In this document: positions 1-64,000 of the stretch, piece after piece | Layout of the letters: every line of letters starts with the position of its first letter | Position numbering within the stretch: the first letter of the stretch is position 1 | Assembly (NCBI GenBank): GCA_963734215.1 | Contig: CAVTGH010000006.1 | Span: forward strand, 69,453 to 133,452 | Direction of reading: 5' to 3' | DNA from: an uncultured Acidobacteriaceae bacterium | GTDB lineage: Bacteria; Acidobacteriota; Terriglobia; Terriglobales; Acidobacteriaceae | DNA: 64,000 bases | Made by a program: the position numbers and the translations under genes | The notes under the pieces: generated by a model | Told to the model about the DNA's origin: nothing | The model's input: only the letters and a program-made list of their open reading frames with translations | Databases searched by the model: none

Positions 1-676
1 AGTGGGAGCGGTAGCTGTGACCGTTGTCGGTGAGCAGGCGGCGAATGGGGACGCCGTGCTGGGCATAGAAAGCGACGGCGGCGCGCAGGAAAGCGACGGT
101 GGTGTCGGCTTTCTGGTTGGGGAGCATGCGGGAAAAGGCTAGGCGGGAGTGGTCGTCAATGGCGACGTGTAAGGCTTGCCAGCCGGCGAACTGGGGACGG
201 CCGCGGCGGCGTCCATCGCCGCGCAGGGAGACGCGCTGGTAGCGGGTCATGGCTTTGATGTCGAGGTGGAGCAGATCGCCGGGAGCGGGATGTTCATAAC
301 GCACGACGGGTGGGGCGGGATGGAGATGACGCCAGCGGTTGAGGTGAGCGCGCCGGAGGATGCGGCTGACGGTGGCGGGACTGAGGCGGGTGGCTTGGGC
401 GATCTGGTAAGCGGGGCGAAGCTGGCGGCGCAAGGCGATGACCTGAGCGATTAACTGCGACAAGGTTCTGCGCGGGCTGTGCAGCGGACGGGAGGAACGA
501 TCCCGCAAGCCGGGCAAACCCAGGGTGCGGTAGCGGCCGAGCCACTTGGCGGCGGTTTTTCGGCTGACGTTGAACGCGGCTGCAGCCGCGTTCAACGTCA
601 CCCTCTCGACAATGATTTTCTTGGCTAAAGCCTCTCGACTACGAAAGGTAAGTCGGGCATTCTGGTGAAGGTCCAT
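1..676 (-). CDS. IS481-family transposase, N-terminal ~225 aa (ORF runs off the left window edge)
   Basis: Own translation of the minus strand from ATG at 676: MDLHQNARLTFRSREALAKKIIVERVTLNAAAAAFNVSRKTAAKWLGRYRTLGLPGLRDRSSRP...LHLDIKAMTRY...WQALHVAIDDHSRLAFS...TDNGHSYRSH. This is an HTH plus the start of a DDE/rve core, as in IS481. It is absent from the ORF track because no stop lies inside the window. Confidence 0.8.
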   Translation of the reverse strand, partial: MDLHQNARLTFRSREALAKKIIVERVTLNAAAAAFNVSRKTAAKWLGRYRTLGLPGLRDRSSRPLHSPRRTLSQLIAQVIALRRQLRPAYQIAQATRLSPATVSRILRRAHLNRWRHLHPAPPVVRYEHPAPGDLLHLDIKAMTRYQRVSLRGDGRRRGRPQFAGWQALHVAIDDHSRLAFSRMLPNQKADTTVAFLRAAVAFYAQHGVPIRRLLTDNGHSYRSH

Positions 677-779
677 TCGATCGACTCCTGGGAAGCGGAT
701 TGGTCAGCACCATCAGCTTCTCCGGTTCGGAGCGAATGGACTATTCACTTCTTGGGAACAACGTGTTGAAAGATCACAG
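1..779 (-). mobile_element. Partial IS481-family insertion sequence (one end near 779)
   Basis: Transposase ORF plus about 100 nt of upstream sequence ending ...CTGTGATCTTTCAACACGTTGTTCCC (reverse complement of 755-779), which resembles a TGT-type terminal repeat. The other end is outside the window, so the boundary is a guess. Confidence 0.4.
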
Positions 780-887
780 GTGCCCCGCTCAAGCCTTGCT
801 CGGGCGGGGATTTTGAGTTTCCTGGGGGCATACCCAAGACATAATCGGAATTTAACGCGCGCAGCGCCGGATATCCGGAAGCCGCCC

Positions 888-1592
888 CTACCCCCGCACG
901 CTGATCCTGGAAAACGACAGCACCGCCCGCGACGAGATGGGATGCCCCATCGACATGGCGGGACGGAACGTGGTGAAGATCAGCATCCGTTTCACTTGCG
1001 GCAGAAGTTCCTGAGAGTCGCCGGGATCGGAAAGAATCTTGTAATCCTCCACCCGGCCATGCGAGTCCACATAAGCTTCAATCACCAGCGACTCGGCGTT
1101 GATCGAACTCATGGTACCGAACGAACTCTCCTGCAATTCCGGCCCGGTATTCAATACCAGCGGCACGTCCTCAGTGTTGTTCGCCTGCAACTGTCCCGGG
1201 ATCGCCAGGATCGCCGCCACCAGGCCAAAAATCAGCACCGCGCACGCCAGTCCCGCGGTCGCCGGCACCATGAACCCTTCCAAAGTATTTTCCAGCCGCA
1301 CCCGCAAGCCTTCATACGGCCGCCGAGCCTGTGCAGCCTCGCGCGAAATCGCCAGGCGCAACTTCAGCCCCAAGTCCGCAGGCACGCTGGGACGGCCGAC
1401 GCTCGCGAGCAACTGCTGCGTCTTCCGCAGCAAAGCATATTCGCGCGAGCACCCGGAACATGCCTCAAGATGCTCCTGCACCGCCCGCATCTCCGTGCCG
1501 GTGACCGCCCCATCCAGATACGGCGACAACAACTCTGTCACCCGCGAGCATTTCATCGACTTCGATTCCGACATTGTGGCCATATACTTCAT
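888..1592 (-). CDS. Anti-sigma factor (zf-HC2 N-terminus, one TM, TonB-C-like C-terminal domain)
   Basis: N-terminus CSRVTELLSPYLDGAVTGTEMRAVQEHLEACSGCSREY is a zf-HC2 pattern. TM segment AGLACAVLIFGLVAAILAI. C-terminus VIEAYVDSHGRVEDYKILSDPGDSQELLPQVKRMLIFTTFRPAMSMGHPI resembles a TonB C-terminal fold. ATGA overlap with the upstream ECF sigma gene. Confidence 0.8.
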   Translation of the reverse strand: MKYMATMSESKSMKCSRVTELLSPYLDGAVTGTEMRAVQEHLEACSGCSREYALLRKTQQLLASVGRPSVPADLGLKLRLAISREAAQARRPYEGLRVRLENTLEGFMVPATAGLACAVLIFGLVAAILAIPGQLQANNTEDVPLVLNTGPELQESSFGTMSSINAESLVIEAYVDSHGRVEDYKILSDPGDSQELLPQVKRMLIFTTFRPAMSMGHPISSRAVLSFSRISVRG

Positions 1593-2392
1593 GGCGTCAC
1601 CTCGACCCTTCTGCCCCCTCCAGCAACCCCTCGCCGCAAATCCACGGCATCCTCTTCTTCAGGTTGGGTGAGCCCCAGTTCCTCCCCCACCTCGCGCACA
1701 TACGGCGCCAGCCGCTTTTTCAGCGCCTGCCGTCCGCGGGTTAATCGTGACTTCACCGTTCCCAATGAAATCTGCAGAATCTCGGCAATCTCTTCGTAGG
1801 ACATTTCTTCCAGGTCGCGCAGAATCAGCGTGGTGCGGTAAGGCTCCGCGACCTTGCGCAGCTCCGCGTCCACCCGCTGCTGCAATTCGTGCTGCGCCAC
1901 ACTATCGAACGGCGACTCGCGCCGATCGGTCAGCGCGCTCTGCATGGTTTCGTCGCCATTCGCCATGCTTTCCGATTCCGCCGGCTCAATCGAAGTCTCA
2001 TGTGCCTTATGCCGGAACCACCACCGCTTCCGGTTTGCGGCCTCGTGCAGCGCGATGCGGTAAATCCACGTCTTCAAACTCGACTCGCCATGGAAGTGCT
2101 TCATCCCCCGGAACACCTTCAGGAACACATCCTGCGTGGTATCCGCAGCATCGGCGGGATCGCTTACCATGCGATACACCAGCCCATACACCGGTCGCTG
2201 AAATTCGCCAATCAGCCAGGCGTAGGCCACTTCCGAGCCAGCCTTCAGGTCCGCGACAATGGCCGCTTCCTCTGCCCGTGCTCCGATCACGCTTGCCAGA
2301 TCTCCCAAGGTGGTTGCTCCCGCCATGTGTCGGCGTCCTCTGATTATAGGATTTTCCACCCGTCCTGAACCGAAAAAATCGCGGTTCGCCAC
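1589..2392 (-). CDS. ECF-type RNA polymerase sigma-70 factor
   Basis: Region 2 (DTTQDVFLKVFRGMKHFHGESSLKTWIYRIALHEAANRKR) and region 4 HTH (LEEMSYEEIAEILQISLGTVKSRLTRGRQALKK). The true start may be an internal Met. Confidence 0.9.
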   Translation of the reverse strand: MANRDFFGSGRVENPIIRGRRHMAGATTLGDLASVIGARAEEAAIVADLKAGSEVAYAWLIGEFQRPVYGLVYRMVSDPADAADTTQDVFLKVFRGMKHFHGESSLKTWIYRIALHEAANRKRWWFRHKAHETSIEPAESESMANGDETMQSALTDRRESPFDSVAQHELQQRVDAELRKVAEPYRTTLILRDLEEMSYEEIAEILQISLGTVKSRLTRGRQALKKRLAPYVREVGEELGLTQPEEEDAVDLRRGVAGGGRRVEVTP

Positions 2393-2485
2393 TCCCCGAC
2401 CCCGGCCCGCGCTCTCATACCCATAGACTCCGCCGAAGGGCTGCGAGTTCCCACTTGCAAGTGATTTATTTTCAATAGGTAACGG

Positions 2486-2896
2486 TTAGGCCGTGGTAGC
2501 CCGCTCGGTTTCGGCGGGCAGCTTCCCGAGGATCTCCCTCAGGGCGGTGAGTAGTTTCCCCGGCCCTTTGTCCAACTCGAGGGTGGACTTTTCCAGGAAG
2601 CCGACGGCGCCATCGTGCTGCAGCCGGGCCGCGTTCTTCTGCGACATGCCTGTCATTACCACTACCGGAATGGCCTTGGTGCCGGGATCTGCTTTCAGGG
2701 CCTTCAGCACGTCGGGCCCGCTCATCTTGGGCAACAACATGTCGAGCAAAATCAAATCTGGCATTTTCTCGCGAGCCAGACGCAAAGCTTCGTCGCCATC
2801 GATGGCGCTACTCATGTCGTATCCGGCCCGCGCCAGAGCGCGTTCCGTCGCCAGCCTGAGAAACTTGCTGTCTTCGACCAGGAGAATCTTGATCAT
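2486..2896 (-). CDS. Single-domain response regulator (CheY-like receiver)
   Basis: MIKILLVEDSKFLRL...PDLILLDMLLPKMSGPDVLKALKADPGTKAIPVVVMTGMS has the receiver acidic pocket, the phospho-acceptor Asp and the conserved T and K positions. Confidence 0.9.
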   Translation of the reverse strand: MIKILLVEDSKFLRLATERALARAGYDMSSAIDGDEALRLAREKMPDLILLDMLLPKMSGPDVLKALKADPGTKAIPVVVMTGMSQKNAARLQHDGAVGFLEKSTLELDKGPGKLLTALREILGKLPAETERATTA

Positions 2897-3419
2897 CTTT
2901 AGATCTTTAAGCCCTTTGTTTAGATCTTTAAGTCTTGGCTTCTACCGTCCGGAGCCGGGGCGTTTTCCAGAACGTTAAACCAGGAATGAGCGCCCGTCCA
3001 ACATTACTATCGGCAGAATCTGAAGGAATTCCAGTGAGCAGGAGTTACGTTAGAGTTTTCTGAAATAGGTCGGGCCGGCTATTTTGGTGCTCGCCCCGCA
3101 TTCCTTGGATTGAAATTGCCGCTTGTTTTCCGGGAGCGCCCTACTCGGGGCGTTCCCGGTATCCGCTCGCCCGCTTCTTGGGGGAAGCGCTTGCAGGCCG
3201 AGCCATTCTCTTGGGGAGAAGTATGAATGCGGTGTTTCATGTCCACTAATATAATAGACGTTGTATAAAAGAAAGCTTTATTTTGAGGAAACTATTCTCT
3301 ATGCCTTCCCCCTGCCACGAGCGAACCACCGACGACCTCGTTTCCCCGACTTCGCTGTGGCCGACTCGAGGGAGCTGCGGTCGTGGTTCGCGCCTGGCTT
3401 ACTCCTTCGTGGCGTTGGT

Positions 3420-4787
3420 CTAGCTGCCCAGGAACTCGAAAATCTCCACAGTTTTATTCGAGCGAGGAATCGGCGCGCGGTTCAAAATAATTTCTACCAA
3501 GGTCGTCGTGAACGGCCAAAACAGACTCGGCTGGTCCGGCCTCTCTTCTTGGTAGCTCGAGATGTCAAGGTCCACCGGGCCAATCGTCGGTTCTAGCCCT
3601 GTACTGTAGTCTGACCCATAACCTTGGTATCCCACCAAGTCCGTTCCTGTGGAAGCCACGATGCGAATTCTAAGTTTTCTCCCCCCAAGGTTCTGCTCAT
3701 AGTCTCTCAAATTCACATGGAAGCAGCGATAGCTTGGGTCCGCGGCAAAAGGATGGACGTCCTCTTCGAAGTGCCCCACCTCGCTGACGCTGCCGTCCGG
3801 GTTCTGTGCAACGATCGAAACCGCGTAATCCACAATCGGATTATCGTGGCTGTCACGGGCACGTACAATGAACTGTTGCCACGGATCGGCATCGATCTTC
3901 GCCCTGCCCTCTTTGACCACTTGCGTGTTAGCCACGTCCTCGGCGTGGAACTTCTTGAAGTCGTCCTCCGAGTCCACGTCGAGCGCCTTCAATACCAGGT
4001 CGATCAAACCTTGCGGCGGCGAGTGCAGGATCTCGTTATGATTCACTCCCGCAATCGGAATCATCGGTATATCGAGGTCGCTCCACTTCGACCATTCCAT
4101 CTGGTTCTCGGTGCGGCTCAGGTTTAAGGTTATTTTTCGCGTGTTCAGCGCTACGCCCGACCATCGGACTACTCCATCGCTCCCTTTTTGATCTTCGGGA
4201 AGAAAAATCTCCGCCAGCTTGCCGTAGTCGCTTGTCCCGTCAAAAACAAAAACGTACGGCGTGCTGTTGTCCAGGCCGTATAACTGGTCGTCGATCATAT
4301 CTTTATGAGCCAGCTTCCAGGTATATTTGCTCCCTAACTCCAGATTGCTCAAAACCAAATTGCCGGAATTCAAGAAGTCCGGGCTATCGATGTCGTGATT
4401 CCCTTCGAAAATCCGGCCCAGAAGACTGCGCCCCTTGGCCGCGATGGGCGAACCAAACGTCGCCGGCGCCAAAGCAATCAGCCGCTTCAGCAACCCCTTC
4501 CGCGAAACCAGCGCATTCGACGCAGTCAGCCACGCGCGCATCACCAGCATTCCGGTGGAGTGTACGATCGCATCGAACTGCTTGCCAAATAGCCCGTTGA
4601 CGCGGAGCGAATGATTAAAGCCCTCCGCTATGTCATCCACTGTTATCTCATTGTTGAGGGTCACATAGTTTCCGACATATATGTCGGTGACCGCCCTTCC
4701 GCTTTTTTGCAGCGCATCTCGAAAGGTTGAGAACGCATCGCCACTGCTGCCGTATCCATGCAAGAGAACGATCGGGCTCTTAGGCAT
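3420..4787 (-). CDS. Alpha/beta-hydrolase (lipase/esterase-like, PGAP1/DUF676-like N-terminus) with ~250-aa C-terminal region of unknown function
   Basis: PIVLLHGYGSSGDAF (oxyanion region), nucleophile elbow AIVHSTGMLV, later SDGVV and GVNHNEIL as candidate Asp/His. Lower-GC context. Confidence 0.6.
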   Translation of the reverse strand: MPKSPIVLLHGYGSSGDAFSTFRDALQKSGRAVTDIYVGNYVTLNNEITVDDIAEGFNHSLRVNGLFGKQFDAIVHSTGMLVMRAWLTASNALVSRKGLLKRLIALAPATFGSPIAAKGRSLLGRIFEGNHDIDSPDFLNSGNLVLSNLELGSKYTWKLAHKDMIDDQLYGLDNSTPYVFVFDGTSDYGKLAEIFLPEDQKGSDGVVRWSGVALNTRKITLNLSRTENQMEWSKWSDLDIPMIPIAGVNHNEILHSPPQGLIDLVLKALDVDSEDDFKKFHAEDVANTQVVKEGRAKIDADPWQQFIVRARDSHDNPIVDYAVSIVAQNPDGSVSEVGHFEEDVHPFAADPSYRCFHVNLRDYEQNLGGRKLRIRIVASTGTDLVGYQGYGSDYSTGLEPTIGPVDLDISSYQEERPDQPSLFWPFTTTLVEIILNRAPIPRSNKTVEIFEFLGS

Positions 4788-4963
4788 TAGATTCCTCCCG
4801 GCGGACTTACATGACGACGTACATTACGAAAAATGCAGCCACATAGCAAGTTATTTCCCGAAGTCCCTGTTCGGCCTTGGTAGCAAGAGGGCTGACTCAC
4901 CTCTCCTCACCTAGCCTGTAGAAGGAGTAAAATCGTTTTCCCCCGAAGGAACAGGCGGTCGCG

Positions 4964-5627
4964 ATGGGCGGAGTCAGTACCTACGATAGCCTCGGCGTGC
5001 CACAAAGCGTGGCCGTTACGCTCTTCACCGTTTCATTGATTGCGGCCCTTGTCCCCATGTTCTCCGGTGCCGACCTCGGAATTTTCAAAATTCCCGATCT
5101 CGCTCCCGAGTTTCGCCGTCGTTTCAAAATCTGGGGCCCGGTTCTCTTCACCTTGGCTCTGGCGGCCTTCCTGCCCTTGTGGCCAAAACCCGAGGCTCTC
5201 CAGCCTGTAAAAGCAAGGTGGGGACCGGTTGACGGAGCAGCACCGGGAATCTTCGCCATCCATGGTGGGGACTCGACAAAAGGGAAGGAATTCATTCCCT
5301 GGAGCGTGCTCCAGCCGGAGATCGAGAAGATGCTCTTTCCTCAGGTAGGCCAGATTCCGATGGGCAGCCAGACCCAGGTCCGTGGCCTTCAAAGGCAAAG
5401 ACAACTGGCTTGTAAGAGCAGTCGGACCAAACGGCGCCGTCGTCGCTTATATCTGGTTTGGATCGGACCCCGAGAACGGTTGGATGTTCGACAGACTTAT
5501 TCGTGTGGGCACGAGCTCACCGGATGGTTCACACGCTGTCGTTTGGCAGACCTTTCAGAGATACTCTGACGGGTCGTACCTGAGACAAAAGGCAGGCTCA
5601 CAGATCATCCGCAAATCTGAGAACTAA
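4964..5627 (+). pseudogene. Hypothetical 2-TM membrane protein, apparently split over two frames near 5370-5385
   Basis: Frame A (4964..) looks protein-like up to ...IPMGSQTQVR, then turns into Arg-rich nonsense. Frame B (GTG 5382..5627) reads AFKGKDNWLVRAVGPNGAVVAYIWFGSDPENGWMFDRLIRVG..., which looks protein-like. Confidence 0.35.
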
Positions 5628-6117
5628 CACCACCGAATCCTTCGTGTCTCTTTTGCAGGGCCTGCCCGGAGCGAAGCCTAAGGGCGGGATACATCTGCAT
5701 CATCGCCTGCATAACTCTCGCGGACTTCTTAGGGTCCCTATCGTTCAACATCTCTCCCAGAGCCGAGGGAATGATCTGCCACGAGAGGCCATACTTGTCC
5801 TTGAGCCAGCCACACCTTGATTTCTCTCCGCCCTCGGAAAGCTTCTCCCACAGTTCATCGACTTCCTGCTGCGTCTTACAGTTGACGAAGAACGATATCG
5901 CCTCCGTAAACCTAAACAGCGGACCGCCATTCAGCGCGAAAAATTCCTGTCCCTCCAGTTGAAACGTCGCCGACATAACTGCCCCTTTCGGTCCCGGCCC
6001 CGCGTCTCCATATCGGGTAACTCTTCCAACCTTCGAATTCTTGAAGATCGATACATAGAAATTCATCGCCTCTTCGGCTTGGTTGTCAAACCACAAGAAC
6101 GGTGTAATCTTTTGCAT
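5605..6117 (-). CDS. VOC/PhnB-like protein (3-demethylubiquinone-9 3-methyltransferase domain family)
   Basis: [30 protein letters not shown]...[17 protein letters not shown]...[38 protein letters not shown] is characteristic of this family. The last ~25 aa are encoded by a dispersed repeat (see findings). Confidence 0.8.
5660..5678 (-). repeat. Dispersed repeat core GGCTTCGCTC(C/A)GGGCAGGC (copy 1, inside the 3' end of the VOC CDS)
   Basis: The same 18-19 nt core recurs at 24950-24968 and 25117-25135 on the plus strand. Confidence 0.6.
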
Positions 6118-6200
6118 TGCTCCTCCTTATTTCTAGAGGATATCAGGCAGCCCACTCGCCGCACTCTTTGATCTCGCCGACACCGCCCCACTGAGGGTGC

Positions 6201-6231
6201 CCCACTTCTCGTGTCCTTGGCGAGAAGTGGG
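6201..6231. repeat. REP-like hairpin CCCACTTCTCG-N9-CGAGAAGTGGG
   Basis: Perfect 11-bp inverted repeat read directly. A related imperfect copy lies at 20746-20778. Confidence 0.7.
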
Positions 6232-6551
6232 AGGCACGGAAAACAATCCCGGCCTGTGCTATCATCCGCTCGTTTTATGCTTTTCCCAAGAGTCGATATC
6301 CGTCCTCGCCGCTCCATGTTCTTCTTTGCCGTTCTGGCGATTCTTATGGCCTCCGCCTCTTAATTCTTTAGTTCTTATTCTTGACGCCGCCTGCGTCTAT
6401 CTGTCGTACCTGATTTTAGGCACCGGCGCGGGAGGATTTCAGATCCTTCCCCTCGACTCCAGTTGCGTTACAGAAAATCATATTGTTATCCAACAAACCG
6501 GAGCGTTGCCCTGCGAGAACTTCCGTAGATATAACAAACATAACAGTTTTC

Positions 6552-6565
6552 AACAGTTTACTGTT
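6552..6565. promoter_or_regulatory. Palindrome AACAGT-TT-ACTGTT (candidate operator) in the long leader of the TonB-dependent receptor gene
   Basis: Perfect 6+2+6 palindrome preceded by a direct AACAGTTTT at 6542-6550, about 230 nt upstream of the receptor start. Confidence 0.3.
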
Positions 6566-6795
6566 TGGAACCACAGTTGCACCGTCTGCTATCGATTCTG
6601 CTGTAAGTCTCGTACTCTGTCAGCTTTCTCTTCAGTCGGTCCTAATAGCTGTTCGAAGCTTGTGCACTGATTGGGGGTGTCGGGTGACGGCAGTCTTCGG
6701 ATTTCTTGCCCAAGGGCGGGCCTGGTTTCTCCTGTTTCCTGTCGTCTATTTCTCGGTCAGTCGTTAGCATTCAATCTCTCGGTTCGGAGGAAGCA

Positions 6796-9700
6796 ATGCA
6801 CACGCGAAGCTTCAAGTTGGCTCTGGTTCTCGTGTTGGCGGTTTGTGTGGGCAGTGCCCTGCCCTTGTGGGCGCAATTGACTGATACCGGAACCGTCGTC
6901 GGCATGGTGAAGGACTCGACAGGTGCCGTGGTGGTTGGTGCCAAAGTCACGCTGATTGATGCCGCTACCTCAATACCACAAGCCGCGCTAACCAATGATA
7001 CCGGCCGCTATATCTTCGTGAATGTCAAGCCCGGCATCTACAATATCTCAGTCACTAAAGTTGGATTCTCCACCACGAAGACTGAGCGCCAGGAAGTAAA
7101 GGTCGGAACCACCCTCACCGTCGATCTGGCTCTGCAGGTTGGCGGCGCGAATGTGGTCGTGGAGGTGCAAGCCACTGGCACTGAGCTGCAAACCACGGAT
7201 GCCGCCGTGGGCCAAACCATCACCGGCGACGCCTTGGATTCCCTGCCTGGCCTGGGACGCGACGTGAGCACCTTCGTCACCCTGCAGCCAGGGGTTGCTC
7301 CCGACGGCAGCGTCGCCGGCGGCAACCAGGACCAGAACTCCTTTCAGCTGGATGGCGGCAACAACTCCAGCGATATGGACGGCACCCAGAACACCTACAC
7401 GGCCAGCTTTGCGGGCGATCCCACCGGCGGCCTTGTAAACAATGAAGTCACGGCGACGTCACCCGGTGGCAGCCCGGGCGGTGGTGGTCCTACGGGCGTG
7501 ATGCCGACACCAGCCGACAGTATCGAGGAATTCCGAGTCGCCACCAATAACCAAACCGCCGACTTCAATAGCTCAGCCGGCGCCCAAATCCGGTTGGTAA
7601 CTAAGCGCGGCACCAACCAATGGCACGGCACTGCCTACGAGTACTACCTGGACAACAACTGGGCGGCCAACTCTTTTGACAACGATTACGGCGATACGCC
7701 GAGACCCAGTTACCATTACAGCCGTTTCGGCGGCTCAATCGGCGGTCGTCTGCCTCTAAAGGATTTCCTCGGCGGTAAGACGTTTATTTTTGCCAACTAC
7801 GAGGGGTTCCGCTGGCCGAACTCCGCCACAACCACCCGGGCGACTCCATCGGCGGATATGCGTTTGGGTCTGCTGACTGACCTCGCCAGTGGTATCACCT
7901 ACAACCTGAACCCGGTTCAGGTGACATCAGCCGAGGGTACCGTTTACGCCGCCAATGCCAATTGTGCGGCATTTCCCGGGGGCCTTTGCGATCCCCAGGG
8001 TCTCGGAATCAGTCCCACTGTACAGACCATGTGGCAAGCCATGCCCCAAGGGAATGAAGGAACGAAATGCCTTGGTCTGAGCCGATGCGATGGGGTTAAT
8101 GTCCTGGCTTTCCAAGCAAACTACCCTGTGAAGTGGAGCGATAATTTCGGCGTGGTTCGCCTTGACCACGACTTCAGCGCCAAGTGGCGCTTTTACACTA
8201 CTTACCGCTACTATCACCAGCAGCGCCAAACCGCCAATCAGATAGACATCGCCGGCGGCACGCCCGTTTCGACAGCCGCACGCCCGTCGTTCCCGTGGTA
8301 CCTCACCGCCAGCCTAAGCACCAACATCTCCAATAACGTGACCAACGACTTCCACTACAGCTTCCTGCGCAACTATTGGTCCCGCAAATCCCTCGCAGAC
8401 CCCACGCAAGTGCCAGGATTGGGGGGAGCGCTCGAGCCAGAGGGGGAAACCTCGACCAACGTTCTTGCGCCCCTAAACCTCGACACTCAGGACGTGCGCA
8501 CCCGTTTCTGGGATGGTAAGGACCATATGTTCCGCGACGACGTTTCGTGGATCAAAGGTACACATTTCTTCACGTTTGGCGGGCTCTATCAGCACAATTG
8601 GAACTACCACCAGCGCACCGACAACGGCGGCGGTATCAACTATCAGACAGTCTATTGGCTGGGCGCCGGGGTTGGCTGCGGGACCTGTGCCGACAATGGT
8701 ATGGATATGAGCGGGTATCTGCCGGCGGAGACGACGGGCAGTGTAAGTCCCAAATGGATTCGCGATTATGGAATCATCCTGGGCGTGCCCGGAGTCGATC
8801 AGATTGCCTACACTCGAACCGGCGCAAATCTCACCCTGAACCCTCCGAACACCCCCGCGTACGACCAAAGCACCATCCCCTTCTACAACCTGTATGCGAA
8901 CGATTCCTGGCGCGTGAAGCCGAGCGTGACGGTCAGCTACGGTTTGGGCTGGGCGCTCGAAATGCCCCCGAAAGAGGCGCAAGGGAAGCAGATTGCGTTC
9001 GTGGACAACAACGACAAGATCATCGACACCAAAGCCTACCTGGGGGCGCGCGAAAGTGCGGCGCTCAGTGGCACTGTCTTCAATCCGAATGTTGGCTTTG
9101 CCTTGATTGGGAACGTGGCTGGCCATCCCAGCAACTTTTACAATCCCTTCTACAAGGCCTTCAGCCCGCGTCTCGCCGTGGCCTGGAATCCGAAGTTCGA
9201 CAGCGATTCCCTGGGTGGCAGGATCTTCGGCCACGACAATACTGTCGTCCGTGGCGGATACGGCATCCTCTACGGTCGCCTGAACGGTGTGGGCTTGGTT
9301 TTGTTGCCTCTGTTGGGTACTGGCCTTATCCAGGCGGTTCAATGCATCGGCCCAACGAATACTGGCGCTTGCGCAGGAACCGGCGGATCGACCCCAGCTA
9401 CTTCCTTCCGCATTGGCCCCACCACCAGCGGCTTTGGCGGCCTGGTCGCGCCACTCCCAGCGGGTAGTCCGACTCTGCCGCAGCCAGACTATCCTGGTAT
9501 TAACGCCATTGCTGCCGGCGCCGGATCGGCGACAGACATAAACCTCCGGCCCAGCATGAACCAGCAGTACGACCTCACCATACAGCGCCAACTCAACAAC
9601 AAGCTGTCGCTCGAGATCGGCTACATCGGACGGCACACAACACACGAATTCCAGCCGGTCAACGTCAATGCAGTTCCCTACATGATGACCCTTGGCGGCC

Positions 9701-10965
9701 AAAGGTTCGACAAGGCCTATGGCCAGATGGTCTTTCAATATTGTGGCGGCAACGCCGGTATGGCAGGCGGAAATTGCGCCGGCACCCTTGGTGCCGTGAC
9801 CATGCAACCGTTCTTCGAGACCGCGCTCGCAGGGACCGGCTACTGCACGGGCTTCGTGAACTGCACTCAAGCTGTAGCAAGCAGAGAAGGGAATAACGGT
9901 ACCGGAAACATCGGCAACGCCTTTGTCTGGAGCTTATGGAGCGATCTGGATGGTGGCGGCGCCACGTGCAACGCCAGCGGACAATCTTCTTTCGGCGGGC
10001 CGTGCGGATTTAGCTTCGCGCGCAGCATGTTGAACAGCCCTATCAATTGTGTGACGGGTGCTGAGATCGGCTGCAGCGGTCAGCTGACCTCCGGCGTAGG
10101 CGAGAACACGAGCCTCGGCTACGGAAACTACAACGCCCTGTTCTTCTCCTACAAAATGGCGCCTTGGCATGGCCTATCTATGCAGTCAAACTTCACCTGG
10201 TCCAAGGCGCTGGGCACGGGGTCTGAAGTCCAAGCCACCAGTCAATACTCGATCAACGACCCCTACGATTTCGGCCGAAACTACGGTTACCAGCCCTGGG
10301 ATCGTAAGTTCCTGTTTAACGTGTGGTTTACCTACCAACCGCCGGTGTTCCAAGGCCAGCATGGCATTGCCGGACACCTTCTGGGAGGGTGGACCATCGC
10401 GCCGATTCTTGACGTGGGCAGCGGTTTGCCTCAGTTTGTTGCCCCCATCGGTTTTGGCTCGTCGGTCTATAACGGCGGCCAGGAATTCGGCGGAACGGAC
10501 AGTTCCAACATCGGTTCCTATGTAAATGCCGTCAACATCTGCGGCAACCATAACCTCAGTACTTCCCGTCACAATAACTTTTCGACGGTTTCTTCGGCTG
10601 GTGTACCGGGCTTTGGAGTCGATTCTCCTGCGAACCTGTACCAGAATCCGGGAGATGTCTACAACTGCTTCCGCGAACCCATCCTTGGCATCGACAACGG
10701 CTCCAACGGCAACACTGGCAACTACCGCGGCCAACCCTTCTGGAACGTGGACTTCAGCATCAAGAAGAACCTGGCGATTACCGAACGTTTCTCAGGGGAG
10801 TTTGGCGCGGTGTTCACCAATGTTTTCAATCATATTCAACTGTTCGATCCCGGTGTGTCGTTCCTCGGCGATCCTGCCGATTTTGGCTCCCTTGAGGGTT
10901 CGGGCGGCGGCTTTCAGGTTGACAACTCACGGAAGATAGAAATTGACTTCCGCTTAAAGTTCTAA
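6796..10965 (+). CDS. TonB-dependent outer-membrane receptor with N-terminal carboxypeptidase-regulatory-like domain (about 1389 aa)
   Basis: Start moved to ATG 6796, which has GGAGG 6 nt upstream and a signal peptide MHTRSFKLALVLVLAVCVGSALPLWAQ. CarboxypepD_reg pattern GTVVGMVKDSTGAVVVGAKVTLID...TNDTGRYIFVNVKPGIYNISV. Plug-like region follows, then a long Gly/Asn/Tyr-rich barrel ending ...FRLKF (terminal aromatic). Confidence 0.85.
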   Translation: MHTRSFKLALVLVLAVCVGSALPLWAQLTDTGTVVGMVKDSTGAVVVGAKVTLIDAATSIPQAALTNDTGRYIFVNVKPGIYNISVTKVGFSTTKTERQEVKVGTTLTVDLALQVGGANVVVEVQATGTELQTTDAAVGQTITGDALDSLPGLGRDVSTFVTLQPGVAPDGSVAGGNQDQNSFQLDGGNNSSDMDGTQNTYTASFAGDPTGGLVNNEVTATSPGGSPGGGGPTGVMPTPADSIEEFRVATNNQTADFNSSAGAQIRLVTKRGTNQWHGTAYEYYLDNNWAANSFDNDYGDTPRPSYHYSRFGGSIGGRLPLKDFLGGKTFIFANYEGFRWPNSATTTRATPSADMRLGLLTDLASGITYNLNPVQVTSAEGTVYAANANCAAFPGGLCDPQGLGISPTVQTMWQAMPQGNEGTKCLGLSRCDGVNVLAFQANYPVKWSDNFGVVRLDHDFSAKWRFYTTYRYYHQQRQTANQIDIAGGTPVSTAARPSFPWYLTASLSTNISNNVTNDFHYSFLRNYWSRKSLADPTQVPGLGGALEPEGETSTNVLAPLNLDTQDVRTRFWDGKDHMFRDDVSWIKGTHFFTFGGLYQHNWNYHQRTDNGGGINYQTVYWLGAGVGCGTCADNGMDMSGYLPAETTGSVSPKWIRDYGIILGVPGVDQIAYTRTGANLTLNPPNTPAYDQSTIPFYNLYANDSWRVKPSVTVSYGLGWALEMPPKEAQGKQIAFVDNNDKIIDTKAYLGARESAALSGTVFNPNVGFALIGNVAGHPSNFYNPFYKAFSPRLAVAWNPKFDSDSLGGRIFGHDNTVVRGGYGILYGRLNGVGLVLLPLLGTGLIQAVQCIGPTNTGACAGTGGSTPATSFRIGPTTSGFGGLVAPLPAGSPTLPQPDYPGINAIAAGAGSATDINLRPSMNQQYDLTIQRQLNNKLSLEIGYIGRHTTHEFQPVNVNAVPYMMTLGGQRFDKAYGQMVFQYCGGNAGMAGGNCAGTLGAVTMQPFFETALAGTGYCTGFVNCTQAVASREGNNGTGNIGNAFVWSLWSDLDGGGATCNASGQSSFGGPCGFSFARSMLNSPINCVTGAEIGCSGQLTSGVGENTSLGYGNYNALFFSYKMAPWHGLSMQSNFTWSKALGTGSEVQATSQYSINDPYDFGRNYGYQPWDRKFLFNVWFTYQPPVFQGQHGIAGHLLGGWTIAPILDVGSGLPQFVAPIGFGSSVYNGGQEFGGTDSSNIGSYVNAVNICGNHNLSTSRHNNFSTVSSAGVPGFGVDSPANLYQNPGDVYNCFREPILGIDNGSNGNTGNYRGQPFWNVDFSIKKNLAITERFSGEFGAVFTNVFNHIQLFDPGVSFLGDPADFGSLEGSGGGFQVDNSRKIEIDFRLKF

Positions 10966-11016
10966 CTGGGTTCCGCGGTTCTCATGAGCCGCGGTTCGCA
11001 CAATACTTCGGACAAC

Positions 11017-11047
11017 GGGGAAGCCTAACCAGCTGCCCCGTTTTTTT
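11017..11047 (+). terminator. Rho-independent terminator after the receptor gene
   Basis: GGGGAAGC-ctaacca-GCTGCCCC stem (one mismatch) followed by GTTTTTTT. Confidence 0.7.
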
Positions 11048-11084
11048 GTGCCGCATCTTGAATCAATCGAAGCTGCCCGGTGCG

Positions 11085-11109
11085 CCACCCTTCGTTTCTT
11101 GAAGGGTGG
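11085..11109. repeat. REP-like hairpin CCACCCTTC-N7-GAAGGGTGG
   Basis: Perfect 9-bp inverted repeat. The same element occurs at 17447-17469. Confidence 0.7.
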
Positions 11110-11414
11110 GACTCCACAATCGCCTCCATCTCGGGGTTTCTGATTCACGCTCCACAACGCGACTTGGCACTCGAATCCCTCCATCCACCATGCCAATTCC
11201 GCAATTGAATTCATCGTGCGCCATCTGGCGCTAAAATCATTGCGCGGCCGGGAGCACTCTGTTAGCCTTTTTATGGACTTCTTTTCGACTGATCGTTCTA
11301 TACTGATCGTTGTGACCGCGTGCCGCTGCCTGCCCTGAGCGAGCGCAGCGCGCCGAAAGATTCGCGGGTCTCGCCGGAAGTAAAGTCCGAAGCAATTTTC
11401 TAAGGAGAATAATC

Positions 11415-12611
11415 TTGGCCCCAACCGCAACATCAAGAAACCGCATTTTATTTACCTCCGAATCCGTTACCGAAGGCCATCCCGATAAGATCGCCGACCA
11501 GATTTCCGATGCCATCCTTGACGCTTGCCTCGCCGAAGATTCCACCAGCCGCGTCGCCTGCGAGACCCTCACCGCCACCGGCCTCGTCGTCATCGCCGGA
11601 GAGATCACTACCAAGGCCTACGTCGATTTCCAGAACGTCGTCCGCGGCACCGTCGGCGCCATCGGTTACGACAACGCCGTCTACGGCTTCGACTGCAACA
11701 CCTGCGCCGTAATCTCCAGCATCAACAAACAGTCCGGCGACATCGCCATGGGCGTCGATACCGGCGGCGCCGGCGATCAGGGAATGATGTTTGGATATGC
11801 TTGCGATGAGAATGAGGAGTTGATGCCTACTCCCATCTCGCTGGCGCACAAGCTGACCATGCGGCTCGCGCAAGTGCGCAAGAATGGAACTCTGCCTTTT
11901 CTTCGTCCGGACGGAAAATCCCAAGTGACCGTTGAGTACGGCGCGAACGGCAAGGTGCTGCGGGTGGATGCGGTGGTGATTTCCACGCAGCATGCGGAGA
12001 CCGTGAACAACGACGAATTGCGCGCGAGTATTCTGAAGCACGTGATTCAGGCGGTGATCCCGGCCCATCTCCTGGACGAGGACACCAAGTATCACATCAA
12101 TCCCACGGGACGTTTTGTGATTGGCGGGCCGATGGGGGACACGGGCCTGACCGGACGCAAGATTATTGTGGACACTTACGGCGGCATGGGGCGTCACGGT
12201 GGCGGGGCCTTCAGCGGCAAGGATCCGACGAAGGTGGACCGATCGGCGGCTTACATGGCGCGGCACATCGCCAAGAATATTGTTGCCGCGAAGCTGGCGG
12301 ACCGCTGCGAAGTGCAGCTGGCCTACGCCATCGGAGTAAGCGATCCGGTGAGCGTGCGGGTGGATACGTTTGGCACGGAGAAAGTGAATCCGGAGATTAT
12401 TCCGGATCTGATTCGCGCCCACTTCAAGCTGACGCCGCGGGGAATTATTGAATCTCTCGATTTGCGGCGCCCGATTTATAAGAAGACGGCGGCCTACGGA
12501 CATTTCGGGCGCAACGATCCCGACTTCACTTGGGAAAAGACGGATAAAGCGGCAAAGCTGGCTAGCGACGCCGGGGTGCGAGAGCCGGTGGCGCAGGGTG
12601 TGCGCAAGTAG
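11415..12611 (+). CDS. metK: S-adenosylmethionine synthetase
   Basis: [37 protein letters not shown] and [19 protein letters not shown] are MetK signatures. TTG start with AAGGAG at 11402-11407. Confidence 0.97.
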
Positions 12612-12880
12612 CCGAGCTGCTTGCTTTACCCTGTGAACCTCTGTGGCCACTGTGTTAAAGATTTTGTTCTTATTAACAGCCCTAACCAAAGTGCAACTGT
12701 GGTGATGGGCCGAAAGGCTTATTCCCTTAAGGGTATTTGGGTATGCCGATCTTAGTCCCGAGTCGTGTATTCTGGCAGGGTACTGGGGCGGCTCAAACTA
12801 CTCTTTCCGGTTCAAGACAAACTGATCAAAACTAAGGTAACCAACATAGTTTCTTAGCATGAAAGCGCCACAGGAGGCGT

Positions 12881-14155
12881 ATGTCGACAGCAGCACAGAT
12901 CAATTATGACGTCAAAAGTTTAGAGCTGGCGGAGTTGGGCAAGAAGCGCATCGAGTGGGCGAACCAGTCCATGAAGGTGCTGCAGATCATCCGCAAGGAA
13001 TTCATCAAGAACCAGCCGCTGAAGGGAATCCGTATTTCGGCCTGCCTGCACGTGACGGCGGAAACGGCGAACCTGGCAGTTTGCCTGCGCGACGGCGGCG
13101 CGGACGTGGTGCTATGCGCGTCCAATCCGCTCTCCACCCAGGACGATGTTTCGGCCAGCCTGGTGCGCGACCAGGGCATTCCGGTTTTCGCCATCAAGGG
13201 CGAAGATAACGATACGTATTACAACCACATTCTGGCGGCCATCGATCATAAGCCGCACATCACGATGGACGATGGCGCGGACCTGGTCACAATCCTTCAC
13301 ACCAAGCGCACGGATAATCTGGAAGGCGTGATCGGCGGCACCGAAGAGACGACGACGGGCGTGATCCGGCTGCGCGCCATGGCCAAGGAAGGCGTGCTGA
13401 AGTTCCCCATCGTGGCGGTGAACGACGCCGACACCAAGCATTTGTTCGACAACCGCTACGGCACAGGACAGTCGACCATCGACGGCATTATCCGCGCTAC
13501 CAATTTCCTGCTGGCGGGTTCGAAGTTCGTGGTGGCCGGCTACGGCTGGTGCGGCCGCGGACTGGCGAGCCGGGCGCGGGGTTGCGGCGCGGAAGTGATC
13601 GTCACCGAAGTGGACCCGACCAAGGCGCTGGAAGCGGTGATGGACGGCTTCCGCGTGATGTCGATGACGGAAGCGGCGAAGATCGGCGACGTGTTCTGCA
13701 CGGTCACGGGAAACAAGAGCGTGCTGACCAAGGACCACTTCGCGTTGATGAAAGATGGAGCCATCATTTCGAACTCCGGACACTTCAACGTGGAGATCGA
13801 TATTCCGTCGCTGGAGAAGATGTCCTCGTCCAAACGCACGACGCGCGCGTTTGTCGACGAATACTCCTTGAAAGACGGGCGCAAGATCAATCTGCTGGGC
13901 GAGGGACGGCTGATCAATCTGTCGGCGGCGGAGGGGCATCCCGCGTCGGTAATGGATATGAGCTTTGCCGACCAGGCGCTTTCGGTGGAGTACATGGTGA
14001 AGAATTTCAAGACGCTGGAGAACAGGGTCTACCGCGTTCCCGACGAACTCGACAAGCGCGTAGCGAAGCTGAAGCTGGAATCGATGGGAATCAAGATCGA
14101 CCGGCTTACCCCGGAGCAGGAAGAGTATTTGGCGGGGTGGAGCGAGGGAACGTAG
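12881..14155 (+). CDS. ahcY: Adenosylhomocysteinase
   Basis: SAHH motifs: [11 protein letters not shown]-like ([12 protein letters not shown]), [21 protein letters not shown]-binding GYGWCGRG and GHFNVEID. Confidence 0.97.
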
Positions 14156-14242
14156 TTCTTGGCGCTCAGTTCTCTTTCCTGGCGCACGGTCCTTGCGGCC
14201 CGAGAAGAACGGCGCATCAGGAACGAATGGCTAGAGGAATGA

Positions 14243-16660
14243 ATGGCTAAAGGAGGGATAATAGTATTGGTGGTGTGGCTCCTCGCGCTCACCGTGTGCG
14301 GCTGGAGCCTCTTGTCAGACAGGAAGCCTCACTTGTTCGGCTCGGAGACGATTCGCCGCCGGCTCACCTTTCCGCACTGGTTGGTGATATCAGGAGCATT
14401 GGCCTCGTTCGCCATGGTTCTTGTTGGGACCAAGCCGTGGCTGGCCTTGACAGTTAAACCGCACGGCCCGCCGCCTTTAGACTTCCTCCCTTTGGCGACC
14501 GTTTTGGTACTGTGCATGTTGTTTGGTTTTGTCGCCTTTGAAGCCGGTGCGGTGTCCTCGGCCTATCGTGACGAGAGCTGCCAAAAAAATCTGTTGGTCA
14601 TGATGTTTTCTCTTGCCTCCTACCTCGGTATCGGCCGTGTCATATTCGGTCATTTCGCACCGACCCACGAACCCATCTTGATCGTGTTTCAGGCGGCATT
14701 CGCCTGCACAGTAAGTCTCATAATATCCAACGCGCTGACGGAGCGAGCGTCAACACCGACAAATGTGCTCTGTGCTATCGTCTCGGCCGGCCTGGGATAT
14801 CCACTGCTCGCGGGACTGGTCTGGGGAAACACGGGCGCACTTCTGCGCGAGATCGGATTCGTGGATGCCTCCGGAGCGAGCACGGTGCATTTGTTCGCCG
14901 CCTCGGCAAGCCTGACTGCGGCGGCTGCCGTCGGCCCGAGAGCTCGGATACAGAGGTGGCAATTCCTGGATGTGCAGGATACGCCTGCATTCAGCTCACC
15001 ATGGGCCGTCGTTGGTGGGCTTTTCCTGATGTTCGGCTGGTTGGGCTTCAACAGCGGAACCGCCGATTCAGGGTGGCAAGGGCATGCATTTTTCAATACG
15101 ACGGTTGGTGCCTGCAGCGGTGCGTTGGCGGCTTGGTTAATGTCATGGGGAGTGGGCGCGCTGAAGTGGCAGACTCGTCTGTTGGAAATGGTAGAACGGC
15201 ATCACAAGTATCTTAAGCGGACCATCGATGGACTTGAGGCTCGCCCTCGCATTGTGATTGGAATGATGGGCGGGTTGGTCGCCGTCACAGCCAACGGTGC
15301 GCTCCCAGAGGTGAACGGGAAAATGACTTCCGCCGAGTCGTTTATAGGCGGCTTCGTGGCTGTTTTTGTCTCCGCATTGCTGTCGGCGTGCTCACCGTCC
15401 GAGCAAATCGACGATCCGTTAGGCGTGATCGGCACTCACGGTTGCGCTGCGATAGTCGGGATTCTTTTCACGGCTTTTTGGATCGTAGACTCTCACATGG
15501 TTTGGCGGCAATTCATAGCTCAGCTCATCGGATGCGGCGCGTGTGTCGTGGCCGGTTGGGTGGTCGCGATGGTACCGTGCTTCTTGCTGCTGAGACTCGA
15601 GCGCTGGGCGCTTGTAAACAACATGGGCTCCTCCTGGACGGCAGTCAATTTCAGGCTACGCCTTGGCGCCGTCGAACAGCTCGGCACGACTCGCGAAACA
15701 CCCCTGGACCAGGAATGGAACCTTCGAATAGAAGAAGCGAGGCACCGAATCATCCAGGGTCTCAATGGAAACCATGATGAGTGGTGGGAAGCGGTCAAGG
15801 TATATGCGACCGCCGCTGAGATGTTCGACAAGAAGTCGCAGGCGGACATCGCACACGAGATCGTTGCGAGTCTCGACGAAACTGCCCGTTGGCCCGAAAG
15901 AGAAAAAGTCGCACTGGTTGCACTCGCCAGCTCTGAAGGCAGGGGAGAGGACGTCAGCTCCGCGCTTCAGCAGTGCCTGAGTCGTGCCAACGGCAATGGC
16001 AACGGTCACGCAGCTGCGGATCTTGGTCGCAAGAAAATGTTGGTGTGGAGCGCATCATTGTTGACCGAGAGAGCCGCCGCATCGGCCAAAGTGGCGAGAC
16101 CCGAAATGCCTGCCTTGCTTGTCCGCGCACAGGAGGGTCTCGATTTTCTCCGAAAGGTCACGATGGGCGACAAGGACTATGAGGTTCGGGATCTCGCGCG
16201 GGTCGGCATCATTGACTCCAGTGCTCGGCTGTTCGGTTCCAATGGCAAGGAGAGCAAGGAGCCTAGGTACGGAAAGAGGTCGAACACTGAGAAACTAGAG
16301 CAGATTGAAACCCTGGCACGCCGTTCCACAAAAGACACCCTTGCAAAAGGTGACAGGCAGGATTTGGTTCCCCACGAGTATTCTCCGGACACTGTACCGG
16401 CCCAGGACGCCAATGTTGCGCGCTATATGCGCTTGATGCAGGACGCGGAGTGGTACGAGACGAACGCTGGCAAAGTAGTTGGCATGGTTGACGGTACCGT
16501 GGTCTGCACAGGGGATGACCTGATGCAGGTACTATCGGAGCTTAGAGCTACCCATCCAACGCAAAGAAGGTTCGTGAAGCGCGTTGAGCGTAACGATGAA
16601 ATTCTCGATGTGCCTACGCCGCTAGAGACAGATGACCCCGACGGAGCACAAGATGCTTAA
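14243..16660 (+). CDS. Divergent Amt/MEP/Rh-family ammonium-transporter-like membrane domain fused to a ~330-aa soluble C-terminal extension (805 aa)
   Basis: Matches to AmtB landmarks: FQAAFACTVSLIISNALTER (AmtB FQGSFACITVGLIVGALAER), FVDASGASTVHLFAA (Asp160/His168 region), FGWLGFNSGTA (WFGFNAGSA), DDPLGVIGTHGCAAIVG (His318 region). The tail ...EWYETNAGKVVGMVDGTVVCTGDDLMQVLSELRATHPTQRRFVKRVE resembles DUF5678. Confidence 0.7.
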   Translation: MAKGGIIVLVVWLLALTVCGWSLLSDRKPHLFGSETIRRRLTFPHWLVISGALASFAMVLVGTKPWLALTVKPHGPPPLDFLPLATVLVLCMLFGFVAFEAGAVSSAYRDESCQKNLLVMMFSLASYLGIGRVIFGHFAPTHEPILIVFQAAFACTVSLIISNALTERASTPTNVLCAIVSAGLGYPLLAGLVWGNTGALLREIGFVDASGASTVHLFAASASLTAAAAVGPRARIQRWQFLDVQDTPAFSSPWAVVGGLFLMFGWLGFNSGTADSGWQGHAFFNTTVGACSGALAAWLMSWGVGALKWQTRLLEMVERHHKYLKRTIDGLEARPRIVIGMMGGLVAVTANGALPEVNGKMTSAESFIGGFVAVFVSALLSACSPSEQIDDPLGVIGTHGCAAIVGILFTAFWIVDSHMVWRQFIAQLIGCGACVVAGWVVAMVPCFLLLRLERWALVNNMGSSWTAVNFRLRLGAVEQLGTTRETPLDQEWNLRIEEARHRIIQGLNGNHDEWWEAVKVYATAAEMFDKKSQADIAHEIVASLDETARWPEREKVALVALASSEGRGEDVSSALQQCLSRANGNGNGHAAADLGRKKMLVWSASLLTERAAASAKVARPEMPALLVRAQEGLDFLRKVTMGDKDYEVRDLARVGIIDSSARLFGSNGKESKEPRYGKRSNTEKLEQIETLARRSTKDTLAKGDRQDLVPHEYSPDTVPAQDANVARYMRLMQDAEWYETNAGKVVGMVDGTVVCTGDDLMQVLSELRATHPTQRRFVKRVERNDEILDVPTPLETDDPDGAQDA

Positions 16661-17044
16661 ATACGGCAACACGCAGTCGAAAACTATCCCTGGTCCAGAG
16701 CTAATTGTTGAGGTCTATGCCGCTGCTAGGCCCCAGCATGGAGAGAAGGTGGCGTGCCTTATAGATACGCTGCGACTACCAGCGTTTTACCTCTTTCCGT
16801 CGTGGAGCGATTGAATCTGAAAGAAGAATATACTTCTCAATGGGTTATTTGGGGATCGGGACAACAAACTAACGAATTAAAGGTTCATGTGAATCTTGTT
16901 ATCCAGAGTCAGCCTGTTAACGAACTTTGGGTGCTGACGTGCCCTAAGAAGTACGGCCTGATCGGGCGTGATGTATTGAATCGGCTCTTTCTGACCTGTG
17001 ACGGCCCTGGTGAAGGATTTTGGATCGCAAAAGAATGGCTTTAA
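16653..17044 (+). pseudogene. Retropepsin-like (clan AA) aspartic protease, frameshifted at the catalytic D-T-G-A motif
   Basis: Frame 1 reads MLKYGNTQSKTIPGPELIVEVYAAARPQHGEKVACLIDT. Frame 2 continues AATTSVLPLSVVERLNLKE...YGLIGRDVLNRLFL. The join is at about 16770 (gatacg|ctgcgact). The ATG overlaps the upstream stop (ATGCTTAA). Confidence 0.6.
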
Positions 17045-17424
17045 TACGAAACTTCTTCCGACATAATTTCGGGATTCCAGCGGAGCCTTTATCCCCAGTG
17101 GACGCTAGTGAGGAGGCGGTCGTCGAGGAGGTCGGGGAGACCGGCGCCGGATCATCGCGCTCCATCGCAGAACAGAAAGTGCGAAACCGCATCGTTTTGA
17201 CTATCAACTGGGTAATGCTCTCCATTCTCTTTCTTGGGTTTTGCTACGTGATGGCCTCGAACTGGTTCCACCCCAACGCCCACGTGCCTGACCTAATTCA
17301 GAACGTCGTCTGGGGTGAGGCCGGTTATTTCTTTAGCTTGCTGGCATCCTTTGTCCGAGAAGGGAATGTGGATCGGTCGATCCGCGGACCTCATCGGGGA
17401 TCCAGGAAAGCCATCAAGAAATAA
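17035..17424 (+). CDS. Hypothetical 2-TM membrane protein
   Basis: The ATG overlaps the protease stop (ATGGCTTTAA). Hydrophobic segments VLTINWVMLSILFLGFCYVMA and VVWGEAGYFFSLLASFV. Confidence 0.5.
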   Translation: MALIRNFFRHNFGIPAEPLSPVDASEEAVVEEVGETGAGSSRSIAEQKVRNRIVLTINWVMLSILFLGFCYVMASNWFHPNAHVPDLIQNVVWGEAGYFFSLLASFVREGNVDRSIRGPHRGSRKAIKK

Positions 17425-17446
17425 TGCGTATTGCGGGCGGGTGCCA

Positions 17447-17469
17447 CACCCTTCGCCTTTTGAAGGGTG
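17447..17469. repeat. REP-like hairpin CACCCTTC-N7-GAAGGGTG
   Basis: Same family as 11085-11109. Confidence 0.7.
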
Positions 17470-17618
17470 GAATTACGCGGTCGCCTTCCCCTCGGGCTTC
17501 CTGCCGACTCAGTGAACAGCCAACAGCACAGTCTTGTTATCCGAACAGTAACTGTCTACTTAAGTAGACTTCCCCTTTGTCCCACGGGCATGTAAGAGTG
17601 GACTAGGTTCCAAAAACA

Positions 17619-17648
17619 GCGCGGCCATCACTGGCCGCGTTTTCTATT
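17619..17648 (+). terminator. Rho-independent terminator (end of the 14243-17424 operon)
   Basis: GCGCGGCCA-tcac-TGGCCGCGT stem followed by TTTCTATT. Confidence 0.65.
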
Positions 17649-17702
17649 GGGACGATATCGGGCGGACAAAATAATCGTTCGCGAACAAATCAATAACCGA
17701 GC

Positions 17703-18206
17703 ATGGGAAAAGGGGTAGGTGTGAAGAAACGCGGTTGGATGAACATCAAGAATTCCAAAGATCGAGGAGCATGGGCGGAGTTGTGCTTCGCGGTGCGGGC
17801 CTTGGAGGAGGGGTTGCGCCCGGCCATGCCTTGGGGAGAACCCTCCGGATACGACTTCCTGGTGCATCACAAGAGCACGCGACTCTTCCGCGTGCAGGTG
17901 AAGTCCACCATCTACAAGATGGGACGCTGCTATCACTGCACCATCAGAACCTGCAACCGCGTCTACAGGAAAGACTCGTTCGATTTCGTAGCGGCGTATG
18001 TAATTCCTGAGGATGTCTGGTACATCCTTCCCGAAAGAATCGTGCGCGGCATGTCGCCCGTGGGGCTGTATCCGGCCATGGCCGGCTCAAAATACGATGC
18101 GTACAAGGAGGCCTGGTATCTGCTGCGCGGAGAATTGCCGGGGGTGATTGCGCGCATCGAGGCTTGTGCGGAGGAGTATCTTCCGAAGTGGCGGGAGTGG
18201 ACGTAG
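17703..18206 (+). CDS. PD-(D/E)XK endonuclease-like protein (PDDEXK_5 / group-I-intron-endonuclease-like family)
   Basis: NSKDRGAWAELCFAVRALEEGLRPAMPWGEPSGYDFLVHHKSTRLFRVQVKST fits the D...(V/I)Q(V/I)K pattern of this family. The start may be Met13 (17739). Confidence 0.6.
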   Translation: MGKGVGVKKRGWMNIKNSKDRGAWAELCFAVRALEEGLRPAMPWGEPSGYDFLVHHKSTRLFRVQVKSTIYKMGRCYHCTIRTCNRVYRKDSFDFVAAYVIPEDVWYILPERIVRGMSPVGLYPAMAGSKYDAYKEAWYLLRGELPGVIARIEACAEEYLPKWREWT

Positions 18207-18230
18207 GCAGCGCTCGGCGCTCGGTACTCA

Positions 18231-18260
18231 GAAAAACGGGGACGGCACACGCCGTCCCCG
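18231..18260 (-). terminator. Rho-independent terminator for the minus-strand gene 18399-19145
   Basis: 10-bp stem CGGGGACGGC-acac-GCCGTCCCCG. On the minus strand it is followed by TTTTTC. Two further perfect hairpins lie at about 18284-18326 and 18355-18378. Confidence 0.65.
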
Positions 18261-18398
18261 TGCCGCGTGGGGGGTGAGACAATCGTCGGAGTCTCCGGGA
18301 CGGGATGCGCCGCCCGCGGAGACTCCGTGGGGGGAGGGCCCCCTCGTCCCCCCGTTCCGAAGCGTGCGGCCTTCGGAATCTTTTGAGCCGCGATGGGG

Positions 18399-19145
18399 CT
18401 AGTAGCGGCCATTTCTGACCCAGAGGCGCACTTGATCCTCGACGGAAAATCGATCCGCGGGCTGGCTGACGAAGCGTGATTCAAGAGAAAACGCGTGGGC
18501 TTCGAGCGGCACGGAGAAATGAAATTTGGCGTTCACGAAGCTGCGCACGAAAAGCTCCGTGTAGCGCTCGAGTCCAAGAACCTGGAACTGGACGGCGTGC
18601 ACCAGCGCGTGAAACAAAGAGCGCTCGGTGACTTTCTCGTTGAAGACAACGACATCGAGAAAAGTCATGGAGGCCAGGTGCGCGACTTGCGGGAGGTTGA
18701 GAAAGCCCAGATCGACGGCTTCTGCGTAAAAAGGCGGATTGGGTAGCCGGGCGCCGGCGAGTTCGACGATTCTTACGCCATCGAGCAGAGCGGCCGAAAA
18801 ATATGGCCACATGACGGCCTTCTGGTGGTTGGCGAGGGGCGCGGCAGAAGGGAAGAAATGTTCGCGCTGTTCCTGCAAATAGGAAGAAACCCGGCCGACG
18901 GCGCCAAGGATCTCCCGCTCGGTGAGCTGCGTGCGAGGCGCGGAGGCCGCTTCCGCGCTGGGAATTTTCCTCTCGAGGGACGTGTAATATTCGTTGAGGG
19001 CAGAGGCCGCCTGGACGGATTTTCGCAGGACATCGCGCTGGCCGAAACGGGCCAAATCGTCGGCGGAAAAACGCAGGCGAAGCTGATGGGTCGCGCAATG
19101 CGCGCTAAGCAACTCCAACTCTGCGTGGCGCAGTTCGGAATTCAT
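18399..19145 (-). CDS. Hypothetical protein with degenerate metallopeptidase-like motif (HALVH instead of HExxH)
   Basis: ...ERSLFHALVHAVQFQVLGLERYTELF... resembles the LxHELxHVxQ motif of DUF4157-type Zn-peptidase-like domains, but the Glu is replaced by Ala. Confidence 0.5.
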   Translation of the reverse strand: MNSELRHAELELLSAHCATHQLRLRFSADDLARFGQRDVLRKSVQAASALNEYYTSLERKIPSAEAASAPRTQLTEREILGAVGRVSSYLQEQREHFFPSAAPLANHQKAVMWPYFSAALLDGVRIVELAGARLPNPPFYAEAVDLGFLNLPQVAHLASMTFLDVVVFNEKVTERSLFHALVHAVQFQVLGLERYTELFVRSFVNAKFHFSVPLEAHAFSLESRFVSQPADRFSVEDQVRLWVRNGRY

Positions 19146-19360
19146 CTGGACGATAGCGACTCTATCGTCGGGGTATTTCCCAGGAATACATCGGACAACT
19201 CCTAAATCGATTGGAATGCGGACGGGGCCCAGTTATTCATAAGTTATACAGCGTTACGTTTACGATGTCAACGAAATTATTCCGGATAGCGGCCGTGCCA
19301 GGGGGACGGGACATTCCGGGGAAGGCGCCGGGTTGACTCCCGAATCCAGTTGTGCAGGGT

Positions 19361-19381
19361 TATGTACACGTTGTATACATA
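19361..19381. promoter_or_regulatory. Near-palindromic candidate TetR operator TATGTACAcgtTGTATACATA abutting the TetR start codon
   Basis: Read directly. Ends 1 nt before ATG 19382. Confidence 0.4.
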
Positions 19382-19993
19382 ATGGCTGAGGAGACTTGTT
19401 CTCCCGGAGGAGGCAAGGTGCCGCGGCGACCCGACCCCGACCTGGAAAACCAGATCCTGAACGCCGCGCAAAGACTCTGGAAGAAGGGGGGAGCGAAGGC
19501 GCTCACGATGCGGGCGGTGGCGAAAGCGGCCGGGACCAATACGCCCTCGGTTTACCGGTGCTTCCGCGACCGGGAAGATATTCTTCGCGCGATCATGCAG
19601 CGCATCCGATTGGAGATTGCCGCCCAGGTGGAAGGCGCATCCTCTCCGGAAGAGGCTTGCGAACGGTATCTGGATTACGCGGTGAGCCATCCCCGCGAAT
19701 ACGAGCTGTTCTATCAGCAGGAATATGAACTATTTTATTCGCCCCGCTCGATCCGGGCCGGGGCCAAGCCTGCAGGGCGGCCCGTCCGGGAGGTGATTAA
19801 GCGAAAGCTGACGGAAAAGCTGGGCGAATCGCCCGCCGGGCACGGGCCGCTCCTGACGGCCTTGTGGATGGTAACCCACGGAGCGGCGATGCTGCTGGTC
19901 GCAAAGACGATCGCGCCAAAAGATGCCGTGGCCGCGCGCAAGGTGTTTACGAACTTAGTCGCGATGATGTTGCGGGAGGGCTGCGGTTCGTGA
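19382..19993 (+). CDS. TetR/AcrR-family transcriptional regulator
   Basis: N-terminal HTH ILNAAQRLWKKGGAKALTMRAVAKAAGTNTPSVYRCFRDREDIL. Confidence 0.9.
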   Translation: MAEETCSPGGGKVPRRPDPDLENQILNAAQRLWKKGGAKALTMRAVAKAAGTNTPSVYRCFRDREDILRAIMQRIRLEIAAQVEGASSPEEACERYLDYAVSHPREYELFYQQEYELFYSPRSIRAGAKPAGRPVREVIKRKLTEKLGESPAGHGPLLTALWMVTHGAAMLLVAKTIAPKDAVAARKVFTNLVAMMLREGCGS

Positions 19994-20368
19994 AGCGGTT
20001 TCCGGTTCGCAGTTCCCGGCGGGGCGGCGTGGGCTGCCCCGTTTGTCTTAGTCTTTAAGTCTTGAGAAAAAGTTCGAGGGTAGGATGACATTGCGTAATT
20101 TGTGGGGCAGCCCCGTTCCTTCGCGTTTTTTGCGAAGAGCCTGGCCCTGGGAACACCTGTATTTGCACTGGCGTAACCTGTGCCACATGCACGCAACATA
20201 CTTGCGTGAAATGCGGTAGGCTGATAGTAATTATGTGCCTGATGACAGTTCTCTTTGCCTGCTGGGAATTGTTTCAGTGCCCCAACGTAGTTACTAACTT
20301 CCAACAATCGCGGCTGAAGGGCTACGCCGCTTCACCGGGACGCTTGGGGGTTGCGGCGCGCGGAGTGT

Positions 20369-20386
20369 TAAGGATCGTTCGCCTCG
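20369..20386 (+). repeat. Direct repeat TAAGGATCG(T/C)TCGCCTCG, copy 1 (copy 2 at 20658-20675), bracketing the small peptide gene
   Basis: 17 of 18 identical. Copy 2 is embedded in an 11-bp perfect hairpin (20639-20649 / 20669-20679). Confidence 0.6.
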
Positions 20387-20416
20387 GCCTCCCCCCTTCC
20401 TAAGAAGGAGACCATC

Positions 20417-20593
20417 ATGAAGAAGCTTAAGAAACTTGCTATCAAGAAAGTGACGCTGCAGAATCTGGACGAACCCACACTAGATGACATGGCTGGCGGC
20501 CTCCTCACTGCAACTTGCCTCTGCCCGACCAAGGTCACGTGTGTGTGCCCGACCGTCGGTCGGCAGTATACTTGTCCCAACGGCACTTGTTAA
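20417..20593 (+). CDS. 58-aa double-glycine-leader peptide with Cys/Thr-rich core (bacteriocin/RiPP-precursor-like); below the ORF-track size cut-off
   Basis: AAGGAG at 20404-20409, ATG 20417, TAA 20591-20593. Own translation: MKKLKKLAIKKVTLQNLDEPTLDDMAGG|LLTATCLCPTKVTCVCPTVGRQYTCPNGTC. Hydrophobic residues at -4, -7, -12 and -15 relative to GG. Confidence 0.65.
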   Translation: MKKLKKLAIKKVTLQNLDEPTLDDMAGGLLTATCLCPTKVTCVCPTVGRQYTCPNGTC

Positions 20594-20745
20594 CTGGGAA
20601 CAAGCATTCCGTCAGGACGGTACACGAAGGATTGTTGGGAGTCGAGGCGTACGGTGGTAAGGATCGCTCGCCTCGACTCTGCAACCCCTTCGATTAGACA
20701 AATGAAGACCGGCGCAAGGTGAGAACTTGCAGTTCACGCCGGGTG

Positions 20746-20778
20746 CCCCATTTCTCGCGTTCTTTGCGAGAAGAGGGG
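20746..20778. repeat. REP-like imperfect hairpin CCCCATTTCTCGC-N7-GCGAGAAGAGGGG
   Basis: Related to 6201-6231. Confidence 0.55.
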
Positions 20779-20869
20779 CTTTCGGCGGGTTGCCCGGGCT
20801 TTTTTAACCTTTCGCGCATTACCAATACAGTGGGAATGGTGCACGCAAAGATCGTACTTTCCAATAGCC

Positions 20870-22123
20870 TTGTCGTGCGATAGTCTTTGTGTGGCGCTGC
20901 GCGGGCTGCCCGCAGATCGAGGCGTCGTGGTGTGTACAAACTGGGACGGTTTCAACCACTTGCCGGAACTCGATATCGACCTGTTCGCAGGCGCGGGAGG
21001 ACTTGCGCTGGGGCTGAATCACGCGGGGTTCTCGCCCCTTCTCGTTTACGAGAGAGACAAGCACGCCTGCGAGACGCTGCGCCACAACGCGGCCCTCGGC
21101 GGTACGCTCGCAGGCACGGTACAAGAAGAGGATGTTAAGAGAGTCGAATGGCATAATTTTCGAGAGAATGTGCGGTTGCTTGCTGCGGGAGCGCCATGTC
21201 AGCCCTTCAGCCTGGGTGGAAAACATCGCGCGCAGCAAGATGAGCGCAATCTCTTCCCTGAAGTCCTCCGTTCGGTGCGCGCCCTTAAACCGAAGGTCGT
21301 CCTGATCGAGAACGTCCGCGGAATTCTCCGCACCGATTTCCAGCCGTTCTTTGAATACATACTGCGCCAGCTAGAGTACCCTTCGTTGGCTAAGCGTAAG
21401 GGAGAGACATGGCTTGATCATGCTCGCCGAATCCGCCAGCATCAATGCTCCGCTGGGTATATGCCTGAGTACCATGTTTGCTGGAGACTCTTGGAGGCAG
21501 CAGATTTCGGGGTACCCCAACTGCGGAAACGTGTCTTCATCATTGCAACGCGAATTGACCTGCCGGTTTATCAATTCCCGCTTCCGACCCACAGCAAGGA
21601 GGTCCTAGAACGTCGGCAGCAGGGTGGAATCTATTGGGAAAGTCACGGAATCAAGAAGCCTCGCACTGGCGGGCTTCAATTTCCAACGAACAAAAAAAAC
21701 GAGCTCGCACCGTGGATCACAGTCCGAGATGCGCTGGCGGGTTTGCCCGCGCCGCACGAGGATGCGTCGAGAGCATGGATGAATCACTGGTTGATACCCG
21801 GTGCGCGGGCGTATGCGGGACACGGGGGCAGCAGATTGGATTGGCCTTCCAAGACTATCAAGGCCGGAGTGCACGGCGTTCCGGGGGGAGAAAACACTGT
21901 AGTCCTCGACGACGGGAGCCTGAGGTACTACACGTTAAGAGAAGCCGGGCGCATTCAAACCTTTCCTGATTCGCACTTCTTCTCGGGAGCTCGGATTCAC
22001 ATCACACGACAACTCGGCAACGCTGTACCCTGCCTCCTTGCGGCGAGAGTGGCCCAGCCACTTTTTATGTTGCTTGGTTCGACTTCCCAGACGGCGGACA
22101 TGCGTCAAGCGGCAAACATCTAA
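20870..22123 (+). CDS. dcm: DNA (cytosine-5)-methyltransferase
   Basis: Motif I DLFAGAGGLALG, motif IV GAPCQPFS, motif VI ENVRGIL, motif X QLGNAVP. The N-terminal ~30 aa of the ORF may not be translated. Confidence 0.92.
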   Translation: MSCDSLCVALRGLPADRGVVVCTNWDGFNHLPELDIDLFAGAGGLALGLNHAGFSPLLVYERDKHACETLRHNAALGGTLAGTVQEEDVKRVEWHNFRENVRLLAAGAPCQPFSLGGKHRAQQDERNLFPEVLRSVRALKPKVVLIENVRGILRTDFQPFFEYILRQLEYPSLAKRKGETWLDHARRIRQHQCSAGYMPEYHVCWRLLEAADFGVPQLRKRVFIIATRIDLPVYQFPLPTHSKEVLERRQQGGIYWESHGIKKPRTGGLQFPTNKKNELAPWITVRDALAGLPAPHEDASRAWMNHWLIPGARAYAGHGGSRLDWPSKTIKAGVHGVPGGENTVVLDDGSLRYYTLREAGRIQTFPDSHFFSGARIHITRQLGNAVPCLLAARVAQPLFMLLGSTSQTADMRQAANI

Positions 22124-22581
22124 TGCCGGGTTCGAGGAGAACTCTCAAAGTGCGCGCTAGAGCTGATCCCCTCTCAACGAAACAGCGGTCCTCCCTGATG
22201 TCCAGAGTCAGGAGCCGCGGAAATCGTTCGACGGAAGTCGCTGTCGAAGAGGTCCTGAGGACGCATCGAATCCGGGGATGGGTAAAACACCCTCATGATG
22301 TACTCGGCAGGCCAGATTTCTATTTTCCGAAGGACATGCTTGCCATCTTCGTTGACGGCTGCTTTTGGCACCGCTGCCGACGATGCGCCCGAAGCGTGCC
22401 GAGCAATCGACACCTTTTTTGGCTCAACAAAATCGCCCAAAATGTGCGTCGCGACGAAAGAATCCGCCGTACCTTACGGCGAAGAGGATACTCGGTCATG
22501 CGAATATGGGAACACTCCATCCCTCATCAACGCACCTGGTTAGCGCGGATGAGAAGAATGCTTGACCGCAGGTCGAAGTAA
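22123..22581 (+). CDS. vsr: Very-short-patch repair endonuclease
   Basis: RSSLMSRVRSRGNRSTE...GRPDFYFPKDMLAIFVDGCFWHRC... is the Vsr signature. TAATG overlap with dcm. Confidence 0.9.
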   Translation: MPGSRRTLKVRARADPLSTKQRSSLMSRVRSRGNRSTEVAVEEVLRTHRIRGWVKHPHDVLGRPDFYFPKDMLAIFVDGCFWHRCRRCARSVPSNRHLFWLNKIAQNVRRDERIRRTLRRRGYSVMRIWEHSIPHQRTWLARMRRMLDRRSK

Positions 22582-22594
22582 TCGGAGCAGCGAG

Positions 22595-23722
22595 CTAGGA
22601 TGACTCAGCCAGAATCGAGGCGTCAAATTTGAAAGTGCCATGCTTCGACAAATATTTCAGCAAGATACCGAGACGAATGCGGATAGCATAGGCGTCATTC
22701 GGTGTTTGCGAGTGCTTGTCGAATTCCAGAAGAGCTAGCTCCACTGATGTCGAGGTTTCCCCTTGCTCTTCAGCGACCTCTCGATTCTTTTCTCTGTTCT
22801 TTTCGAATTGCGCCAGCATGTCACGGCTGACGCTGCTGACTTTTCCCAGCCTGATGAACCGGAATAGATGGAAGTACAGAGTGATCATCCCGACTTGGCG
22901 TAGCAGTTTATCCTGCGTGCCGAAGGCGCTCGTCATGAGAGCGAGAGTGTTGTCCGTCTCGTTCGCCAGCGCCGACACTGCAGATTGGGAAGCCTTTCTG
23001 GCTCCTTCTTGTCGCCATTTCTTGAACTGACGCACGAATGCGTCGAGGTCAGCTTTTTTTGTGTTCACGATCTCTTTCGAGAATTCGATGAACAAGAACT
23101 TAGCCGCAAGATCCCGGTGCCGATAGCGATTATCTGGGAAGGCAACGTGCCTGGTGAAGAATTTGTGGCCGGAAATATTTTGAATTGCATTTGGCAAGGG
23201 ACCTCCGAACGCGTTTCGTTTTTCGGGCGCGTTCAGCGGTACAGCCTCATTGAGTCGCGAAAACATATCCTCAATAAGGTCGATATCATTGGTCCGTATT
23301 GTGACAATGTCCAGCGGTGTTGAGTCGAATCGACTCTTGAGTTGTGGATATTTTTCAGCCAACTGCTTGTAGCCTAAGCCCCCGGCCTTAACCGTGCTGT
23401 CTCTAATGAACTCGAAATCGTCGGCGAGCGATATGTTGCCGTCAATAAAGTCCCAGATCGTTTGTATTCTCTGTTTTCCGTCAACTATTGCGTAGCGATA
23501 TTTCTTCGAACCAATTTTCTTGGGTGGTACAAACTCATGAAAGTAAAGCTTCGGGACGTCGAAACCGTTAATGATCGAATCAATGAGTAGCTGGCGCTTC
23601 TCCCTGGTCCAGATTCCGCTGATGCGCTGATAAGCCGGGTCAAGTTGAATATCGTCTCGTTCGGAATAGACGATCAATGCTGAACTCTGGGGATACCTCC
23701 CGAGACTGAATTCATCTTTCAT
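22595..23722 (-). CDS. DUF262 (ParB/GmrSD-N-like) domain protein without a DUF1524/HNH nuclease half
   Basis: DPAYQRISGIWTREKRQLLIDSIINGFDVPKLYF and AIVDGKQRIQTIWDFIDG are DUF262 hallmarks. The C-terminal ~200 aa is alpha-helical-looking with no His-Me motif seen. Confidence 0.8.
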   Translation of the reverse strand: MKDEFSLGRYPQSSALIVYSERDDIQLDPAYQRISGIWTREKRQLLIDSIINGFDVPKLYFHEFVPPKKIGSKKYRYAIVDGKQRIQTIWDFIDGNISLADDFEFIRDSTVKAGGLGYKQLAEKYPQLKSRFDSTPLDIVTIRTNDIDLIEDMFSRLNEAVPLNAPEKRNAFGGPLPNAIQNISGHKFFTRHVAFPDNRYRHRDLAAKFLFIEFSKEIVNTKKADLDAFVRQFKKWRQEGARKASQSAVSALANETDNTLALMTSAFGTQDKLLRQVGMITLYFHLFRFIRLGKVSSVSRDMLAQFEKNREKNREVAEEQGETSTSVELALLEFDKHSQTPNDAYAIRIRLGILLKYLSKHGTFKFDASILAESS

Positions 23723-24485
23723 AGGGTCTCCGAGCTAGCCGAGCGACATTATCGAGCTCTGGAAGAATACCGAGCTCGTCAATTCTTAATGCTTCGAGCT
23801 GACGCCTGATCCGCGGTTTTGCGCCCGAAGGAATGATGTATCGGCCTATATGCTTTCCGTCGCTGAGCGATTCGATGGGACTCTGATCGCGATGGGTGAC
23901 CGTGAACACGCTGAACTGCGCCTGCATTCGCTTCGAATGTCTAATCGCGATCCCCGCTGCAGGAGTGAGGCGGGTAGTCTGTTCGGACGCCATAACCGAC
24001 GGCAGATAATTTCGCAGGTTCCTGTTGTCGTCTTCAAAGATAGGGAGCGCGAGCTTGTTCGTGAGCTTGATACTAGCCTGCAGGTTTAGTTCAGCAGGAA
24101 GCAGGAGCCACAAGGCACCGTCTTTGGAATCGTTCTTCGTCAGGTTGCCGACATCATTGACTGCGAAATAAAGACCGATGAGAGGGCTTTCGCTCCAATC
24201 CAAGAGCCGCGTTGGAACACTGTGGTGTCGGGCAAGAAATAACCACTCCCATTCGGATTGCGGTCGATCAGTGACAAACTGAATCGCATTCTGTTTGAAC
24301 GCATTGATCAACGCACTCTCATGTTCAAGTTTGAAGGGTGGACGGCCAAGTGAAGGTACTAGCGAGTGCTTGCTATTGGTCGATCCGCGAAACCAGATAG
24401 GCGTCCGCCTCGCGAGGGCCCGATGCGACTCGACGGCGGTCAGCAGGTCGCCGACGCTACGGATTCTCCTCTCATCAAAAAACAT
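23712..24485 (-). CDS. FRG-domain protein
   Basis: IWFRGSTNSKHSLVPSLGR and LARHHSVPTRLLDWSESPLIGLYFAV match the FRG domain consensus. Its 3' end overlaps the DUF262 start by 11 nt. Confidence 0.8.
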   Translation of the reverse strand: MFFDERRIRSVGDLLTAVESHRALARRTPIWFRGSTNSKHSLVPSLGRPPFKLEHESALINAFKQNAIQFVTDRPQSEWEWLFLARHHSVPTRLLDWSESPLIGLYFAVNDVGNLTKNDSKDGALWLLLPAELNLQASIKLTNKLALPIFEDDNRNLRNYLPSVMASEQTTRLTPAAGIAIRHSKRMQAQFSVFTVTHRDQSPIESLSDGKHIGRYIIPSGAKPRIRRQLEALRIDELGILPELDNVARLARRPYER

Positions 24486-24592
24486 CGATCTGCTCTTTGC
24501 GCTTGCTGTGTCATCGTGGGCCGAACAGGGCCATGCAACTTTCTACGCTGTTCGAGCAATTCGCGCAAGTCAGGAGAGCACCTTCTATCCAG

Positions 24593-24880
24593 GGGGCTGG
24601 CCCAGCCGTACTCTAGCACGGCACGGGATGCCCCACCCGTGGCAGTTTCACGGGTGGGCTGCTGCGAACTCTCCCCTGCATGTTCATCGGTCACAGCGAA
24701 ATGTTCCTGTTACATTGCTCCAATGCCGACAAATCCACGCCGCTACTACGGCTCTTGGAGCTTCACATCCGCAAAATCTCCTGAGCCCGTCGGCGTCGTG
24801 GCCCACCCGTGAAACCGCCACGGGTGGGGCATCCAGTTCGGGCTTGCTCGGACGAAATGCGTCGGCTGGGCCAGCCCCCT
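24593..24880. repeat. Composite inverted pair of REP-like modules
   Basis: Two modules, AGGGGGCTGGCCCAGCCG and GATGCCCCACCCGTGGCRGTTTCACGGGTGGG. The left arm (24593-24660) is the reverse complement of the right arm (24800-24880), with variable 18- versus 29-nt linkers. Each arm also contains its own CCACCCGTG-N7/8-CACGGGTGG hairpin. Confidence 0.7.
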
Positions 24881-24949
24881 CTGAGTCACAGCAAGCAAGG
24901 AGTCACCCTTAGGCGACCCGGGCTCGGGTGGTGAGGTAGGGATCCCTTC

Positions 24950-24968
24950 GGCTTCGCTCAGGGCAGGC
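24950..24968 (+). repeat. Dispersed repeat core GGCTTCGCTCAGGGCAGGC (copy 2)
   Basis: See 5660-5678 and 25117-25135. Confidence 0.6.
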
Positions 24969-25116
24969 TTTCGACTGCATGCCGATTCTCTGCGCTCTTC
25001 GGCATGCTCCGCTCAAGATGACAGGGATCTGGGTTCGTCGAAGGAAAGAAGGCGACTACGGGGGCTGAAGCCGCGTTCCTTTATGGGGCGCTCGTGTGGC
25101 ACCCTTCGACTCACTT

Positions 25117-25135
25117 GCGCTCGCTCAGGGCAGGC
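25117..25135 (+). repeat. Dispersed repeat core GCGCTCGCTCAGGGCAGGC (copy 3)
   Basis: See 5660-5678 and 24950-24968. Confidence 0.6.
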
Positions 25136-25175
25136 TCAAATGAACTCGTGCCCTTCCCGGTCAGCTGCAAAAGGA

Positions 25176-25268
25176 AAGGTAAAGTCAAAAGCAAAATCAA
25201 AAGCAAAATCAAGATCAAGATCAAGATCAAGATCAGGATCAAGGTCAAAATCAAAATCAAGGTCAAAG
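25176..25268. repeat. Hexanucleotide microsatellite (AARRTC)n including (AAGATC)x4 at 25211-25234
   Basis: aaggtaaagtcaaaagcaaaatcaaaagcaaaatcaagatcaagatcaagatcaagatcaggatcaaggtcaaaatcaaaatcaaggtc, intergenic, just downstream of rodZ. Confidence 0.85.
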
Positions 25269-25270
25269 GC

Positions 25271-25290
25271 AGCGGACAAAAGTGTCCGCT
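25271..25290 (-). terminator. Hairpin terminator downstream of rodZ
   Basis: AGCGGACA-aaag-TGTCCGCT, 8-bp stem. The minus-strand continuation is T-rich (gcctttgaccttgattttgatttt). Confidence 0.55.
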
Positions 25291-25307
25291 CTACACGTGC
25301 GCGCAGG

Positions 25308-26516
25308 TCAGGGGGTAGGGTTTGTGGGCTGGGCTGGGGCGGAGGTTCGCACGCCGGAGGCGTTGAAAGTGTAGGTGCGGACTTCGCCGGGGTTGCCGCT
25401 GGCGGGAATTTCTTCGCCGTTGAACAGGAAGCTGATGCCGGCGGCGTTGCCAGCTCTTACGGTGATCTCGTGGGCGGCGCGAACGGAAGTGTGAGCGGGG
25501 GCGATGAGAGTTTCGTGGGCGACGGGTTGGCCGTCGGCGGTGATGGCGATCCATGAGGTTTGGTCGGCGCGGATCAGCAGGGTGAATGTGGGCGAGGGCT
25601 GGGCGGCGGCTGGAGAACTGGGTTTCGCTACGGGCGGGTTGATGTTTGGAGCGGATGTGTTTGCGGTGGAGTTGCTGGTGGATGGCGACGGTTTAGGCAG
25701 GCGCGGGGCGGCCGGGGAAGCGGCGGCCGGCAATGGGCGAGTTGGGGCGGCGGACGCGAGGGCGGCGGGAGCGGGCGATGGATGGGAAGCCGCGGGCTGC
25801 GATGCGGCGGCGGACTGGTGGTGACGGCGAAGGGTCCAGAGGGCCAGAGCTAGCGTGATCAGGAGCAGGGCGGTGGCGAGTTTTCCGAAGGGGACGCGGC
25901 GGGTGGAATCCGCCGCGGGGGTGGGTGCCGCCGGCGCGATTGGTTCGGAATGGCTGTGCGGCGGGTGCGAAGACGGCGGTGCGGAAGTGCGGTGCGGGAA
26001 AGAAAGAGGCGGCGCGGGAACAACGCCGTCGAGGCTTTCGTCGGGACGAGCTTCATTGGGACGAGCTTCATGAGGGGGAAACTCACGGTCTTCGCGGCGG
26101 CGAGTTTCTTTGCGGCGGGCTTCGGCGCGGCGATCCGCAGCCGGATCGGTTGCGTGCGCGCCGGTGATGGATTTGCCGGCGGGGGCTCGGAAATCGGGGA
26201 GAATGGTCTGGGAGTGAATCTGGCTCTCGCCCAAGGCGGCCAGATAATCGGCGATGGTCTCTTCTTCGTCGAGGCCGACCTGGCGGGCATAAGCGCGGAC
26301 AAAACCCTTGTTGAAGACGCCGCCGGGAAGCTGGTCAAAGCGTTCGTTTTCGATGGCGCTCAACATGCGCGTGCTGATTTTTGTGACGCTGGAGATGGCG
26401 TCGAGCGAGATGGCGCGCTGCTCGCGCTGTTGGCGAAGTTTTTCTCCGAACGCACCCACGATGGACTCCAGCGGGCGGGATGAAGATTTCCCCCGGCCGC
26501 ATCGATATGCGAACAA
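25308..26516 (-). CDS. rodZ: Cytoskeleton protein RodZ-like (XRE HTH, Pro/Ala-rich linker with TM, DUF4115)
   Basis: FGEKLRQQREQRAISLDAISSVTKISTRMLSAIENERFDQLPGGVFNKGFVRAYARQVGLD. TM segment LATALLLITLALALWTL. C-terminus TLLIRADQTSWIAITADGQPV...ITVRAGNAAGISFLFNGEEI. Confidence 0.85.
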   Translation of the reverse strand: MFAYRCGRGKSSSRPLESIVGAFGEKLRQQREQRAISLDAISSVTKISTRMLSAIENERFDQLPGGVFNKGFVRAYARQVGLDEEETIADYLAALGESQIHSQTILPDFRAPAGKSITGAHATDPAADRRAEARRKETRRREDREFPPHEARPNEARPDESLDGVVPAPPLSFPHRTSAPPSSHPPHSHSEPIAPAAPTPAADSTRRVPFGKLATALLLITLALALWTLRRHHQSAAASQPAASHPSPAPAALASAAPTRPLPAAASPAAPRLPKPSPSTSNSTANTSAPNINPPVAKPSSPAAAQPSPTFTLLIRADQTSWIAITADGQPVAHETLIAPAHTSVRAAHEITVRAGNAAGISFLFNGEEIPASGNPGEVRTYTFNASGVRTSAPAQPTNPTP

Positions 26517-26607
26517 TCATAGGCGAAAGGCGGGCAGGTACGCCAGAACAGATGGGATGATGGAGGTTACCACGGGGGGATGAAGTTCGTACCGTCCCTG
26601 TCTATGT

Positions 26608-27033
26608 CTATGGCTGAGGTTCTTTCCGTAGCACGATGGTGAATTGCGTCTGGCAGGTTTTCGCGGGGTCGTCGAAGACGGAGCCTTCGCGGCCGCCTTC
26701 CGAGGCGCGGAAGAAGAGCCCTTGCTTGGGATTCTCGGGGAGGCCGATGAAGCGGGCTTTTCCGTCGGCATTGGTTCCGACCTCGAGGTCAAGTTTGTGG
26801 AGGCGCATGAATCGGTAGGCGATGTGGACGCGGATGTTGGCGGCATAGACGGGCGCAGCGGCGGCATCGGTGACGGTGAAATCGGCGGTGCAGGGGCCGA
26901 GGCCGGCGTTGACTACGGCGACGGTTTTTGGGTCAACCGGCGGCGCGGCGTGGGATTGCGCGGCGGCGAGAGAAGAGAATGCGAGGGTGAGCAGGGTGGC
27001 GAGCGCGAATCTGTAGCGGTCCGTCGTTAGCAT
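26608..27033 (-). CDS. Secreted hypothetical protein (carboxypeptidase-regulatory-like fold suspected)
   Basis: Signal peptide RFALATLLTLAFSSLAAAQS. Beta-rich ...VYAANIRVHIAYRF...TNADGKARFIGLP. Confidence 0.5.
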   Translation of the reverse strand: MLTTDRYRFALATLLTLAFSSLAAAQSHAAPPVDPKTVAVVNAGLGPCTADFTVTDAAAAPVYAANIRVHIAYRFMRLHKLDLEVGTNADGKARFIGLPENPKQGLFFRASEGGREGSVFDDPAKTCQTQFTIVLRKEPQP

Positions 27034-27305
27034 ACTGTATTAGAGTACGCAGGGTGGACTGGCGGGTCAAGGAAGGATGGTCAGGTCCCGGCAGCGGCCA
27101 GCGCCTTGCTATGGCGAACATCCCATTGGCGTTAGGGGTTCCGGTTACCAACGTTCATTGCCCGCAGTGGGGATAGGAATCTATAATTTTTGGAACTGTC
27201 ACTCGTCCACGCAACGGATCGTTCACTGCGGAACTCGAGTAACGATTCGAAGATCACGTCTCAAGGAAGAATACTGGCGGGCCGGAGCGCCCGCAGCAAC
27301 GGGAG

Positions 27306-28373
27306 ATGAAGGAAACCCGCATGTCCGAGGCTACCGGCACACAACTAACCCGCCAGAGCCAGGAGCTCAACATATTTCACGACGTGGCGAAGGCGCTCAC
27401 GTCGTCGCTGGACCTCGACTCGATTCTGCAAACCATCATGGAAAAAATGGCGGAATACTTCCGCCCGGACACATGGTCGTTGCTGATGGTGGATGAGCAT
27501 AAGGATGAACTGTACTTCGCGATTGCGGTGGGCGATGCGGCGGAGGCTTTGAAGAATGTGCGGTTGAAGGTGGGCGAGGGAATTGCGGGGTGGGTGGCGA
27601 AGCATGGCGAGCAGGTGATTTCGAACGATGTGGATCACGATCCGCGGTTTGCGAAACGGATCGACGAAGCCACACAGTGGGAGACGCGGTCGATTATTGC
27701 GGTGCCGCTGCGGTCGAGGCTGCGGGTGCTGGGCGTGATCCAGTTGGTGAACGTGGACCGGGAGCAATTCAACGAGCAGGAAGTCTTTTTCCTGCAGGCG
27801 CTGTGCGACTACGCGGCGATAGCGATTGAGAATGCGCGCTGGGTGGAGAAGATACAGGAACTTACCATCACCGACGACTGCACCGGACTCTATAATGCGC
27901 GGCATCTCTACAAGACACTGGAGACGGAGGTTTACCGCTCGTCGCGGTTTGGATACGAGTTCAGCGTGCTGTTTATCGACCTGGATCACTTCAAGGCGGT
28001 GAACGATACGCATGGACATCTGATTGGCAGCAAGCTGCTGGCGGAGATTGGGTATCTGGTGAAGGCGCAGCTGCGTTTGATCGATTTTGCGTTTCGTTAC
28101 GGTGGCGACGAATTTGTGGTGCTGCTGCCGCAGACTGGGAAGGATCAGGCACTGGTGGTAGCCAAGCGGCTGCGCGATGGGCTCCGGGCCAGCAGTTTTT
28201 GCCGCGACGAAGGATTGAATTTGAATATTCGGGCTTCGATCGGACTGGCGACCTATCCGCACGATGCGCGCGACGCGCATGACATCATCCGGCAGGCCGA
28301 TGAGATGATGTATCTGGTGAAGAACACGACGCGGGACAATATTGGGATTGCGCAGCGGGGAGTGATGAAGTGA
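27306..28373 (+). CDS. GAF-domain diguanylate cyclase (GGDEF)
   Basis: GAF: LDSILQTIMEKMAEYFRPDTWSLLMVD...GEGIAGWVAKHGEQVISNDV. GGDEF: TGLYNARHL...FIDLDHFKAVNDTHGH...RYGGDEFVVLLP. Confidence 0.92.
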   Translation: MKETRMSEATGTQLTRQSQELNIFHDVAKALTSSLDLDSILQTIMEKMAEYFRPDTWSLLMVDEHKDELYFAIAVGDAAEALKNVRLKVGEGIAGWVAKHGEQVISNDVDHDPRFAKRIDEATQWETRSIIAVPLRSRLRVLGVIQLVNVDREQFNEQEVFFLQALCDYAAIAIENARWVEKIQELTITDDCTGLYNARHLYKTLETEVYRSSRFGYEFSVLFIDLDHFKAVNDTHGHLIGSKLLAEIGYLVKAQLRLIDFAFRYGGDEFVVLLPQTGKDQALVVAKRLRDGLRASSFCRDEGLNLNIRASIGLATYPHDARDAHDIIRQADEMMYLVKNTTRDNIGIAQRGVMK

Positions 28374-28458
28374 AATTGAGCGATTGAGTGATCGGGCCAT
28401 TGAGCGATTGAAAAAAGATTTTTCAATTGCCCAATCTCACAATCGCTCGATGGTTCAA

Positions 28459-29523
28459 TTATTGATTGTCTTTCTGCTTCTGTGGTGCGGAAGCGTCCCT
28501 ATCCTTCTTCTCGTCCTTCACATCCGGGGTCCAGGGGTTGGGGTTGGCGGGGGCGTTGGGATTGACGCTGAAGGGCCAGACGTAGAGGTTCATGGCTTCC
28601 GATCCATTTCCATTCGTTTCGAGAATGGCGTATTCGCCGGGCGCGAGGTCTGTGGTGGGAGTTAGTTTGAGCCATCCGGCGCCGATGCGATCGATGGTGG
28701 CCTTCACGGAATTTTCATCCTGACTGATCTTGCCGGTGGTGGCGCGCTTGAGATCGGCGACAATGCGTTTGCCGCTTTTCCCTTTCAGGTGAACGATGCG
28801 GAAACGGTCGAAAGGAACCATGGCTTGCTCGGGCTGTTGCGGCTGTTCGGGCTTGGCGCGAGGAGCGTCGAGACTGGGTTGGGAGGGTTGAGCGGAGGCG
28901 GTTTGGCCGGGAGGGGGCGTGGGTGCCGCAGGTTCGTCGTCGATCTTGATGTAGATGGAAGGCACGGCGACGTGGGCGTAGACCGCGGCGTGTTCGCCCT
29001 CAAGTTCAATGGTCGCCTTGGCGCCTCCGACGACTCCACGAAAGATGTTGGCCTTGGAGTTGCGATTGATGTCGCCCTCGTTTTGCTGCACTTCAACCAG
29101 TTGCGGCTGGCCTTTGAAGTTATCGAGCAAGAACATTCCGGAAAGATCCGGCAGGCGCAGGCCGGGAGCGACTTGCGGAAGGCGGGACTGTTCGGCTTCG
29201 CGGTCGGCGTCGGTCTCCTTGTCGATGAGAGCGGCTTCGGGGATGGCCGGTGCGGCGGCGCGGTCTTTCTCGTATTGTTCGGTGGCCGGCCAGTTGACGA
29301 GCGATGACGGGAGTTCTTCCCATTCTTCGCGCTCGGCGCTGAGGTAGCGGACGCGGTCGCCTTTGACTTCATATTTCGTGATGGATTGATAAGAGCCATC
29401 TTTGAGGATGAGGCGGCGGGCAAGTTGCTGGGCCGGGGAATGTGGGGGGAGTGCGAGAACGAGGGCTGCCAGGGCGAGCGTGGCAAGGAGTATGCGATGG
29501 GAGCGCGTGATTGCGGAGGCCAT
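28459..29523 (-). CDS. Secreted hypothetical protein
   Basis: Start moved to Met25 (ATG 29523), giving the signal peptide MASAITRSHRILLATLALAALVLALPPHSPAQQ. No recognisable family. Confidence 0.5.
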   Translation of the reverse strand: MASAITRSHRILLATLALAALVLALPPHSPAQQLARRLILKDGSYQSITKYEVKGDRVRYLSAEREEWEELPSSLVNWPATEQYEKDRAAAPAIPEAALIDKETDADREAEQSRLPQVAPGLRLPDLSGMFLLDNFKGQPQLVEVQQNEGDINRNSKANIFRGVVGGAKATIELEGEHAAVYAHVAVPSIYIKIDDEPAAPTPPPGQTASAQPSQPSLDAPRAKPEQPQQPEQAMVPFDRFRIVHLKGKSGKRIVADLKRATTGKISQDENSVKATIDRIGAGWLKLTPTTDLAPGEYAILETNGNGSEAMNLYVWPFSVNPNAPANPNPWTPDVKDEKKDRDASAPQKQKDNQ

Positions 29524-29690
29524 ACTTTTCCTGATGATCGCCTTCTCGATTATCTTTTTCTTGATTATCGTCCCGAATGGTTTTTTCGCCAACATCCGGT
29601 TGGATGCGGCTTCGCGTTTTCGTGGAGACAGGGCCGGGGCCTTGCCGTCGGATTTCCGTCCGATCGGTGCTCTGCGATAGAGTGAGAGCC

Positions 29691-30689
29691 ATGAAGCGAA
29701 CGCTGCAACAGATTGCCGAGGCAGTTGGAGCCAGGCTGCAAGGGGATGGGAGCGTTCAGGTGAGCGGGGTGGCGAGTCTCGCGTCGGCTGCGGCGGACGA
29801 CCTTGTGTTTGTGGAAGACGAAAAATATCTTTCGGCGGCGCTGCGGTCGGGCGCTGGGGCGGTGATTGCGGGAGAGTTCGCGGCGGCTTCGTCGGGCAAA
29901 CCGCTGCTGATCTGCCGTCATCCGAAGCTGGCGTTTGCGCGGGCCGCGCGAATGGTGCAGGACGTGAGTGGGGAGGGGATTGCGAGTGGGGTCCACGCTA
30001 GTGCGGTGGTGGATTCTTCGGCGCGTCTGGCGCAGGGTGTGGTGGTGGAGGCACACGCCGTGATTGCCGGGGATGCGGAGATCGGAGAGAACACGCGGAT
30101 CGGCGCGGGGTGCGCCATTGGGCGCGGAGCGAGGATCGGGCGGGAGTGCGGGATTTATCCGAATGTGACGATTTACGCGGGGACCACGGTGGGGAATCGC
30201 GTGATGGTTCATGCAGGCGCGGTGCTGGGAAGCGATGGCTTCGGATACGTGCGCGACGCGAAGAGCGGAGGTTACGAGAAATTTCCGCAGGTAGGCAGGC
30301 TGGTGATTGAAGATGACGTGGAGATCGGCGCCAACACGACGATCGACCGCGGCGCGCTCGACGAAACGCGGATCGGGCGGGGAACGAAGATCGACAACCT
30401 GGTACACATTGGGCACAACTGCCGGCTGGGGGAGAATGTGGTGATTGCGGCGCAGACCGGGCTTTCGGGCAGCATTGTGATTGAGAATGACGTTGTGCTC
30501 GGCGGACAGGTGGGCATTGGCGAACATGCGCGCATCGAAGAAGGAGTGATGCTGGGGGGGCAGGGCGGAGTGTTGCCGAATAAAGTTTTGCGCGGCAAGG
30601 GCGTGGCGTTTTGGGGAACTCCGGCACAGCCGGTGCGGGAGTATTTGAAGCAACTGGCGGCGCTGGCACGGCTGGTAAAGAAGAGGTAG
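29691..30689 (+). CDS. lpxD: UDP-3-O-acylglucosamine N-acyltransferase
   Basis: Start at ATG 29691 ([20 protein letters not shown]). Left-handed beta-helix hexapeptide repeats and [24 protein letters not shown]. Confidence 0.9.
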
Positions 30690-30691
30690 AT

Positions 30692-31339
30692 GTGGCGATC
30701 ATTGTGATTGGCGGGCATTCGCGAAGCGTGGGGAAAACCAGCGTGGTTGCGGGGCTGATCGCCGCGTTGCGCGAGTACGATTGGACGGCGGTGAAGATTA
30801 CGCAATATGGACATGGAGTTTGCTCGGCCAATGGAGCGCCGTGCGACTGCGCGACGGACGATCATACGTGGGCGATTTCGGAGGAGAAAGATCGCGGAGG
30901 AGAATCGGACACGTCCCGCTTTTTGATTGCGGGGGCAACGCGGGCGCTGTGGGTACGGACGGAGCAGGGAAGGCTGGCCGAGGCGATGCCGGCATTGCGC
31001 AAGCGGCTGGAGCGGTCATGCAATGTGATGGTGGAATCGAATAGCGTGTTGAAGTTCATTCGTCCGGATTTGTATATGACCGTGCTCGATCCGGGCACGG
31101 AGGATTTCAAGAAGTCTTCGAGGGAATTTTTGGATCGGGCCGGGGCGGTGATTCTGCATGAGCAGGCGGGTGGGCCGGCGTGGCAAGGGGTTTCCTTGAA
31201 GCTGGTGGCGGGACGGCCGGTGTTTCGGATTACGCCTCCGGATTATGTGACGGAGGAGGTTGTGGAGTTCGTGCGTGCTTTCGTGGTGATGCCGAGGAAA
31301 GCAGGTTCCTCACCGAGCTTTCAGCTCGGTTCGGAATGA
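30692..31339 (+). CDS. P-loop NTPase-like hypothetical protein (MobB-like Walker A)
   Basis: GTG 30692 with AAGAAGAGG upstream. VAIIVIGGHSRSVGKTSVVAGLIAAL. Function unknown. Confidence 0.45.
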   Translation: MAIIVIGGHSRSVGKTSVVAGLIAALREYDWTAVKITQYGHGVCSANGAPCDCATDDHTWAISEEKDRGGESDTSRFLIAGATRALWVRTEQGRLAEAMPALRKRLERSCNVMVESNSVLKFIRPDLYMTVLDPGTEDFKKSSREFLDRAGAVILHEQAGGPAWQGVSLKLVAGRPVFRITPPDYVTEEVVEFVRAFVVMPRKAGSSPSFQLGSE

Positions 31340-31393
31340 CAAGGGTGTTTTGACAAGGCTACCATTCTGCTCTCCGCTCGCCAGTAAACGGTT

Positions 31394-33034
31394 TTGTTAT
31401 CCTTGCCGGTGCGGCAAATTCATTACAGCGCGTGGCTGTTGGTGGGACTTTCCTCGCTGTTGCAGGTCCTGATTTTTCCTCTTCCCGGATTGTATGTTTT
31501 GTCGTGGGTGGCGTTCGCTCCGTTGATTGTGGCGGTGCTGCGGGCGCGGCCGGCGGGCGCGCTTGAGGTCGATGGCGCCGTCCATCTTCAGGCTGCGACG
31601 CCGGGACAGGCATTTCTACTGGCGTATGCTTCGGGAATTTTATGGTATGCGGGCACGTGTTACTGGATTTATGACACGATGCATCAGTACGGCGGGCTGA
31701 GCTGGCCGCTGGCGCTGCTGGCGCTTTTTCTCTTCTGCCTTTATCTCGGGCTTTATCACGGACTGTTTGGCTTGCTGCTGGGGTTGGCCGCGGGACCGGG
31801 GCGCGATAACCGGCGGGTGTTGATCGCTGTGCCGTTTCTGTGGGTGGCGGTGGAGTTGGCGCGGACGCGGGTTACTGGATTTCCCTGGGACCTGCTGGGC
31901 ACGGCGCAGGTGGACAATATTTCGCTCAGCCGCATCACCACCTTAACCGGCGTGTACGGGGTCTCGTTCGAGATCATGCTGGTGAACGTGGCGGTAGCCG
32001 CGGCGTTCCTGGTGCCGAGAAAGAAGCGGAACACGCTGTTGCTGGCGGCGTTGGCGGCTGCGGCCGTGCTGCAGGCTGGTAGGCTGGTGGATGCGCCTGC
32101 GATTCCGGCGGATCATGCCGCGCTGCTGGTGCAGGAAAACATTCCGGTGGATGAGAACTGGACGCGCAACACTTTCGAGCGCACGCTGCGCGAATTGACT
32201 GATCTCAGTGTGAAGGCGGACGCTTCCAATTCATCTTCCCGCGCTGACTTCACGGCAGGCAGAGCGGATCTGATCGTGTGGCCGGAATCTCCAGCGCCTT
32301 TTTTCACGAATGATCCGCTGTTTCGCGAACCGGTGAGCGAGATGGCGCGCGCCGCTCATAGTTGGGTGGTGACGGGTGCGATCGGCAGCACGCCTGCGGC
32401 GCAGAGCGGCGCGTCAACGGGCACTTCGGCTCGGGAGGTGTTCAATTCGGCTGCGCTGGTGAGTCCTTCGGGCGATTGGACTGCGCGTTATGACAAGGTG
32501 CATCTGGTGCCATTCGGAGAGTATTTGCCGTTCCCGCAGTTGTTCGCGTTTGCCGGGGGACTGACGAAAGAAGTGGGAGAGTTTAAGGCGGGAACGTCGC
32601 GGGCGCCGCTGGAGGCGGGAAGCACGCGGCTGGGAATTTTTATTTGCTATGAGTCCGTGTTCCCGGACGAAGTGCGGCAGTTTGCGAATCAAGGCGCGCA
32701 GGCGTTCGTGAACCTCTCGAACGACGGCTGGTATGGGGATAGCGGGGCTTACGCGCAGCATTTGAATCAGACGCGCATGCGGGCAATCGAGAACGACCGC
32801 TGGATTTTGAGTGCGACAGATACGGGCGTGACGGCCTCGATCGATCCTTATGGGCGGACGGTGGCGCGGCTTCCGCGGAAGGAGCGCGGGGCGCTGGTTG
32901 CGCCGTATGCCCTCACTTCCGTAACCACGTTTTACACGCGGCACGGGGATTGGTTCGCGTTTCTGTGTGCGATAATTTCAGCAGGGGCGCTGGTCACGCG
33001 CTTCGTATCGAAGAAAGCGGAAGCATCCTCATGA
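31394..33034 (+). CDS. lnt: Apolipoprotein N-acyltransferase
   Basis: Multi-TM N-terminus plus a CN-hydrolase domain (LIVWPESPAP, KVHLVPFGEYLP, GIFICYESVFPDEV, NLSNDGWYG). Confidence 0.9.
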   Translation: MLSLPVRQIHYSAWLLVGLSSLLQVLIFPLPGLYVLSWVAFAPLIVAVLRARPAGALEVDGAVHLQAATPGQAFLLAYASGILWYAGTCYWIYDTMHQYGGLSWPLALLALFLFCLYLGLYHGLFGLLLGLAAGPGRDNRRVLIAVPFLWVAVELARTRVTGFPWDLLGTAQVDNISLSRITTLTGVYGVSFEIMLVNVAVAAAFLVPRKKRNTLLLAALAAAAVLQAGRLVDAPAIPADHAALLVQENIPVDENWTRNTFERTLRELTDLSVKADASNSSSRADFTAGRADLIVWPESPAPFFTNDPLFREPVSEMARAAHSWVVTGAIGSTPAAQSGASTGTSAREVFNSAALVSPSGDWTARYDKVHLVPFGEYLPFPQLFAFAGGLTKEVGEFKAGTSRAPLEAGSTRLGIFICYESVFPDEVRQFANQGAQAFVNLSNDGWYGDSGAYAQHLNQTRMRAIENDRWILSATDTGVTASIDPYGRTVARLPRKERGALVAPYALTSVTTFYTRHGDWFAFLCAIISAGALVTRFVSKKAEASS

Positions 33035-34138
33035 ATCAAGAATTCGAGCAGGAATACGGGTCACTCAGCAAGAAGGTGCGCGAGCTCCGGGAGTATCTTT
33101 GACGCGGACAAACTCCGTCCGCAACTAAGCGAAATCGAGAAGCAGTCCGCCGACCCGAATTTGTGGTCGAATCCGCAGCGTTCGCAGCAGGTGATGCGGG
33201 AGAAAAAGCGGCTGGAACATTTGCTGGCCACCGACGCGGACCTGGGCCGCTGCGGCGACGACATTGCCGCCTACTTCGATTTGGCTAAAGAAGGCGAGAA
33301 TGTGGATGCGGAACTGCGCCGCGAGATCGATTCGCTGCGCGAACTGGTGGACAAGCTGGAGACGGAGACGATGCTCTCCGGCCCAAACGACGCGCTGAAC
33401 GCGATTGTGACCATTCATCCCGGCGCGGGCGGTACGGAATCGCAGGACTGGGCCGACATGCTGCTGCGCATGTATTTGCGATGGGCGGAGCGGCAGGGAT
33501 TCGAGACCGTTCTCTACGATTACCAACCGGGCGAAGAGGCGGGGCTGAAATCGGCGACGTTCGCGGTGAACGGCGAGTACGCTTTCGGGCTGCTGACGAG
33601 CGAAATCGGCGTACACCGGCTGGTGCGGATTTCACCCTTCGATCAGGCGAAGCGACGGCATACGTCGTTTGCCAGCGTTTTTGTCTCGCCGGAAATTGAC
33701 GACAGCATTGAAGTGGTGATCAAGCCGGAAGATATTCGCACCGATACTTACCGGTCGAGCGGCAAGGGCGGGCAGCACGTCAATACAACGGATTCCGCGG
33801 TCAGGATCACGCACCTTGCGACGGGGCTGGTGGCGAGCTGCCAGAATGAGCGTTCGCAGCACAAGAATCGCGAGCGGGCCATGAGCATGTTGCGGTCGAA
33901 GCTTTATGAATTCGAGATGGAGAAAAAGCGCGCGGCTTCCAAGAAGATTGAGGATTCGAAACTCGACAACGATTTTGGATCGCAGATTCGTTCGTATGTG
34001 CTGCAGCCTTACCGGATGATTAAGGACCACCGCACGAAGACCGAGGTGGGTGAGGTGGACCGGGTGCTTGATGGCGACTTGCAGCCGTTTATCCGGGCGT
34101 ATCTGCTGGCGCGGCGCGGGGAGAAACAGGAGAAATAA
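33031..34138 (+). CDS. prfB: Peptide chain release factor 2, requiring the programmed +1 frameshift at CTT TGA C (33097-33103)
   Basis: Frame 0: ATG 33031 MNQEFEQEYGSLSKKVRELREYL-TGA. The +1 frame from GAC 33101: DADKLRPQLSEIEKQSADPNLWSNPQRSQQVM..., in phase with ORF 33161..34138, which carries SPF and GGQ (SSGKGGQHVNTTDSAVRITH). Confidence 0.95.
33089..33103 (+). promoter_or_regulatory. RF2 autoregulatory frameshift signal: SD-like GGGAG, 3-nt spacer, CTT TGA C
   Basis: Read directly: cgGGGAGtatCTTTGAC. Confidence 0.9.
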
Positions 34139-34140
34139 TA

Positions 34141-34749
34141 GTGGGCGGGAAGCAAGGAAACGCGATCAAGCTTGGGCCGCGGTTTCTGCGCGCATTGGCT
34201 TTCGCGGCGGAGAAACATGCGGGGCAGACGCGGAAGGCTTCGACGATTCCTTTCATCGCGCACTTGATGGGAGTGGCTTCTCTGGCGCTGGAGTTTGGCG
34301 GCGACGAGGATGTGGCGATTGCGGCGTTGCTGCACGATGTGGTGGAAGATTGCGGCGGAGCGCCCATGCTGAAGGAAGTGAGACGCAGGTTTGGGACGCG
34401 GGTGGCGAAGATTGTGGATGGCTGCACGGACTCGGATAGCGATCCGAAGCCGCCCTGGCGCGAGCGCAAGGAAGCTTATATCCGGCATTTGAAGAGCGCG
34501 GACGCCGACACCAAACTGGTTTCCGCCGCGGACAAGCTGAATAACGTCCGCTCTATTCTTTCCGATTACCGGGAGGTCGGGGAATCCATTTGGGCGCGTT
34601 TCAATGGGGGGCGCGATGGCACTCTTTGGTACTATCGGGCGTTGTTGAAGGAATTCAAGAAAGGAAAGCCGAACCGTTTGATTCGCGAGTTGGAACTCGC
34701 GGTGCTGGAACTGGAAGACCGAGCGAAGAAGGTCCGTCCGCATGGCTAG
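34141..34749 (+). CDS. HD-domain (RelA/SpoT-type hydrolase-like) protein
   Basis: FAAEKHAGQTRKASTIPFIAHLMGVASLALEFGGDEDVAIAALLHDVVEDCG. Confidence 0.8.
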   Translation: MGGKQGNAIKLGPRFLRALAFAAEKHAGQTRKASTIPFIAHLMGVASLALEFGGDEDVAIAALLHDVVEDCGGAPMLKEVRRRFGTRVAKIVDGCTDSDSDPKPPWRERKEAYIRHLKSADADTKLVSAADKLNNVRSILSDYREVGESIWARFNGGRDGTLWYYRALLKEFKKGKPNRLIRELELAVLELEDRAKKVRPHG

Positions 34750-36031
34750 GCGAGGTGAACTCATGGGGCGCATGATCGACCAAGTTCGCGCATTGAAGCT
34801 GCCATCGAACATGATGCAGTTTGCGGCGCGGGGCGCACTGTCGGTGCCGCCCGATGAAAATCTTGAAATTCTGGTTTTTCTGGCCAAACACAATAGAATG
34901 TTTGGGGAACTCGCCCGCATGACGCTGGCGGGCTGGGACGAGCAGGCTTCGTTGGCCGCGGCCTCCGACCCGAAGACGGCGCGCGAGGTGCTGGACTACC
35001 TGTGGTCGCCCGAGAATCTGCGTCCGAAGTTGCTGCCGGCACTGTTGGAAAATCCCTCAATCCCCGATAGCGAGTTGGCTAAGTTTGCTGTCTCGGCATC
35101 TCCGGAGAGCATTGCGGCCATGCTGCAGAGTGCGCGAGTGCGGGCCGCGAAGGAAGTTCTCCAGTCTCTGAGATCGAACCCGTACTTGAAGGCTAACGAA
35201 GCGTCCGCGGTTGCCGAACTCCTGGGCGCGGGAAAGACGCCAGCGCCCAATTCTGCCGGCGGCGCTGCGCAGGTTGACGAAACTGTCGCTACGAAGGCCG
35301 GAGAACCAGTCCACGAGCCCGCTCCTGCGGCCAGCGATGAAGCCGGAGAGGTTCCTGAGGAAACAGTTTCCGCCTACATTGCCGAGCACGCGACGGAGAT
35401 TGCGGCGGAGCAGAATAAGCCGTTTCAACCGGTCGGTGGCATTGTGGAACTGTTGGGGACTGAATATTTTCCGGTATCGGAAAACAAAGCGATGACGGAG
35501 ATTGCCGGCAGTGCGGGGAAAGCCGCTGGCGAGTCTGCCAGCGCGGTGGCTGCGGCAAAGGCGGTTTCTAGACCCGCGGCCCATGTGAATCCTCCACCCG
35601 CCCACCGTGACAATGCCATGCAGAAGATCAGCCACCTTGATGTGAAAGGCCGCATCCAGCTGGCATTGAAAGGCAATAAGGAAGAGCGGTCCCTTTTGAT
35701 ACGCGACGGGACGAAGGTGGTGGCGCTGGCGGTGCTGGACGCGCCCAAACTCTCCGATGGAGAAGTGGAAAGGTTCGCCCTGCAGAAGAATGTGCTGGAA
35801 GCGGTGCTGCGGCAGATCCCGCTGAAGCGGCGCTTCATGAAGAATTACGTCGTGGTGCGGAACCTGGTATCGAACCCGCGCACGCCGCTCGATCTTGGGC
35901 TGGGGCTGATGAAGCACCTGCTAACGGTGGATTTGAAGAACATCTCCGCGAACAAAGAAGTTTCTGAAACCGTGCGCAAGCTGGCGCTGAAGATGTACAA
36001 GCAGAAGCTGGATGCGGCGAACAAGAAGTAG
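34742..36031 (+). CDS. Conserved hypothetical protein (helical repeat-like)
   Basis: Coding-like ORF with no family recognised. C-terminus ...VVRNLVSNPRTPLDLGLGLMKHLLTVDLKNIS. Confidence 0.5.
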   Translation: MARRGELMGRMIDQVRALKLPSNMMQFAARGALSVPPDENLEILVFLAKHNRMFGELARMTLAGWDEQASLAAASDPKTAREVLDYLWSPENLRPKLLPALLENPSIPDSELAKFAVSASPESIAAMLQSARVRAAKEVLQSLRSNPYLKANEASAVAELLGAGKTPAPNSAGGAAQVDETVATKAGEPVHEPAPAASDEAGEVPEETVSAYIAEHATEIAAEQNKPFQPVGGIVELLGTEYFPVSENKAMTEIAGSAGKAAGESASAVAAAKAVSRPAAHVNPPPAHRDNAMQKISHLDVKGRIQLALKGNKEERSLLIRDGTKVVALAVLDAPKLSDGEVERFALQKNVLEAVLRQIPLKRRFMKNYVVVRNLVSNPRTPLDLGLGLMKHLLTVDLKNISANKEVSETVRKLALKMYKQKLDAANKK

Positions 36032-36043
36032 AAAAAGAAACTC

Positions 36044-36457
36044 ATGGCGTCTCTCCCTCAGGTAGATCCCGTCGCTGAACTATTGAAGCGCGCAAAGACC
36101 ATTGCGGTGGTCGGACTTTCCGACGATCCGCTGCGTCCGAGCCATGGGGTTTCGGCCTATATGCAGAGCCATGGTTACCGCATTATTCCGGTGAATCCGC
36201 AGATTGAGTCTGGTTTGGGCGAGAAGGCTTATGCTTCATTGCTCGAGGTGCCGGAGAAGATCGACATTGTGAATATTTTCCGGCGGCCGGAGTTTGTGGA
36301 GGAGGTTGTGGACCAAGCCATTCAGTTGGGAGTGCCGGCAATCTGGATGCAGGAAGATGTGATTCATGAGAAGGCTGCGGAGAAGGCGCGCAAGGCGGGG
36401 ATTTTTGTGGTGATGGACCGCTGCCTTCTGAAGGAACATCGGGTGCGCTTCCGATGA
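36044..36457 (+). CDS. CoA-binding domain protein (YccU/YneT-like)
   Basis: AKTIAVVGLSDDPLRPSHGVSAYMQSHGYRIIPVNP...DIVNIFRRPEFV. Confidence 0.8.
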   Translation: MASLPQVDPVAELLKRAKTIAVVGLSDDPLRPSHGVSAYMQSHGYRIIPVNPQIESGLGEKAYASLLEVPEKIDIVNIFRRPEFVEEVVDQAIQLGVPAIWMQEDVIHEKAAEKARKAGIFVVMDRCLLKEHRVRFR

Positions 36458-37518
36458 GCGGCAGAAGGACAAGGACTAAGATAGACTTTTGCCAACGAGG
36501 GAACCCTTTGAATCATGACGCAACGCCGATACCCACCACCGAACCCATCCCGCCTATGCAAACCTCGGTTCTCCGCAAGATCTTCATAGGCAAAGACGGC
36601 CTGCGCGCCGGCTGGAGCCTGCTGATCTTCATCGCTATCGTCGCGGCCATAGCCTTCTGCGTCAACTTCGTCGGCCATAAGCTGCTCCACCTGCCTGCTC
36701 CGAAGGCCCCGAAGACAGGCTCGGAGATTTCTCCAGCTTTCATCTTGATCGGCGACTCGGTTCTCTTTCTCGTGACCCTCCTCGCCACCTGGGTCATGTC
36801 GAAGATCGAGCAACGCCCCAACTCCGTCTACGGTCTGGGCGGCAACCGCAAGCTCCCGCACTTCTTCGCCGGCCTGGCCTGGGGAGTTACCTGTCTCTCG
36901 CTCCTCGTCCTGACCCTTGTGAAGACGGGGCTCCTCGTCATCGACAGCCGCCTGCTCTTTGGCAGCGACGTTTTCCGTTACGGAGCAATCTGGCTACTCG
37001 GCTTCCTCCTGGTCGGCCTGGCCGAGGAGTACAGCACTCGCGGCTACCTCCAGTACACGCTCACTCGCGGCCTGGCCGGCCTCTACCAGTGGGCCTTCAA
37101 GACGCGCCACAGCGCAGCGTTAGGTTTCTGGACTTCCGCCGTCGTCTTGTCCATTCTCTTCGGGCTCGGCCACGGCTCCAACCCGGGCGAATCTCCGATT
37201 GGACTGCTCTCCGCCGGACTAGTCGCCATCGTCTTCTGCCTCAGCCTCTGGCGCACCGGGTCTCTCTGGTGGGCCATCGGCTTCCACACTTCATGGGACT
37301 GGGGTCAATCCTTCTTCTACGGCGTGGCCGACAGCGGAGCTATGGTTCAGCGCCATCTCCTGGCCACGCATCCCGTGGGCAAGCCCATCCTCAGCGGCGG
37401 AGCCACTGGCCCCGAAGGCAGCATTTTCATCGCCGCCATTCTGGCCCTCATCAGCCTTATTATTGTCTTCACGTTGCCACGCGCGCGCGATGGCGCGACG
37501 CGGGAGCGCTCCGCTTAG
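36454..37518 (+). CDS. CPBP-family intramembrane glutamic endopeptidase (CAAX/Abi)
   Basis: LVGLAEEYSTRGYLQ (EExxxR motif) and ILFGLGH, multi-TM. ATGA overlap with the upstream gene. Confidence 0.8.
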   Translation: MSGRRTRTKIDFCQRGNPLNHDATPIPTTEPIPPMQTSVLRKIFIGKDGLRAGWSLLIFIAIVAAIAFCVNFVGHKLLHLPAPKAPKTGSEISPAFILIGDSVLFLVTLLATWVMSKIEQRPNSVYGLGGNRKLPHFFAGLAWGVTCLSLLVLTLVKTGLLVIDSRLLFGSDVFRYGAIWLLGFLLVGLAEEYSTRGYLQYTLTRGLAGLYQWAFKTRHSAALGFWTSAVVLSILFGLGHGSNPGESPIGLLSAGLVAIVFCLSLWRTGSLWWAIGFHTSWDWGQSFFYGVADSGAMVQRHLLATHPVGKPILSGGATGPEGSIFIAAILALISLIIVFTLPRARDGATRERSA

Positions 37519-38855
37519 CCCCGCCCTGGCGAGCGCAGGCGCTTGATTTCTTCCATCCGATCGCGGATGCGCTTCTCAATTCCCTCACCGGTCGGGCGGT
37601 AATAGATTCGGTCGCGCAAGTTTTCCGGCAGGCACTGCATGTCGGCGACTTTGCCTTCGACATCGTGGGCGTATCGATAATCCTTGCCGTAGCCCAGGCC
37701 TTTCATCAGCGCGGTAGGCGCGTTGCGCAGATGAAGTGGGACGGGTTCGGCGGCAGTTTGTTCGATATCGCGCTGGACATCGCCGTAGGCGGTATAGAGC
37801 GCGTTGGATTTGGGCGCGACTGAGAGATAGACGACGGCTTGCGCCAGCGCGAGATTGCCTTCCGGCATGCCGATGAAATCCACGGCGTCGCGCGCGGCCA
37901 TGCAGAGGGAAAGTGCGTTGGGATCGGCGAGGCCGATGTCTTCCACGGCCATGCGCACAACGCGGCGCGCGATATAGAGCGGGTCTTCACCGGCTTCGAT
38001 CATGCGGCCGAGCCAGTAGAGCGCGGCGTCGGGATCGCTGTTGCGCACGGATTTGTGCAGAGCGGAGATGAGATTGTAATGTTCTTCTCCGGCTTTGTCG
38101 TAGAGCAGAGTGCGTTTCTGCAGAGCGTCGCGAACAATGTCGCCAGTAATTTCGGCGGGCCGAGTTCCGGACTGCTGCGCCAGGCTGGCCGCGACTTCAA
38201 GGACGTTGTACGCGCTGCGGGCGTCGCCGCTGGTGTAGTTGGCGATTTTCTTGAGGACGTCGTCGGAGGCGCGCAACTTCATGGTGCCGAGGCCGCGGTC
38301 TTGGTCCGTGAGAGCGCGATTGAGTAGCTGGACGATTTGATCTTCGGTGAGCGGTTGCAACACGTAGACGCGGCAGCGCGAGAGCAATGCGGAGTTGATC
38401 TCGAACGACGGATTCTCAGTAGTGGCGCCGATCAGGCGGATGTTGCCTTTTTCCACGTGAGGCAGGAAGGCGTCCTGCTGGGCTTTGTTGAAGCGGTGAA
38501 TCTCGTCGATGAAGACAATGGTGCGCGTGCCGTATTGGCGGGCGCGTTCGGCGTCAGCCATGACCTGCTTGATCTCTTTGATTCCGGCGAGGACAGCGGA
38601 GAATTCGATGAACTCCGCTTTGGTCATGTTTGCGAGAATCTTCGCGAGCGTGGTTTTGCCGGTGCCGGGTGGTCCCCAGAAGATGAGGGAGCCGGTATCG
38701 TCGCGGTCGATCTGTGTGCGCAGAGGTTTGCCGGGACCGATGAGATGTTCCTGGCCGGTGTACTCTTCGAGTGTGCGCGGACGCATGCGGTCGGCCAGCG
38801 GGCGGCTGCGGTCGGCGGCACTGTCCAGGTTCGGGGCGGGTTGGAATAATCCCAT
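37515..38855 (-). CDS. rarA: Replication-associated recombination protein A (AAA+ ATPase)
   Basis: FWGPPGTGKTTLAKILA, IVFIDEIHRFNKAQQDAFLPHVE, and MgsA C-terminal domain HYNLISALHKSVRNSDPDAALYWL. Confidence 0.95.
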   Translation of the reverse strand: MGLFQPAPNLDSAADRSRPLADRMRPRTLEEYTGQEHLIGPGKPLRTQIDRDDTGSLIFWGPPGTGKTTLAKILANMTKAEFIEFSAVLAGIKEIKQVMADAERARQYGTRTIVFIDEIHRFNKAQQDAFLPHVEKGNIRLIGATTENPSFEINSALLSRCRVYVLQPLTEDQIVQLLNRALTDQDRGLGTMKLRASDDVLKKIANYTSGDARSAYNVLEVAASLAQQSGTRPAEITGDIVRDALQKRTLLYDKAGEEHYNLISALHKSVRNSDPDAALYWLGRMIEAGEDPLYIARRVVRMAVEDIGLADPNALSLCMAARDAVDFIGMPEGNLALAQAVVYLSVAPKSNALYTAYGDVQRDIEQTAAEPVPLHLRNAPTALMKGLGYGKDYRYAHDVEGKVADMQCLPENLRDRIYYRPTGEGIEKRIRDRMEEIKRLRSPGRG

Positions 38856-38863
38856 AAGACCCC

Positions 38864-38898
38864 TTCACCACAGAGGCACAGAGGCACAGAGAAAACCA
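38864..38898 (+). repeat. Orphan copy of the GxxExxY-gene 5' leader with (CACAGAGR)x3, inverted relative to the copy at 39284-39334
   Basis: ttcacCACAGAGGCACAGAGGCACAGAGAaaacca, 9 nt upstream of the rarA ATG. It lacks the ATG (ccc instead of atg). Confidence 0.7.
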
Positions 38899-38915
38899 CA
38901 AGACAGAAAGAAATC

Positions 38916-39334
38916 TTAAAGAACTCTTCGTGTGATGCCCTTGGTCAGCATCGGGACGTTGAAATTGATGAGAAGGCCGACGCCCTTTCCGGTCAATTGC
39001 ATGTATGTGAGCGGTTGGGCCTCATGAACCGGTAGAACTCGTTCGACACACTTTAACTCTACAACCACCTCTTCATTTACGATCAAGTCCAGTCGGTACC
39101 CGCAGTCGAGCTTCAGCCCCTTGTATTCGACGGGCAGGTCAACCTGACGACGGAAGCCGATCCCTCGCAGATGGAGTTCGTGGCACAAGCACTCCTCGTA
39201 GGCCGATTCCAGCAGCCCGGGCCCCAAGTGACGGTGAACCTCGATCGCTGCACCGATGATGGGACCGGTACGTGGATCTTTATCTTCCTGGTTTTCTCTG
39301 TGTCTCTGTGTCTCTGTGTCTCTGTGGTGAACAT
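38916..39334 (-). pseudogene. GxxExxY protein (PD-(D/E)XK superfamily); its ATG is out of frame with the body because of a 4-copy 8-nt tandem repeat
   Basis: Body frame: ...[71 protein letters not shown]... No ATG or GTG in that frame upstream of the domain. ATG 39334 ([14 protein letters not shown]...) lies in another frame. Confidence 0.7.
39295..39326 (-). repeat. Tandem octanucleotide repeat (CACAGAGA)x4 at the 5' end of the GxxExxY gene
   Basis: Forward strand tctctgtg x4, read directly. The unit length is not a multiple of 3. Confidence 0.9.
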
Positions 39335-39336
39335 AT

Positions 39337-40162
39337 TTACCTTCTTTGCCTTGCGGCCTCGTACAATACGATGCTGGCGGCGACGCCGGCGTTTAGAGAT
39401 TCTACCTGCTGTGCGTGAGGGATGGCGACGACTTCGTCCATTTTGGCCATCAGATCGCGCGGCAGGCCGGAGCCCTCGTTGCCGAAGAAAATCGCGGCAG
39501 GACTCTTCAAATCCGCCTGGTCGAGCGGCGTTCCCTTGTGCGACGAGGTGGCGATCAGGCGCACGCCTTGCGCCCGCAGCTTCTCTGAAACTTGCTCCAG
39601 CTTGCCTGTTGCCGGTTTTCCGTGCGCGAGAACAATGGGTAGCCGGAAGACAGAATCCGGCGGAGGCGCGTACGACTTTCGAATTAAACGGGCTGACCGT
39701 GCCTTCTCCGAGGACCACACCGGCGCTGCCGAAGGCTTCGGAGGAGCGGAGGATGGTGCCCAGATTGCCGGGGTCCTGCAGTCCGGCGAGGACGACGATC
39801 GGGCCTACCTGAAGGCGTTCGGTGACATCGTCGAGCGAAAATTCTTTGAGGCGCACGAGGGCGGCTACGCCTTGCGGGGATTCGCTGGGCACGAGGCTGT
39901 CGAATAATTTGTCGGGAAGGAGCAGGGTTTCGACCTGGGCTCCGATCTGCGGGAGCAGGCGCTCGGCGCGGTCCTGGGCGGACTCGCGAAAAAATACTGC
40001 GCTGAAGCGGAGGCCGCTGCGGATGGCTTCTTCCAGGATGCGCAGGCCTTCGATGGCGCAGTCTCCGGCTTCGGTGAGTTCGGCGCGAGAGAAGGCTTGC
40101 CGCAGTTGTTTGACCAGCGGGTTGTGCCGGCCTTCAATGCGGCGGAGGCGGGAGTGGGGCAT
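39337..40162 (-). pseudogene. SpoU/TrmH-family RNA 2'-O-methyltransferase, frameshifted near 39653-39655
   Basis: Frame A: ...IVVLAGLQDPGNLGTILRSSEAFGSAGVVLGEGTVSPFNSKVVRASAG. Frame B continues SVFRLPIVLAHG...[53 protein letters not shown]. Join at gcc gga (t)tct gtc. Confidence 0.75.
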
Positions 40163-40311
40163 GGGGCGATCATACATGGGTGTGAGGATGGAGACTGATT
40201 CATTCCCTTGAGGTCTGTGACGAGTGAACATGAAAAACCCCGCCCAAGCGAGCTTGGACGGGGCACCCGTGAAGAGTGATGCGAGTCGGTCTCTGTCATG
40301 GGCCGGCCGGG

Positions 40312-41451
40312 CTACGGTTTGATTTTGTATACCGTGCCGTTTCCGACTTCGCCGCCGCCGGTGGAGGTGCCGTAGATATTTCCTGACGGATCGAAAATCA
40401 GCCCCGACATCGGATATCCTGCATCCTTATTGGTGCTGCCAAAATTAAAGAGTCTTGCTTCGGACCAAATTCCAGCCGTCTGACTTAGCTCGTAAAGCGT
40501 CCCAACACCACCGTAACTTACGCCGTACTTGCCTCCGTCAAAAGTGGTGCCGTAGATATTTCCGGCCGCGTCGAGCAGCACTTCACCTTCGGGATTCGCT
40601 CCGTCCAGGCCGTTGCCGAAGGCATGCAGACCTTTTTCGGACCACACGCCGCCGCCTTGCGGAACCAGCTCAAACACAATTCCACGCGCGTACTTACCGC
40701 CGCCAACAGTGGTGCCATAAACGTTGCCGGCGGCGTCCAGAGTCACACCGGACTCGGGAAGCCTTCCGTCCGCGGTCCCACCAGCAAAGTTGTGTATGAT
40801 TGTCTCCGTCCAGCTGTGCAGCACTTCCTCGGACCATGTGCCTCCTGATTGCGGCGACAATTCAAATACGGTTCCGCCGCCCTCTTCGCCGGTGCCAAAG
40901 GCTTCGCCGAATAGGGTGGTGCCGTAGAGGTTGCCTGCCGCGTCAAAGATCATTTGGGCGGACGGGAAAATTCCATCTCCGGTGTCGCCAAAGCTGTGGA
41001 TCACGGTTTCGGTATAGGCGCTACCGGACTGCGGGGAAAGCTCGAATGCTGTGCCCAGGCCTAAGGCTCCGCCGCTGACGGTGGTTCCATAAACATTGCC
41101 AGCCACGTCCAAAACCACCCCGCCCGTCGGTCCGGTTCCGTTGGCTGCGCTATCGAAGCTGTAGATGGTTTCTTCCGTCCACACGCCGCCTCCATGCGGG
41201 GTGACCTTAAATACGAGGCCTCCGTTTACATCGCCGCCGGTGGCAGTGGTGCCGTAGAGATTGCCGTGCGAATCCATGGCAAGAATGCATTGCGGTTTGG
41301 AGCCGTTGCCCGTGCCGGAAAAGCTAACCAGAACTTTGTCCTGAGAGTGGGCGAGTGAGGCGGTTAGGAGCAAGGCGAGAGTGAGCACTGATTTGTGAAC
41401 GTGGGAGGCTGCGAGAGAGAGTCTTCGTTGCGACGATCTTGTCTGCGACAT
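40312..41451 (-). CDS. Secreted Gloeo_Verruco (GloVer) repeat protein
   Basis: Signal peptide after Met21. Repeated about 8 times: G(N)(L/V/I)YGTT..GG..G.G(T/I)VFEL.PQ.GG.W.E..(L/I)H.F. Confidence 0.75.
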   Translation of the reverse strand: MSQTRSSQRRLSLAASHVHKSVLTLALLLTASLAHSQDKVLVSFSGTGNGSKPQCILAMDSHGNLYGTTATGGDVNGGLVFKVTPHGGGVWTEETIYSFDSAANGTGPTGGVVLDVAGNVYGTTVSGGALGLGTAFELSPQSGSAYTETVIHSFGDTGDGIFPSAQMIFDAAGNLYGTTLFGEAFGTGEEGGGTVFELSPQSGGTWSEEVLHSWTETIIHNFAGGTADGRLPESGVTLDAAGNVYGTTVGGGKYARGIVFELVPQGGGVWSEKGLHAFGNGLDGANPEGEVLLDAAGNIYGTTFDGGKYGVSYGGVGTLYELSQTAGIWSEARLFNFGSTNKDAGYPMSGLIFDPSGNIYGTSTGGGEVGNGTVYKIKP

Positions 41452-41594
41452 TGGTGTCACCTCTTTGGTGTGCAGTGCGTTGGAGTTTGGAAAGCGGAAT
41501 CGGCCTTGCATCAGGCTGTGCGCTGAAGCCCGACAGAGGGGAGGGCTACATGGTAGTGCCGCGGGAAAGAGGTGTCAAGGCGGTTGGCCTAGCC

Positions 41595-42884
41595 GGTGAT
41601 GTCAAGCTGCCTGTGTAAATAGGTTGAGGGTGCGGGTTTTCCATTCCAGGTTGAATCTCTGGAAGATGGAGTAGAGGATGCGGTCAACACTGGCTACATT
41701 CACAAAACAAACCATGGGCCGGGTGCGGCGGCGCACTTCGACGAAGCAGCGCTCGATCACGTTGGTGGTGCGCAGCTTCTTACGCAGGTGCGGGGGGAAA
41801 GCGAACGCCGAAAGCAGTTCCGGCAGATCGCGCTCCAACTGGCGCACCATGGGACCGTACTTCCCGCGCCAACGGGCGCGGAAGGCGCGAAAAGCGGCTT
41901 CGGCCTGAGCGCGGCTTTCGGCCAAATAAATCGCCTGCGCTCCCGCTTTCACGTTGTCGTAGTCGGCCTTCTTCACTTTCTCCAGAATGTTGCGCATCTT
42001 GTGGGCCCAGCAGCGCTGATGCCGCACTCGCGGATAGACGGTGCGGATCGCCGCCGCCAGTCCGGGACAGCCGTCGGTGACGATCAGGCCCAGCGCCTTG
42101 CCCTCCAGCCCGCGCCGATACCATATCCTCCAGCAGCCCTTCCCAGTCCGCTTGACTCTCGCCCTGACTCCGCAAAAACGCCAGCAGATGGCGGGTGCCG
42201 TCACGCCGCACTCCGTAGGCCACCAGCATCTGCACCCGCTTGCGCCCCGCCGGACGCCGCACCCGCAAGCTCACTCCGTCCAAAAACAGATACGCGTAGT
42301 TGTCTTCCAACCGCGCCTGGTGGAACTGGCGCACCACTCCGTCCAGATCCCGCGTCAGCTTCGACACCGTCTGCGGGCTCACCACCTCTTCGGTCACCGT
42401 GGCCACCACCCGCCCCACTTGCCGCGTCGAGATGCCGCGCAGAAACGCCTCCCGAATCAGCATCGACACATCTTCGGCGCGCCGCTGAAAAGGTTCCAGC
42501 CCTCGCGGCAGAAAACTCTTCCCTCGGGTGCGCGCCACGCGCAGCCGGATCGTCCCCAACCGAGTCACGAAATCCCGTTCGTAGTAGCCGTTGCGATAGG
42601 GCTGCCGCCGGCTGCGCCGCCGCTGATACACTTCGCGCACCGCATACCGGTCCCGCTCCCGCCGCGAATCCGCCTCCAAACGCTCTTTCCACAGCCGCTT
42701 CGTCTCTCCGTACACATCCCCCCAGAAACTCTCTCTCATCTCCGCCAGAAAATGTTGGTAATGCTCCGTGATTGGGATTATCTTCGCCATCGGGTGTAGG
42801 TCTCCTTTCCAGGAACGGCTTTAGCTTGTGAGGCCAAAGCCAACTTACACCCTCTCGCTTTTACACAATCAAAGTTACGTCACC
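41595..42884 (-). mobile_element. IS256-family insertion sequence, copy 1 (1290 bp, defective) with 9-bp target-site duplication GGCCTAGCC
   Basis: Ends GGTGATGTCAAGCTGCCTGTGTAAA... and ...TTTACACAATCAAAGTTACGTCACC form an imperfect IR. TSD at 41586-41594 and 42885-42893. Near-identical to 53523-54811. Confidence 0.9.
41602..42790 (-). pseudogene. IS256-family transposase, frameshifted (extra C at 42121-42122)
   Basis: Split into ORFs 41780..42790 and 41602..42204. Copy 2 reads gatacatatcc where this copy reads gataccatatcc. There is also a 2-nt difference at about 41685 (D versus N). Confidence 0.9.
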
Positions 42885-43130
42885 GGCCTAGCCCTTCCAT
42901 CGTATTACTGGGCTTAAGTGCAGAGTCATTACGCGAGAATAATTCTTCCCTGCTTCCTAACTATGGGAAGAGGGGATGCGAAGTCAAAATCCCCGCCCTG
43001 CCCCTGCAAATAACCAGGGACAAGGACGGGGCGCCCGCATCGCTCCTGATGTTCGTTTCGTGCCTTCGGCGCTCTCGCGTATTATGATGTTTCACGAACA
43101 AGACACCTCAGACAAAGCAGTTGAGAAGGG

Positions 43131-43787
43131 ATGGCCGTGCGCGCCGAAATCGTAAAAATCAATTGTGAGTCCCCTGAGATTTCTCTGATAAAGTACGCCG
43201 CCGACCAAATTCGCGCGGGCGAAGTGCTGGGCATGCCGACGGACACGTTCTACGGGCTGGCGGCCGATCCATTCAACCTGCGCGCGGTGGAGCGCGTGTA
43301 TGACATCAAGACACGGTCGCGTCACAAACCGCTGTCGCTGCTGATCGAAAGCGTGGACCAGGCGGAGGAACTGGCGAAAGCGCTGCCCGAGGAGTTCTAC
43401 GCGCTGGCGCGGAAGTATTGGCCGGGACCGCTGACCATCATTGTAAAAGCGGGATCGCGGCTGCCGCTGAAGGTGACGGCGAATACCGGCAACGTGGCGT
43501 TGCGCGTGCCGAACGCCAAGATTCCGCTGGCGGTGGTGGCGGCGGCGGCCATTCCGATCACGGCCACGTCGGCAAATTTGAGTGGGGCATCGGAGTGTAC
43601 CACCGCCGAGCAGGTGCATGAACAACTCCACGGCAGGATCAGCATTATTGTGGACGGGGGGAGTTCGCCGCGCGATATTCCATCGACCATCGTCGACTTG
43701 ACCGATGAAAGCGGGCGCTGGCGCATCATGCGCGAAGGCGCGATTCCGGCGGAAGAAATTTCCGCATTTTTTGCCAAAGAAGGATGA
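43131..43787 (+). CDS. tsaC: L-threonylcarbamoyladenylate synthase (Sua5/YrdC/YwlC family)
   Basis: IRAGEVLGMPTDTFYGLAADPFN...RKYWPGPLTII...ALRVPN...ATSANLSG. Confidence 0.9.
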   Translation: MAVRAEIVKINCESPEISLIKYAADQIRAGEVLGMPTDTFYGLAADPFNLRAVERVYDIKTRSRHKPLSLLIESVDQAEELAKALPEEFYALARKYWPGPLTIIVKAGSRLPLKVTANTGNVALRVPNAKIPLAVVAAAAIPITATSANLSGASECTTAEQVHEQLHGRISIIVDGGSSPRDIPSTIVDLTDESGRWRIMREGAIPAEEISAFFAKEG

Positions 43788-44404
43788 CAGACGATTCTGT
43801 TAAGCGGCATCCGGGACGGAGTTGGCTGCTGCGGGTCGAGGCGCTGGCGCTGGTGGCGTTGGCGGGATTCCTGACGCTGACCGGGATTCGCATCGTGCGC
43901 GAAGGATCGCGGCAGGAACTGCACGCGGCGGATGCCATCGTGGTGTTCGGCGCGGCGGAGTATTCCGGCCATCCCTCGCCCGTGTTGCGGGCGCGATTGG
44001 ATCACGCCTTCGAACTTTTCCGCAAGGGTATCGCTCCCGTCGTCATTACGACCGGCGGCGCTGCGTCCGATCCCAGCTTCAGCGAAGGCGGCGTGGGGCG
44101 GGATTATCTGGAGCGCCGCGGAATCCCTGAAAGGAACCTGATTGCCGAGACTCAGGGTTCCGACACCGCGCAATCGGCGGTGCGTGTGGCTGTGATCATG
44201 CGTGCGAATGGATTACATAGTTGCGTGGCCGTCAGCGATGCGTATCACGTGTTCCGCATTAAGCGGCTGCTGGAACACGAGGGGATCGGTCCGGTTTATG
44301 TTGCGCCGCGGCCCGACTCGCGGCCTCGCGGTGCTGTGCAGCGCCTGATTGCCGTGCTGCGCGAGGCGGCCAGCTATCTTTCGTGGCGGGCAGGAATTAC
44401 GTAA
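43784..44404 (+). CDS. DUF218 / YdcF-ElyC family protein
   Basis: DAIVVFGAAEY...PSPVLRARLDHAFELFRKGIAPVVITTGG...ETQGSDTAQS...VSDAYHVFR. Confidence 0.8.
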   Translation: MTDDSVKRHPGRSWLLRVEALALVALAGFLTLTGIRIVREGSRQELHAADAIVVFGAAEYSGHPSPVLRARLDHAFELFRKGIAPVVITTGGAASDPSFSEGGVGRDYLERRGIPERNLIAETQGSDTAQSAVRVAVIMRANGLHSCVAVSDAYHVFRIKRLLEHEGIGPVYVAPRPDSRPRGAVQRLIAVLREAASYLSWRAGIT

Positions 44405-44419
44405 GGCGCCTCCGGCCCC

Positions 44420-44746
44420 TCAGCCTAGGACTCCACTCAGCCCGTGTATCGATGCGATCTCGTAGTGCGCGGATTTTTCGTCGTACCTCGACAAGTACTT
44501 GCGGCGTTCTTCCGGGATGACGGCGGTCTCGTAATCCGCTCCGGCGACGGCCCGAATCGCGTCGATCGAGTCCCAGAGCATAATCGTGATGAACTCCACC
44601 TCGGGACCGGTTCCCCGGCGGAGCAGGTAGCTGCCCCTGTATCCCTTTGCCTGGCCGATGCCGGGCAGGAGCTCCGGCTTCAACATGGCCTCGTACGCAT
44701 CGGCGTGCTCAGACTTCGTATATCCGTGCCATACTCTTGCGATCAC
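44420..44746 (-). CDS. ABM-like (antibiotic biosynthesis monooxygenase superfamily) small protein
   Basis: MIARVWHGYTKSEHADAYEAML...FITIMLWDSIDAIRAVAG, ferredoxin-like pattern. Confidence 0.5.
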   Translation of the reverse strand: MIARVWHGYTKSEHADAYEAMLKPELLPGIGQAKGYRGSYLLRRGTGPEVEFITIMLWDSIDAIRAVAGADYETAVIPEERRKYLSRYDEKSAHYEIASIHGLSGVLG

Positions 44747-44774
44747 GTTATTTCCCTCCCCTGTTGGAACCGCA

Positions 44775-45299
44775 TCACCATGACATCCGCTTGCGGAGTT
44801 CGGCGATGTGCGCTACGTGGTGCCGCCCGTGCCAGGCATACATTGCGAGGGCCTTCTCCAGGCTCATCAGCCCCAACTCGGGGTGACGGAAAGTTCGCTT
44901 CCACTCTTCCGGATTGAGCGATCGCAGAAGGCGGACCCAGCGATCGTGCAGCGAATCCAGCAACGTCAACGAGACTTCCACGGGAGTGGCCTGCGTGTCG
45001 GCGAGTTGGGCCCAGCGGTCTTCAAAGTAGGGCTTGATCGTTGGCTCGTCTTCGGTGAGGGCGAGTTTGAAGCGGACGTAGGCGTTGAGATGGCTGTCCG
45101 GGACGTGGTGTGCGACCTGGCGGACGGTCCAGCCTTCGGGGCGGTAGAGAGTGTCTAGTTGCTGGTCGGAAAGGCCTTTCACGGCGGTGCGGAGATTGGC
45201 GGGAGCTTGCTCGATATCGGCTAGATACTTCCGCTTCTGCTCTTCGGTGGGCGGTCCTTCGTAGGCGAATTTGCCGATGGGATAGCGCAGGTCGGTCAT
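44775..45299 (-). CDS. DinB/YfiT-family metal-dependent hydrolase-like protein
   Basis: Start at ATG 45299 (MTDLRYPIGKFAYEGPPTEEQ...). WTVRQVAHHVPDSHLNAYVRF ... YAWHGRHHVAHI (His triad). Confidence 0.8.
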   Translation of the reverse strand: MTDLRYPIGKFAYEGPPTEEQKRKYLADIEQAPANLRTAVKGLSDQQLDTLYRPEGWTVRQVAHHVPDSHLNAYVRFKLALTEDEPTIKPYFEDRWAQLADTQATPVEVSLTLLDSLHDRWVRLLRSLNPEEWKRTFRHPELGLMSLEKALAMYAWHGRHHVAHIAELRKRMSW

Positions 45300-45426
45300 T
45301 TGGTCTCCGGGACGAGAATGCTTCTTCAGAGATGATTGAAGACGCCAGGAAGGTTCAAGAAAGCGGTTTCCGGTTGGACTCCTGCCTATTTCTAATGTAC
45401 TATTTGAATATGTACATGAGGAATCG

Positions 45427-45711
45427 TTGCCAATGCCGAGAATAGCGGTTGAAGACAACAGCCGGATGTCCCTTCGGATTCGAGCCGGGGAAAAGGCGCT
45501 GCTCATGCGTGCGGTAGCGCTGAAGCACACCGACCTGACCGATTTTGTCCTCCATCACGCCTTGCGCGCCGCCAAGGCGGTCATTGAGGAGGCGGATCAC
45601 GTGCAGCTCTCCGAGAGGGACAGCTTGCGGGTTCTCGATCTATTGGAGAATCCACCCGCGCCGAATGCAAAACTGCTGGCCGCTGCCCGGGCATTGCCCA
45701 AGCGCCGATAA
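45427..45711 (+). CDS. DUF1778 (TacA-type RHH) antitoxin
   Basis: SRMSLRIRAGEKALLMRAVALKHTDLTDFVLHHALRAAKAVIEE...LSERDSLRVLDLLENPP. Confidence 0.85.
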   Translation: MPMPRIAVEDNSRMSLRIRAGEKALLMRAVALKHTDLTDFVLHHALRAAKAVIEEADHVQLSERDSLRVLDLLENPPAPNAKLLAAARALPKRR

Positions 45712-45713
45712 TC

Positions 45714-46238
45714 GTGACGGCATGGCACGAAGAACCGATTAGCAAGAAACATGATCGGGAGGCGTTCGACTGCGGCGAAGAAGCGTTGAATGAATTCCTG
45801 CGCCGCCACGCCCGCAAGAGCCACGAGCGGGGCGGCGCGAAAACTTTCCTTGCGATTGACGATGCCGACCAGAAAACCATTCTCGGCTTCTACAGTCTGA
45901 GTCCGGCATCGGTTGACTACGCCCGCACGCCGGAGGTCGTTCGTCACGGGCTGGCACGGCATGACGTTCCGGGCTTCCGCTTGGCACGCCTGGCTGTGGA
46001 TCGCAGGTGGCAGGGGCGGGGCATTGGCGGACAACTTCTGCTCGCGGCGGGCCGACGCTGCCTGCTGGCTGCGGCGGAGGTTGGTGGCGTTGTCCTTGTG
46101 ATCGACGCCAAGAATGAAAGGGCGGCAGCGTGGTATGCCAGTTATGGCGCTGTGCCGCTGCTCGACGCGCCGTTAACTCTGCTGCTGCCGCTCGCGACTG
46201 TCGAGGCCGCGCTTAAGAAAGCAGGGAATGCCCTTTGA
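45714..46238 (+). CDS. GNAT-family acetyltransferase toxin (TacT-like)
   Basis: HDREAFDCGEEALNEFLRRHA...GFYSLSPASVDY...GFRLARLAVDRRWQGRGIGGQLL, immediately after the DUF1778 gene. Confidence 0.85.
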   Translation: MTAWHEEPISKKHDREAFDCGEEALNEFLRRHARKSHERGGAKTFLAIDDADQKTILGFYSLSPASVDYARTPEVVRHGLARHDVPGFRLARLAVDRRWQGRGIGGQLLLAAGRRCLLAAAEVGGVVLVIDAKNERAAAWYASYGAVPLLDAPLTLLLPLATVEAALKKAGNAL

Positions 46239-46287
46239 AACTTGGGTCGTTGCCAAGGTCAGATATACAGTAGGGCGGGAGGAGACC

Positions 46288-46680
46288 ATGAAACGAGTCG
46301 GGCTGGGATTTCTATTGCTGCCAATCATCGTCTTTGCCAGTGCGAATGCTTTCGGCGGCGATGAATGGGCCTGGGAGTTTGGTGTGGATGGAAATCAACT
46401 CATTGCAGCCTGCACACCGGCCGTGCAGATGCTGGACGAACCTTCACGGAAGTTCACCCAACAAGAGAGCTACAACATCGGGTACTGCCATGGTTTTGTA
46501 TCTGGGATAGCCGACTCGACACAAAATGATGCCAGCATTATGGGCACTCCCAGAGGTCAGTTGGTGCGAGTCGTGCAAAAGTATCTCGTAGACCATCCAG
46601 AGAAGCTGTCCTTGTCCTCTTCCTTTCTGGTGCGCGAGGCCCTCATAAAGGCCTTCCCGAGGGTGCCGAAGGGCAAGTGA
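46288..46680 (+). CDS. Secreted small protein (possibly Rap1a/Tai4-like immunity fold; weak recall)
   Basis: GGGAGGAG RBS. Signal peptide MKRVGLGFLLLPIIVFASANAFG. ...LIAACTPAVQML...YNIGYCHGFVSGIADS. Confidence 0.45.
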   Translation: MKRVGLGFLLLPIIVFASANAFGGDEWAWEFGVDGNQLIAACTPAVQMLDEPSRKFTQQESYNIGYCHGFVSGIADSTQNDASIMGTPRGQLVRVVQKYLVDHPEKLSLSSSFLVREALIKAFPRVPKGK

Positions 46681-46735
46681 TCCCGCAATGCACCGCCCTC
46701 GCATGCCTCAGGCTGAGCCAACGCAGCAAGGGGGT

Positions 46736-46990
46736 TTAGGCAATCTGACTTTCCGCCTCTGGAACGCTGCCCCGAAGAAGTCTGAGTTCTCCAGACATGA
46801 ACCGATGCCTGATCCCATCTCGCGTAAACGGAAGGGCGACCTCCAACGGCAATGTGTAATAATCGCTCTCATACAACGCTCCGGGGCATCCCCGCATTAC
46901 GACCACGGTGAATCCGTGCTTGTTTTCGGCGGTCGCTTGCCACCGTTCGTTTCGTTCCAGGTCTGAAATGTAGGCGTCTGTCAACGGCAT
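46736..46990 (-). CDS. Hypothetical protein (84 aa)
   Basis: AAGGAGG immediately upstream of ATG 46990. No family recognised. Confidence 0.4.
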   Translation of the reverse strand: MPLTDAYISDLERNERWQATAENKHGFTVVVMRGCPGALYESDYYTLPLEVALPFTRDGIRHRFMSGELRLLRGSVPEAESQIA

Positions 46991-47113
46991 ATTTCCTCCT
47001 TGTCAGGTAACTTACGCTTTCTGTTCTCCCATTGGCAAGCTGGCGGCAAGACAGGCGGGCGTTTTATTTCCCCGTGAATGGTGAAGGCCAGAGGGAAGGT
47101 CGCCCTCTGGCCC

Positions 47114-47255
47114 TTAACGTTTTGCGATTACGTTAGTTGTCTCGCAAGGCTTAACGTGTAGCGAATACCGATGCACTGCATTATCGAAAGGTTTAACGTC
47201 ACTTACGAAGGACGCGGTACTCACCACACGGCGACGATTGCTAGGAGGTTTAGCG
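47114..47255. repeat. Four spaced TTA(A/G)CGT motifs (47114, 47151, 47193, 47249) in a 560-bp non-coding stretch
   Basis: cccTTAACGTttt, ggcTTAACGTgta, ggtTTAACGTcac, ggtTTAGCGTacg. A perfect 10-bp hairpin GGCCAGAGGG-N7-CCCTCTGGCC lies just upstream at 47086-47112. Confidence 0.4.
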
Positions 47256-47520
47256 TACGCGACGGACCTCGCCACGCAACTCCAGACAGACGGCTATGCA
47301 TCGCCGAGAAGCAACCCAAGCCTGAACGTCGCCAAGCCTTACCAAAAGTCCTTCGGGTTACTTGCACTCACTAGCCACAGGACCGATCAAAAGTGCTTTC
47401 AATAAGCACCTCCTGACAGGTAGTTCCTATTCAAACAATTTTCGGGCAAGTTCCGTCCAAAAGCAAGCCAAAACGCCAACGCGGATTTCGGACACCTCCC
47501 GCCCAATCCGCCTTTTGTTC

Positions 47521-47549
47521 TCGACTGTGGGTACACTTGTGGGTATAAT
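47521..47549 (+). promoter_or_regulatory. Sigma-70-like promoter (TCGACT-N17-TATAAT) only 5 nt upstream of the brnT GTG
   Basis: Read directly: TCGACTgtgggtacacttgtgggTATAATctacgGTG. Confidence 0.45.
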
Positions 47550-47554
47550 CTACG

Positions 47555-47827
47555 GTGGACTTCAGTTGGGACGAGCCGAAGCGCGAGTGGGTGCTGGTGG
47601 AGCGGGGCATAGATTTTCTCCGCGTTGCCTTCGAGTTGTTTGACGGCCGTCCGCTCCTTACAGTGCCAACGCCACGAGACGAGGAAGATCGGTTTCTGAG
47701 CATTGGTTTGATTGAGGGGAAATTCTTCGCGGTCGTCTGGACGTGGCGCGACGATGCCGTGCGAATTATTACAGCCAGGAGGGCGAGAGATGAGGAAGAG
47801 AAGCGGTACCGTGCGCTATACGGCTAA
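47555..47827 (+). CDS. brnT: BrnT-family (DUF497) toxin
   Basis: DFSWDEPKREWVLVERGIDFLRVAFELFDG...RFLSIGLIEGKFFAVVWTWRDDAVRIITARRARDEE. Confidence 0.85.
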   Translation: MDFSWDEPKREWVLVERGIDFLRVAFELFDGRPLLTVPTPRDEEDRFLSIGLIEGKFFAVVWTWRDDAVRIITARRARDEEEKRYRALYG

Positions 47828-48131
47828 ACAGATCAAGACCAAGATTGCACGAGGGGAAGACCGGACGAATTGGACCAAGGTGAATGCCACGACTGGAGCC
47901 AAGCTGGAAGCATCGATCCGAGCCGACGTGGATGACGTTCATGGCGATCCCGGCTGGACATGGAGTGTTATGGGTGTCCCGTCTCCCAAAGACCATATCA
48001 ACATCCGTATCGACCACGATGTTCTGGAATGGTTCAAGAAAAATGGCAGAGGCTACCAGACGCTGATGAACAACGTGCTGCGCGCCTTTGTGCAAACGCG
48101 ACAGCAGGGCGAGAGCATGAAATCGAGATAG
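47790..48131 (+). CDS. brnA: BrnA-family antitoxin
   Basis: ATG 47790 with AGGAGGG RBS. ...DRTNWTKV...INIRIDHDVLEWFKKNGRGYQTLMNNVLRAFV. Confidence 0.8.
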   Translation: MRKRSGTVRYTAKQIKTKIARGEDRTNWTKVNATTGAKLEASIRADVDDVHGDPGWTWSVMGVPSPKDHINIRIDHDVLEWFKKNGRGYQTLMNNVLRAFVQTRQQGESMKSR

Positions 48132-48195
48132 CGGTCCCGTACGATGGGACGAAGCACACGTTCGAAGGTTCACGCGCAGCACTTCAGGCTAAGCC

Positions 48196-48534
48196 TTACG
48201 GCGCAAAAGTCACCTGCTGGTAGGGTTCGCCTTTGTGGTGAGGGCTGACCTTGATCGTTACTTTCCGGTCAAGCCGTTTCAGAAAATCGAGTAGCTTGTC
48301 CGTTGTGAAGCGGCTGAAATGGCCGTTCATCAGGTGCGAGACATCGGGCTGTGCAATGCCCAAAACATCGGCGATTTCGCGCTGTTTCAATTTCTTGGCT
48401 TCGAGGATTTTGAAAACATGGAATCCGATCTGGGCGCGCGCCAGAAGCTGATCGGCATCTCTGAGGCCCAGATCCGCGAAGACGTTTCCGGATCCCAGTT
48501 CGAACTCAATTGGTTTCCGTTTTTTCGTACTCAT
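48196..48534 (-). CDS. XRE-family HTH antitoxin (partner of Gp49/RelE-like toxin)
   Basis: GSGNVFADLGL...KKLKQREIADVLGIAQPDVSHLMNGHFSRFTTDKLLDFLKRL. Confidence 0.8.
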   Translation of the reverse strand: MSTKKRKPIEFELGSGNVFADLGLRDADQLLARAQIGFHVFKILEAKKLKQREIADVLGIAQPDVSHLMNGHFSRFTTDKLLDFLKRLDRKVTIKVSPHHKGEPYQQVTFAP

Positions 48535-48901
48535 GTGCCAACTCCTGTGCTTCGGTGTATCGCTTCTTAATCAGGTCAACATCCCGCTTCGCTGTGGCAA
48601 TGCCTCTCTTTGATTTCTTCTGAAAGGCGTGCAACACATAAATCCGCCTGCCGATTTGCAACGCCAGGACGACACGGTAGGCGTCCGACGCGTATCGCAG
48701 GGCAATCTCAACAACTCCGCCGCCGATGCCCTTAAACGGCTTGGCGTCTTTGGGCATGCCGCCAAACTGGATAAGCTGAAGCTCATCCCCCAGCAGTTTT
48801 TGTGCGCCCTCTGGAAAATCGCGAAGGTTCCTTTTCGAGTCTCCGAGCCAGACAACGGGCCGTAGCAGCGGAGGTTTGGGACTGTCCAAACGACACCTCA
48901 A
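48506..48901 (-). CDS. RelE/ParE-superfamily toxin (phage Gp49-like, DUF891)
   Basis: VVWLGDSKRNLRDFPEGAQKLLGDELQLIQFGGMPKDAKPFKGIGGGVVEIALRYASDAYRVV...IYVLHAFQKKSKRGIAT. Confidence 0.8.
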   Translation of the reverse strand: MRCRLDSPKPPLLRPVVWLGDSKRNLRDFPEGAQKLLGDELQLIQFGGMPKDAKPFKGIGGGVVEIALRYASDAYRVVLALQIGRRIYVLHAFQKKSKRGIATAKRDVDLIKKRYTEAQELAHEYEKTETN

Positions 48902-49144
48902 CCAACAATAGCAAATTTACTATAATACAATCCGAGGAAATCCGGGAACCCGTTCAGTTAACTACAACCCCTAGCGCTTCCCCGCGCCCCACCCCATTCC
49001 ATCCGGCTTCGCATTTCGGTTCCCCGTGCCCTAAGATTTGTGCATCCAAAGTCCGTTTGTAGGCTAAACTCCCAATTCTGGGCAGTTTAGGCGGATTGCG
49101 TCCCAATGCGGGGATGGTTTCATTCCCAGTGAACGAGAGGGATT

Positions 49145-49990
49145 ATGGCAGCTTCGGTCTGGTCTGGACACTTAACTTTCGGACTTATCTCCATGCCGGT
49201 GCGCTTGTTCTCGGGCGCGCGCAGTAGCGGCATCTCTTTCAACATGCTGCATCGCACGGATAAAGTGCGGGTGAAGCAGCAGTACATCTGTCCGCTCGAA
49301 AACATAGTGGTCGATCGCGCGGACATCGTCAAAGGCTACGAGTTCCGCAAAGACGAATACATCATCATCGAGCCGGAGGAGATTAAGAAGATCGAGCCGC
49401 AGACGGCGAAGACCATGGAGATTCTGGAATTCGTGAAGGCGGGTGACGTGGACCCGGTGTATTTCGAGTCGTCGTACTACATGATGCCGGAAGAGGCTGG
49501 GCGGCGGCCTTACGCGCTGCTGACGAAGGCATTGGAAGAGAGCGAGTATGTTGCCATCGCCAAGATCACGATGCACAACCGAGAGTACACGGTGTTTCTG
49601 CGGCCGCATGAAGGTGGATTGATGCTGCACACGATGTACTATGCGGAGGAAGTGCGCAAGGCTGAGGGTTTCGGCGCGCCCGATGTGGAGTTGAAAGAAG
49701 CGGAAGTGAAGGTGGCGCACCAGCTCATCGAGGCGCTGGCGGATGAATGGGATCCGGAAAAGTATAAAGACAGCTTCCAGGAAAACTTGAAGCAGCTGAT
49801 CGAGACCAAACTTGAGGGCGGGGAAGTGGCGGCGGTGGAGAAGCCAAAGAAGCTGGCTCCCGTCATAGACTTGATGGCCGCGCTCAAGCAGAGCCTGGCG
49901 CAGATGGAAGGCAAGAAGAAACCCGCGGCCACTGCCAAGTCAGAGGAGTCGGCAGCGGCGGCTGGCGGCAAGTCGCGGCGTGGGCGGTGA
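49145..49990 (+). CDS. ku: Ku protein (bacterial NHEJ)
   Basis: SVWSGHLTFGLISMPVRLFSGARS...YEFRKDEYI...YFESSYYMMPEE... Confidence 0.92.
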   Translation: MAASVWSGHLTFGLISMPVRLFSGARSSGISFNMLHRTDKVRVKQQYICPLENIVVDRADIVKGYEFRKDEYIIIEPEEIKKIEPQTAKTMEILEFVKAGDVDPVYFESSYYMMPEEAGRRPYALLTKALEESEYVAIAKITMHNREYTVFLRPHEGGLMLHTMYYAEEVRKAEGFGAPDVELKEAEVKVAHQLIEALADEWDPEKYKDSFQENLKQLIETKLEGGEVAAVEKPKKLAPVIDLMAALKQSLAQMEGKKKPAATAKSEESAAAAGGKSRRGR

Positions 49991-50305
49991 AAGTCGGCTT
50001 CCGGCCTCCGGTATCCGGACTGCGGTCATACTCATAAACCAGTAAACCACTGCCGATCCCGTTAGTGCCTGCGGCCTGGCAAGTTCAGCGGGCAGGCACA
50101 TTGCATTACCATCCAACTCGTCCCTTCGGGGACGCATCCCAGATTGAGGTAAGAAGGACCCAACCACAGCGTGGATCTTCTTTTCCGAAGGCAGCGGTAA
50201 ATCAGGCCAGGGGCACTGGCGCAGATCGTGACCCAGCCGTTAGAATATTGAATTCTTCTCACCTATGATCAGAATCTTTTTTGAATGGCGCAGGATGGGG
50301 TGCCG

Positions 50306-51868
50306 ATGAGTGTTCGACGTTTGGGCCGACTGGCGGCCATGGTGCTTGCAATTCTGGTTTGGATGGCTTGCGGGCAGGTATACCGTCCGGTGGTGATTCC
50401 TTGTTCGGTGGGCGGGGTTCCGGGGTGCCCGGTGGAGACGAATCCGACTCCGGCCAGTTTCCATGCCGTCTTTGGCATTAGTACCAACATAGCCAATTAT
50501 CCCGGCGGGGCCATGCAAATCGACGTTTCGGGAGATTCCATCGTCGGAGAAACTCCGACCAACGAACCTTCCGAGCCCAACCTCGGCGACAACCCGACTC
50601 ATGCCGCCATTTTGCCCAATGATTCAAGAGTGTTTGTCGCGAGTGCGGGCAGCGCGCTCCCGGGCGGAATAGACGTTGTTTCATCCTTTACGCCAGTGTT
50701 TCAATCCACGCTGGCTAGCGGATTGGGTGCGGTGGGCACGATCGCTTTGCCGACGGGATCGCAGCCGGTTTTCCTGAACACCACGCAGAACAATGTTCTC
50801 TACGTGGCGAGCTTTGGCACGAATTCAGTGAGCGCCATCAATACGAATTCGAACGCAGTGATCAACACGGTTGCAGTCGGGACGAATCCGGTTGCGCTGG
50901 CCGAAACGCCAAACGCCTTCAAGCTTTATGTGGCGAACCAAGGCAGCAATACGGTCACCAGCTTGAATCCAACGGATTTGTCGCAGAACACCGTAACCGG
51001 CTTCTCCGGAGTGAACCCGGTTTGGGCGGTGGCGCGGGGAGACAGCCAGAAAGTTTACGTGCTCACGCAGGGTGACGGACAACTGGTGACGATCGATGTC
51101 GCCACCGATACGGTCACCAGCAGTCTTCCTGTAGGCCCTGGGGCAAACTTTATTTTGTACGATCCGAACCTGAACCGGCTTTATGTGCCGAATCCCGCGA
51201 CGGGGACGGTCTCTGTATTTTCCGATAGTGGCGGACCAAACGACACGCCAAGCCTGCTCGCGCCGCCGCTGACGATTCCGGGCCTGAGTGCAGCTACAAA
51301 AATGCCCGCCTGTGCGACATGCGGCCCCGTGATTCCGGTTTCCGTGACCGCCTTGCTCGATGGCAGCCGGTTTTATGTGGCGAGCTACCAGATCGCGACT
51401 ACTTGCCCCGACCCGAACGTAACCGTGTCACCATGCCTGATCCCTAGCCTGACTGTGTTTGACGCCAACAGTCTCACGCTAAAGTATCCGGCCGCGTCAC
51501 CCATCGTGCTGCTGACTGTGCCGCCGTTCGCGGTAACTCCAGCCAATCAGTATCAATACGCCGTGCCGCCGGTTACTTCCTGCGGGCCGGTCCCGCCTGT
51601 TTTTTCCGCTTCGTACTCGCCGAGTACGACGCGCTTCCGGGTTTTCACCACTGCCTCGGAGGACAGCAGCCGCGTTTATGTGAGCATGTGCGACGCTGGC
51701 GCTGTCGCCGTCATCAACACCACGGATAGCAACACCAACAATACGGGTGGGGCGTTGCCGCCCGATTCGTTGGTCACCGACTTGCCTACGGCCTACAGCG
51801 CTGCCGCTGCCCCACCGAATGGCGAACCGCCTCTGCAGAATCCGATTTTCCTGCTGATGGGTCAGTAA
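50306..51868 (+). CDS. Lipoprotein with YVTN-type beta-propeller repeats
   Basis: ATG 50306. Lipobox-like LVWMAC. Repeats ...LYVASFGTNSVSAINTNSNAVINTVAVGTNPVALAETPNAFKLYVANQGSNTVTSL... Confidence 0.75.
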   Translation: MSVRRLGRLAAMVLAILVWMACGQVYRPVVIPCSVGGVPGCPVETNPTPASFHAVFGISTNIANYPGGAMQIDVSGDSIVGETPTNEPSEPNLGDNPTHAAILPNDSRVFVASAGSALPGGIDVVSSFTPVFQSTLASGLGAVGTIALPTGSQPVFLNTTQNNVLYVASFGTNSVSAINTNSNAVINTVAVGTNPVALAETPNAFKLYVANQGSNTVTSLNPTDLSQNTVTGFSGVNPVWAVARGDSQKVYVLTQGDGQLVTIDVATDTVTSSLPVGPGANFILYDPNLNRLYVPNPATGTVSVFSDSGGPNDTPSLLAPPLTIPGLSAATKMPACATCGPVIPVSVTALLDGSRFYVASYQIATTCPDPNVTVSPCLIPSLTVFDANSLTLKYPAASPIVLLTVPPFAVTPANQYQYAVPPVTSCGPVPPVFSASYSPSTTRFRVFTTASEDSSRVYVSMCDAGAVAVINTTDSNTNNTGGALPPDSLVTDLPTAYSAAAAPPNGEPPLQNPIFLLMGQ

Positions 51869-51938
51869 CGGAGCGCACCAGCGCAGTTAGGAATGTTGGA
51901 TTGCCGCAGCGGGAGGTTGCCGGCCCGCACTCGAATGG

Positions 51939-53192
51939 CTAACTTCTGGCGGCTACTTCTTCTTTTTGGGACTCTCTGGCGGCGTAGTGCGAGTCAACAT
52001 ACTCGTCGAGAATCCCGATGAACTCGGCAACGATGCGGTCGCCCTTGAGTGTGGTGAACAGGCGTCCATCCACATAGACCGGGGCTTTTGGTTCTTCGAA
52101 CGTGCCAGGCAGGGAGATGCCGATGTTGGCGTGCTTGGACTCGCCGGGGCCGTTGACCACGCAGCCCATTACGGCGAGCTTCATCTCTTCCACACCGACG
52201 TAGCGGTTTTTCCAGGTTGGCATCTGCTCGCGCAGGTAGGTCTGAATCTGCTCGGCCATTTCCTGGAAGAAGGTGCTGGTGGTGCGTCCGCAGCCGGGGC
52301 AGGCGGTGACTTGCGGCGTAAAGCTCCGAATCCCCATGGATTGCAAAATCTGCTGCGCCACGCGGACTTCCTCGGTGCGGTCGCCGCCGGGGGCTGGAGT
52401 GAGCGAGACGCGGATGGTATCGCCAATGCCTTCTTGCAGCACCACGCCCATGGCCGCGCTGGACGCGACCACGCCTTTCGCGCCCATGCCGGCTTCGGTG
52501 AGGCCGAGGTGCAGCGGGTAGTTGCAGCGGGCGGCGAGAGCCCGGTAGACGTCGATGAGATCCTGCACGCCGCTGACTTTCGCGCTCAGAATAATTTGAT
52601 CCGGGCGCAGGCCGAATTTCTGCGCCAGATCGGCGGAGTTCAGCGCGCTTACCACCATCGCTCCCATGGTGACTTCCCTCGCGTCCTTCGGCTCGGCGAG
52701 GCGGGAGTTCTCGTCCATCATGCGGGTGAGCAGAACCTGGTCGAGCGAGCCCCAGTTCACGCCAATGCGCACCGGCTTTTGGTACTTCACCGCGACTTCG
52801 ATCATGGTGCGGAAATTCGAGTCGCCGGTGCGTCCAATGCTGGCGTTGCCAGGATTGATGCGGTACTTGGCCAGATCGCGCGCGCATTCGGGATATTTCG
52901 TGAGCAGCACGTGGCCGTTGTAATGGAAATCGCCGATGATGGGCACGCGCAGGCCCTGTTTGTCGAGTTCCTCGACGATGCGGGGAACGGCGGCGGCGGC
53001 TTCTTCGTTGTTGACGGTAACGCGCACCAGTTCGGACCCGGCGCGGGCCAGGGCCGCACATTGCTGGACCGTCGAAGGAATGTCGGCGGTATCGGTGTTG
53101 GTCATGGATTGCACCACAATCGGTGCATCCGAGCCTACCCGAACACCGCCGACGACGGCGGTCGCGGTTTTTCTGCGTGGGACTATGGCCAT
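51939..53192 (-). CDS. ispG: 4-hydroxy-3-methylbut-2-enyl diphosphate synthase
   Basis: [17 protein letters not shown]...RVTVNN...GVNWGSL...CPGCGRT...[10 protein letters not shown]. Confidence 0.96.
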
Positions 53193-53307
53193 GGGAAATT
53201 CAGAACGCGGAGACAGGGTGTGTCCGGACGCCGAGCGGGCGGGCAGTGCAGTCTTTGGTCATTGGAAGATCTCATCTCCCTTGAGGGAGTATAATTTCCT
53301 CCAGCCA

Positions 53308-53421
53308 TCTCGCGTAGCTCAACGGAAAAAGCGCCGAGAGCGTAGCTGGAAAACTTGTTGAGGGTCGCCCAGCATCGCTGCCAGTTCTCGGAGATTGCGG
53401 GTTCGACTCCTGCCGTGAGAT
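53308..53421 (+). ncRNA. tRNA-shaped locus with a 41-nt structured insertion where the 7-nt anticodon loop should be (intron-containing tRNA, tRNA pseudogene or tRNA-like RNA)
   Basis: Hand fold. Acceptor 53308-14/53414-20 (7 bp, one G-U). U8 A9. D arm GCTC-AACGGAAA-AAGC with A14, G18 G19 and A21. Anticodon stem CCGAG 53334-38 / CTCGG 53387-91. Variable loop AGATT. T arm GCGGG-TTCGACT-CCTGC. 48 nt between the anticodon-stem strands. Confidence 0.5.
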
Positions 53422-53522
53422 CGGCTCCTTATCCTTTTCGTGCTTGACCTTTGCAACGTTTGCACGAGCTATTGGAGTATTATACCATGCCTTGAGCCAT
53501 ATGGCATACCTATATGGCATAC

Positions 53523-54811
53523 GGTGATGTCAAGCTGCCTGTGTAAATAGGTTGAGGGTGCGGGTTTTCCATTCCAGGTTGAATCTCTGGAAGATGGAGT
53601 AGAGGATGCGGTTGACACTGGCTACATTCACAAAACAAACCATGGGCCGGGTGCGGCGGCGCACTTCGACGAAGCAGCGCTCGATCACGTTGGTGGTGCG
53701 CAGCTTCTTACGCAGGTGCGGGGGGAAAGCGAACGCCGAAAGCAGTTCCGGCAGATCGCGCTCCAACTGGCGCACCATGGGACCGTACTTCCCGCGCCAA
53801 CGGGCGCGGAAGGCGCGAAAAGCGGCTTCGGCCTGAGCGCGGCTTTCGGCCAAATAAATCGCCTGCGCTCCCGCTTTCACGTTGTCGTAGTCGGCCTTCT
53901 TCACTTTCTCCAGAATGTTGCGCATCTTGTGGGCCCAGCAGCGCTGATGCCGCACTCGCGGATAGACGGTGCGGATCGCCGCCGCCAGTCCGGGACAGCC
54001 GTCGGTGACGATCAGGCCCAGCGCCTTGCCCTCCAGCCCGCGCCGATACATATCCTCCAGCAGCCCTTCCCAGTCCGCTTGACTCTCGCCCTGACTCCGC
54101 AAAAACGCCAGCAGATGGCGGGTGCCGTCACGCCGCACTCCGTAGGCCACCAGCATCTGCACCCGCTTGCGCCCCGCCGGACGCCGCACCCGCAAGCTCA
54201 CTCCGTCCAAAAACAGATACGCGTAGTTGTCTTCCAACCGCGCCTGGTGGAACTGGCGCACCACTCCGTCCAGATCCCGCGTCAGCTTCGACACCGTCTG
54301 CGGGCTCACCACCTCTTCGGTCACCGTGGCCACCACCCGCCCCACTTGCCGCGTCGAGATGCCGCGCAGAAACGCCTCCCGAATCAGCATCGACACATCT
54401 TCGGCGCGCCGCTGAAAAGGTTCCAGCCCTCGCGGCAGAAAACTCTTCCCTCGGGTGCGCGCCACGCGCAGCCGGATCGTCCCCAACCGAGTCACGAAAT
54501 CCCGTTCGTAGTAGCCGTTGCGATAGGGCTGCCGCCGGCTGCGCCGCCGCTGATACACTTCGCGCACCGCATACCGGTCCCGCTCCCGCCGCGAATCCGC
54601 CTCCAAACGCTCTTTCCACAGCCGCTTCGTCTCTCCGTACACATCCCCCCAGAAACTCTCTCTCATCTCCGCCAGAAAATGTTGGTAATGCTCCGTGATT
54701 GGGATTATCTTCGCCATCGGGTGTAGGTCTCCTTTCCAGGAACGGCTTTAGCTTGTGAGGCCAAAGCCAACTTACACCCTCTCGCTTTTACACAATCAAA
54801 GTTACGTCACC
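53523..54811 (-). mobile_element. IS256-family insertion sequence, copy 2 (1289 bp, intact) with 8-bp target-site duplication TGGCATAC
   Basis: TSD at 53515-53522 and 54812-54819. Same termini as copy 1. Confidence 0.92.
53530..54717 (-). CDS. IS256-family transposase (395 aa, intact)
   Basis: Mutator/IS256 pattern: ...YAYLFLDGVSLRVRR...GLIVTDGCPGLAAAIRTVYPRVRHQRCWAHKMRNILEKV...TTNVIERCFVEVRRR. Confidence 0.95.
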   Translation of the reverse strand: MAKIIPITEHYQHFLAEMRESFWGDVYGETKRLWKERLEADSRRERDRYAVREVYQRRRSRRQPYRNGYYERDFVTRLGTIRLRVARTRGKSFLPRGLEPFQRRAEDVSMLIREAFLRGISTRQVGRVVATVTEEVVSPQTVSKLTRDLDGVVRQFHQARLEDNYAYLFLDGVSLRVRRPAGRKRVQMLVAYGVRRDGTRHLLAFLRSQGESQADWEGLLEDMYRRGLEGKALGLIVTDGCPGLAAAIRTVYPRVRHQRCWAHKMRNILEKVKKADYDNVKAGAQAIYLAESRAQAEAAFRAFRARWRGKYGPMVRQLERDLPELLSAFAFPPHLRKKLRTTNVIERCFVEVRRRTRPMVCFVNVASVNRILYSIFQRFNLEWKTRTLNLFTQAA

Positions 54812-54904
54812 TGGCATACTAGATTCCCCAAGAGATCAGCTTGTCCTGTCGCCCAGGCCGTCTAAGAAAGCACTACCGAGTGGGCGGACCAGAATGCTGA
54901 ACCG

Positions 54905-55185
54905 TTAACGGAAAAGTCCGCTGTGCGAACCTAGGTGAACCAGCTGCAGAACTGCGCGTTCAGCTGCGGTAGATCTCAGCAGTAAGTCAGGGTAAGGTGG
55001 CATTCTCGGTGACCGCGCCAGTCGCCGGCAAGAGCGTGATCGCGGTTCTTTTCAGGAAGAGGTTTATCTTCGACGAGGAGCGAGACGAGGTTGGAAACAA
55101 TGGAATCTATTTCGCGACGGTGCTGTCCTTTTTTCTCGCGCTTGAAGTCCTTACGGAAAGCACCGGTGTGCTCAATCCTCCGCAT
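54905..55185 (-). pseudogene. YafQ/RelE-type mRNA interferase toxin, frameshifted in a C-run near 54990-54992
   Basis: Frame 1: MRRIEHTGAFRKDFKREKKG...DHALAGDWRGHRECHLT then early stop. The shifted frame continues PDLLLRSTAAERAVLQLVHLGSHSGLFR-stop (54905-54907), matching the usual YafQ C-terminus. Confidence 0.7.
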
Positions 55186-55435
55186 TCAGGTCGTCCATCA
55201 GTTCGGAGACGCTGCCGAATGAAGGCAAGCCACCTTTGCGGGCTTCCTGCATTGCTGCCGCAGTCGCGGGGTTCGGAACCTTCACTGCGAAAGGCAATGC
55301 CTTCTCCGCCGCCACGCGTGTAAGTAGAACGCGCACGGCATCGGATACGGACAATCCCATGGCGGCCAGTGTCTTGGCAGCCTGGGTCTTGATGCGCTTT
55401 TCCACTCGAACATGAACCATTTCAGTCGCAGCCAT
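55172..55435 (-). CDS. RelB/DinJ-family antitoxin
   Basis: VHVRVEKRIKTQAAKTLAAMGLSVSDAVRVLLTRVAAEKALPF. Confidence 0.85.
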   Translation of the reverse strand: MAATEMVHVRVEKRIKTQAAKTLAAMGLSVSDAVRVLLTRVAAEKALPFAVKVPNPATAAAMQEARKGGLPSFGSVSELMDDLNAED

Positions 55436-55495
55436 GATTGATTCCTCACCTGAGATACATTGTATCTCATTGCGAGGAACCTGGCAAAACGCGGC

Positions 55496-56824
55496 CTACG
55501 GCAATCTGTCCATAAGCCCAGGGATGGTCTTCATCAGATCGTTGTAGATGACCATGACGGCGAACAGAACCAGAAAGACGAATGCGGCCTGGTAGACGCG
55601 TTCCTTGATGCGCAGGCTGATGTCGTGGCCCATCAAGCTTTCGATCAGGAGGAAGAAGATCACGCCGCCGTCGAGGATGGGGATGGGGAGCAGGTTAAAA
55701 ACGCCGAGATTCAGGCTGATGGCGGAAGTTAGAAGCAGGAGCGGGGTCCAGCCTTTGCGGCGGGCGGCTTCCCCGGCCGCTTGCCCGATGCGGATCGGGC
55801 CTTCGATGGAGCGCACGGAAATCTTGCCTTGCAGCATCTTCTGTACGAGTTCGAGAATCAGCAGAGAGGCCCTCCTGTTCTCCTGCAGGGAAAGATGGAG
55901 GGCGGCCGGAAAAGAAAGGCTGGTCACTTTCATGGGCATGCTGCCGATGCCGATACGGTAGCGTTTCTCGGCGAGCACCGGCTGAACCGTGAAGTCCTTG
56001 GTTTCCGTTCCACGCCGCACGGTAATGGAGATGGGCTTGTCCTTGGTAATCCCCAGCATTTCCACCATGGCAGCGAGGGCGGGGACCGGCTTGCCATCCA
56101 CGGAGAGAATCTCATCGCCCTCGCGCAGTCCGGCCTTATCCGCGGGCATGCCGGGGGTTATATCGGTTACGCAGACGCAGGGTTCCTTGGCGGCCCAGCC
56201 GGCAAATCCGATCTGGTCAACGCCGAAAGGCTCAGGCGCGACGGTCTTGCTAAGAACTTGACCATTGCGGTCAACGGCAACGTCCAAAGGCTGGCCGGGG
56301 CTCAGCGCTTCGCGGGTGTCAACCTGCTCCCAGGTTGGATTCTGTATGCCATCGATGCGGACAATGCGGTCGTTGGGCTGAAATCCCGCCTTGGCTGCCG
56401 GGGTATCCTGCATGACCCATCCGATCACGGTGGGGCCGTCATAAATCGCCGGATACTCGTAGTGCACCATGAAGACGCCAACCAGCAGGAAGACGGCCAG
56501 CATAATGTTCATAGCCGGGCCGGCGATGGCGATCAGGAAGCGGTGCCAGCGCGAATGCGAGAGAAACTCGGCGGGATCGCCGGTGCGATCGTCCATGGGA
56601 TTCTCGCCGCTCATCTTGACGTAACCGCCCAGGGGAATCGCGGCGATGCGGTAGTCGGTTTCACCCTTGCGGAAACCGAAAAGACGCTTGCCAAACCCAA
56701 TGGAGAAGACCTCGACCCGGACGCCCAGCCACTTGGCCACGGCATAGTGGCCAAACTCGTGGATCAGGATCATGAATCCGAGGATGACGACGACGGCGAT
56801 CAGCGAAATCAGAAAGTCAGGCAT
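55496..56824 (-). CDS. rseP: RIP zinc metalloprotease RseP (site-2 protease, M50, PDZ domains)
   Basis: ILIHEFGHYAVAK (HExxH), PDZ-like regions, C-terminal NLLPIPILDGG. Confidence 0.95.
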   Translation of the reverse strand: MPDFLISLIAVVVILGFMILIHEFGHYAVAKWLGVRVEVFSIGFGKRLFGFRKGETDYRIAAIPLGGYVKMSGENPMDDRTGDPAEFLSHSRWHRFLIAIAGPAMNIMLAVFLLVGVFMVHYEYPAIYDGPTVIGWVMQDTPAAKAGFQPNDRIVRIDGIQNPTWEQVDTREALSPGQPLDVAVDRNGQVLSKTVAPEPFGVDQIGFAGWAAKEPCVCVTDITPGMPADKAGLREGDEILSVDGKPVPALAAMVEMLGITKDKPISITVRRGTETKDFTVQPVLAEKRYRIGIGSMPMKVTSLSFPAALHLSLQENRRASLLILELVQKMLQGKISVRSIEGPIRIGQAAGEAARRKGWTPLLLLTSAISLNLGVFNLLPIPILDGGVIFFLLIESLMGHDISLRIKERVYQAAFVFLVLFAVMVIYNDLMKTIPGLMDRLP

Positions 56825-56872
56825 AAATTAGGATACACACCCTGCACTGCATTAGATTCCAAAACTTGCCGG

Positions 56873-58069
56873 CTAGATGAAAGAAGTTGTCTGCGGACGT
56901 GCGGTTCGGCTAACCCTATCCACCCGCTCTTGAGCATATCGGCGGGCTTCCAAGTCGGCTTGAAGCACTTCCCCGATCGAACCCAGCTTCCCAGAGTTAG
57001 ATGCTGAAACCGCGTCTTCGACGATCCTGGGAATCTCATCGAACGCGATGCTGCCTTCGAGAAACGCGGCCACGGCGACCTCATCGGCGGCATTGAGCGC
57101 GACTGTCTTAGCCCCGCCCGCCTCTACCGCCTCGTACGCTATGCGAAGACAAGGGAATTTACTCATGTCTGGAGGGCAGAAGTCCAGATGACGCAAGTTA
57201 CCCACCGGAAAGCGCATATCAGACTGAATCCGCTCAGGATATGTTAGCGCATAAAGAATCGGCAGGCGCATGTCGGTCACAGAAAACTGAGCAAGTATGC
57301 TGCCATCGATAAACTCCACCATGGAATGAATTGTGGATTGCGGGTGGACAATCACTTCCACTTTTGCCGGCGGCATGTGAAACAATCTGCACGCCTCGAT
57401 CACCTCGAACCCTTTGTTCATCAACGTCGCGGAGTCGATGGTGATGCGCTTGCCCATCTTCCAGGTGGGATGATTCAGCGCCTGCGCCACCGTGATGGAG
57501 CTGAATTCCGCGCGTGGTGTGTTTAGAAACGGGCCGCCGGAGGCGGTGAGCCAGATGCGTTCGACTTCCTCCATTCGCCCGCCCCGCAGGCACTGATGCA
57601 CAGCATTGTGTTCACTGTCGATGGGCAGCAGCGGCTTGCCCTGCGTGCACGCCTCGACCGTGATCAACTCGCCGGCGGCGACCAGACATTCTTTATTGGC
57701 CACGCCGACGATCTTTCCCGCCTTCACCGCCTCATACGTAGCCTCAAGCCCAGCCACACCCACGATGGCGCTGACCACGAAATCAACCTCAGCGTGGGTC
57801 GCGACCTGCACGGTGCCGGCCGCTCCATACACGACTTCGATTTCGCCGAGCCCTGCCTGCTTGAGACGGGCGCGCAGCACATCGGCATCCGGCTCGGCCG
57901 CTATGGAAAGCAAACGGGGCCGCCAGCGGCGCGCCTGCTCGAAAGCCGCCTCCAGATTAGAGCCTGCGGCCAGGGCCACGATCTGAAAACGCTCCGGGTA
58001 CGACTCGGCCACACTCAGCGTGCTGCGGCCGATGGACCCGGTCGATCCCAGGATGGCGATGCGTCTCAT
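56873..58069 (-). CDS. dxr: 1-deoxy-D-xylulose 5-phosphate reductoisomerase
   Basis: IAILGSTGSIGRSTL...LANKECLV...PIDSEHNAV...LTASGGPF...NHPTWKMG. Confidence 0.96.
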   Translation of the reverse strand: MRRIAILGSTGSIGRSTLSVAESYPERFQIVALAAGSNLEAAFEQARRWRPRLLSIAAEPDADVLRARLKQAGLGEIEVVYGAAGTVQVATHAEVDFVVSAIVGVAGLEATYEAVKAGKIVGVANKECLVAAGELITVEACTQGKPLLPIDSEHNAVHQCLRGGRMEEVERIWLTASGGPFLNTPRAEFSSITVAQALNHPTWKMGKRITIDSATLMNKGFEVIEACRLFHMPPAKVEVIVHPQSTIHSMVEFIDGSILAQFSVTDMRLPILYALTYPERIQSDMRFPVGNLRHLDFCPPDMSKFPCLRIAYEAVEAGGAKTVALNAADEVAVAAFLEGSIAFDEIPRIVEDAVSASNSGKLGSIGEVLQADLEARRYAQERVDRVSRTARPQTTSFI

Positions 58070-58131
58070 AAGAGATAAAATCTTATTTTACGCGATTCGG
58101 TTCATCCGCTGGGGAAGCGGATGGTGGATCG

Positions 58132-59028
58132 TTACTGCGTGACCCGCCAAGCCGCGTAGAACCACAGTACCGGAGCGGTGAAGAGCAAGGCATCGATGCG
58201 GTCGAGCATGCCGCCGTGGCCGGGAAGAATCGCGCCTGAATCCTTCACTCCGGCGCCGCGCTTGATCAGCGACTCCACCAGATCGCCCAACTGCGCGGCA
58301 ATATTTAGGGCAATCGTCAGCAGGATGATGGGCGGCATCTCCGGCCTCTCCAGTCCGAACAGGCCGTCGCGGCGCTGGATCAATCCGATGCGCAGTAAAA
58401 ACGAACTGATCTGCAGGGCATGGTTGAAGAGCAGAATTCCAACCAAGAGGCTCGCCGCCAGCGAAGCTGCCGCACCCTCCCAGGTTTTCTTCGGGCTTAC
58501 GCGCGGCGCCATCAGGTGTCGTCCCAGAGAGCGGCCCACGAAGTACGCGAAGATGTCTCCCGCCCAAACCACCAAAAGAAGATAGAGCAGCCAGAACGCG
58601 CCCGCCCACTGCTGGCGCAACTGCACCAGCATTCCCATGGGCAGGGCAATGTAGGCGAAGGCGAACGCCGAGGCCGCAGCCGCCGGATACGCGCCGCTCA
58701 TCGGCGTCCGCCGCATGGCGATGGTCAGAAAAATAAACGGAGAAAGGGCGCAGGCGAATCCCACGCCGAGGACAAACTTCAGCGCGGAAAGCTGCGGAGT
58801 TTCGCCCGCCGCGCTTGCCGCCAAGAACAGAAAAAATAATCCTACGAAAATGTAAGTGGGCAGGCGCAGTGGTTGTACGGCGTAGGATTCCGTCAGCTTT
58901 AAAAATTCCCGGACCGTAATCAGCGCCACTGCGCCCGCCACCGCGGCCACAACCGGCACCGGGGCGCGCAGCACCAGCAACAGCACAATCGGAATTAGAA
59001 CGGCCGCGGTCGCGATGCGCTTCAGCAT
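58132..59028 (-). CDS. cdsA: Phosphatidate cytidylyltransferase
   Basis: Multi-TM. SPKKTWEGA and SLIKRGAGVKDSGAILPGHGGMLDRID signature. Confidence 0.93.
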   Translation of the reverse strand: MLKRIATAAVLIPIVLLLVLRAPVPVVAAVAGAVALITVREFLKLTESYAVQPLRLPTYIFVGLFFLFLAASAAGETPQLSALKFVLGVGFACALSPFIFLTIAMRRTPMSGAYPAAAASAFAFAYIALPMGMLVQLRQQWAGAFWLLYLLLVVWAGDIFAYFVGRSLGRHLMAPRVSPKKTWEGAAASLAASLLVGILLFNHALQISSFLLRIGLIQRRDGLFGLERPEMPPIILLTIALNIAAQLGDLVESLIKRGAGVKDSGAILPGHGGMLDRIDALLFTAPVLWFYAAWRVTQ

Positions 59029-59036
59029 GCTGGAGG

Positions 59037-59927
59037 CTACTTCAGAACCTTATTGGGGAACTTCGCCGGTTCGGAGTGCGCGCGCGAATCGCCGTGATTC
59101 AAATCGCTATGGTTCAAATCGCTATGCTTCAAATCGTCATGTTTCAAATCACTATGATTCAACCCGCCGTAGCGGCGCTCGCGCTTCTGATATTCGGCGA
59201 TGCCTTCCAGCAGATGCACGCCGCGGAAATCGGGCCACAACGTGGGCGTCACATAAATCTCGGCATAAGCCAACTGCCAGAGCAAGAAGTTGCTGAGCCG
59301 CATCTCGCCCGAAGTGCGCACCACCAGATCCGGATCGGGCAGGTCCCGCGTGTAAAGATGTTGGCCCACCGTATCTTCGTCAATGCGCAGATGCTCGAAG
59401 CCTCCATTTTGCGAAGCAGCGTTAACCATGGAGCGGAACGCGTCCACCAGTTCGCTGCGCGCGCTGTAGTTCAGCGCCAGGGTGAGCACCGTGCCGGTAT
59501 TGTGCGCGGTGCTCTCGCGCGCCCAAGCCATGCGGTCCTGCACATCTTCGGGCAGTTCGTGCTGCCGGCCAATGTATTCCAGCCGGATATTATTTTCGTT
59601 CAGCGTAGGGACTTCCGCCTTGAGATAGCGGCTGAGCAGCCGCATCAGGAAGTCAACTTCGCTCTGGGGACGCTTCTTCCAGTTTTCTTCCGAAAAGGCG
59701 TAGAGCGTGAGCGCATGAATGCCGATACGAGCCGCCGTCTCCACCGTCGAGCGCACAGCCGCGACCCCGGCGCGATGTCCGGCCACACGCGGCATGTGGC
59801 GCCGCTTGGCCCAGCGCCCGTTGCCGTCCATGATGATCGCGATGTGTCGTGGGAGCCGCGCTGGATCGAGATGCCGGTAAATTTCGCTTTCCTTGCGATC
59901 CAGCCCGGCGGGAATCTTTGCCTGCAA
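59037..59927 (-). CDS. uppS: Isoprenyl transferase (undecaprenyl diphosphate synthase) with an unusual His/Asp pentapeptide-repeat C-terminal tail
   Basis: HIAIIMDGNGRWA, LTLYAFSEENW, DLVVRTSGEMRLSNFLLWQLAYAE. Tail NHSDLKHDDLKHSDLNHSDLNHGDSRAH. Confidence 0.93.
   Translation of the reverse strand: MQAKIPAGLDRKESEIYRHLDPARLPRHIAIIMDGNGRWAKRRHMPRVAGHRAGVAAVRSTVETAARIGIHALTLYAFSEENWKKRPQSEVDFLMRLLSRYLKAEVPTLNENNIRLEYIGRQHELPEDVQDRMAWARESTAHNTGTVLTLALNYSARSELVDAFRSMVNAASQNGGFEHLRIDEDTVGQHLYTRDLPDPDLVVRTSGEMRLSNFLLWQLAYAEIYVTPTLWPDFRGVHLLEGIAEYQKRERRYGGLNHSDLKHDDLKHSDLNHSDLNHGDSRAHSEPAKFPNKVLK
59094..59168 (-). repeat. 15-nt tandem repeat x5 (ATGNTTCAAATCRCT on the forward strand) encoding (H-S/D-D-L-K/N)x5 at the uppS 3' end
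   Basis: gtgattcaaatcgct atggttcaaatcgct atgcttcaaatcgtc atgtttcaaatcact atgattcaacccgcc. Confidence 0.85.
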
Positions 59928-60095
59928 GGCCTATCCCCTTCTGAACGTTGAGGCTAACACGGGCGGGAAGGGGGTTGCAATGAGGGTGGATCGACCCTTC
60001 GGCAAATGTCTCGAAGAAGCTCGATGCGAGAAGGCGGCGTCAAGGGTCAGCGGTACGTCGGTTGTACAATATGTCTCCTCTCGCATCGTTGATCC

Positions 60096-61241
60096 ATGTA
60101 CAGCGGTTTCCATCCCGGTCGGCCTGAGATTGGCGAAATTGCGACTCGCATAGTCGCTGGGAATTGCACACTCTTCGTGGGCGCAGGCCTATCAATCGCG
60201 GCCGGACTTCCGAGCTGGGGCGACTTGGTCCTGCCACTCCGGATGGCACTGGTCAAGAAACTTCAGGCCCGCGGGGCAAACCCGGGCCCGCCGGACAGAT
60301 ATGACGCGCTCACCTGGGCACAGGCCTACGAGCGAGAGTTCGACCCTGCGGATCTGCGGTCCAAGGTCTGCCAGTCAACCGATGCACGAACCTTGGAGCC
60401 CACGAAGGTTCACAAGATGCTCCCGGCTCTCGGCATTCGGACCTGGATTACGACCAACTACGACGATTTGCTTGAGCGTGCGCTTACGGATTCCGGAGAT
60501 CCGCCCCGTATTGTGATTAGAGACCCAGATATTGCCAATCGAGACGACGAAAAGGTATGCCTCGTAAAGCTACATGGCGACCGAACCGACCCGAACTCCG
60601 TCCTGCTGACGAAAAACGACCTTTTTGGGATGAGCCAAACAAAGCCCAACCTTTGGACCTTCCTCCGCAACGAACTAACGAGAAACAGTGTTCTGTACCT
60701 CGGCTACAGCATGTCGGATCCCGATTTTAATCAGGTTCAGGCTGGACTGCTCCACCTTCTGGGCTGGGAACGCCGTGCAAAATCCTACTCTGTAATGTTC
60801 GGATGTGACAAGGTCACCAGGCTCGATTGCGAGTCCAGAAACATTTCAGTAGTTGATCTGGGGACAGAGTCGTCCGACCTCGCCACTGACACTCTTGAGG
60901 CCTTCCTCAAGGCCATCGCCGAACGTGTTAAACAGACTCCCAAGATTCCTAAAGAACCCCACGGAGGTAGCGAGGCAAGGCAGCGCGTACCTCCAGAGAA
61001 GCAAGCCGCGCTAGCAGAGAAAGGCTACCCGCTCTTATGTTGCATAGAGTACAGAACGTATACCAAAACGTTCGATGATCGAGAGTTCTCCAAAGCACAA
61101 TCTGGATGGAGCCCCAACCTGCCCAACGAGTACGGAGACGAACGGCGCTACTTGGCAGTGGAGTATGAGAGATGGGACGAAGCCGAGGAAAACGGCTGGC
61201 GAGGGTGGGCAATCGGGAAAAGACGCCGTGCGACAGATTAG
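60096..61241 (+). CDS. SIR2-like (SIR2_2 family) protein with ~100-aa C-terminal region of unknown function
   Basis: NCTLFVGAGLSIAAGLPSWGDLV, WITTNYDDLLERAL, CLVKLHGD, VLYLGYSMSDPDF are SIR2_2 landmarks. Confidence 0.8.
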   Translation: MYSGFHPGRPEIGEIATRIVAGNCTLFVGAGLSIAAGLPSWGDLVLPLRMALVKKLQARGANPGPPDRYDALTWAQAYEREFDPADLRSKVCQSTDARTLEPTKVHKMLPALGIRTWITTNYDDLLERALTDSGDPPRIVIRDPDIANRDDEKVCLVKLHGDRTDPNSVLLTKNDLFGMSQTKPNLWTFLRNELTRNSVLYLGYSMSDPDFNQVQAGLLHLLGWERRAKSYSVMFGCDKVTRLDCESRNISVVDLGTESSDLATDTLEAFLKAIAERVKQTPKIPKEPHGGSEARQRVPPEKQAALAEKGYPLLCCIEYRTYTKTFDDREFSKAQSGWSPNLPNEYGDERRYLAVEYERWDEAEENGWRGWAIGKRRRATD

Positions 61242-61300
61242 CTGCTACTCACCCCATTGGGGGTCGCTAGAATTTTAATCCTAGAAACCTCGCAGCTAAA

Positions 61301-61332
61301 GGAAAAAAGCCGGGACCAAGGGTGGTCCCGGC
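61301..61332 (-). terminator. Rho-independent terminator (minus strand; possibly bidirectional)
   Basis: 10-bp stem GCCGGGACCA-aggg-TGGTCCCGGC. On the minus strand it is followed by TTTTTTCC. Confidence 0.8.
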
Positions 61333-61430
61333 GTTGAGTTGGCTGGTTGCCCGGATAAATTCATTTGAACTAAAAGCCGGGCTCCGCCCGGCCCGGACAG
61401 CCGAGAACGGCTGTCCCTACATAACTTCGC

Positions 61431-61970
61431 CTACGCGCTCCTTCTTGGCCGCACCGTCAAATCCCGCACCTGGGTCAGAATGCTCGACATCTGCATCCCG
61501 TTCAGTTGCGACACGAACGGCAGGATCTCCGCGACGAACTGGTCTTTCATCAGTTCACTGATTTCGTCCTGGCGGTTCTTCTCACCGCCGCTGAGCAGTT
61601 CCGGCACGGTCACCTCCAGGGCTCGCGCCAGCCGCTCCAGGGAAAACAGCGTAGGCGTGGCTTTCTCGTTTTCGATCTTGGAAACGTAGGTCCGCGGCAC
61701 GGACATGCGTCCCGCCAGTTGGCGCTGGCTCAGGCCGCTGCGCAGGCGCAGCGAGCGGATCGACGTGGCCAGGTTGAGGTGTCCGCGGCCGGTGGCGGGC
61801 ATGGGCATCATCACCGGCGGTGCGACCACCACCGGCTCAGGCTCGGGTTCCTCGTCCAGGGACGAATGGCAGCGCCGGCAATTGTTGTTGAAGGTACGGA
61901 ATTGAACCAACAGGCAGTGATCGCAACGGACGACTTCCCGTGAGTCTACCGGGGCAAGAGTCGTGGCCAT
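61431..61970 (-). CDS. Zn-ribbon plus XRE-HTH regulator (MqsA-like architecture)
   Basis: VRCDHCLLVQFRTFNNNCRRCHSSL (CxxC-N12-CxxC), Pro-rich linker, then IRSLRLRSGLSQRQLAGRMSVPRTYVSKIENEKATPTLFSLERLARAL. Confidence 0.75.
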   Translation of the reverse strand: MATTLAPVDSREVVRCDHCLLVQFRTFNNNCRRCHSSLDEEPEPEPVVVAPPVMMPMPATGRGHLNLATSIRSLRLRSGLSQRQLAGRMSVPRTYVSKIENEKATPTLFSLERLARALEVTVPELLSGGEKNRQDEISELMKDQFVAEILPFVSQLNGMQMSSILTQVRDLTVRPRRSA

Positions 61971-62245
61971 CGGGTTGTGGGAGTGCCAGAGCCGGCTACT
62001 CCTTACTTCTAACAACGAAAACCTAAAGCTGGCTTAGGTTTCTGACTGTTGGCTAATCTGCGGCACAAGGCCTGTGGAAGTCAAGGTTAAAATGGATAAA
62101 GCCGCGAATTCTTGCCGGCGAAAAACGGAATCAAGCGGCAAATTCCCGCGGAAAATGGGGCGAAAGCATGATAGATCGCCAGCAGGCGTGGTGTTTACTA
62201 ACTGAGTTCCTAATGATGTTGCAAACAGGGAAGTTACTGATCCCG

Positions 62246-63280
62246 CTATTGAAGCCAACCCTCGGACTTCAGCCGTTGCCAAGACGCTTCGATACGCTGC
62301 TTTGTAAAAGTCCTACGCTTATGTTCATTCCAGGAATGAACAGCGCTTGTTACGTTGTCCGGCCTCACCCGTCCTTCCGCAACGGAATCGTGCATTACCA
62401 CCCAATGAACAGTGGACAACAATTCCAAGCCGTAGGGTGTCTCATAACCCTCAATCAATGACGTGACGCGGTCAAGCCGCTGCTGCGTGTCGGCATCATT
62501 AGCGAGAAAGCTCTCGGCCTCTTTTACGGCATCGGGATACAGCTCAAGGGAAACATCGCGGCTCCGGTCGCCATAACCCCTGACGAAATGCCCCTCCATA
62601 GCTTGCAAGACGTGATGGAGATTTTCTGCATAGGGGCCGTATTGCTGTTTCACAAACTTAAATCGCAACGGTTCTCCGGCCTCTTGCATGAAGTAGGCTA
62701 ATTTTTGAATTTCCAAAAGGGTCAAGCGGTATTCGGGAAGCACGTAGCGGTTCAGTACCTCCAAGATGACTGCCCGTCCAGGCGTCATGCTGGGCCGCTT
62801 CGTGGCAATCTTCATTTCTACTGCCTTGGGAGCACCTTCGGGGTAAAACAATTGCACGTTCACATCGGGTAGTTCCGAGAAGGCTTGCGTAATCAATGGC
62901 CGGACATCCCCCCAATCCAATCCGCCATTGCCACACCCGAGCGGAGGCACAGCGATTGACTTGATGCGTTCCTTCCTAACTACTTCAAGCAGGGCTTTGA
63001 GCCCAGACTTGATGTCCTCGATTTTTGACTTCCCCTTCCAATGTCTCTTTGTGGGGAAATTGATTATGATTCGCGGGTTGTTCTCGCGGTGGAAGACAAA
63101 CATTTTTCCAATCTGAACCTCACCGTGCTTGCACGCGACTTCATAAGCGGCGTAGTTGTCCGGGAAGGCTAGTTTGAATTGCAGAGCTATCCCCTTGCCC
63201 ATTACGCCAACGGTGTTCACCGTGTTTACAAGGGCCTCGGCATCTGTTGCGAGAAGGTCCCCATCTGCGCGGAAGATCAT
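62246..63280 (-). CDS. darG: DarG-like antitoxin (N-terminal macrodomain plus C-terminal DarT-binding-type domain)
   Basis: GDLLATDAEALVNTVNTVGVMGKGIALQFKLAFPDNY...IINFPTKRHWKGKSKIEDIKSGL...IAVPPLGCGNGGLDW. Confidence 0.85.
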   Translation of the reverse strand: MIFRADGDLLATDAEALVNTVNTVGVMGKGIALQFKLAFPDNYAAYEVACKHGEVQIGKMFVFHRENNPRIIINFPTKRHWKGKSKIEDIKSGLKALLEVVRKERIKSIAVPPLGCGNGGLDWGDVRPLITQAFSELPDVNVQLFYPEGAPKAVEMKIATKRPSMTPGRAVILEVLNRYVLPEYRLTLLEIQKLAYFMQEAGEPLRFKFVKQQYGPYAENLHHVLQAMEGHFVRGYGDRSRDVSLELYPDAVKEAESFLANDADTQQRLDRVTSLIEGYETPYGLELLSTVHWVVMHDSVAEGRVRPDNVTSAVHSWNEHKRRTFTKQRIEASWQRLKSEGWLQ

Positions 63281-63281
63281 T

Positions 63282-63893
63282 TCAGTAGTACCAAGCTCTT
63301 CTTATTGAAACCGGAATGTTTCTGCCCGCCAAAATTTGGTTTACTTTTTGCGCGATGGCAGTATTGTATACGCCTATTTCCGAAAACAGCTTCCACGGGA
63401 AAAACTTGTGGACCAAAAATTCAGCTTGTCGGCGGCGGCATCTATCCGGGTACTCATCACTATCAAACCAATACCTGGAACCCATCAAAGGCCAATCGAT
63501 CTTATCCAGGTCCGCGAAGTCATCAAAAAAGTCCGTATAGTCCATGACGGCGTGCCCTTCGGTAAAAACCCACTCCAACCCTGCGGCGTCAACTGCTTCC
63601 GTGGACGAAACTAAATGAACGACTGGCTCTTGTCCTCCCGTATAACCTACGACGTTACCCTTGTTAATCGTAAAGAGCATTGGTGAGCGTGGCGCGAAAT
63701 AGAAAGGAACATAATCGGCAACGACCCCAACGGGTCCACACGGGACCTTTTTTCTGAGCCTCCTGTCCTTGATGTTCCTGTGTCCGATATTCACGAACTG
63801 GATACTCTTAGCATCGCGGTCACAGAACAGCCCGCCTGTCTTGATGATTCCAGGAAGGTTGTCAACGGGCGTAATGTGATAGATCGGCGGCAC
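63282..63893 (-). CDS. darT: DarT (DUF4433) ssDNA ADP-ribosyltransferase toxin
   Basis: PPIYHITPVDNLPGIIKTGGLFCD..., YVPFYFAPRSPMLF, VFTEGHA, RRRQAEFLVHKFFPW. Confidence 0.85.
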   Translation of the reverse strand: MPPIYHITPVDNLPGIIKTGGLFCDRDAKSIQFVNIGHRNIKDRRLRKKVPCGPVGVVADYVPFYFAPRSPMLFTINKGNVVGYTGGQEPVVHLVSSTEAVDAAGLEWVFTEGHAVMDYTDFFDDFADLDKIDWPLMGSRYWFDSDEYPDRCRRRQAEFLVHKFFPWKLFSEIGVYNTAIAQKVNQILAGRNIPVSIRRAWYY

Positions 63894-64000
63894 GGCAGAA
63901 TCTTAACCTTAACAAACGATTCCCGCACGCGGTTTTCACCCTCGGATCACCCAAATTTAACATCTTTCGCCATCCCTTCGCTACACAGTGAGTGCATGGG

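Follow-up and report, generated by a model that had tools for sequence, protein, structure and literature searches.

Features of the locus

The window (the whole stretch of 64,000 nucleotides that was analysed) starts at position 69,453 of its contig, here called C6 (C6:69,453). On its + strand, an open reading frame at 20417-20593 (C6:89,869) gives, by translation of the window DNA, a product of 58 amino acids, MKKLKKLAIKKVTLQNLDEPTLDDMAGGLLTATCLCPTKVTCVCPTVGRQYTCPNGTC. The features of the locus are as follows, in window coordinates.

19352..19993, + strand: TetR-family regulator gene, a conserved upstream neighbour that is syntenic in congeners
20344..20399, + strand: upstream copy of a duplicated ~56-nt segment, which includes a 22-nt repeat at 20365-20386 (18-mer at 20369-20386)
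20405..20410, + strand: Shine-Dalgarno sequence AAGGAG with a 6-nt spacer to the ATG; AAGGAG(G/A) stands at equal offset in paralogues
20417..20500, + strand: leader peptide of 28 aa, MKKLKKLAIKKVTLQNLDEPTLDDMAGG, with LxLxKx5L motif, NLDEP box and GG cleavage site
20501..20593, + strand: core peptide of 30 aa, LLTATCLCPTKVTCVCPTVGRQYTCPNGTC, and stop codon; 7 Thr, 6 Cys and 0 Ser
20635..20691, + strand: downstream copy of the duplicated ~56-nt segment, which includes the direct repeat at 20654-20675
20639..20679, + strand: perfect 11-bp stem (100% complementary) with a 19-nt loop, 46 nt past the stop codon
20702..20722, + strand: ATGAAGA..., reading MKTGAR*, possibly what remains of the start of another, tandem precursor gene; suggestive only
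20737..20787, unstranded: REP-like palindrome, a repeat that occurs genome-wide and genus-wide
20781..20806, + strand: terminator-like stem followed by CTTTTTT, the probable transcript end
20870..24485, unstranded: downstream block of C5-cytosine methylase, Vsr, GmrSD_N/DUF262 and FRG genes

The reading frame and the AAGGAG upstream of it had been described in an earlier note on this DNA, and both are present. The same note called the gene unannotated, which proved incorrect, as the identical protein has already been called as a gene product, without a name, in NCBI, ENA and Logan assemblies. Independent assemblies contain it on at least 10 contigs, with equal gene context and a DNA identity of ~100%. 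Eight other assemblies are ~100% identical to the window locus across 3.2 kb and are therefore uninformative on selection. The 58-residue reading frame is a real gene and a member of a leader family. Together with the downstream block it forms a 5.3-kb segment that the congener G002 lacks between its TetR gene and the conserved gene that follows, and its surroundings are a lower-GC variable stretch adjoining defence-type genes.

The leader peptide and its family

The leader ends in G-2/G-1 and carries M-4, L-7, L-12 and L-15 (counted back from G-1), which bears out the double-glycine spacing of hydrophobic residues that had been claimed for it. The LxLxKx5L motif is found as L7-A-I9-K-K11-VTLQN-L17, with Ile replacing the second Leu, and exact LxLxKx5L occurs in paralogues, e.g., KLELKKVTLRNL. 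The leader type that combines this motif with GG and C39 processing has been defined and reported for class I lanthipeptide precursors (LanAs) of Bacteroidetes (PMC7268733) and, judged by its residues, the window leader fits this LxLxKx5L...GG type. Against NF038153, the model for class I lanthipeptide leaders, the window copy scores 16.9 bits (hmmscan) or 17.3 bits (genome search), below the curated cut-off of 22. The likeness to TIGR04149 that had been suggested earlier is real but weak (E = 0.0012, 18.7 bits), falling under the cut-off of 25 bits. In Pfam, no family was found for the window peptide. Within the family, NF038153 is matched by 14 of 17 members at E <= 0.1 (best E = 1.6e-7) and TIGR04149 by 8 of 17, and the paralogue at C6:21408 clears the NF038153 cut-off (28.7 vs 22 bits). 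On these scores, NF038153 is a better-fitting leader model across the paralogue family than TIGR04149.

The genome (G000) holds ~15 leader copies at six sites. The tblastn search for paralogous leaders that the note had proposed yielded another 12 in this genome (E <= 0.01), located at C6:21.4-24.0 kb, C8:448.1-449.6 kb and C5:1,166,5xx, with weaker copies on contig C2. On aligning the family, it was observed that the leader is conserved and the Cys/Thr/Ser-rich core unalignable. Pseudogenes also occur: at C8:448933 a TGA directly follows the leader, and the copy at C6:22857 lacks the leader N-terminus. Cores of satellite copies are conserved across species in two cases, the C5 copy resembling L060 and the C8:448616 copy resembling L030. 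No enzymes were found beside the C8, C5 and C2 copies, whose neighbours are PNPase, HD-CE/HATPase, TPR and cupin proteins.

On comparing the window leader with nine paralogues, pS was 0.43-0.85 and pN 0.13-0.21. The resulting pN/pS of 0.16-0.36 places the leader under purifying selection against every compared paralogue and, with synonymous sites near saturation, it was concluded that the coding sequence has been kept through long divergence.

The core peptide

The earlier note counted 6 Cys and 8 Thr in the core; the number of Cys is right, whereas Thr numbers 7 (the whole peptide has 9). The 30 residues thus contain 7 Thr and 0 Ser vs 6 Cys, a proportion (Ser/Thr >= Cys) expected of LanA-type cores. 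The TCLCPT/TCVCPT duplication is also visible in the DNA, where 20513-20530 and 20537-20554 are 78% identical. The N-terminus of the core, TATCLC, resembles the TATCHC of nisin A, the segment that makes up the interlocked D/E rings.

A related core is present in protein P0012, with the pattern TATC..CPT..TCP(N/K)GTC (core-only BLASTP, 18/33 identities, E = 6e-6). Among 60 congeners searched, no orthologue of the core was found, the matches there being to the leader alone, and in a word-based search with residues 19-58 the sole match was the window protein itself. Long matches to P0009 and P0018 in the representative search were rejected as relatives of the core, since these are repetitive sequences.

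Flanking repeats and transcription signals

The 18-nt direct repeats noticed earlier, 20369-20386 and 20658-20675, are identical at 17/18 positions and stretch to 22 nt with 20/22 matching (20365-20386 vs 20654-20675). They lie within the gapped ~56-nt duplicate (20344-20399 vs 20635-20691), which has a Smith-Waterman score of 44; in 500 shuffles the mean was 17.5, the standard deviation 2.3 and the maximum 29. Elsewhere in the 5.7-Mb genome, the repeat sequence was not found, save for one chance match with 2 mismatches. The repeats had been interpreted as marking a cassette or a shared regulatory site. Given this uniqueness, a role as a shared or dispersed site was rejected, and the cassette is partly supported by the 56-nt duplication: the direct repeats are probably the core of a segment duplicated locally from upstream of the gene, the remnant of a second tandem cassette. 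The extension past the 56-nt duplicate (ATGAAGA...AACTTGC), when tested alone, had a score of 9, which was attained by 11% of shuffles and is not significant.

The 11-bp hairpin around the second repeat was likewise recovered, its arms at 20639-20649 and 20669-20679 pairing at 11/11 positions. The 3' region folds with an MFE of -47 kcal/mol (z = -2.67), better than 200/200 shuffles, and the hairpin is likely a 3' stabiliser or attenuator of the transcript. The upstream repeat copy (20344-20399) was rejected as a hairpin, its fold not being significant (z = +0.79), and no known RNA families were found in 19900-20950.

A search of the + strand ahead of the gene gave no sigma-70-like promoter. 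A promoter-like module, TTGACC-N17-TAAGAT, precedes the precursor genes of the C6 array, C5 and C2, and its nhmmer profile recovers 8/8 family sites (E = 1e-21 to 2e-3); ahead of the window gene, the same profile gives no match, whether the whole genome is searched at E <= 100 or 561 nt of local sequence. The idea, prompted by a suggestive MAFFT alignment, that the 22-nt repeat corresponds to the -10 region of the module was hence rejected.

It may be asked whether the gene is instead a satellite that has fallen silent or is decaying, i.e., a stranded precursor duplicate that has lost its expression and use and is turning into a pseudogene. The missing consensus promoter and family module would agree with this, as would the possible decayed second cassette directly 3' of the gene, the clear pseudogenes in the family (C8:448933, C6:22857), the position in a variable stretch next to defence genes and the failure to find an orthologous core in congeners. 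Such decay is nevertheless unlikely, given an intact reading frame with an optimal AAGGAG site and spacer, the retention of all leader features for recognition and GG cleavage, the low pN/pS of the leader at near-saturated synonymous sites and the existence of a related core in P0012.

The biosynthetic cluster

The statement that no maturase or C39 transporter is visible in the window is correct; the LanB, LanC and C39 genes are found outside it. As the genome check advised in the earlier note revealed, there is exactly one LanB, one LanC and one C39-peptidase ABC exporter in the genome, all clustered at C6:17.9-29.8 kb. Hence, the gene is an orphan within the window but not genome-wide: the full cluster is on the same contig, 60-70 kb upstream, and the gene stands outside it across a gap of ~60 kb. 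The cluster contains LanB, six precursor genes, HlyD, C39-ABC, LanC and a B12-radical-SAM gene, the six paralogues being situated between LanB and the LanT/LanC genes.

LanB (C6:17,895-21,218) has both of its domains (Lant_dehydr_N, E = 1e-155; Lant_dehydr_C, E = 3e-62). LanC (C6:28,411-29,751, E = 1.5e-31) has kept the zinc-site motifs GxAHG, WCYG and CHG when aligned with LanC proteins of solved structure. Among solved structures, the C39 domain (encoded from C6:26,054 onward, residues ~29-165) matches best to 6mpz (E = 1.7e-31), the protease domain, specific for double-glycine leaders, of an AMS/PCAT transporter, with the catalytic Cys and His blocks aligned. From these sequences, the C6 enzyme set is complete and apparently intact.

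Of 60 other genomes sampled from the genus, 3 (G047, G050 and G071) contain the leader family, and each of these has LanB (E <= 1e-144); within this sample, the family was thus found only in LanB-bearing genomes. Copies remote from the enzymes are the rule: in G050, an assembly of 3 contigs, 7/8 leader copies are far from LanB. At 15/24 acidobacterial leader loci there is no match to cluster enzymes or transporters within 6 kb, and one more has a weak LanT match alone.

The earlier note left the core as either disulfide-rich or thioether-bridged; of these options, the enzymes of the genome back the thioether (lanthipeptide) one. An unmodified double-glycine bacteriocin, cut and exported by the C39-ABC protein without LanB and LanC and with its six Cys forming three disulfides, would draw on the GG leader, the C39 exporter, its HlyD partner and an even number of Cys, and the first two are shared with unmodified class II bacteriocins. 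The absence of leader-associated modification enzymes that marks that class does not apply here. The same leader stands on six precursor genes between the LanB and exporter/LanC genes and, within the genus sample, was found only in LanB-bearing genomes; the Thr-x-x-Cys and Thr-x-Thr-Cys-x-Cys spacing of the core is, we infer, typical of thioether rings. This product is, therefore, quite improbable.

Still less probable is a TIGR04149-type peptide, in which a radical-SAM/SPASM maturase would act in place of LanB and LanC. The match of the window leader to that model (E = 0.0012) and of 8/17 family members would be in keeping with it, yet the score of 18.7 bits is under the cut-off of 25 and TIGR04148, the partner maturase of TIGR04149, is absent from the genome (best 31.2 bits vs a cut-off of 300). 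Five SPASM-domain proteins are encoded in the genome, though 0/5 are near any leader copy, and the B12-binding radical SAM gene that follows LanC belongs to the methyltransferase rather than the SPASM type; it may contribute at most one tailoring step.

Proposed pathway

In the preferred reading, to which we assign a probability of roughly 0.68, the gene codes for a class I lanthipeptide precursor (LanA, LxLxKx5L / double-glycine leader type) of a Terriglobales acidobacterium and is a copy located outside the cluster. The ~15 scattered precursor copies probably share the only modifying and export enzyme set of the genome.

In the proposed pathway, the gene would be translated from its own strong ribosome-binding site into the 58-aa prepeptide. 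The leader, which is common to ~14 paralogues, would be recognised in trans by the sole LanB dehydratase, which would turn core Thr into dehydrobutyrine with glutamyl-tRNA. The sole LanC, a zinc-dependent cyclase, would then add the six Cys thiols to give methyllanthionine rings. Finally, the sole C39-peptidase ABC transporter, with HlyD, is predicted to cleave after G27-G28 and to export the 30-residue core. That the gene is transcribed and its product recognised in trans is a prediction of this scheme, as are the ring pattern and the activity of the peptide. Several observations count against it, namely, sub-cut-off scores on both leader models, the distance of 60 kb from the enzymes, pseudogenes in the family, a possible decayed cassette beside the gene, no detected promoter, the variable stretch and a core with no orthologue in 60 congeners.

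Comparison with known systems

Like nisin A, the class I lanthipeptide of Lactococcus lactis, the window peptide is predicted to be made by LanB/LanC chemistry; its NLD box is like the FNLD of nisin, and TATCLC is similar to TATCHC, the part of nisin A with the interlocked D/E rings. In contrast to nisin A, the core is without the lipid II-binding SxxxCTPGC motif, the leader is predicted to be removed at GG by the C39 transporter rather than by a LanP subtilisin, and the host is Gram-negative, with an HlyD adaptor.

The TIGR04149 (GG_sam_targ_CFB) precursors of rSAM-modified RiPPs in Bacteroidota are alike in the Lys-rich KKLxLxK..TL..L leader with its GG end and in the weak HMM match; they differ in that the window score is below the cut-off, TIGR04148 is absent and the present genome offers LanB and LanC as partners.

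A likeness is also seen with the class I precursors of Bacteroidetes (NF038153 lant_leader_L1a; pinensin-related group), in which an L-x-(L/I)-x-K-x5-L leader is followed by GG and which are accompanied by full-length LanB and LanC, a C39-peptidase ABC exporter and a Cys/Thr-rich core (Walker et al. 2020; PMC7268733). The present host differs in belonging to the Acidobacteriota (Terriglobales), the window copy is under the NF038153 cut-off, its gene is 60 kb from the enzymes and not in the cluster, and the core sequence is new. Characterised class I lanthipeptides are nearly all from Gram-positive bacteria (PMC9993889), and the Gram-negative GG-leader class I type has been described mainly in Bacteroidetes, by genome mining (PMC7268733). 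The same GG-leader type is seen here in Acidobacteriota. By itself the gene is a modest addition, a further predicted precursor whose core sequence is new. Most precursor genes of these genomes would escape cluster-based mining, which covers ~7 genes around LanC.

The prochlorosins of marine picocyanobacteria (class II; ProcM/SyncM) are alike in having one modifying system per genome, many precursors with a conserved leader and hypervariable cores, and GG-type leader removal; many of their precursor genes are far from the enzyme (PMC7268733), as in the present genome. One LanB and one LanC stand here beside ~15 leader copies at 6 sites, and this arrangement recurs in G050 and at 15/24 acidobacterial loci. 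Unlike the prochlorosins, which are defined by LanM and a Nif11-type leader, the system has separate class I LanB and LanC proteins in place of a LanM and a leader that is not of the Nif11 type, and its promiscuous processing is a prediction. For acidobacteria of the Terriglobales, a class I equivalent of the prochlorosins may tentatively be proposed, at somewhat less than even odds: one LanB/LanC/C39-ABC set would mature a genome-wide library of 8-15 precursors with a near-constant leader and hypervariable cores, mostly scattered singly or in small arrays and turned over by tandem duplication and decay, with the window gene as a live member beside a dead twin. If such processing in trans is true, one LanB/LanC pair would act on very different cores, which would be useful for enzyme engineering and for obtaining new peptides from a hard-to-culture soil phylum.

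Window gene and its paralogues

The ORF at 20417-20593 (+) encodes a 58-residue peptide identical to that read in the earlier note, with hydrophobic leader residues where these had been described relative to Gly-Gly (M-4, L-7, L-12 and L-15). Its ribosome-binding site, AAGGAG at 20405-20410 (+), is separated from the ATG by a spacer of 6 nt. The 30-residue core contains the six Cys reported, its Thr number seven rather than eight, and its TCLCPT/TCVCPT duplication was confirmed and is detectable at the DNA level too. The description of the peptide as unannotated did not hold, as the identical protein is recorded, nameless, from NCBI, ENA and Logan assemblies. Independent assemblies contain the gene on at least 10 contigs, with ~100% DNA identity and an unchanged context; hence, it is not an assembly artefact.

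When the peptide was run by tblastn against the whole genome, as the earlier note had proposed, 12 additional leaders matched at E <= 0.01, and others more weakly on contig C2.

Paralogues of the window gene
C6:21.4-24.0 kb, array of six copies
C8:448.1-449.6 kb, array of five or six copies
C5:1,166,5xx, one copy
C2, two copies

The leader consensus (M/V)KKxKKLxIKKVTL(R/Q)(N/D)LDEPxLxxxAGG is common to all copies, and the cores are rich in Cys, Thr and Ser and not alignable to each other. The closest paralogues of the window peptide are satellite copies (members away from the enzyme cluster) on C8, at 61-64% identity in protein and 79% in leader DNA. The family includes two pseudogenes: at C8:448933-449025 the leader ends in LGW instead of GG, with TGA immediately after, and the copy at C6:22824-22997 has no Lys-rich leader N-terminus. 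Among 1.84 billion representative proteins, 71 clusters were matched at E <= 0.001, nearly all being peptides of 50-80 residues with this leader; one of them, P0012, has the core motifs TATC..CPT..TCP(N/K)GTC in common with the window peptide (core-only BLASTP, identities 18/33, E = 6e-6).

Leader type and selection

On comparing the leader codons with those of nine paralogues, pS was 0.43-0.85, pN 0.13-0.21 and pN/pS 0.16-0.36. Since synonymous sites are near saturation and the peptide sequence is held, it was concluded that the leader has been maintained as coding sequence through long divergence.

The window leader reads L7-x-I9-x-K11-x5-L17...G27G28. The resemblance to TIGR04149 proposed earlier is partly correct; a match was found, at 18.7 bits under a cut-off of 25, and TIGR04148, the partner maturase, is absent from the genome. 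With NF038153, a class I lanthipeptide leader model, the peptide scores 16.9 bits, below the cut-off of 22. NF038153 matches 14 of the 17 family members (best E = 1.6e-7) and TIGR04149 eight, and one cluster paralogue exceeds the NF038153 cut-off. That the window peptide is an rSAM-modified RiPP is highly improbable; the genome has five SPASM genes, none of them near any leader copy.

Enzyme cluster and proposed mechanism

The term orphan precursor holds inside the window and fails genome-wide, where a LanB/LanC/C39-ABC cluster lies on the same contig. The genome encodes exactly one LanB dehydratase, one LanC cyclase and one C39-peptidase ABC transporter, in a single cluster with the C6 array; the window spans C6:69,453-133,452, and the window gene starts at C6:89,869, ~60 kb past LanC.

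Enzyme cluster on contig C6
C6:17,895-21,218 (-), LanB, both domains
C6:21,405-24,041 (+), six precursor genes
C6:24,260-26,047, HlyD
C6:26,054-28,327, C39-ABC
C6:28,411-29,751, LanC
C6:29,990-31,513, B12-binding radical SAM

Alignment to solved LanC proteins showed that the GxAHG, WCYG and CHG blocks are kept in LanC. Among solved structures, the C39 domain matches best to 6mpz (E = 1.7e-31), the double-glycine protease domain of an AMS/PCAT transporter, and the Cys and His blocks of the two align. The B12-binding radical SAM gene directly follows LanC; in NCBIfam it comes closest to rSAM families of methyltransferase type, with every score below cut-off, and it may encode a C-methyltransferase that tailors the products of the cluster.

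The earlier view of a GG-leader RiPP precursor with a thioether option was right. The likeliest mechanism, with a probability of roughly two in three, leads from the prepeptide through LanB and LanC to the C39-ABC/HlyD exporter. The window gene would be transcribed and translated to the prepeptide, the leader would be recognised in trans by LanB and core Thr dehydrated, and LanC would close up to six methyllanthionine rings in a predicted pattern. C39-ABC/HlyD would then cleave after GG and export a 30-residue, presumably active product. The six Cys would also suit an exported disulfide peptide without modification, an outcome considered very improbable.

Flanking repeats and transcript signals

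The direct repeat noted around the gene is real and longer than the 18 nt first given.

Features flanking the window gene
20365-20386 and 20654-20675, 22-nt direct repeat, 20/22 positions matching
20639-20649 and 20669-20679, arms of 11-bp perfect hairpin
20737-20787, REP-like palindrome (GTGCCCCATTTCTCGCGTTCTTTGCGAGAAGAGGGGC), after the MKTGAR* stop
20781-20806, terminator-like stem and T-run, downstream of the REP-like element

The repeat is unique within the 5.7-Mb genome, and the suggestion of a shared regulatory site was thus not borne out. The hairpin was confirmed, and the fold of the 3' region beats 200/200 shuffles (z = -2.67). Around the repeats, the duplication extends to a segment of ~56 nt (20344-20399 vs 20635-20691; alignment score 44; shuffles mean 17.5, sd 2.3, maximum 29), whose period of 291 nt lies inside the 265-452-nt gene spacing of the C6 and C8 arrays. 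ATGAAGA and AACTTGC follow 3' of the second repeat copy at roughly the expected offsets, with an early stop (MKTGAR*); taken by itself, this extension does not reach significance, since 11% of shuffles score as high. Read at the sequence level, the duplicated segment and the gene-start-like extension suggest a decayed second tandem cassette.

The REP-like element has ~40 copies in the genome and is present in 18/18 congeners first searched. A degenerate relative lies at about 20100-20150, similar elements stand directly 3' of two C8 precursor genes, and in other assemblies the element is a contig break point (L067 and L070 end at ~window 20767).

The + strand showed no sigma-70-like promoter for the window gene, and the region of the gene gave no Rfam match. 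A promoter-like module of ~75 nt, TTGACC-N17-(G)TAAGAT followed by a conserved 5' leader, precedes eight other family genes (nhmmer E = 1e-21 to 2e-3).

Promoter-like module sites, outside the window
C6:21308-23852
C5:1166605-1166678
C2:438859-438934

The module is not detectable before the window copy and absent before the C8 array; hence, the family may fall into two regulatory groups. It is rather unlikely that the window gene is a silent or decaying satellite, a reading with which the promoter search agrees and the selection on the leader does not.

Neighbourhood and distribution

Upstream lies a TetR gene (19352-19993), divergent from a neighbour of 248 aa; the synteny of the pair extends to at least seven congeners. 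In congener G002, ~84 nt separate the matches of TetR and of the gene at 25308-26516 (opposite strand); in the window 5.3 kb (19994-25307) stand in this interval, with genes for the peptide, a C5 methylase, Vsr, a GmrSD_N/DUF262 protein and an FRG protein. GC is 0.47-0.58 in this stretch vs 0.60-0.70 in the flanks, and from the additional 5.3 kb and the reduced GC the window gene was placed at the margin of a variable stretch. The C8 array adjoins a gene for an 859-aa HD-CE + HATPase_c_3 protein (C8:443880-446459); satellite precursor genes thus stand beside defence-type genes in two cases, the C8 array and the window.

A pattern search of reference genomes gave 24 loci, all from Acidobacteriota/Terriglobales MAGs (Candidatus Sulfotelmatobacter, "uncultured Acidobacteriaceae", Ca. 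Angelobacter and Ca. Aquilonibacter). Within 6 kb, 15 had no LanB, HlyD, LanT, LanC or B12-rSAM match and one had a weak LanT match alone; three of the other eight have the full order of the genome studied (LanB, HlyD, LanT, LanC) and five a partial cluster. The leader family occurs in 3/60 sampled congeners (G047, G050 and G071; 6-11 copies each), each with a LanB (E <= 1e-144), and three further genomes have LanB-like genes without this leader, counts that are descriptive only since related genomes are not independent. In G050 (three contigs), 7/8 leader copies are distant from LanB.

The C5 satellite core resembles that of L060 (Ca. Sulfotelmatobacter SPRUCE 145) and the C8:448616 core that of L030 (G071), both being conserved across species. 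From the dispersed loci and these conserved cores, it was concluded that satellite copies are regular and at least partly maintained in the lineage. The pairs, the genome studied vs other species, are ASEGTFTICIHVTCAGQKTCK vs ASEGTFSVCIHVTCAGQKTCNG and TSIQPTTTVQPTHQIKCITTG vs TIQPTTTVQPTHQTSCITTVCK; the second has just one or two Cys, unusual for a lanthipeptide.

Comparison with known systems

In Bacteroidetes class I LanAs, LxLxKx5L replaces FxLD, the leader often ends in GG and a C39 protease is in the cluster (Walker et al., PMC7268733); the window leader is of the same type. Most likely, the window gene functions like, and is, a class I LanA of LxLxKx5L/GG type, from which it departs in two formal features, the HMM cut-off and the in-cluster location, and it adds a new member to a known precursor type. 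The TATCHC segment of nisin forms interlocked D/E rings, and the N-terminal TATCLC of the window core resembles it, a comparison that serves as a lead only. No description of a dispersed class I precursor arrangement in Acidobacteriota was found in the literature searched, and a dispersed class I precursor library is the more novel possibility compatible with the evidence. The layout of the family across the genome resembles the prochlorosin systems, where one modifying system goes with many dispersed, hypervariable precursors, and differs from them in that the enzymes here are class I.

What the first reader, a model, noticed from the sequence alone, without database searches (positions are those of the whole stretch)
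20870..24485. Convergent dcm-vsr and FRG-DUF262 operons: a candidate non-canonical modification/restriction-type defence module
Seen in the sequence: (1) a complete C5-methyltransferase (motifs I, IV, VI and X present) is translationally coupled to vsr by a TAATG overlap; (2) no recognisable restriction endonuclease is nearby; (3) 13 nt beyond the vsr stop, on the opposite strand, a two-gene operon ends. That operon is an FRG-domain protein followed by a DUF262 protein, and the two genes overlap by 11 nt. Established knowledge: DUF262 is the NTPase/ParB-like half of the type IV enzymes GmrSD, BrxU and SspE, where it is fused to a DUF1524 His-Me nuclease. I see no such nuclease half in the 375-aa protein here. 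FRG has no assigned biochemical function that I know of. The 3.7-kb block is lower in GC than the flanks (about 48% on one hand-counted line against about 62% on one housekeeping line). It is bracketed by REP-like elements at 20746-20778 and 24593-24880. I am not aware of FRG plus nuclease-less DUF262 being an experimentally described system. Inference: either a methylation-guarded effector pair, or a type IV-like pair whose nuclease role is taken over by FRG.
Basis: partly seen in the sequence, partly recalled or inferred. Interest (0 to 1): 0.7.

Follow-up and report, generated by a model that had tools for sequence, protein, structure and literature searches.

The report
FRG–DUF262 pair beside orphan methylase
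A 3.6-kb mobile block in a soil acidobacterium joins a cytosine methylase and its repair nuclease to a widespread, uncharacterised two-gene pair (FRG + ParB-like DUF262) that in many other microbes sits inside or beside restriction-modification operons built on the same methylase family, so it is probably a new methylation-linked anti-phage module.

Summary
The DUF262 protein has no nuclease half, and no restriction enzyme is encoded nearby.

FRG→DUF262 is a tightly co-evolving, translationally coupled unit. DUF262 follows FRG in 69 of 80 genome loci, from more than 12 phyla including archaea. FRG precedes DUF262 in every testable metagenome locus.

One clade of the pair, which includes the window, is persistently linked to one C5-methyltransferase family plus Vsr. 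This holds in 28 of 65 loci with full flanks, in 24 different gene orders. In some loci the pair lies between M and R.

The methylase's own restriction partner varies: an Eco29kI-type nuclease, a paraMORC GHKL ATPase with an Mrr-helicase, or none, as here. The four-gene block moves as a unit and all four genes are under purifying selection.

No named system fits. It is not Menshen, PD-T4-2, Dazbog or GmrSD. FRG is only the untested PADLOC candidate PDC-S15, and the literature predicts an ADP-ribosyltransferase-like NADase, not a nuclease.

Best reading: DUF262 senses DNA and FRG is the effector, probably gated by the neighbouring methylase's mark. One relative has a truncated methylase and an intact pair, which argues against strict dependence. 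New variant of a known kind; interest 0.62.

The parts
20870..22123 (+). C5 cytosine DNA methyltransferase (maximal ORF; probable real start GTG at 20927/20930). Orphan M of an Eco29kI/paraMORC-associated methylase family.
   Evidence: Pfam DNA_methylase 6.5e-54 and PADLOC MTase_II 9e-99. Motifs I, IV, VI, VIII and X are present. It is 42-48% identical to plasmid methylases that sit in vsr-M-R(Eco29kI) operons. dN/dS is 0.13 against L089.
22123..22581 (+). Vsr very-short-patch repair endonuclease, translationally coupled to the methylase (TAATG).
   Evidence: Pfam Vsr 3.2e-14. NCBIfam TIGR00632 scores 89.8 bits, just under its cut-off of 97.85. The overlap was read. dN/dS is 0.16.
22595..23722 (-). 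DUF262 protein (375 aa): ParB-like NTPase N-domain with a DGKQR motif (D81-R85) plus an all-helical C-domain. No nuclease domain. Proposed DNA sensor/regulator.
   Evidence: Pfam GmrSD_N 2.2e-15. PADLOC NsnA 1.3e-28 and PD-T4-2_A 2.6e-13. AlphaFold pLDDT 84; best PDB fold matches are BrxU (7e-3) and ParB/KorB. Invariant D81, G82, Q84, R85. dN/dS 0.05.
23712..24485 (-). FRG-domain protein (257 aa), first gene of the pair, overlapping the DUF262 start by 11 nt. Proposed effector.
   Evidence: Pfam FRG 5.9e-23 and PADLOC PDC-S15 2.3e-46. Invariant W31, R33, G34, H87, H88, Y106 and others. Co-evolves with DUF262, r=0.93. dN/dS 0.06.
20737..20805 (+). Left border: a strong hairpin followed by a terminator-like stem and T-run, upstream of dcm. 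Membership in the block is uncertain, because homology to related blocks starts only at 20922.
   Evidence: RNA fold z -4.15. Terminator-like site at 20781-20798. Block homology limits.
24591..24880 (.). Right border: a 290-nt long inverted repeat (18-nt perfect outer arms, 37-nt inner arms), MITE-like. It lies just upstream of the FRG start and is not part of the conserved block.
   Evidence: z -11.5. Single copy in the window. Absent from the collinear relatives L089 and L114, whose homology ends at 24497.

Best explanation
The window carries a horizontally acquired 3.6-kb, four-gene defence islet made of two halves.

(i) dcm-vsr is the modification and repair half of a restriction-modification cassette. 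Its restriction genes differ among relatives (an Eco29kI-type GIY-YIG nuclease, or a paraMORC GHKL ATPase with an Mrr-SF2 helicase) and are absent here.

(ii) FRG-DUF262 is a self-contained, translationally coupled two-protein module.

Proposed mechanism, all inferred:
- The DUF262 protein (ParB-like NTPase plus a helical DNA-binding domain, the NsnA/DndB/SspE-type architecture) senses DNA in an NTP-dependent way.
- It then switches on its partner FRG, the effector. FRG is predicted in the literature to be an ADP-ribosyltransferase-fold NADase. It would deplete NAD+ or ADP-ribosylate a target and so stop phage or plasmid propagation.
- In this clade the 5-methylcytosine mark written by the linked methylase (probably at or near CCGCGG) most likely serves as the 'self' signal that keeps the module silent on host DNA. 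FRG-DUF262 would then be an alternative, non-nucleolytic 'R' partner of this methylase family.

Shown: gene content, domain content, the pair as a conserved unit, its specific and repeated linkage to one methylase family, mobility of the block, and purifying selection on all four genes.
Inferred: defence function, the sensor/effector roles, the direction of methylation dependence, and the chemistry of FRG.

My sub-confidences: the pair is one functional unit 0.95; it has a defence or conflict role 0.75; it is functionally coupled to the methylase 0.55; unmethylated DNA is the trigger 0.4; FRG acts on NAD+ 0.4.
For: The pair is a unit:
- A DUF262 gene lies immediately downstream of FRG (overlaps of 1, 4, 8 or 11 nt) in 69 of 80 species-level genome loci from more than 12 phyla, including Nitrosopumilus, Thermoplasmatota and DPANN archaea.
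- Anchoring on DUF262 instead, FRG is upstream in every metagenome locus that has room for it.
- Pairwise identities of the two proteins correlate at r=0.93.

Linkage to the methylase:
- Clustering all neighbours within 5 kb gives only three recurrent families: this C5-methylase, the RE_Eco29kI nuclease and Vsr.
- In the tree of the pair, the clade holding the window has M in 19 of 27 tips, while the other clade has almost none.
- With at least 3 kb on both flanks, 28 of 65 loci have M, 25 have Vsr and 16 have R.
- There are 24 distinct gene orders. They include same-strand V>M>R>F>D (10 loci), the embedded order V>M>F>D>R (L148, L157, L163), and F>D>GHKL>Mrr-helicase>x>V>M in L009, where the DUF262 stop overlaps the next start.
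- M and the pair co-diverge only weakly (r=0.23, Mantel p about 5e-4). This implies repeated re-association rather than one frozen island.
- The classical restriction partner is replaceable: Eco29kI-type in 28 loci, GHKL/Mrr-helicase in 5, none seen in 18 of 51 M-linked loci.
- N4/N6 methylases lie directly downstream of the pair in L017 and L074.

The block moves as a unit:
- L089 and L114 (79% nt identity) and L002 and L003 (68.5%) are collinear with window 20922/20966 to 24497/24413, in different genomic contexts.
- GC3 is 0.58-0.62 in the block against 0.70-0.74 in the flanks.

Selection without any REase: dN/dS is 0.13 (dcm), 0.16 (vsr), 0.05 (DUF262) and 0.06 (FRG).

Sensor role: DUF262 is the modification- or DNA-sensing NTPase of GmrSD, BrxU, SspE and Dazbog, and the predicted sensor NsnA of Menshen (PMC10952713; PMC12065111). 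The catalytic DGxQR motif is invariant here.

Effector role: FRG proteins occur alone as the PADLOC candidate PDC-S15. They are called an ART-superfamily predicted NADase and antiviral effector by Iyer et al. 2022 (PMC9503650) and are listed as ART-like in 10.1101/2024.07.30.605764.
Against: - L001, a 1.36-Mb contig, has a methylase truncated before motif X and no vsr, yet carries FRG and DUF262 identical to those of L002, which has intact M and V. The M of L108 is split into two ORFs. If the pair killed unmethylated cells, such genomes should be rare, unless the deletion is very recent or another M copy exists.
- About half of all pairs, mainly the second clade and also Ralstonia megaplasmids, have no methylase within 5-8 kb. 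The pair can therefore work, or at least persist, without a linked M.
- Every experimentally studied DUF262 system senses modified DNA, not unmodified DNA.
- The FRG fold and activity were not testable here. The model had pLDDT 63, Foldseek found nothing below E=5, and no PDB relative was found by sequence.
- No experimental data exist for any member; PDC-S15 is described as uncharacterised.
- CCGCGG is not depleted in the window, 45 observed against 47 expected. This is uninformative rather than supportive.
- Defence genes embedded in other systems are often mechanistically independent (10.1101/2024.01.29.577857).
Confidence: 0.45

Rival explanations
1. Autonomous defence pair, merely co-mobilised. 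FRG-DUF262 is an independent two-gene anti-phage (abortive-infection) system. Its trigger has nothing to do with the methylase, and it simply travels with R-M cassettes in mini defence islands or nests inside them.
For: About half of the pairs have no methylase nearby, including Ralstonia megaplasmids. L001 keeps an intact pair next to a truncated M. Embedding of unrelated defence genes within other systems is a documented pattern. Other neighbours in the second clade are assorted defence or mobile genes: N6_N4 methylase, MvaI/BcnI, ResIII helicases, AAA_15/21, transposases.
Against: Linkage is to one methylase family only, not to R-M systems in general. It persists through 24 gene orders and through swaps of both the M lineage and the R type. 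In the window's sub-lineage the restriction genes are gone, yet M, V and the pair have co-diverged past synonymous saturation under purifying selection.
Confidence: 0.25
2. Modification-dependent (type IV-like or Dazbog-like) module that complements R-M. DUF262 senses foreign modified DNA (hmC, glucosyl-hmC, or 5mC in other sequence contexts) and activates FRG. It is kept next to an R-M cassette because together they cover both unmodified and modified invaders. It has co-adapted to tolerate that methylase's own mark.
For: GmrSD, BrxU, SspE and Dazbog all use DUF262 to sense modified DNA. BREX with BrxU is a published precedent for complementary pairing (PMC8565348, listed). The best PDB fold match of the N-domain is BrxU. 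This reading explains pairs that have no methylase nearby.
Against: The pair can be co-operonic with, and even embedded between, M and R of a 5mC system. There is no DUF1524 nuclease. PADLOC Dazbog models do not match either protein. Compatibility alone does not explain why a single methylase family recurs.
Confidence: 0.2
3. Not an immune effector. The pair is a DndB-like regulatory or DNA-maintenance module that controls expression of the adjacent modification and restriction genes, or that assists Vsr-type repair of 5mC deamination.
For: DndB has the same ParB/DUF262 plus helical-domain architecture and is part of a modification operon (PMC12065111). Vsr is the neighbour most tightly apposed to DUF262 in the window's sub-lineage.
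Against: The pair is frequent without any M, R or V nearby. FRG proteins are enriched enough in defence contexts to be a PADLOC candidate. The patchy distribution across phyla and archaea and the low GC3 fit a mobile conflict system, not a housekeeping regulator.
Confidence: 0.07

Closest known systems
GmrSD / BrxU / SspE (type IV and PT-sensing DUF262-DUF1524 enzymes)
   Same: N-terminal ParB-like DUF262 NTPase with a conserved DGxQR motif, followed by a helical middle domain. Best PDB fold match is BrxU.
   Different: There is no DUF1524 His-Me nuclease. The effector is a separate FRG protein encoded upstream. The module is linked to a methylase gene, whereas those enzymes attack modified DNA.
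Menshen (NsnABC)
   Same: The DUF262 protein gives its best PADLOC hit to NsnA (1.3e-28, residues 15-269). It shares the ParB-DUF262 plus helical 'ParBDB'-like architecture. About 28% of Menshen operons also sit next to R-M systems or methylases.
   Different: There is no NsnB ABC ATPase/DUF3696 and no NsnC inPIN-nuclease. The partner is FRG and it is encoded upstream, not downstream.
PD-T4-2 and Dazbog (two-gene DUF262 systems without DUF1524)
   Same: A two-gene logic: a DUF262 protein plus a separate second protein. There is a weak PD-T4-2_A hit (2.6e-13).
   Different: The PD-T4-2 partner is a HEPN protein. In Dazbog the DUF262 gene comes first and the system is triggered by a phage cytosine methylase. 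No DzbA or DzbB model matches here, and here a cytosine methylase is the resident neighbour.
PADLOC candidate PDC-S15 (stand-alone FRG proteins)
   Same: The FRG protein matches 14 PDC-S15 models, best 2.3e-46.
   Different: PDC-S15 is a single-gene, untested candidate. Here FRG is obligatorily paired with DUF262.
Eco29kI-type (CCGCGG) and MORC/paraMORC-type restriction-modification operons with Vsr
   Same: The window's methylase and Vsr belong to the family found in vsr-M-R(Eco29kI) operons. They also belong to the family found in M-GHKL-Mrr/helicase-x-Vsr operons (Iyer et al. 2008, PMC2292703).
   Different: The window has neither kind of restriction gene. FRG-DUF262 occupies the position convergent to M-V.
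PrrC embedded in the EcoprrI type I R-M locus
   Same: An abortive-infection effector physically embedded in, and functionally tied to, an R-M operon.
   Different: PrrC is an anticodon nuclease released by a phage anti-restriction peptide. There is no homology to it, and the coupling here is hypothetical.

Membership tests
GmrSD-family type IV restriction enzyme | N-terminal DUF262 (GmrSD_N) NTPase domain with a DGQQR-type motif | tested here: met
   Pfam PF03235 2.2e-15. DGKQR, with D81, G82, Q84 and R85 invariant in 59 homologues.
GmrSD-family type IV restriction enzyme | C-terminal DUF1524 His-Me (HNH-like) nuclease domain, fused or encoded by an adjacent gene | tested here: not met
   No Pfam hit beyond residue 172. 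The AlphaFold model shows residues 175-375 as all-helical. The adjacent gene encodes FRG, not DUF1524.
GmrSD-family type IV restriction enzyme | Cleavage dependent on modified cytosines | not testable with these tools
   Needs biochemistry. Co-operonic placement with a 5mC methylase in relatives makes generic 5mC dependence unlikely.
Menshen (NsnABC) | NsnA-like protein (ParB-DUF262 plus ParBDB) | tested here: met
   PADLOC NsnA 1.3e-28, residues 15-269 matching model positions 55-294 of 385. Helical C-domain of nine helices.
Menshen (NsnABC) | An NsnB ABC ATPase (AAA_15/21 + DUF3696) and an NsnC effector immediately downstream | tested here: not met
   The DUF262 gene ends 13 nt from the convergent vsr. 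No such family recurs among neighbours in 67 loci.
PD-T4-2 | DUF262 protein (A) paired with a HEPN protein (B) | tested here: not met
   The A model matches at 2.6e-13, but the partner is FRG (Pfam PF08867) and has no HEPN hit.
Dazbog (DzbAB) | Matches to DzbA/DzbB models, with the DUF262 gene first | tested here: not met
   There are no Dzb hits at E<=0.01 in PADLOC for either protein. The gene order is reversed, with FRG first.
PADLOC PDC-S15 (FRG candidate) | FRG-domain protein matching PDC-S15 profiles | tested here: met
   PDLC04938 2.3e-46, covering residues 5-252. This is a candidate, not a validated system.
ADP-ribosyltransferase (ART) superfamily, Frg clade | ART split beta-sheet fold with an NAD+-binding catalytic triad | tested here: inconclusive
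   The model has pLDDT 63 and the conserved core regions 61-95 and 146-199 are below 50. Foldseek against the PDB has nothing below E=5; the PARP3 hits at E about 7 are not significant. A profile search against PDB sequences gives no hit. The assignment rests on the literature only.
Type II R-M system, Eco29kI type | C5 methyltransferase of the family that partners Eco29kI-like nucleases | tested here: met
   42-48% identity to methylases adjacent to annotated Eco29kI-family or GIY-YIG nucleases. The region between motifs VIII and X is conserved in the alignment.
Type II R-M system, Eco29kI type | Cognate RE_Eco29kI (GIY-YIG) restriction endonuclease gene | tested here: not met
   tblastn of the L006 enzyme against the whole window gives a best E of 2.1. 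The enzyme is present in 28 of 51 M-linked relatives.
Type II R-M system, Eco29kI type | Methylation of CCGCGG | not testable with these tools
   Needs a methylome (bisulfite, ONT or SMRT). The specificity is inferred from homology only.
MORC/paraMORC-type R-M operon | GHKL ATPase plus SF2 helicase/endonuclease, together with a cytosine methylase and Vsr | tested here: not met
   These genes are present in L009, L097, L101/L102, L105 and L109/L110. They are absent from the window, where M and V are directly coupled.

The most novel reading that the evidence does not exclude
FRG-DUF262 is a methylation-gated, non-nucleolytic 'restriction' module. A ParB-like NTPase clamp loads on invading DNA that lacks the 5mC mark of the linked methylase. 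It then activates or delivers an ADP-ribosyltransferase-fold enzyme, which ADP-ribosylates the foreign DNA or burns NAD+. This would be a third interchangeable effector for one methylase family, alongside a GIY-YIG nuclease and a paraMORC/helicase-nuclease machine.
Probability: 0.2. Interest if true: 0.85.

Novelty: new variant of a known kind. Interest (0 to 1): 0.62.

Why it matters
DUF262/ParB-like NTPases are emerging as general DNA-state sensors in bacterial immunity, but every characterised case either carries a nuclease or senses modified DNA.

This pair differs in two ways. It partners DUF262 with FRG, a large domain family (over 21,000 50%-identity clusters) that has no experimental function. 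It is also repeatedly recruited to one cytosine-methylase family whose classical restriction genes are interchangeable or missing.

If the coupling is real, three things follow. FRG would gain a first assigned function. Methylation-based self/non-self discrimination would be shown driving a non-nuclease effector. And it would explain why some 'orphan' methylase-Vsr pairs are retained.

The pair also occurs in cultivable Ralstonia solanacearum, so the hypotheses can be tested directly.

Tried and rejected
- FRG structure. The AlphaFold2 model from 59 homologues was poor (pLDDT 63). Foldseek against the PDB returned only E>5. Profile searches of PDB sequences found nothing for FRG and nothing meaningful for DUF262. 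So neither a nuclease fold nor an ART fold could be tested.
- Weak Pfam hits of FRG homologues. Only DUF592 appeared (10 of 59, best 7.5e-4), which is not interpretable.
- PHROGs. Only families of unknown function matched.
- Named systems. Menshen, PD-T4-2, Dazbog and GmrSD were each rejected on a defining feature.
- Remnant restriction gene in the window. None found.
- tRNA, Rfam families or an integrase at the borders. None found.
- 'REP' status of the bordering repeats. Not supported, because each is single-copy in the window.
- Viral carriage. No relatives in IMG/VR.
- FRG-DUF262 fusion proteins (Rosetta stone). None among the 150 best representatives.
- CCGCGG avoidance. None.
- Literature. 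No paper in the library mentions both FRG and DUF262. The primary source for FRG as ART-like (Burroughs & Aravind 2020, J Bacteriol) is not held.
- I first thought the methylase was purely Eco29kI-type. I revised this after finding paraMORC-type operons in the closest sub-lineage.

Full report
**1. What is in the window**

ORF listing and direct reading confirm four genes:
- A C5-methyltransferase at 20870-22123 (+). This is the maximal ORF from a TTG. A GTG at 20927/20930 preceded by GAGG is a likelier start.
- vsr at 22123-22581 (+), overlapping the methylase stop in TAATG.
- A DUF262 gene at 22595-23722 (-), whose stop lies 13 nt from the vsr stop.
- An FRG gene at 23712-24485 (-), overlapping the DUF262 start by 11 nt.

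Pfam, NCBIfam and PADLOC agree on all four. The DUF262 protein matches GmrSD_N only over residues 27-172. Its AlphaFold model (pLDDT 84) is a ParB-like N-domain followed by nine helices, with BrxU and ParB/KorB as the best, weak PDB matches. There is no His-Me nuclease.

The flanks are housekeeping genes: AdoHcy hydrolase, an ammonium transporter, a TetR regulator, RodZ, a GGDEF protein and Lnt. No tRNA, Rfam family or integrase is present. The DUF262 protein is 100% identical to a protein from a Candidatus Sulfotelmatobacter MAG, so the host is an acidobacterium.

GC content is clearly low only for FRG-DUF262. GC3, however, separates all four genes (0.58-0.62) from the neighbouring genes (0.70-0.74).

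The bordering 'REP-like' elements are real inverted repeats: a hairpin at 20737-20787 and a 290-nt long inverted repeat at 24591-24880. Each is single-copy in the window, and neither belongs to the conserved block.

**2. The FRG-DUF262 pair is a conserved unit**

The FRG protein has 939 homologues and the DUF262 protein 3798 homologues at E<=1e-5, often on the same contigs.

A scan of one genome per species, anchored on FRG, returned 80 loci from Acidobacteriota, Bacteroidota, Planctomycetota, Actinomycetota, Chloroflexota, Verrucomicrobiota, Nitrospirota, several proteobacterial classes, CPR bacteria and three archaeal lineages. In 69 of them a DUF262 gene follows FRG directly, usually with a 1-, 4-, 8- or 11-nt overlap. 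The loci without it carry the most distant FRG proteins.

An independent metagenome scan anchored on DUF262 found FRG upstream in every locus that had room for it. Pairwise identities of the two proteins correlate at r=0.93. A few copies are decayed (L007, L064, L068). The FRG superfamily is large: 21,203 50%-identity clusters at E<=1e-3, of which 378 at E<=1e-30 resemble this subfamily.

**3. What the methylase really is**

The closest annotated relatives of the methylase (42-48% identity) lie in vsr-M-R operons whose R is annotated as an 'Eco29kI family restriction endonuclease' or a GIY-YIG nuclease. Eco29kI recognises CCGCGG (PMC1952068 and PMC2241918, listed).

In the sub-lineage nearest the window (L009, L097, L101/L102, L105, L109/L110), the same methylase and Vsr sit in an operon with three further genes: a GHKL ATPase, an Mrr_cat-ResIII-Helicase_C protein and a 175-aa ORF. 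This is the MORC/paraMORC type of R-M operon described by Iyer, Abhiman and Aravind in 2008 (PMC2292703).

The window has neither kind of restriction gene. So dcm-vsr here is the modification and repair half of an R-M cassette that lacks its restriction half.

**4. Linkage between the pair and the methylase**

I clustered every ORF within 5 kb of the pair in 67 non-redundant genome loci. Only three recurrent neighbour families emerged: this methylase, RE_Eco29kI and Vsr.

On a tree of the concatenated pair, the clade that contains the window has the methylase in 19 of 27 tips. The other large clade (mostly Bacteroidota and Proteobacteria) has essentially none.

Pooling both scans gives 135 non-redundant loci. 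Of the 65 with at least 3 kb on both flanks, 28 have M, 25 have Vsr and 16 have R. The M-linked loci show 24 different gene orders. These include:
- the window's order, convergent F>D V<M<;
- same-strand V>M>R>F>D (10 loci);
- V>M>F>D>R, with the pair embedded between M and R (L148, L157, L163);
- L009's seven-gene same-strand array, in which the DUF262 stop overlaps the GHKL start.

Among the 51 M-linked loci the classical restriction partner is Eco29kI-type in 28 and GHKL/Mrr-helicase in 5. None was seen in 18, of which 13 are in the window's clade of at least 60% identity.

The methylase and the pair co-diverge only weakly overall (r=0.23, Mantel p about 5e-4). Two distinct M lineages occur within the window's close clade. 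The association has therefore been re-made repeatedly, not inherited as a single frozen island.

Two loci outside this pattern have an N4/N6 methylase directly downstream of the pair instead (L017, L074).

**5. The block in the window**

L089 and L114 (79% nt identity) and L002 and L003 (68.5%) are collinear with the window exactly over the four genes and nothing more, and they sit in unrelated genomic contexts. Against L089, dN/dS is 0.13 (dcm), 0.16 (vsr), 0.05 (DUF262) and 0.06 (FRG), at dS of about 1. So all four genes have been maintained together, without any restriction enzyme, for a long time.

**6. Mechanism**

Shown: gene and domain content, the pair as a conserved unit, its specific and repeated linkage to one methylase family, mobility of the block, and purifying selection on all four genes.

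Inferred:
- DUF262 acts as an NTP-dependent DNA sensor. This is by analogy with GmrSD, BrxU, SspE, Dazbog and the predicted role of NsnA, and the catalytic DGxQR motif is invariant here.
- FRG is the effector. It occurs alone as the PADLOC candidate PDC-S15. The Aravind group classifies it as an ART-superfamily predicted NADase and antiviral effector (PMC9503650).
- The methylase mark is the most likely self signal, for three reasons. The one constant partner of this clade is the methylase, not any particular nuclease. The restriction genes are replaceable or dispensable while M is retained. And the pair can sit inside the M-R operon.

This makes FRG-DUF262 a candidate alternative, non-nucleolytic 'R' partner. 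[quoted passage not shown]

**7. Evidence against, and rivals**

- L001 carries a methylase truncated before motif X and has lost vsr, yet its pair is intact and identical to that of L002. The M of L108 is split.
- Half of all pairs, including those on Ralstonia solanacearum megaplasmids, have no methylase nearby.
- All studied DUF262 systems sense modified DNA.

Three rivals therefore remain: an autonomous pair that is merely co-mobilised with R-M (0.25), a modification-dependent module that complements R-M (0.20), and a DndB-like regulatory or repair role (0.07). The FRG fold could not be tested, because the model was poor and there were no PDB relatives.

**8. Comparison with known systems, and novelty**

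The pair shares the DUF262 sensor theme with GmrSD/BrxU/SspE, Menshen, PD-T4-2 and Dazbog, but fails a defining feature of each:
- GmrSD family: no DUF1524.
- Menshen: no NsnB or NsnC.
- PD-T4-2: no HEPN partner.
- Dazbog: no Dzb matches, and the gene order is reversed.

FRG is only an untested single-gene candidate. No paper in the searchable library mentions FRG together with DUF262. I therefore rate the finding as a new variant of a known kind: a DUF262-sensor module with a new effector and a specific methylase linkage. I do not rate it as categorically new.

**9. Verdict**

Co-conservation and the methylase linkage hold up. The 'nuclease role taken over by FRG' idea has no support. And the methylase is a remnant of a classical R-M cassette, not a free-standing guard.

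Interest is 0.62. This is a widespread, experimentally untouched two-gene module with a sharp, testable hypothesis and a cultivable host, but every functional step is still inference.

Noticed in passing
window 24591-24880: A 290-nt long inverted repeat: 18-nt perfect outer arms and 37-nt inner arms at 95%, each inner arm itself a hairpin. DNA fold z-score is -11.5. It is MITE-like, occurs once in the window, and is absent from the collinear relatives L089 and L114.
   Followed up: partly
window 20737-20805: A strong 51-nt hairpin (z -4.2) followed by a terminator-like stem and T-run, in an 870-nt non-coding stretch upstream of dcm. No Rfam or tRNA match.
   Followed up: partly
window 25161-25278: A 6/12-nt periodic tandem repeat (TCAAGA/TCAAAA units, 7 copies in register at a 12-nt period), just downstream of the rodZ-like gene.
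   Followed up: no
L102:7497-13681 (also L009, L097, L101, L105, L109/L110): A paraMORC-type R-M operon: C5 methylase, a GHKL ATPase (about 800-880 aa), an Mrr_cat+ResIII/Helicase_C protein (560 aa), a 175-aa ORF and Vsr. It lies next to FRG-DUF262. In L009 all seven genes are on one strand and the DUF262 stop overlaps the GHKL start.
   Followed up: partly
L001:10038-11138 compared with L002:10234-11523: Two contigs carry identical FRG and DUF262 proteins. In L001 the methylase is truncated before motif X (it ends RHPMRSI*) and vsr is deleted. In L002 both are intact. This is a natural test case against strict methylase dependence.
   Followed up: partly
L075:7878-9161 and L080:7779-9137: Distant FRG proteins in Acidobacteria are fused to a C-terminal SET (lysine methyltransferase-like) domain and have no DUF262 partner.
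   Followed up: no
L169 (Ralstonia solanacearum megaplasmid CP049792.1, record 317416-319336): An annotated FRG and DUF262 gene pair (36% identity to the window's DUF262) is present in at least 20 Ralstonia megaplasmid records. It is preceded by a NERD-UvrD helicase gene and followed by an IS5 transposase, with no methylase adjacent. This is a tractable host for experiments.
   Followed up: partly
L017:3714-4595 and L074:9914-11032: An N6_N4-type (amino) DNA methyltransferase gene lies directly downstream of DUF262 (gaps of 58 and 22 nt) in two loci that lack the C5 methylase.
   Followed up: partly
L044:4662-7733, L053:3647-6559, L069:2-1648: A ribonucleotide reductase large-subunit gene (Ribonuc_red_lgC in L044 and L053; L069 joined them by sequence clustering only) lies within a few kb upstream of the pair in three unrelated loci. 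This may mark an insertion hotspot or may be coincidence.
   Followed up: no
L068:8001-9845, L007:8659-9294, L064:8001-8766: Decayed copies of the pair. In L068 FRG is split by an insertion of about 1.1 kb. In L007 DUF262 has an internal deletion. L064 retains only fragments.
   Followed up: no
L013:9886-10635, L035:6988-7713, L046:7193-7975: A second, divergent RE_Eco29kI-like gene family (Pfam E 1e-5 to 1e-8) lies next to the pair. L013 and L035 thus carry two Eco29kI-like genes each.
   Followed up: no
alignment A1 (FRG homologues): 10 of 59 FRG homologues give weak hits (best E 7.5e-4) to Pfam DUF592. The hits are probably noise.
   Followed up: no
window, whole 64 kb: CCGCGG occurs 45 times against 47 expected from a maximal-order Markov model, so the presumed target site is not avoided. 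Three of the sites lie inside the four-gene block (21316, 22215, 23811).
   Followed up: yes
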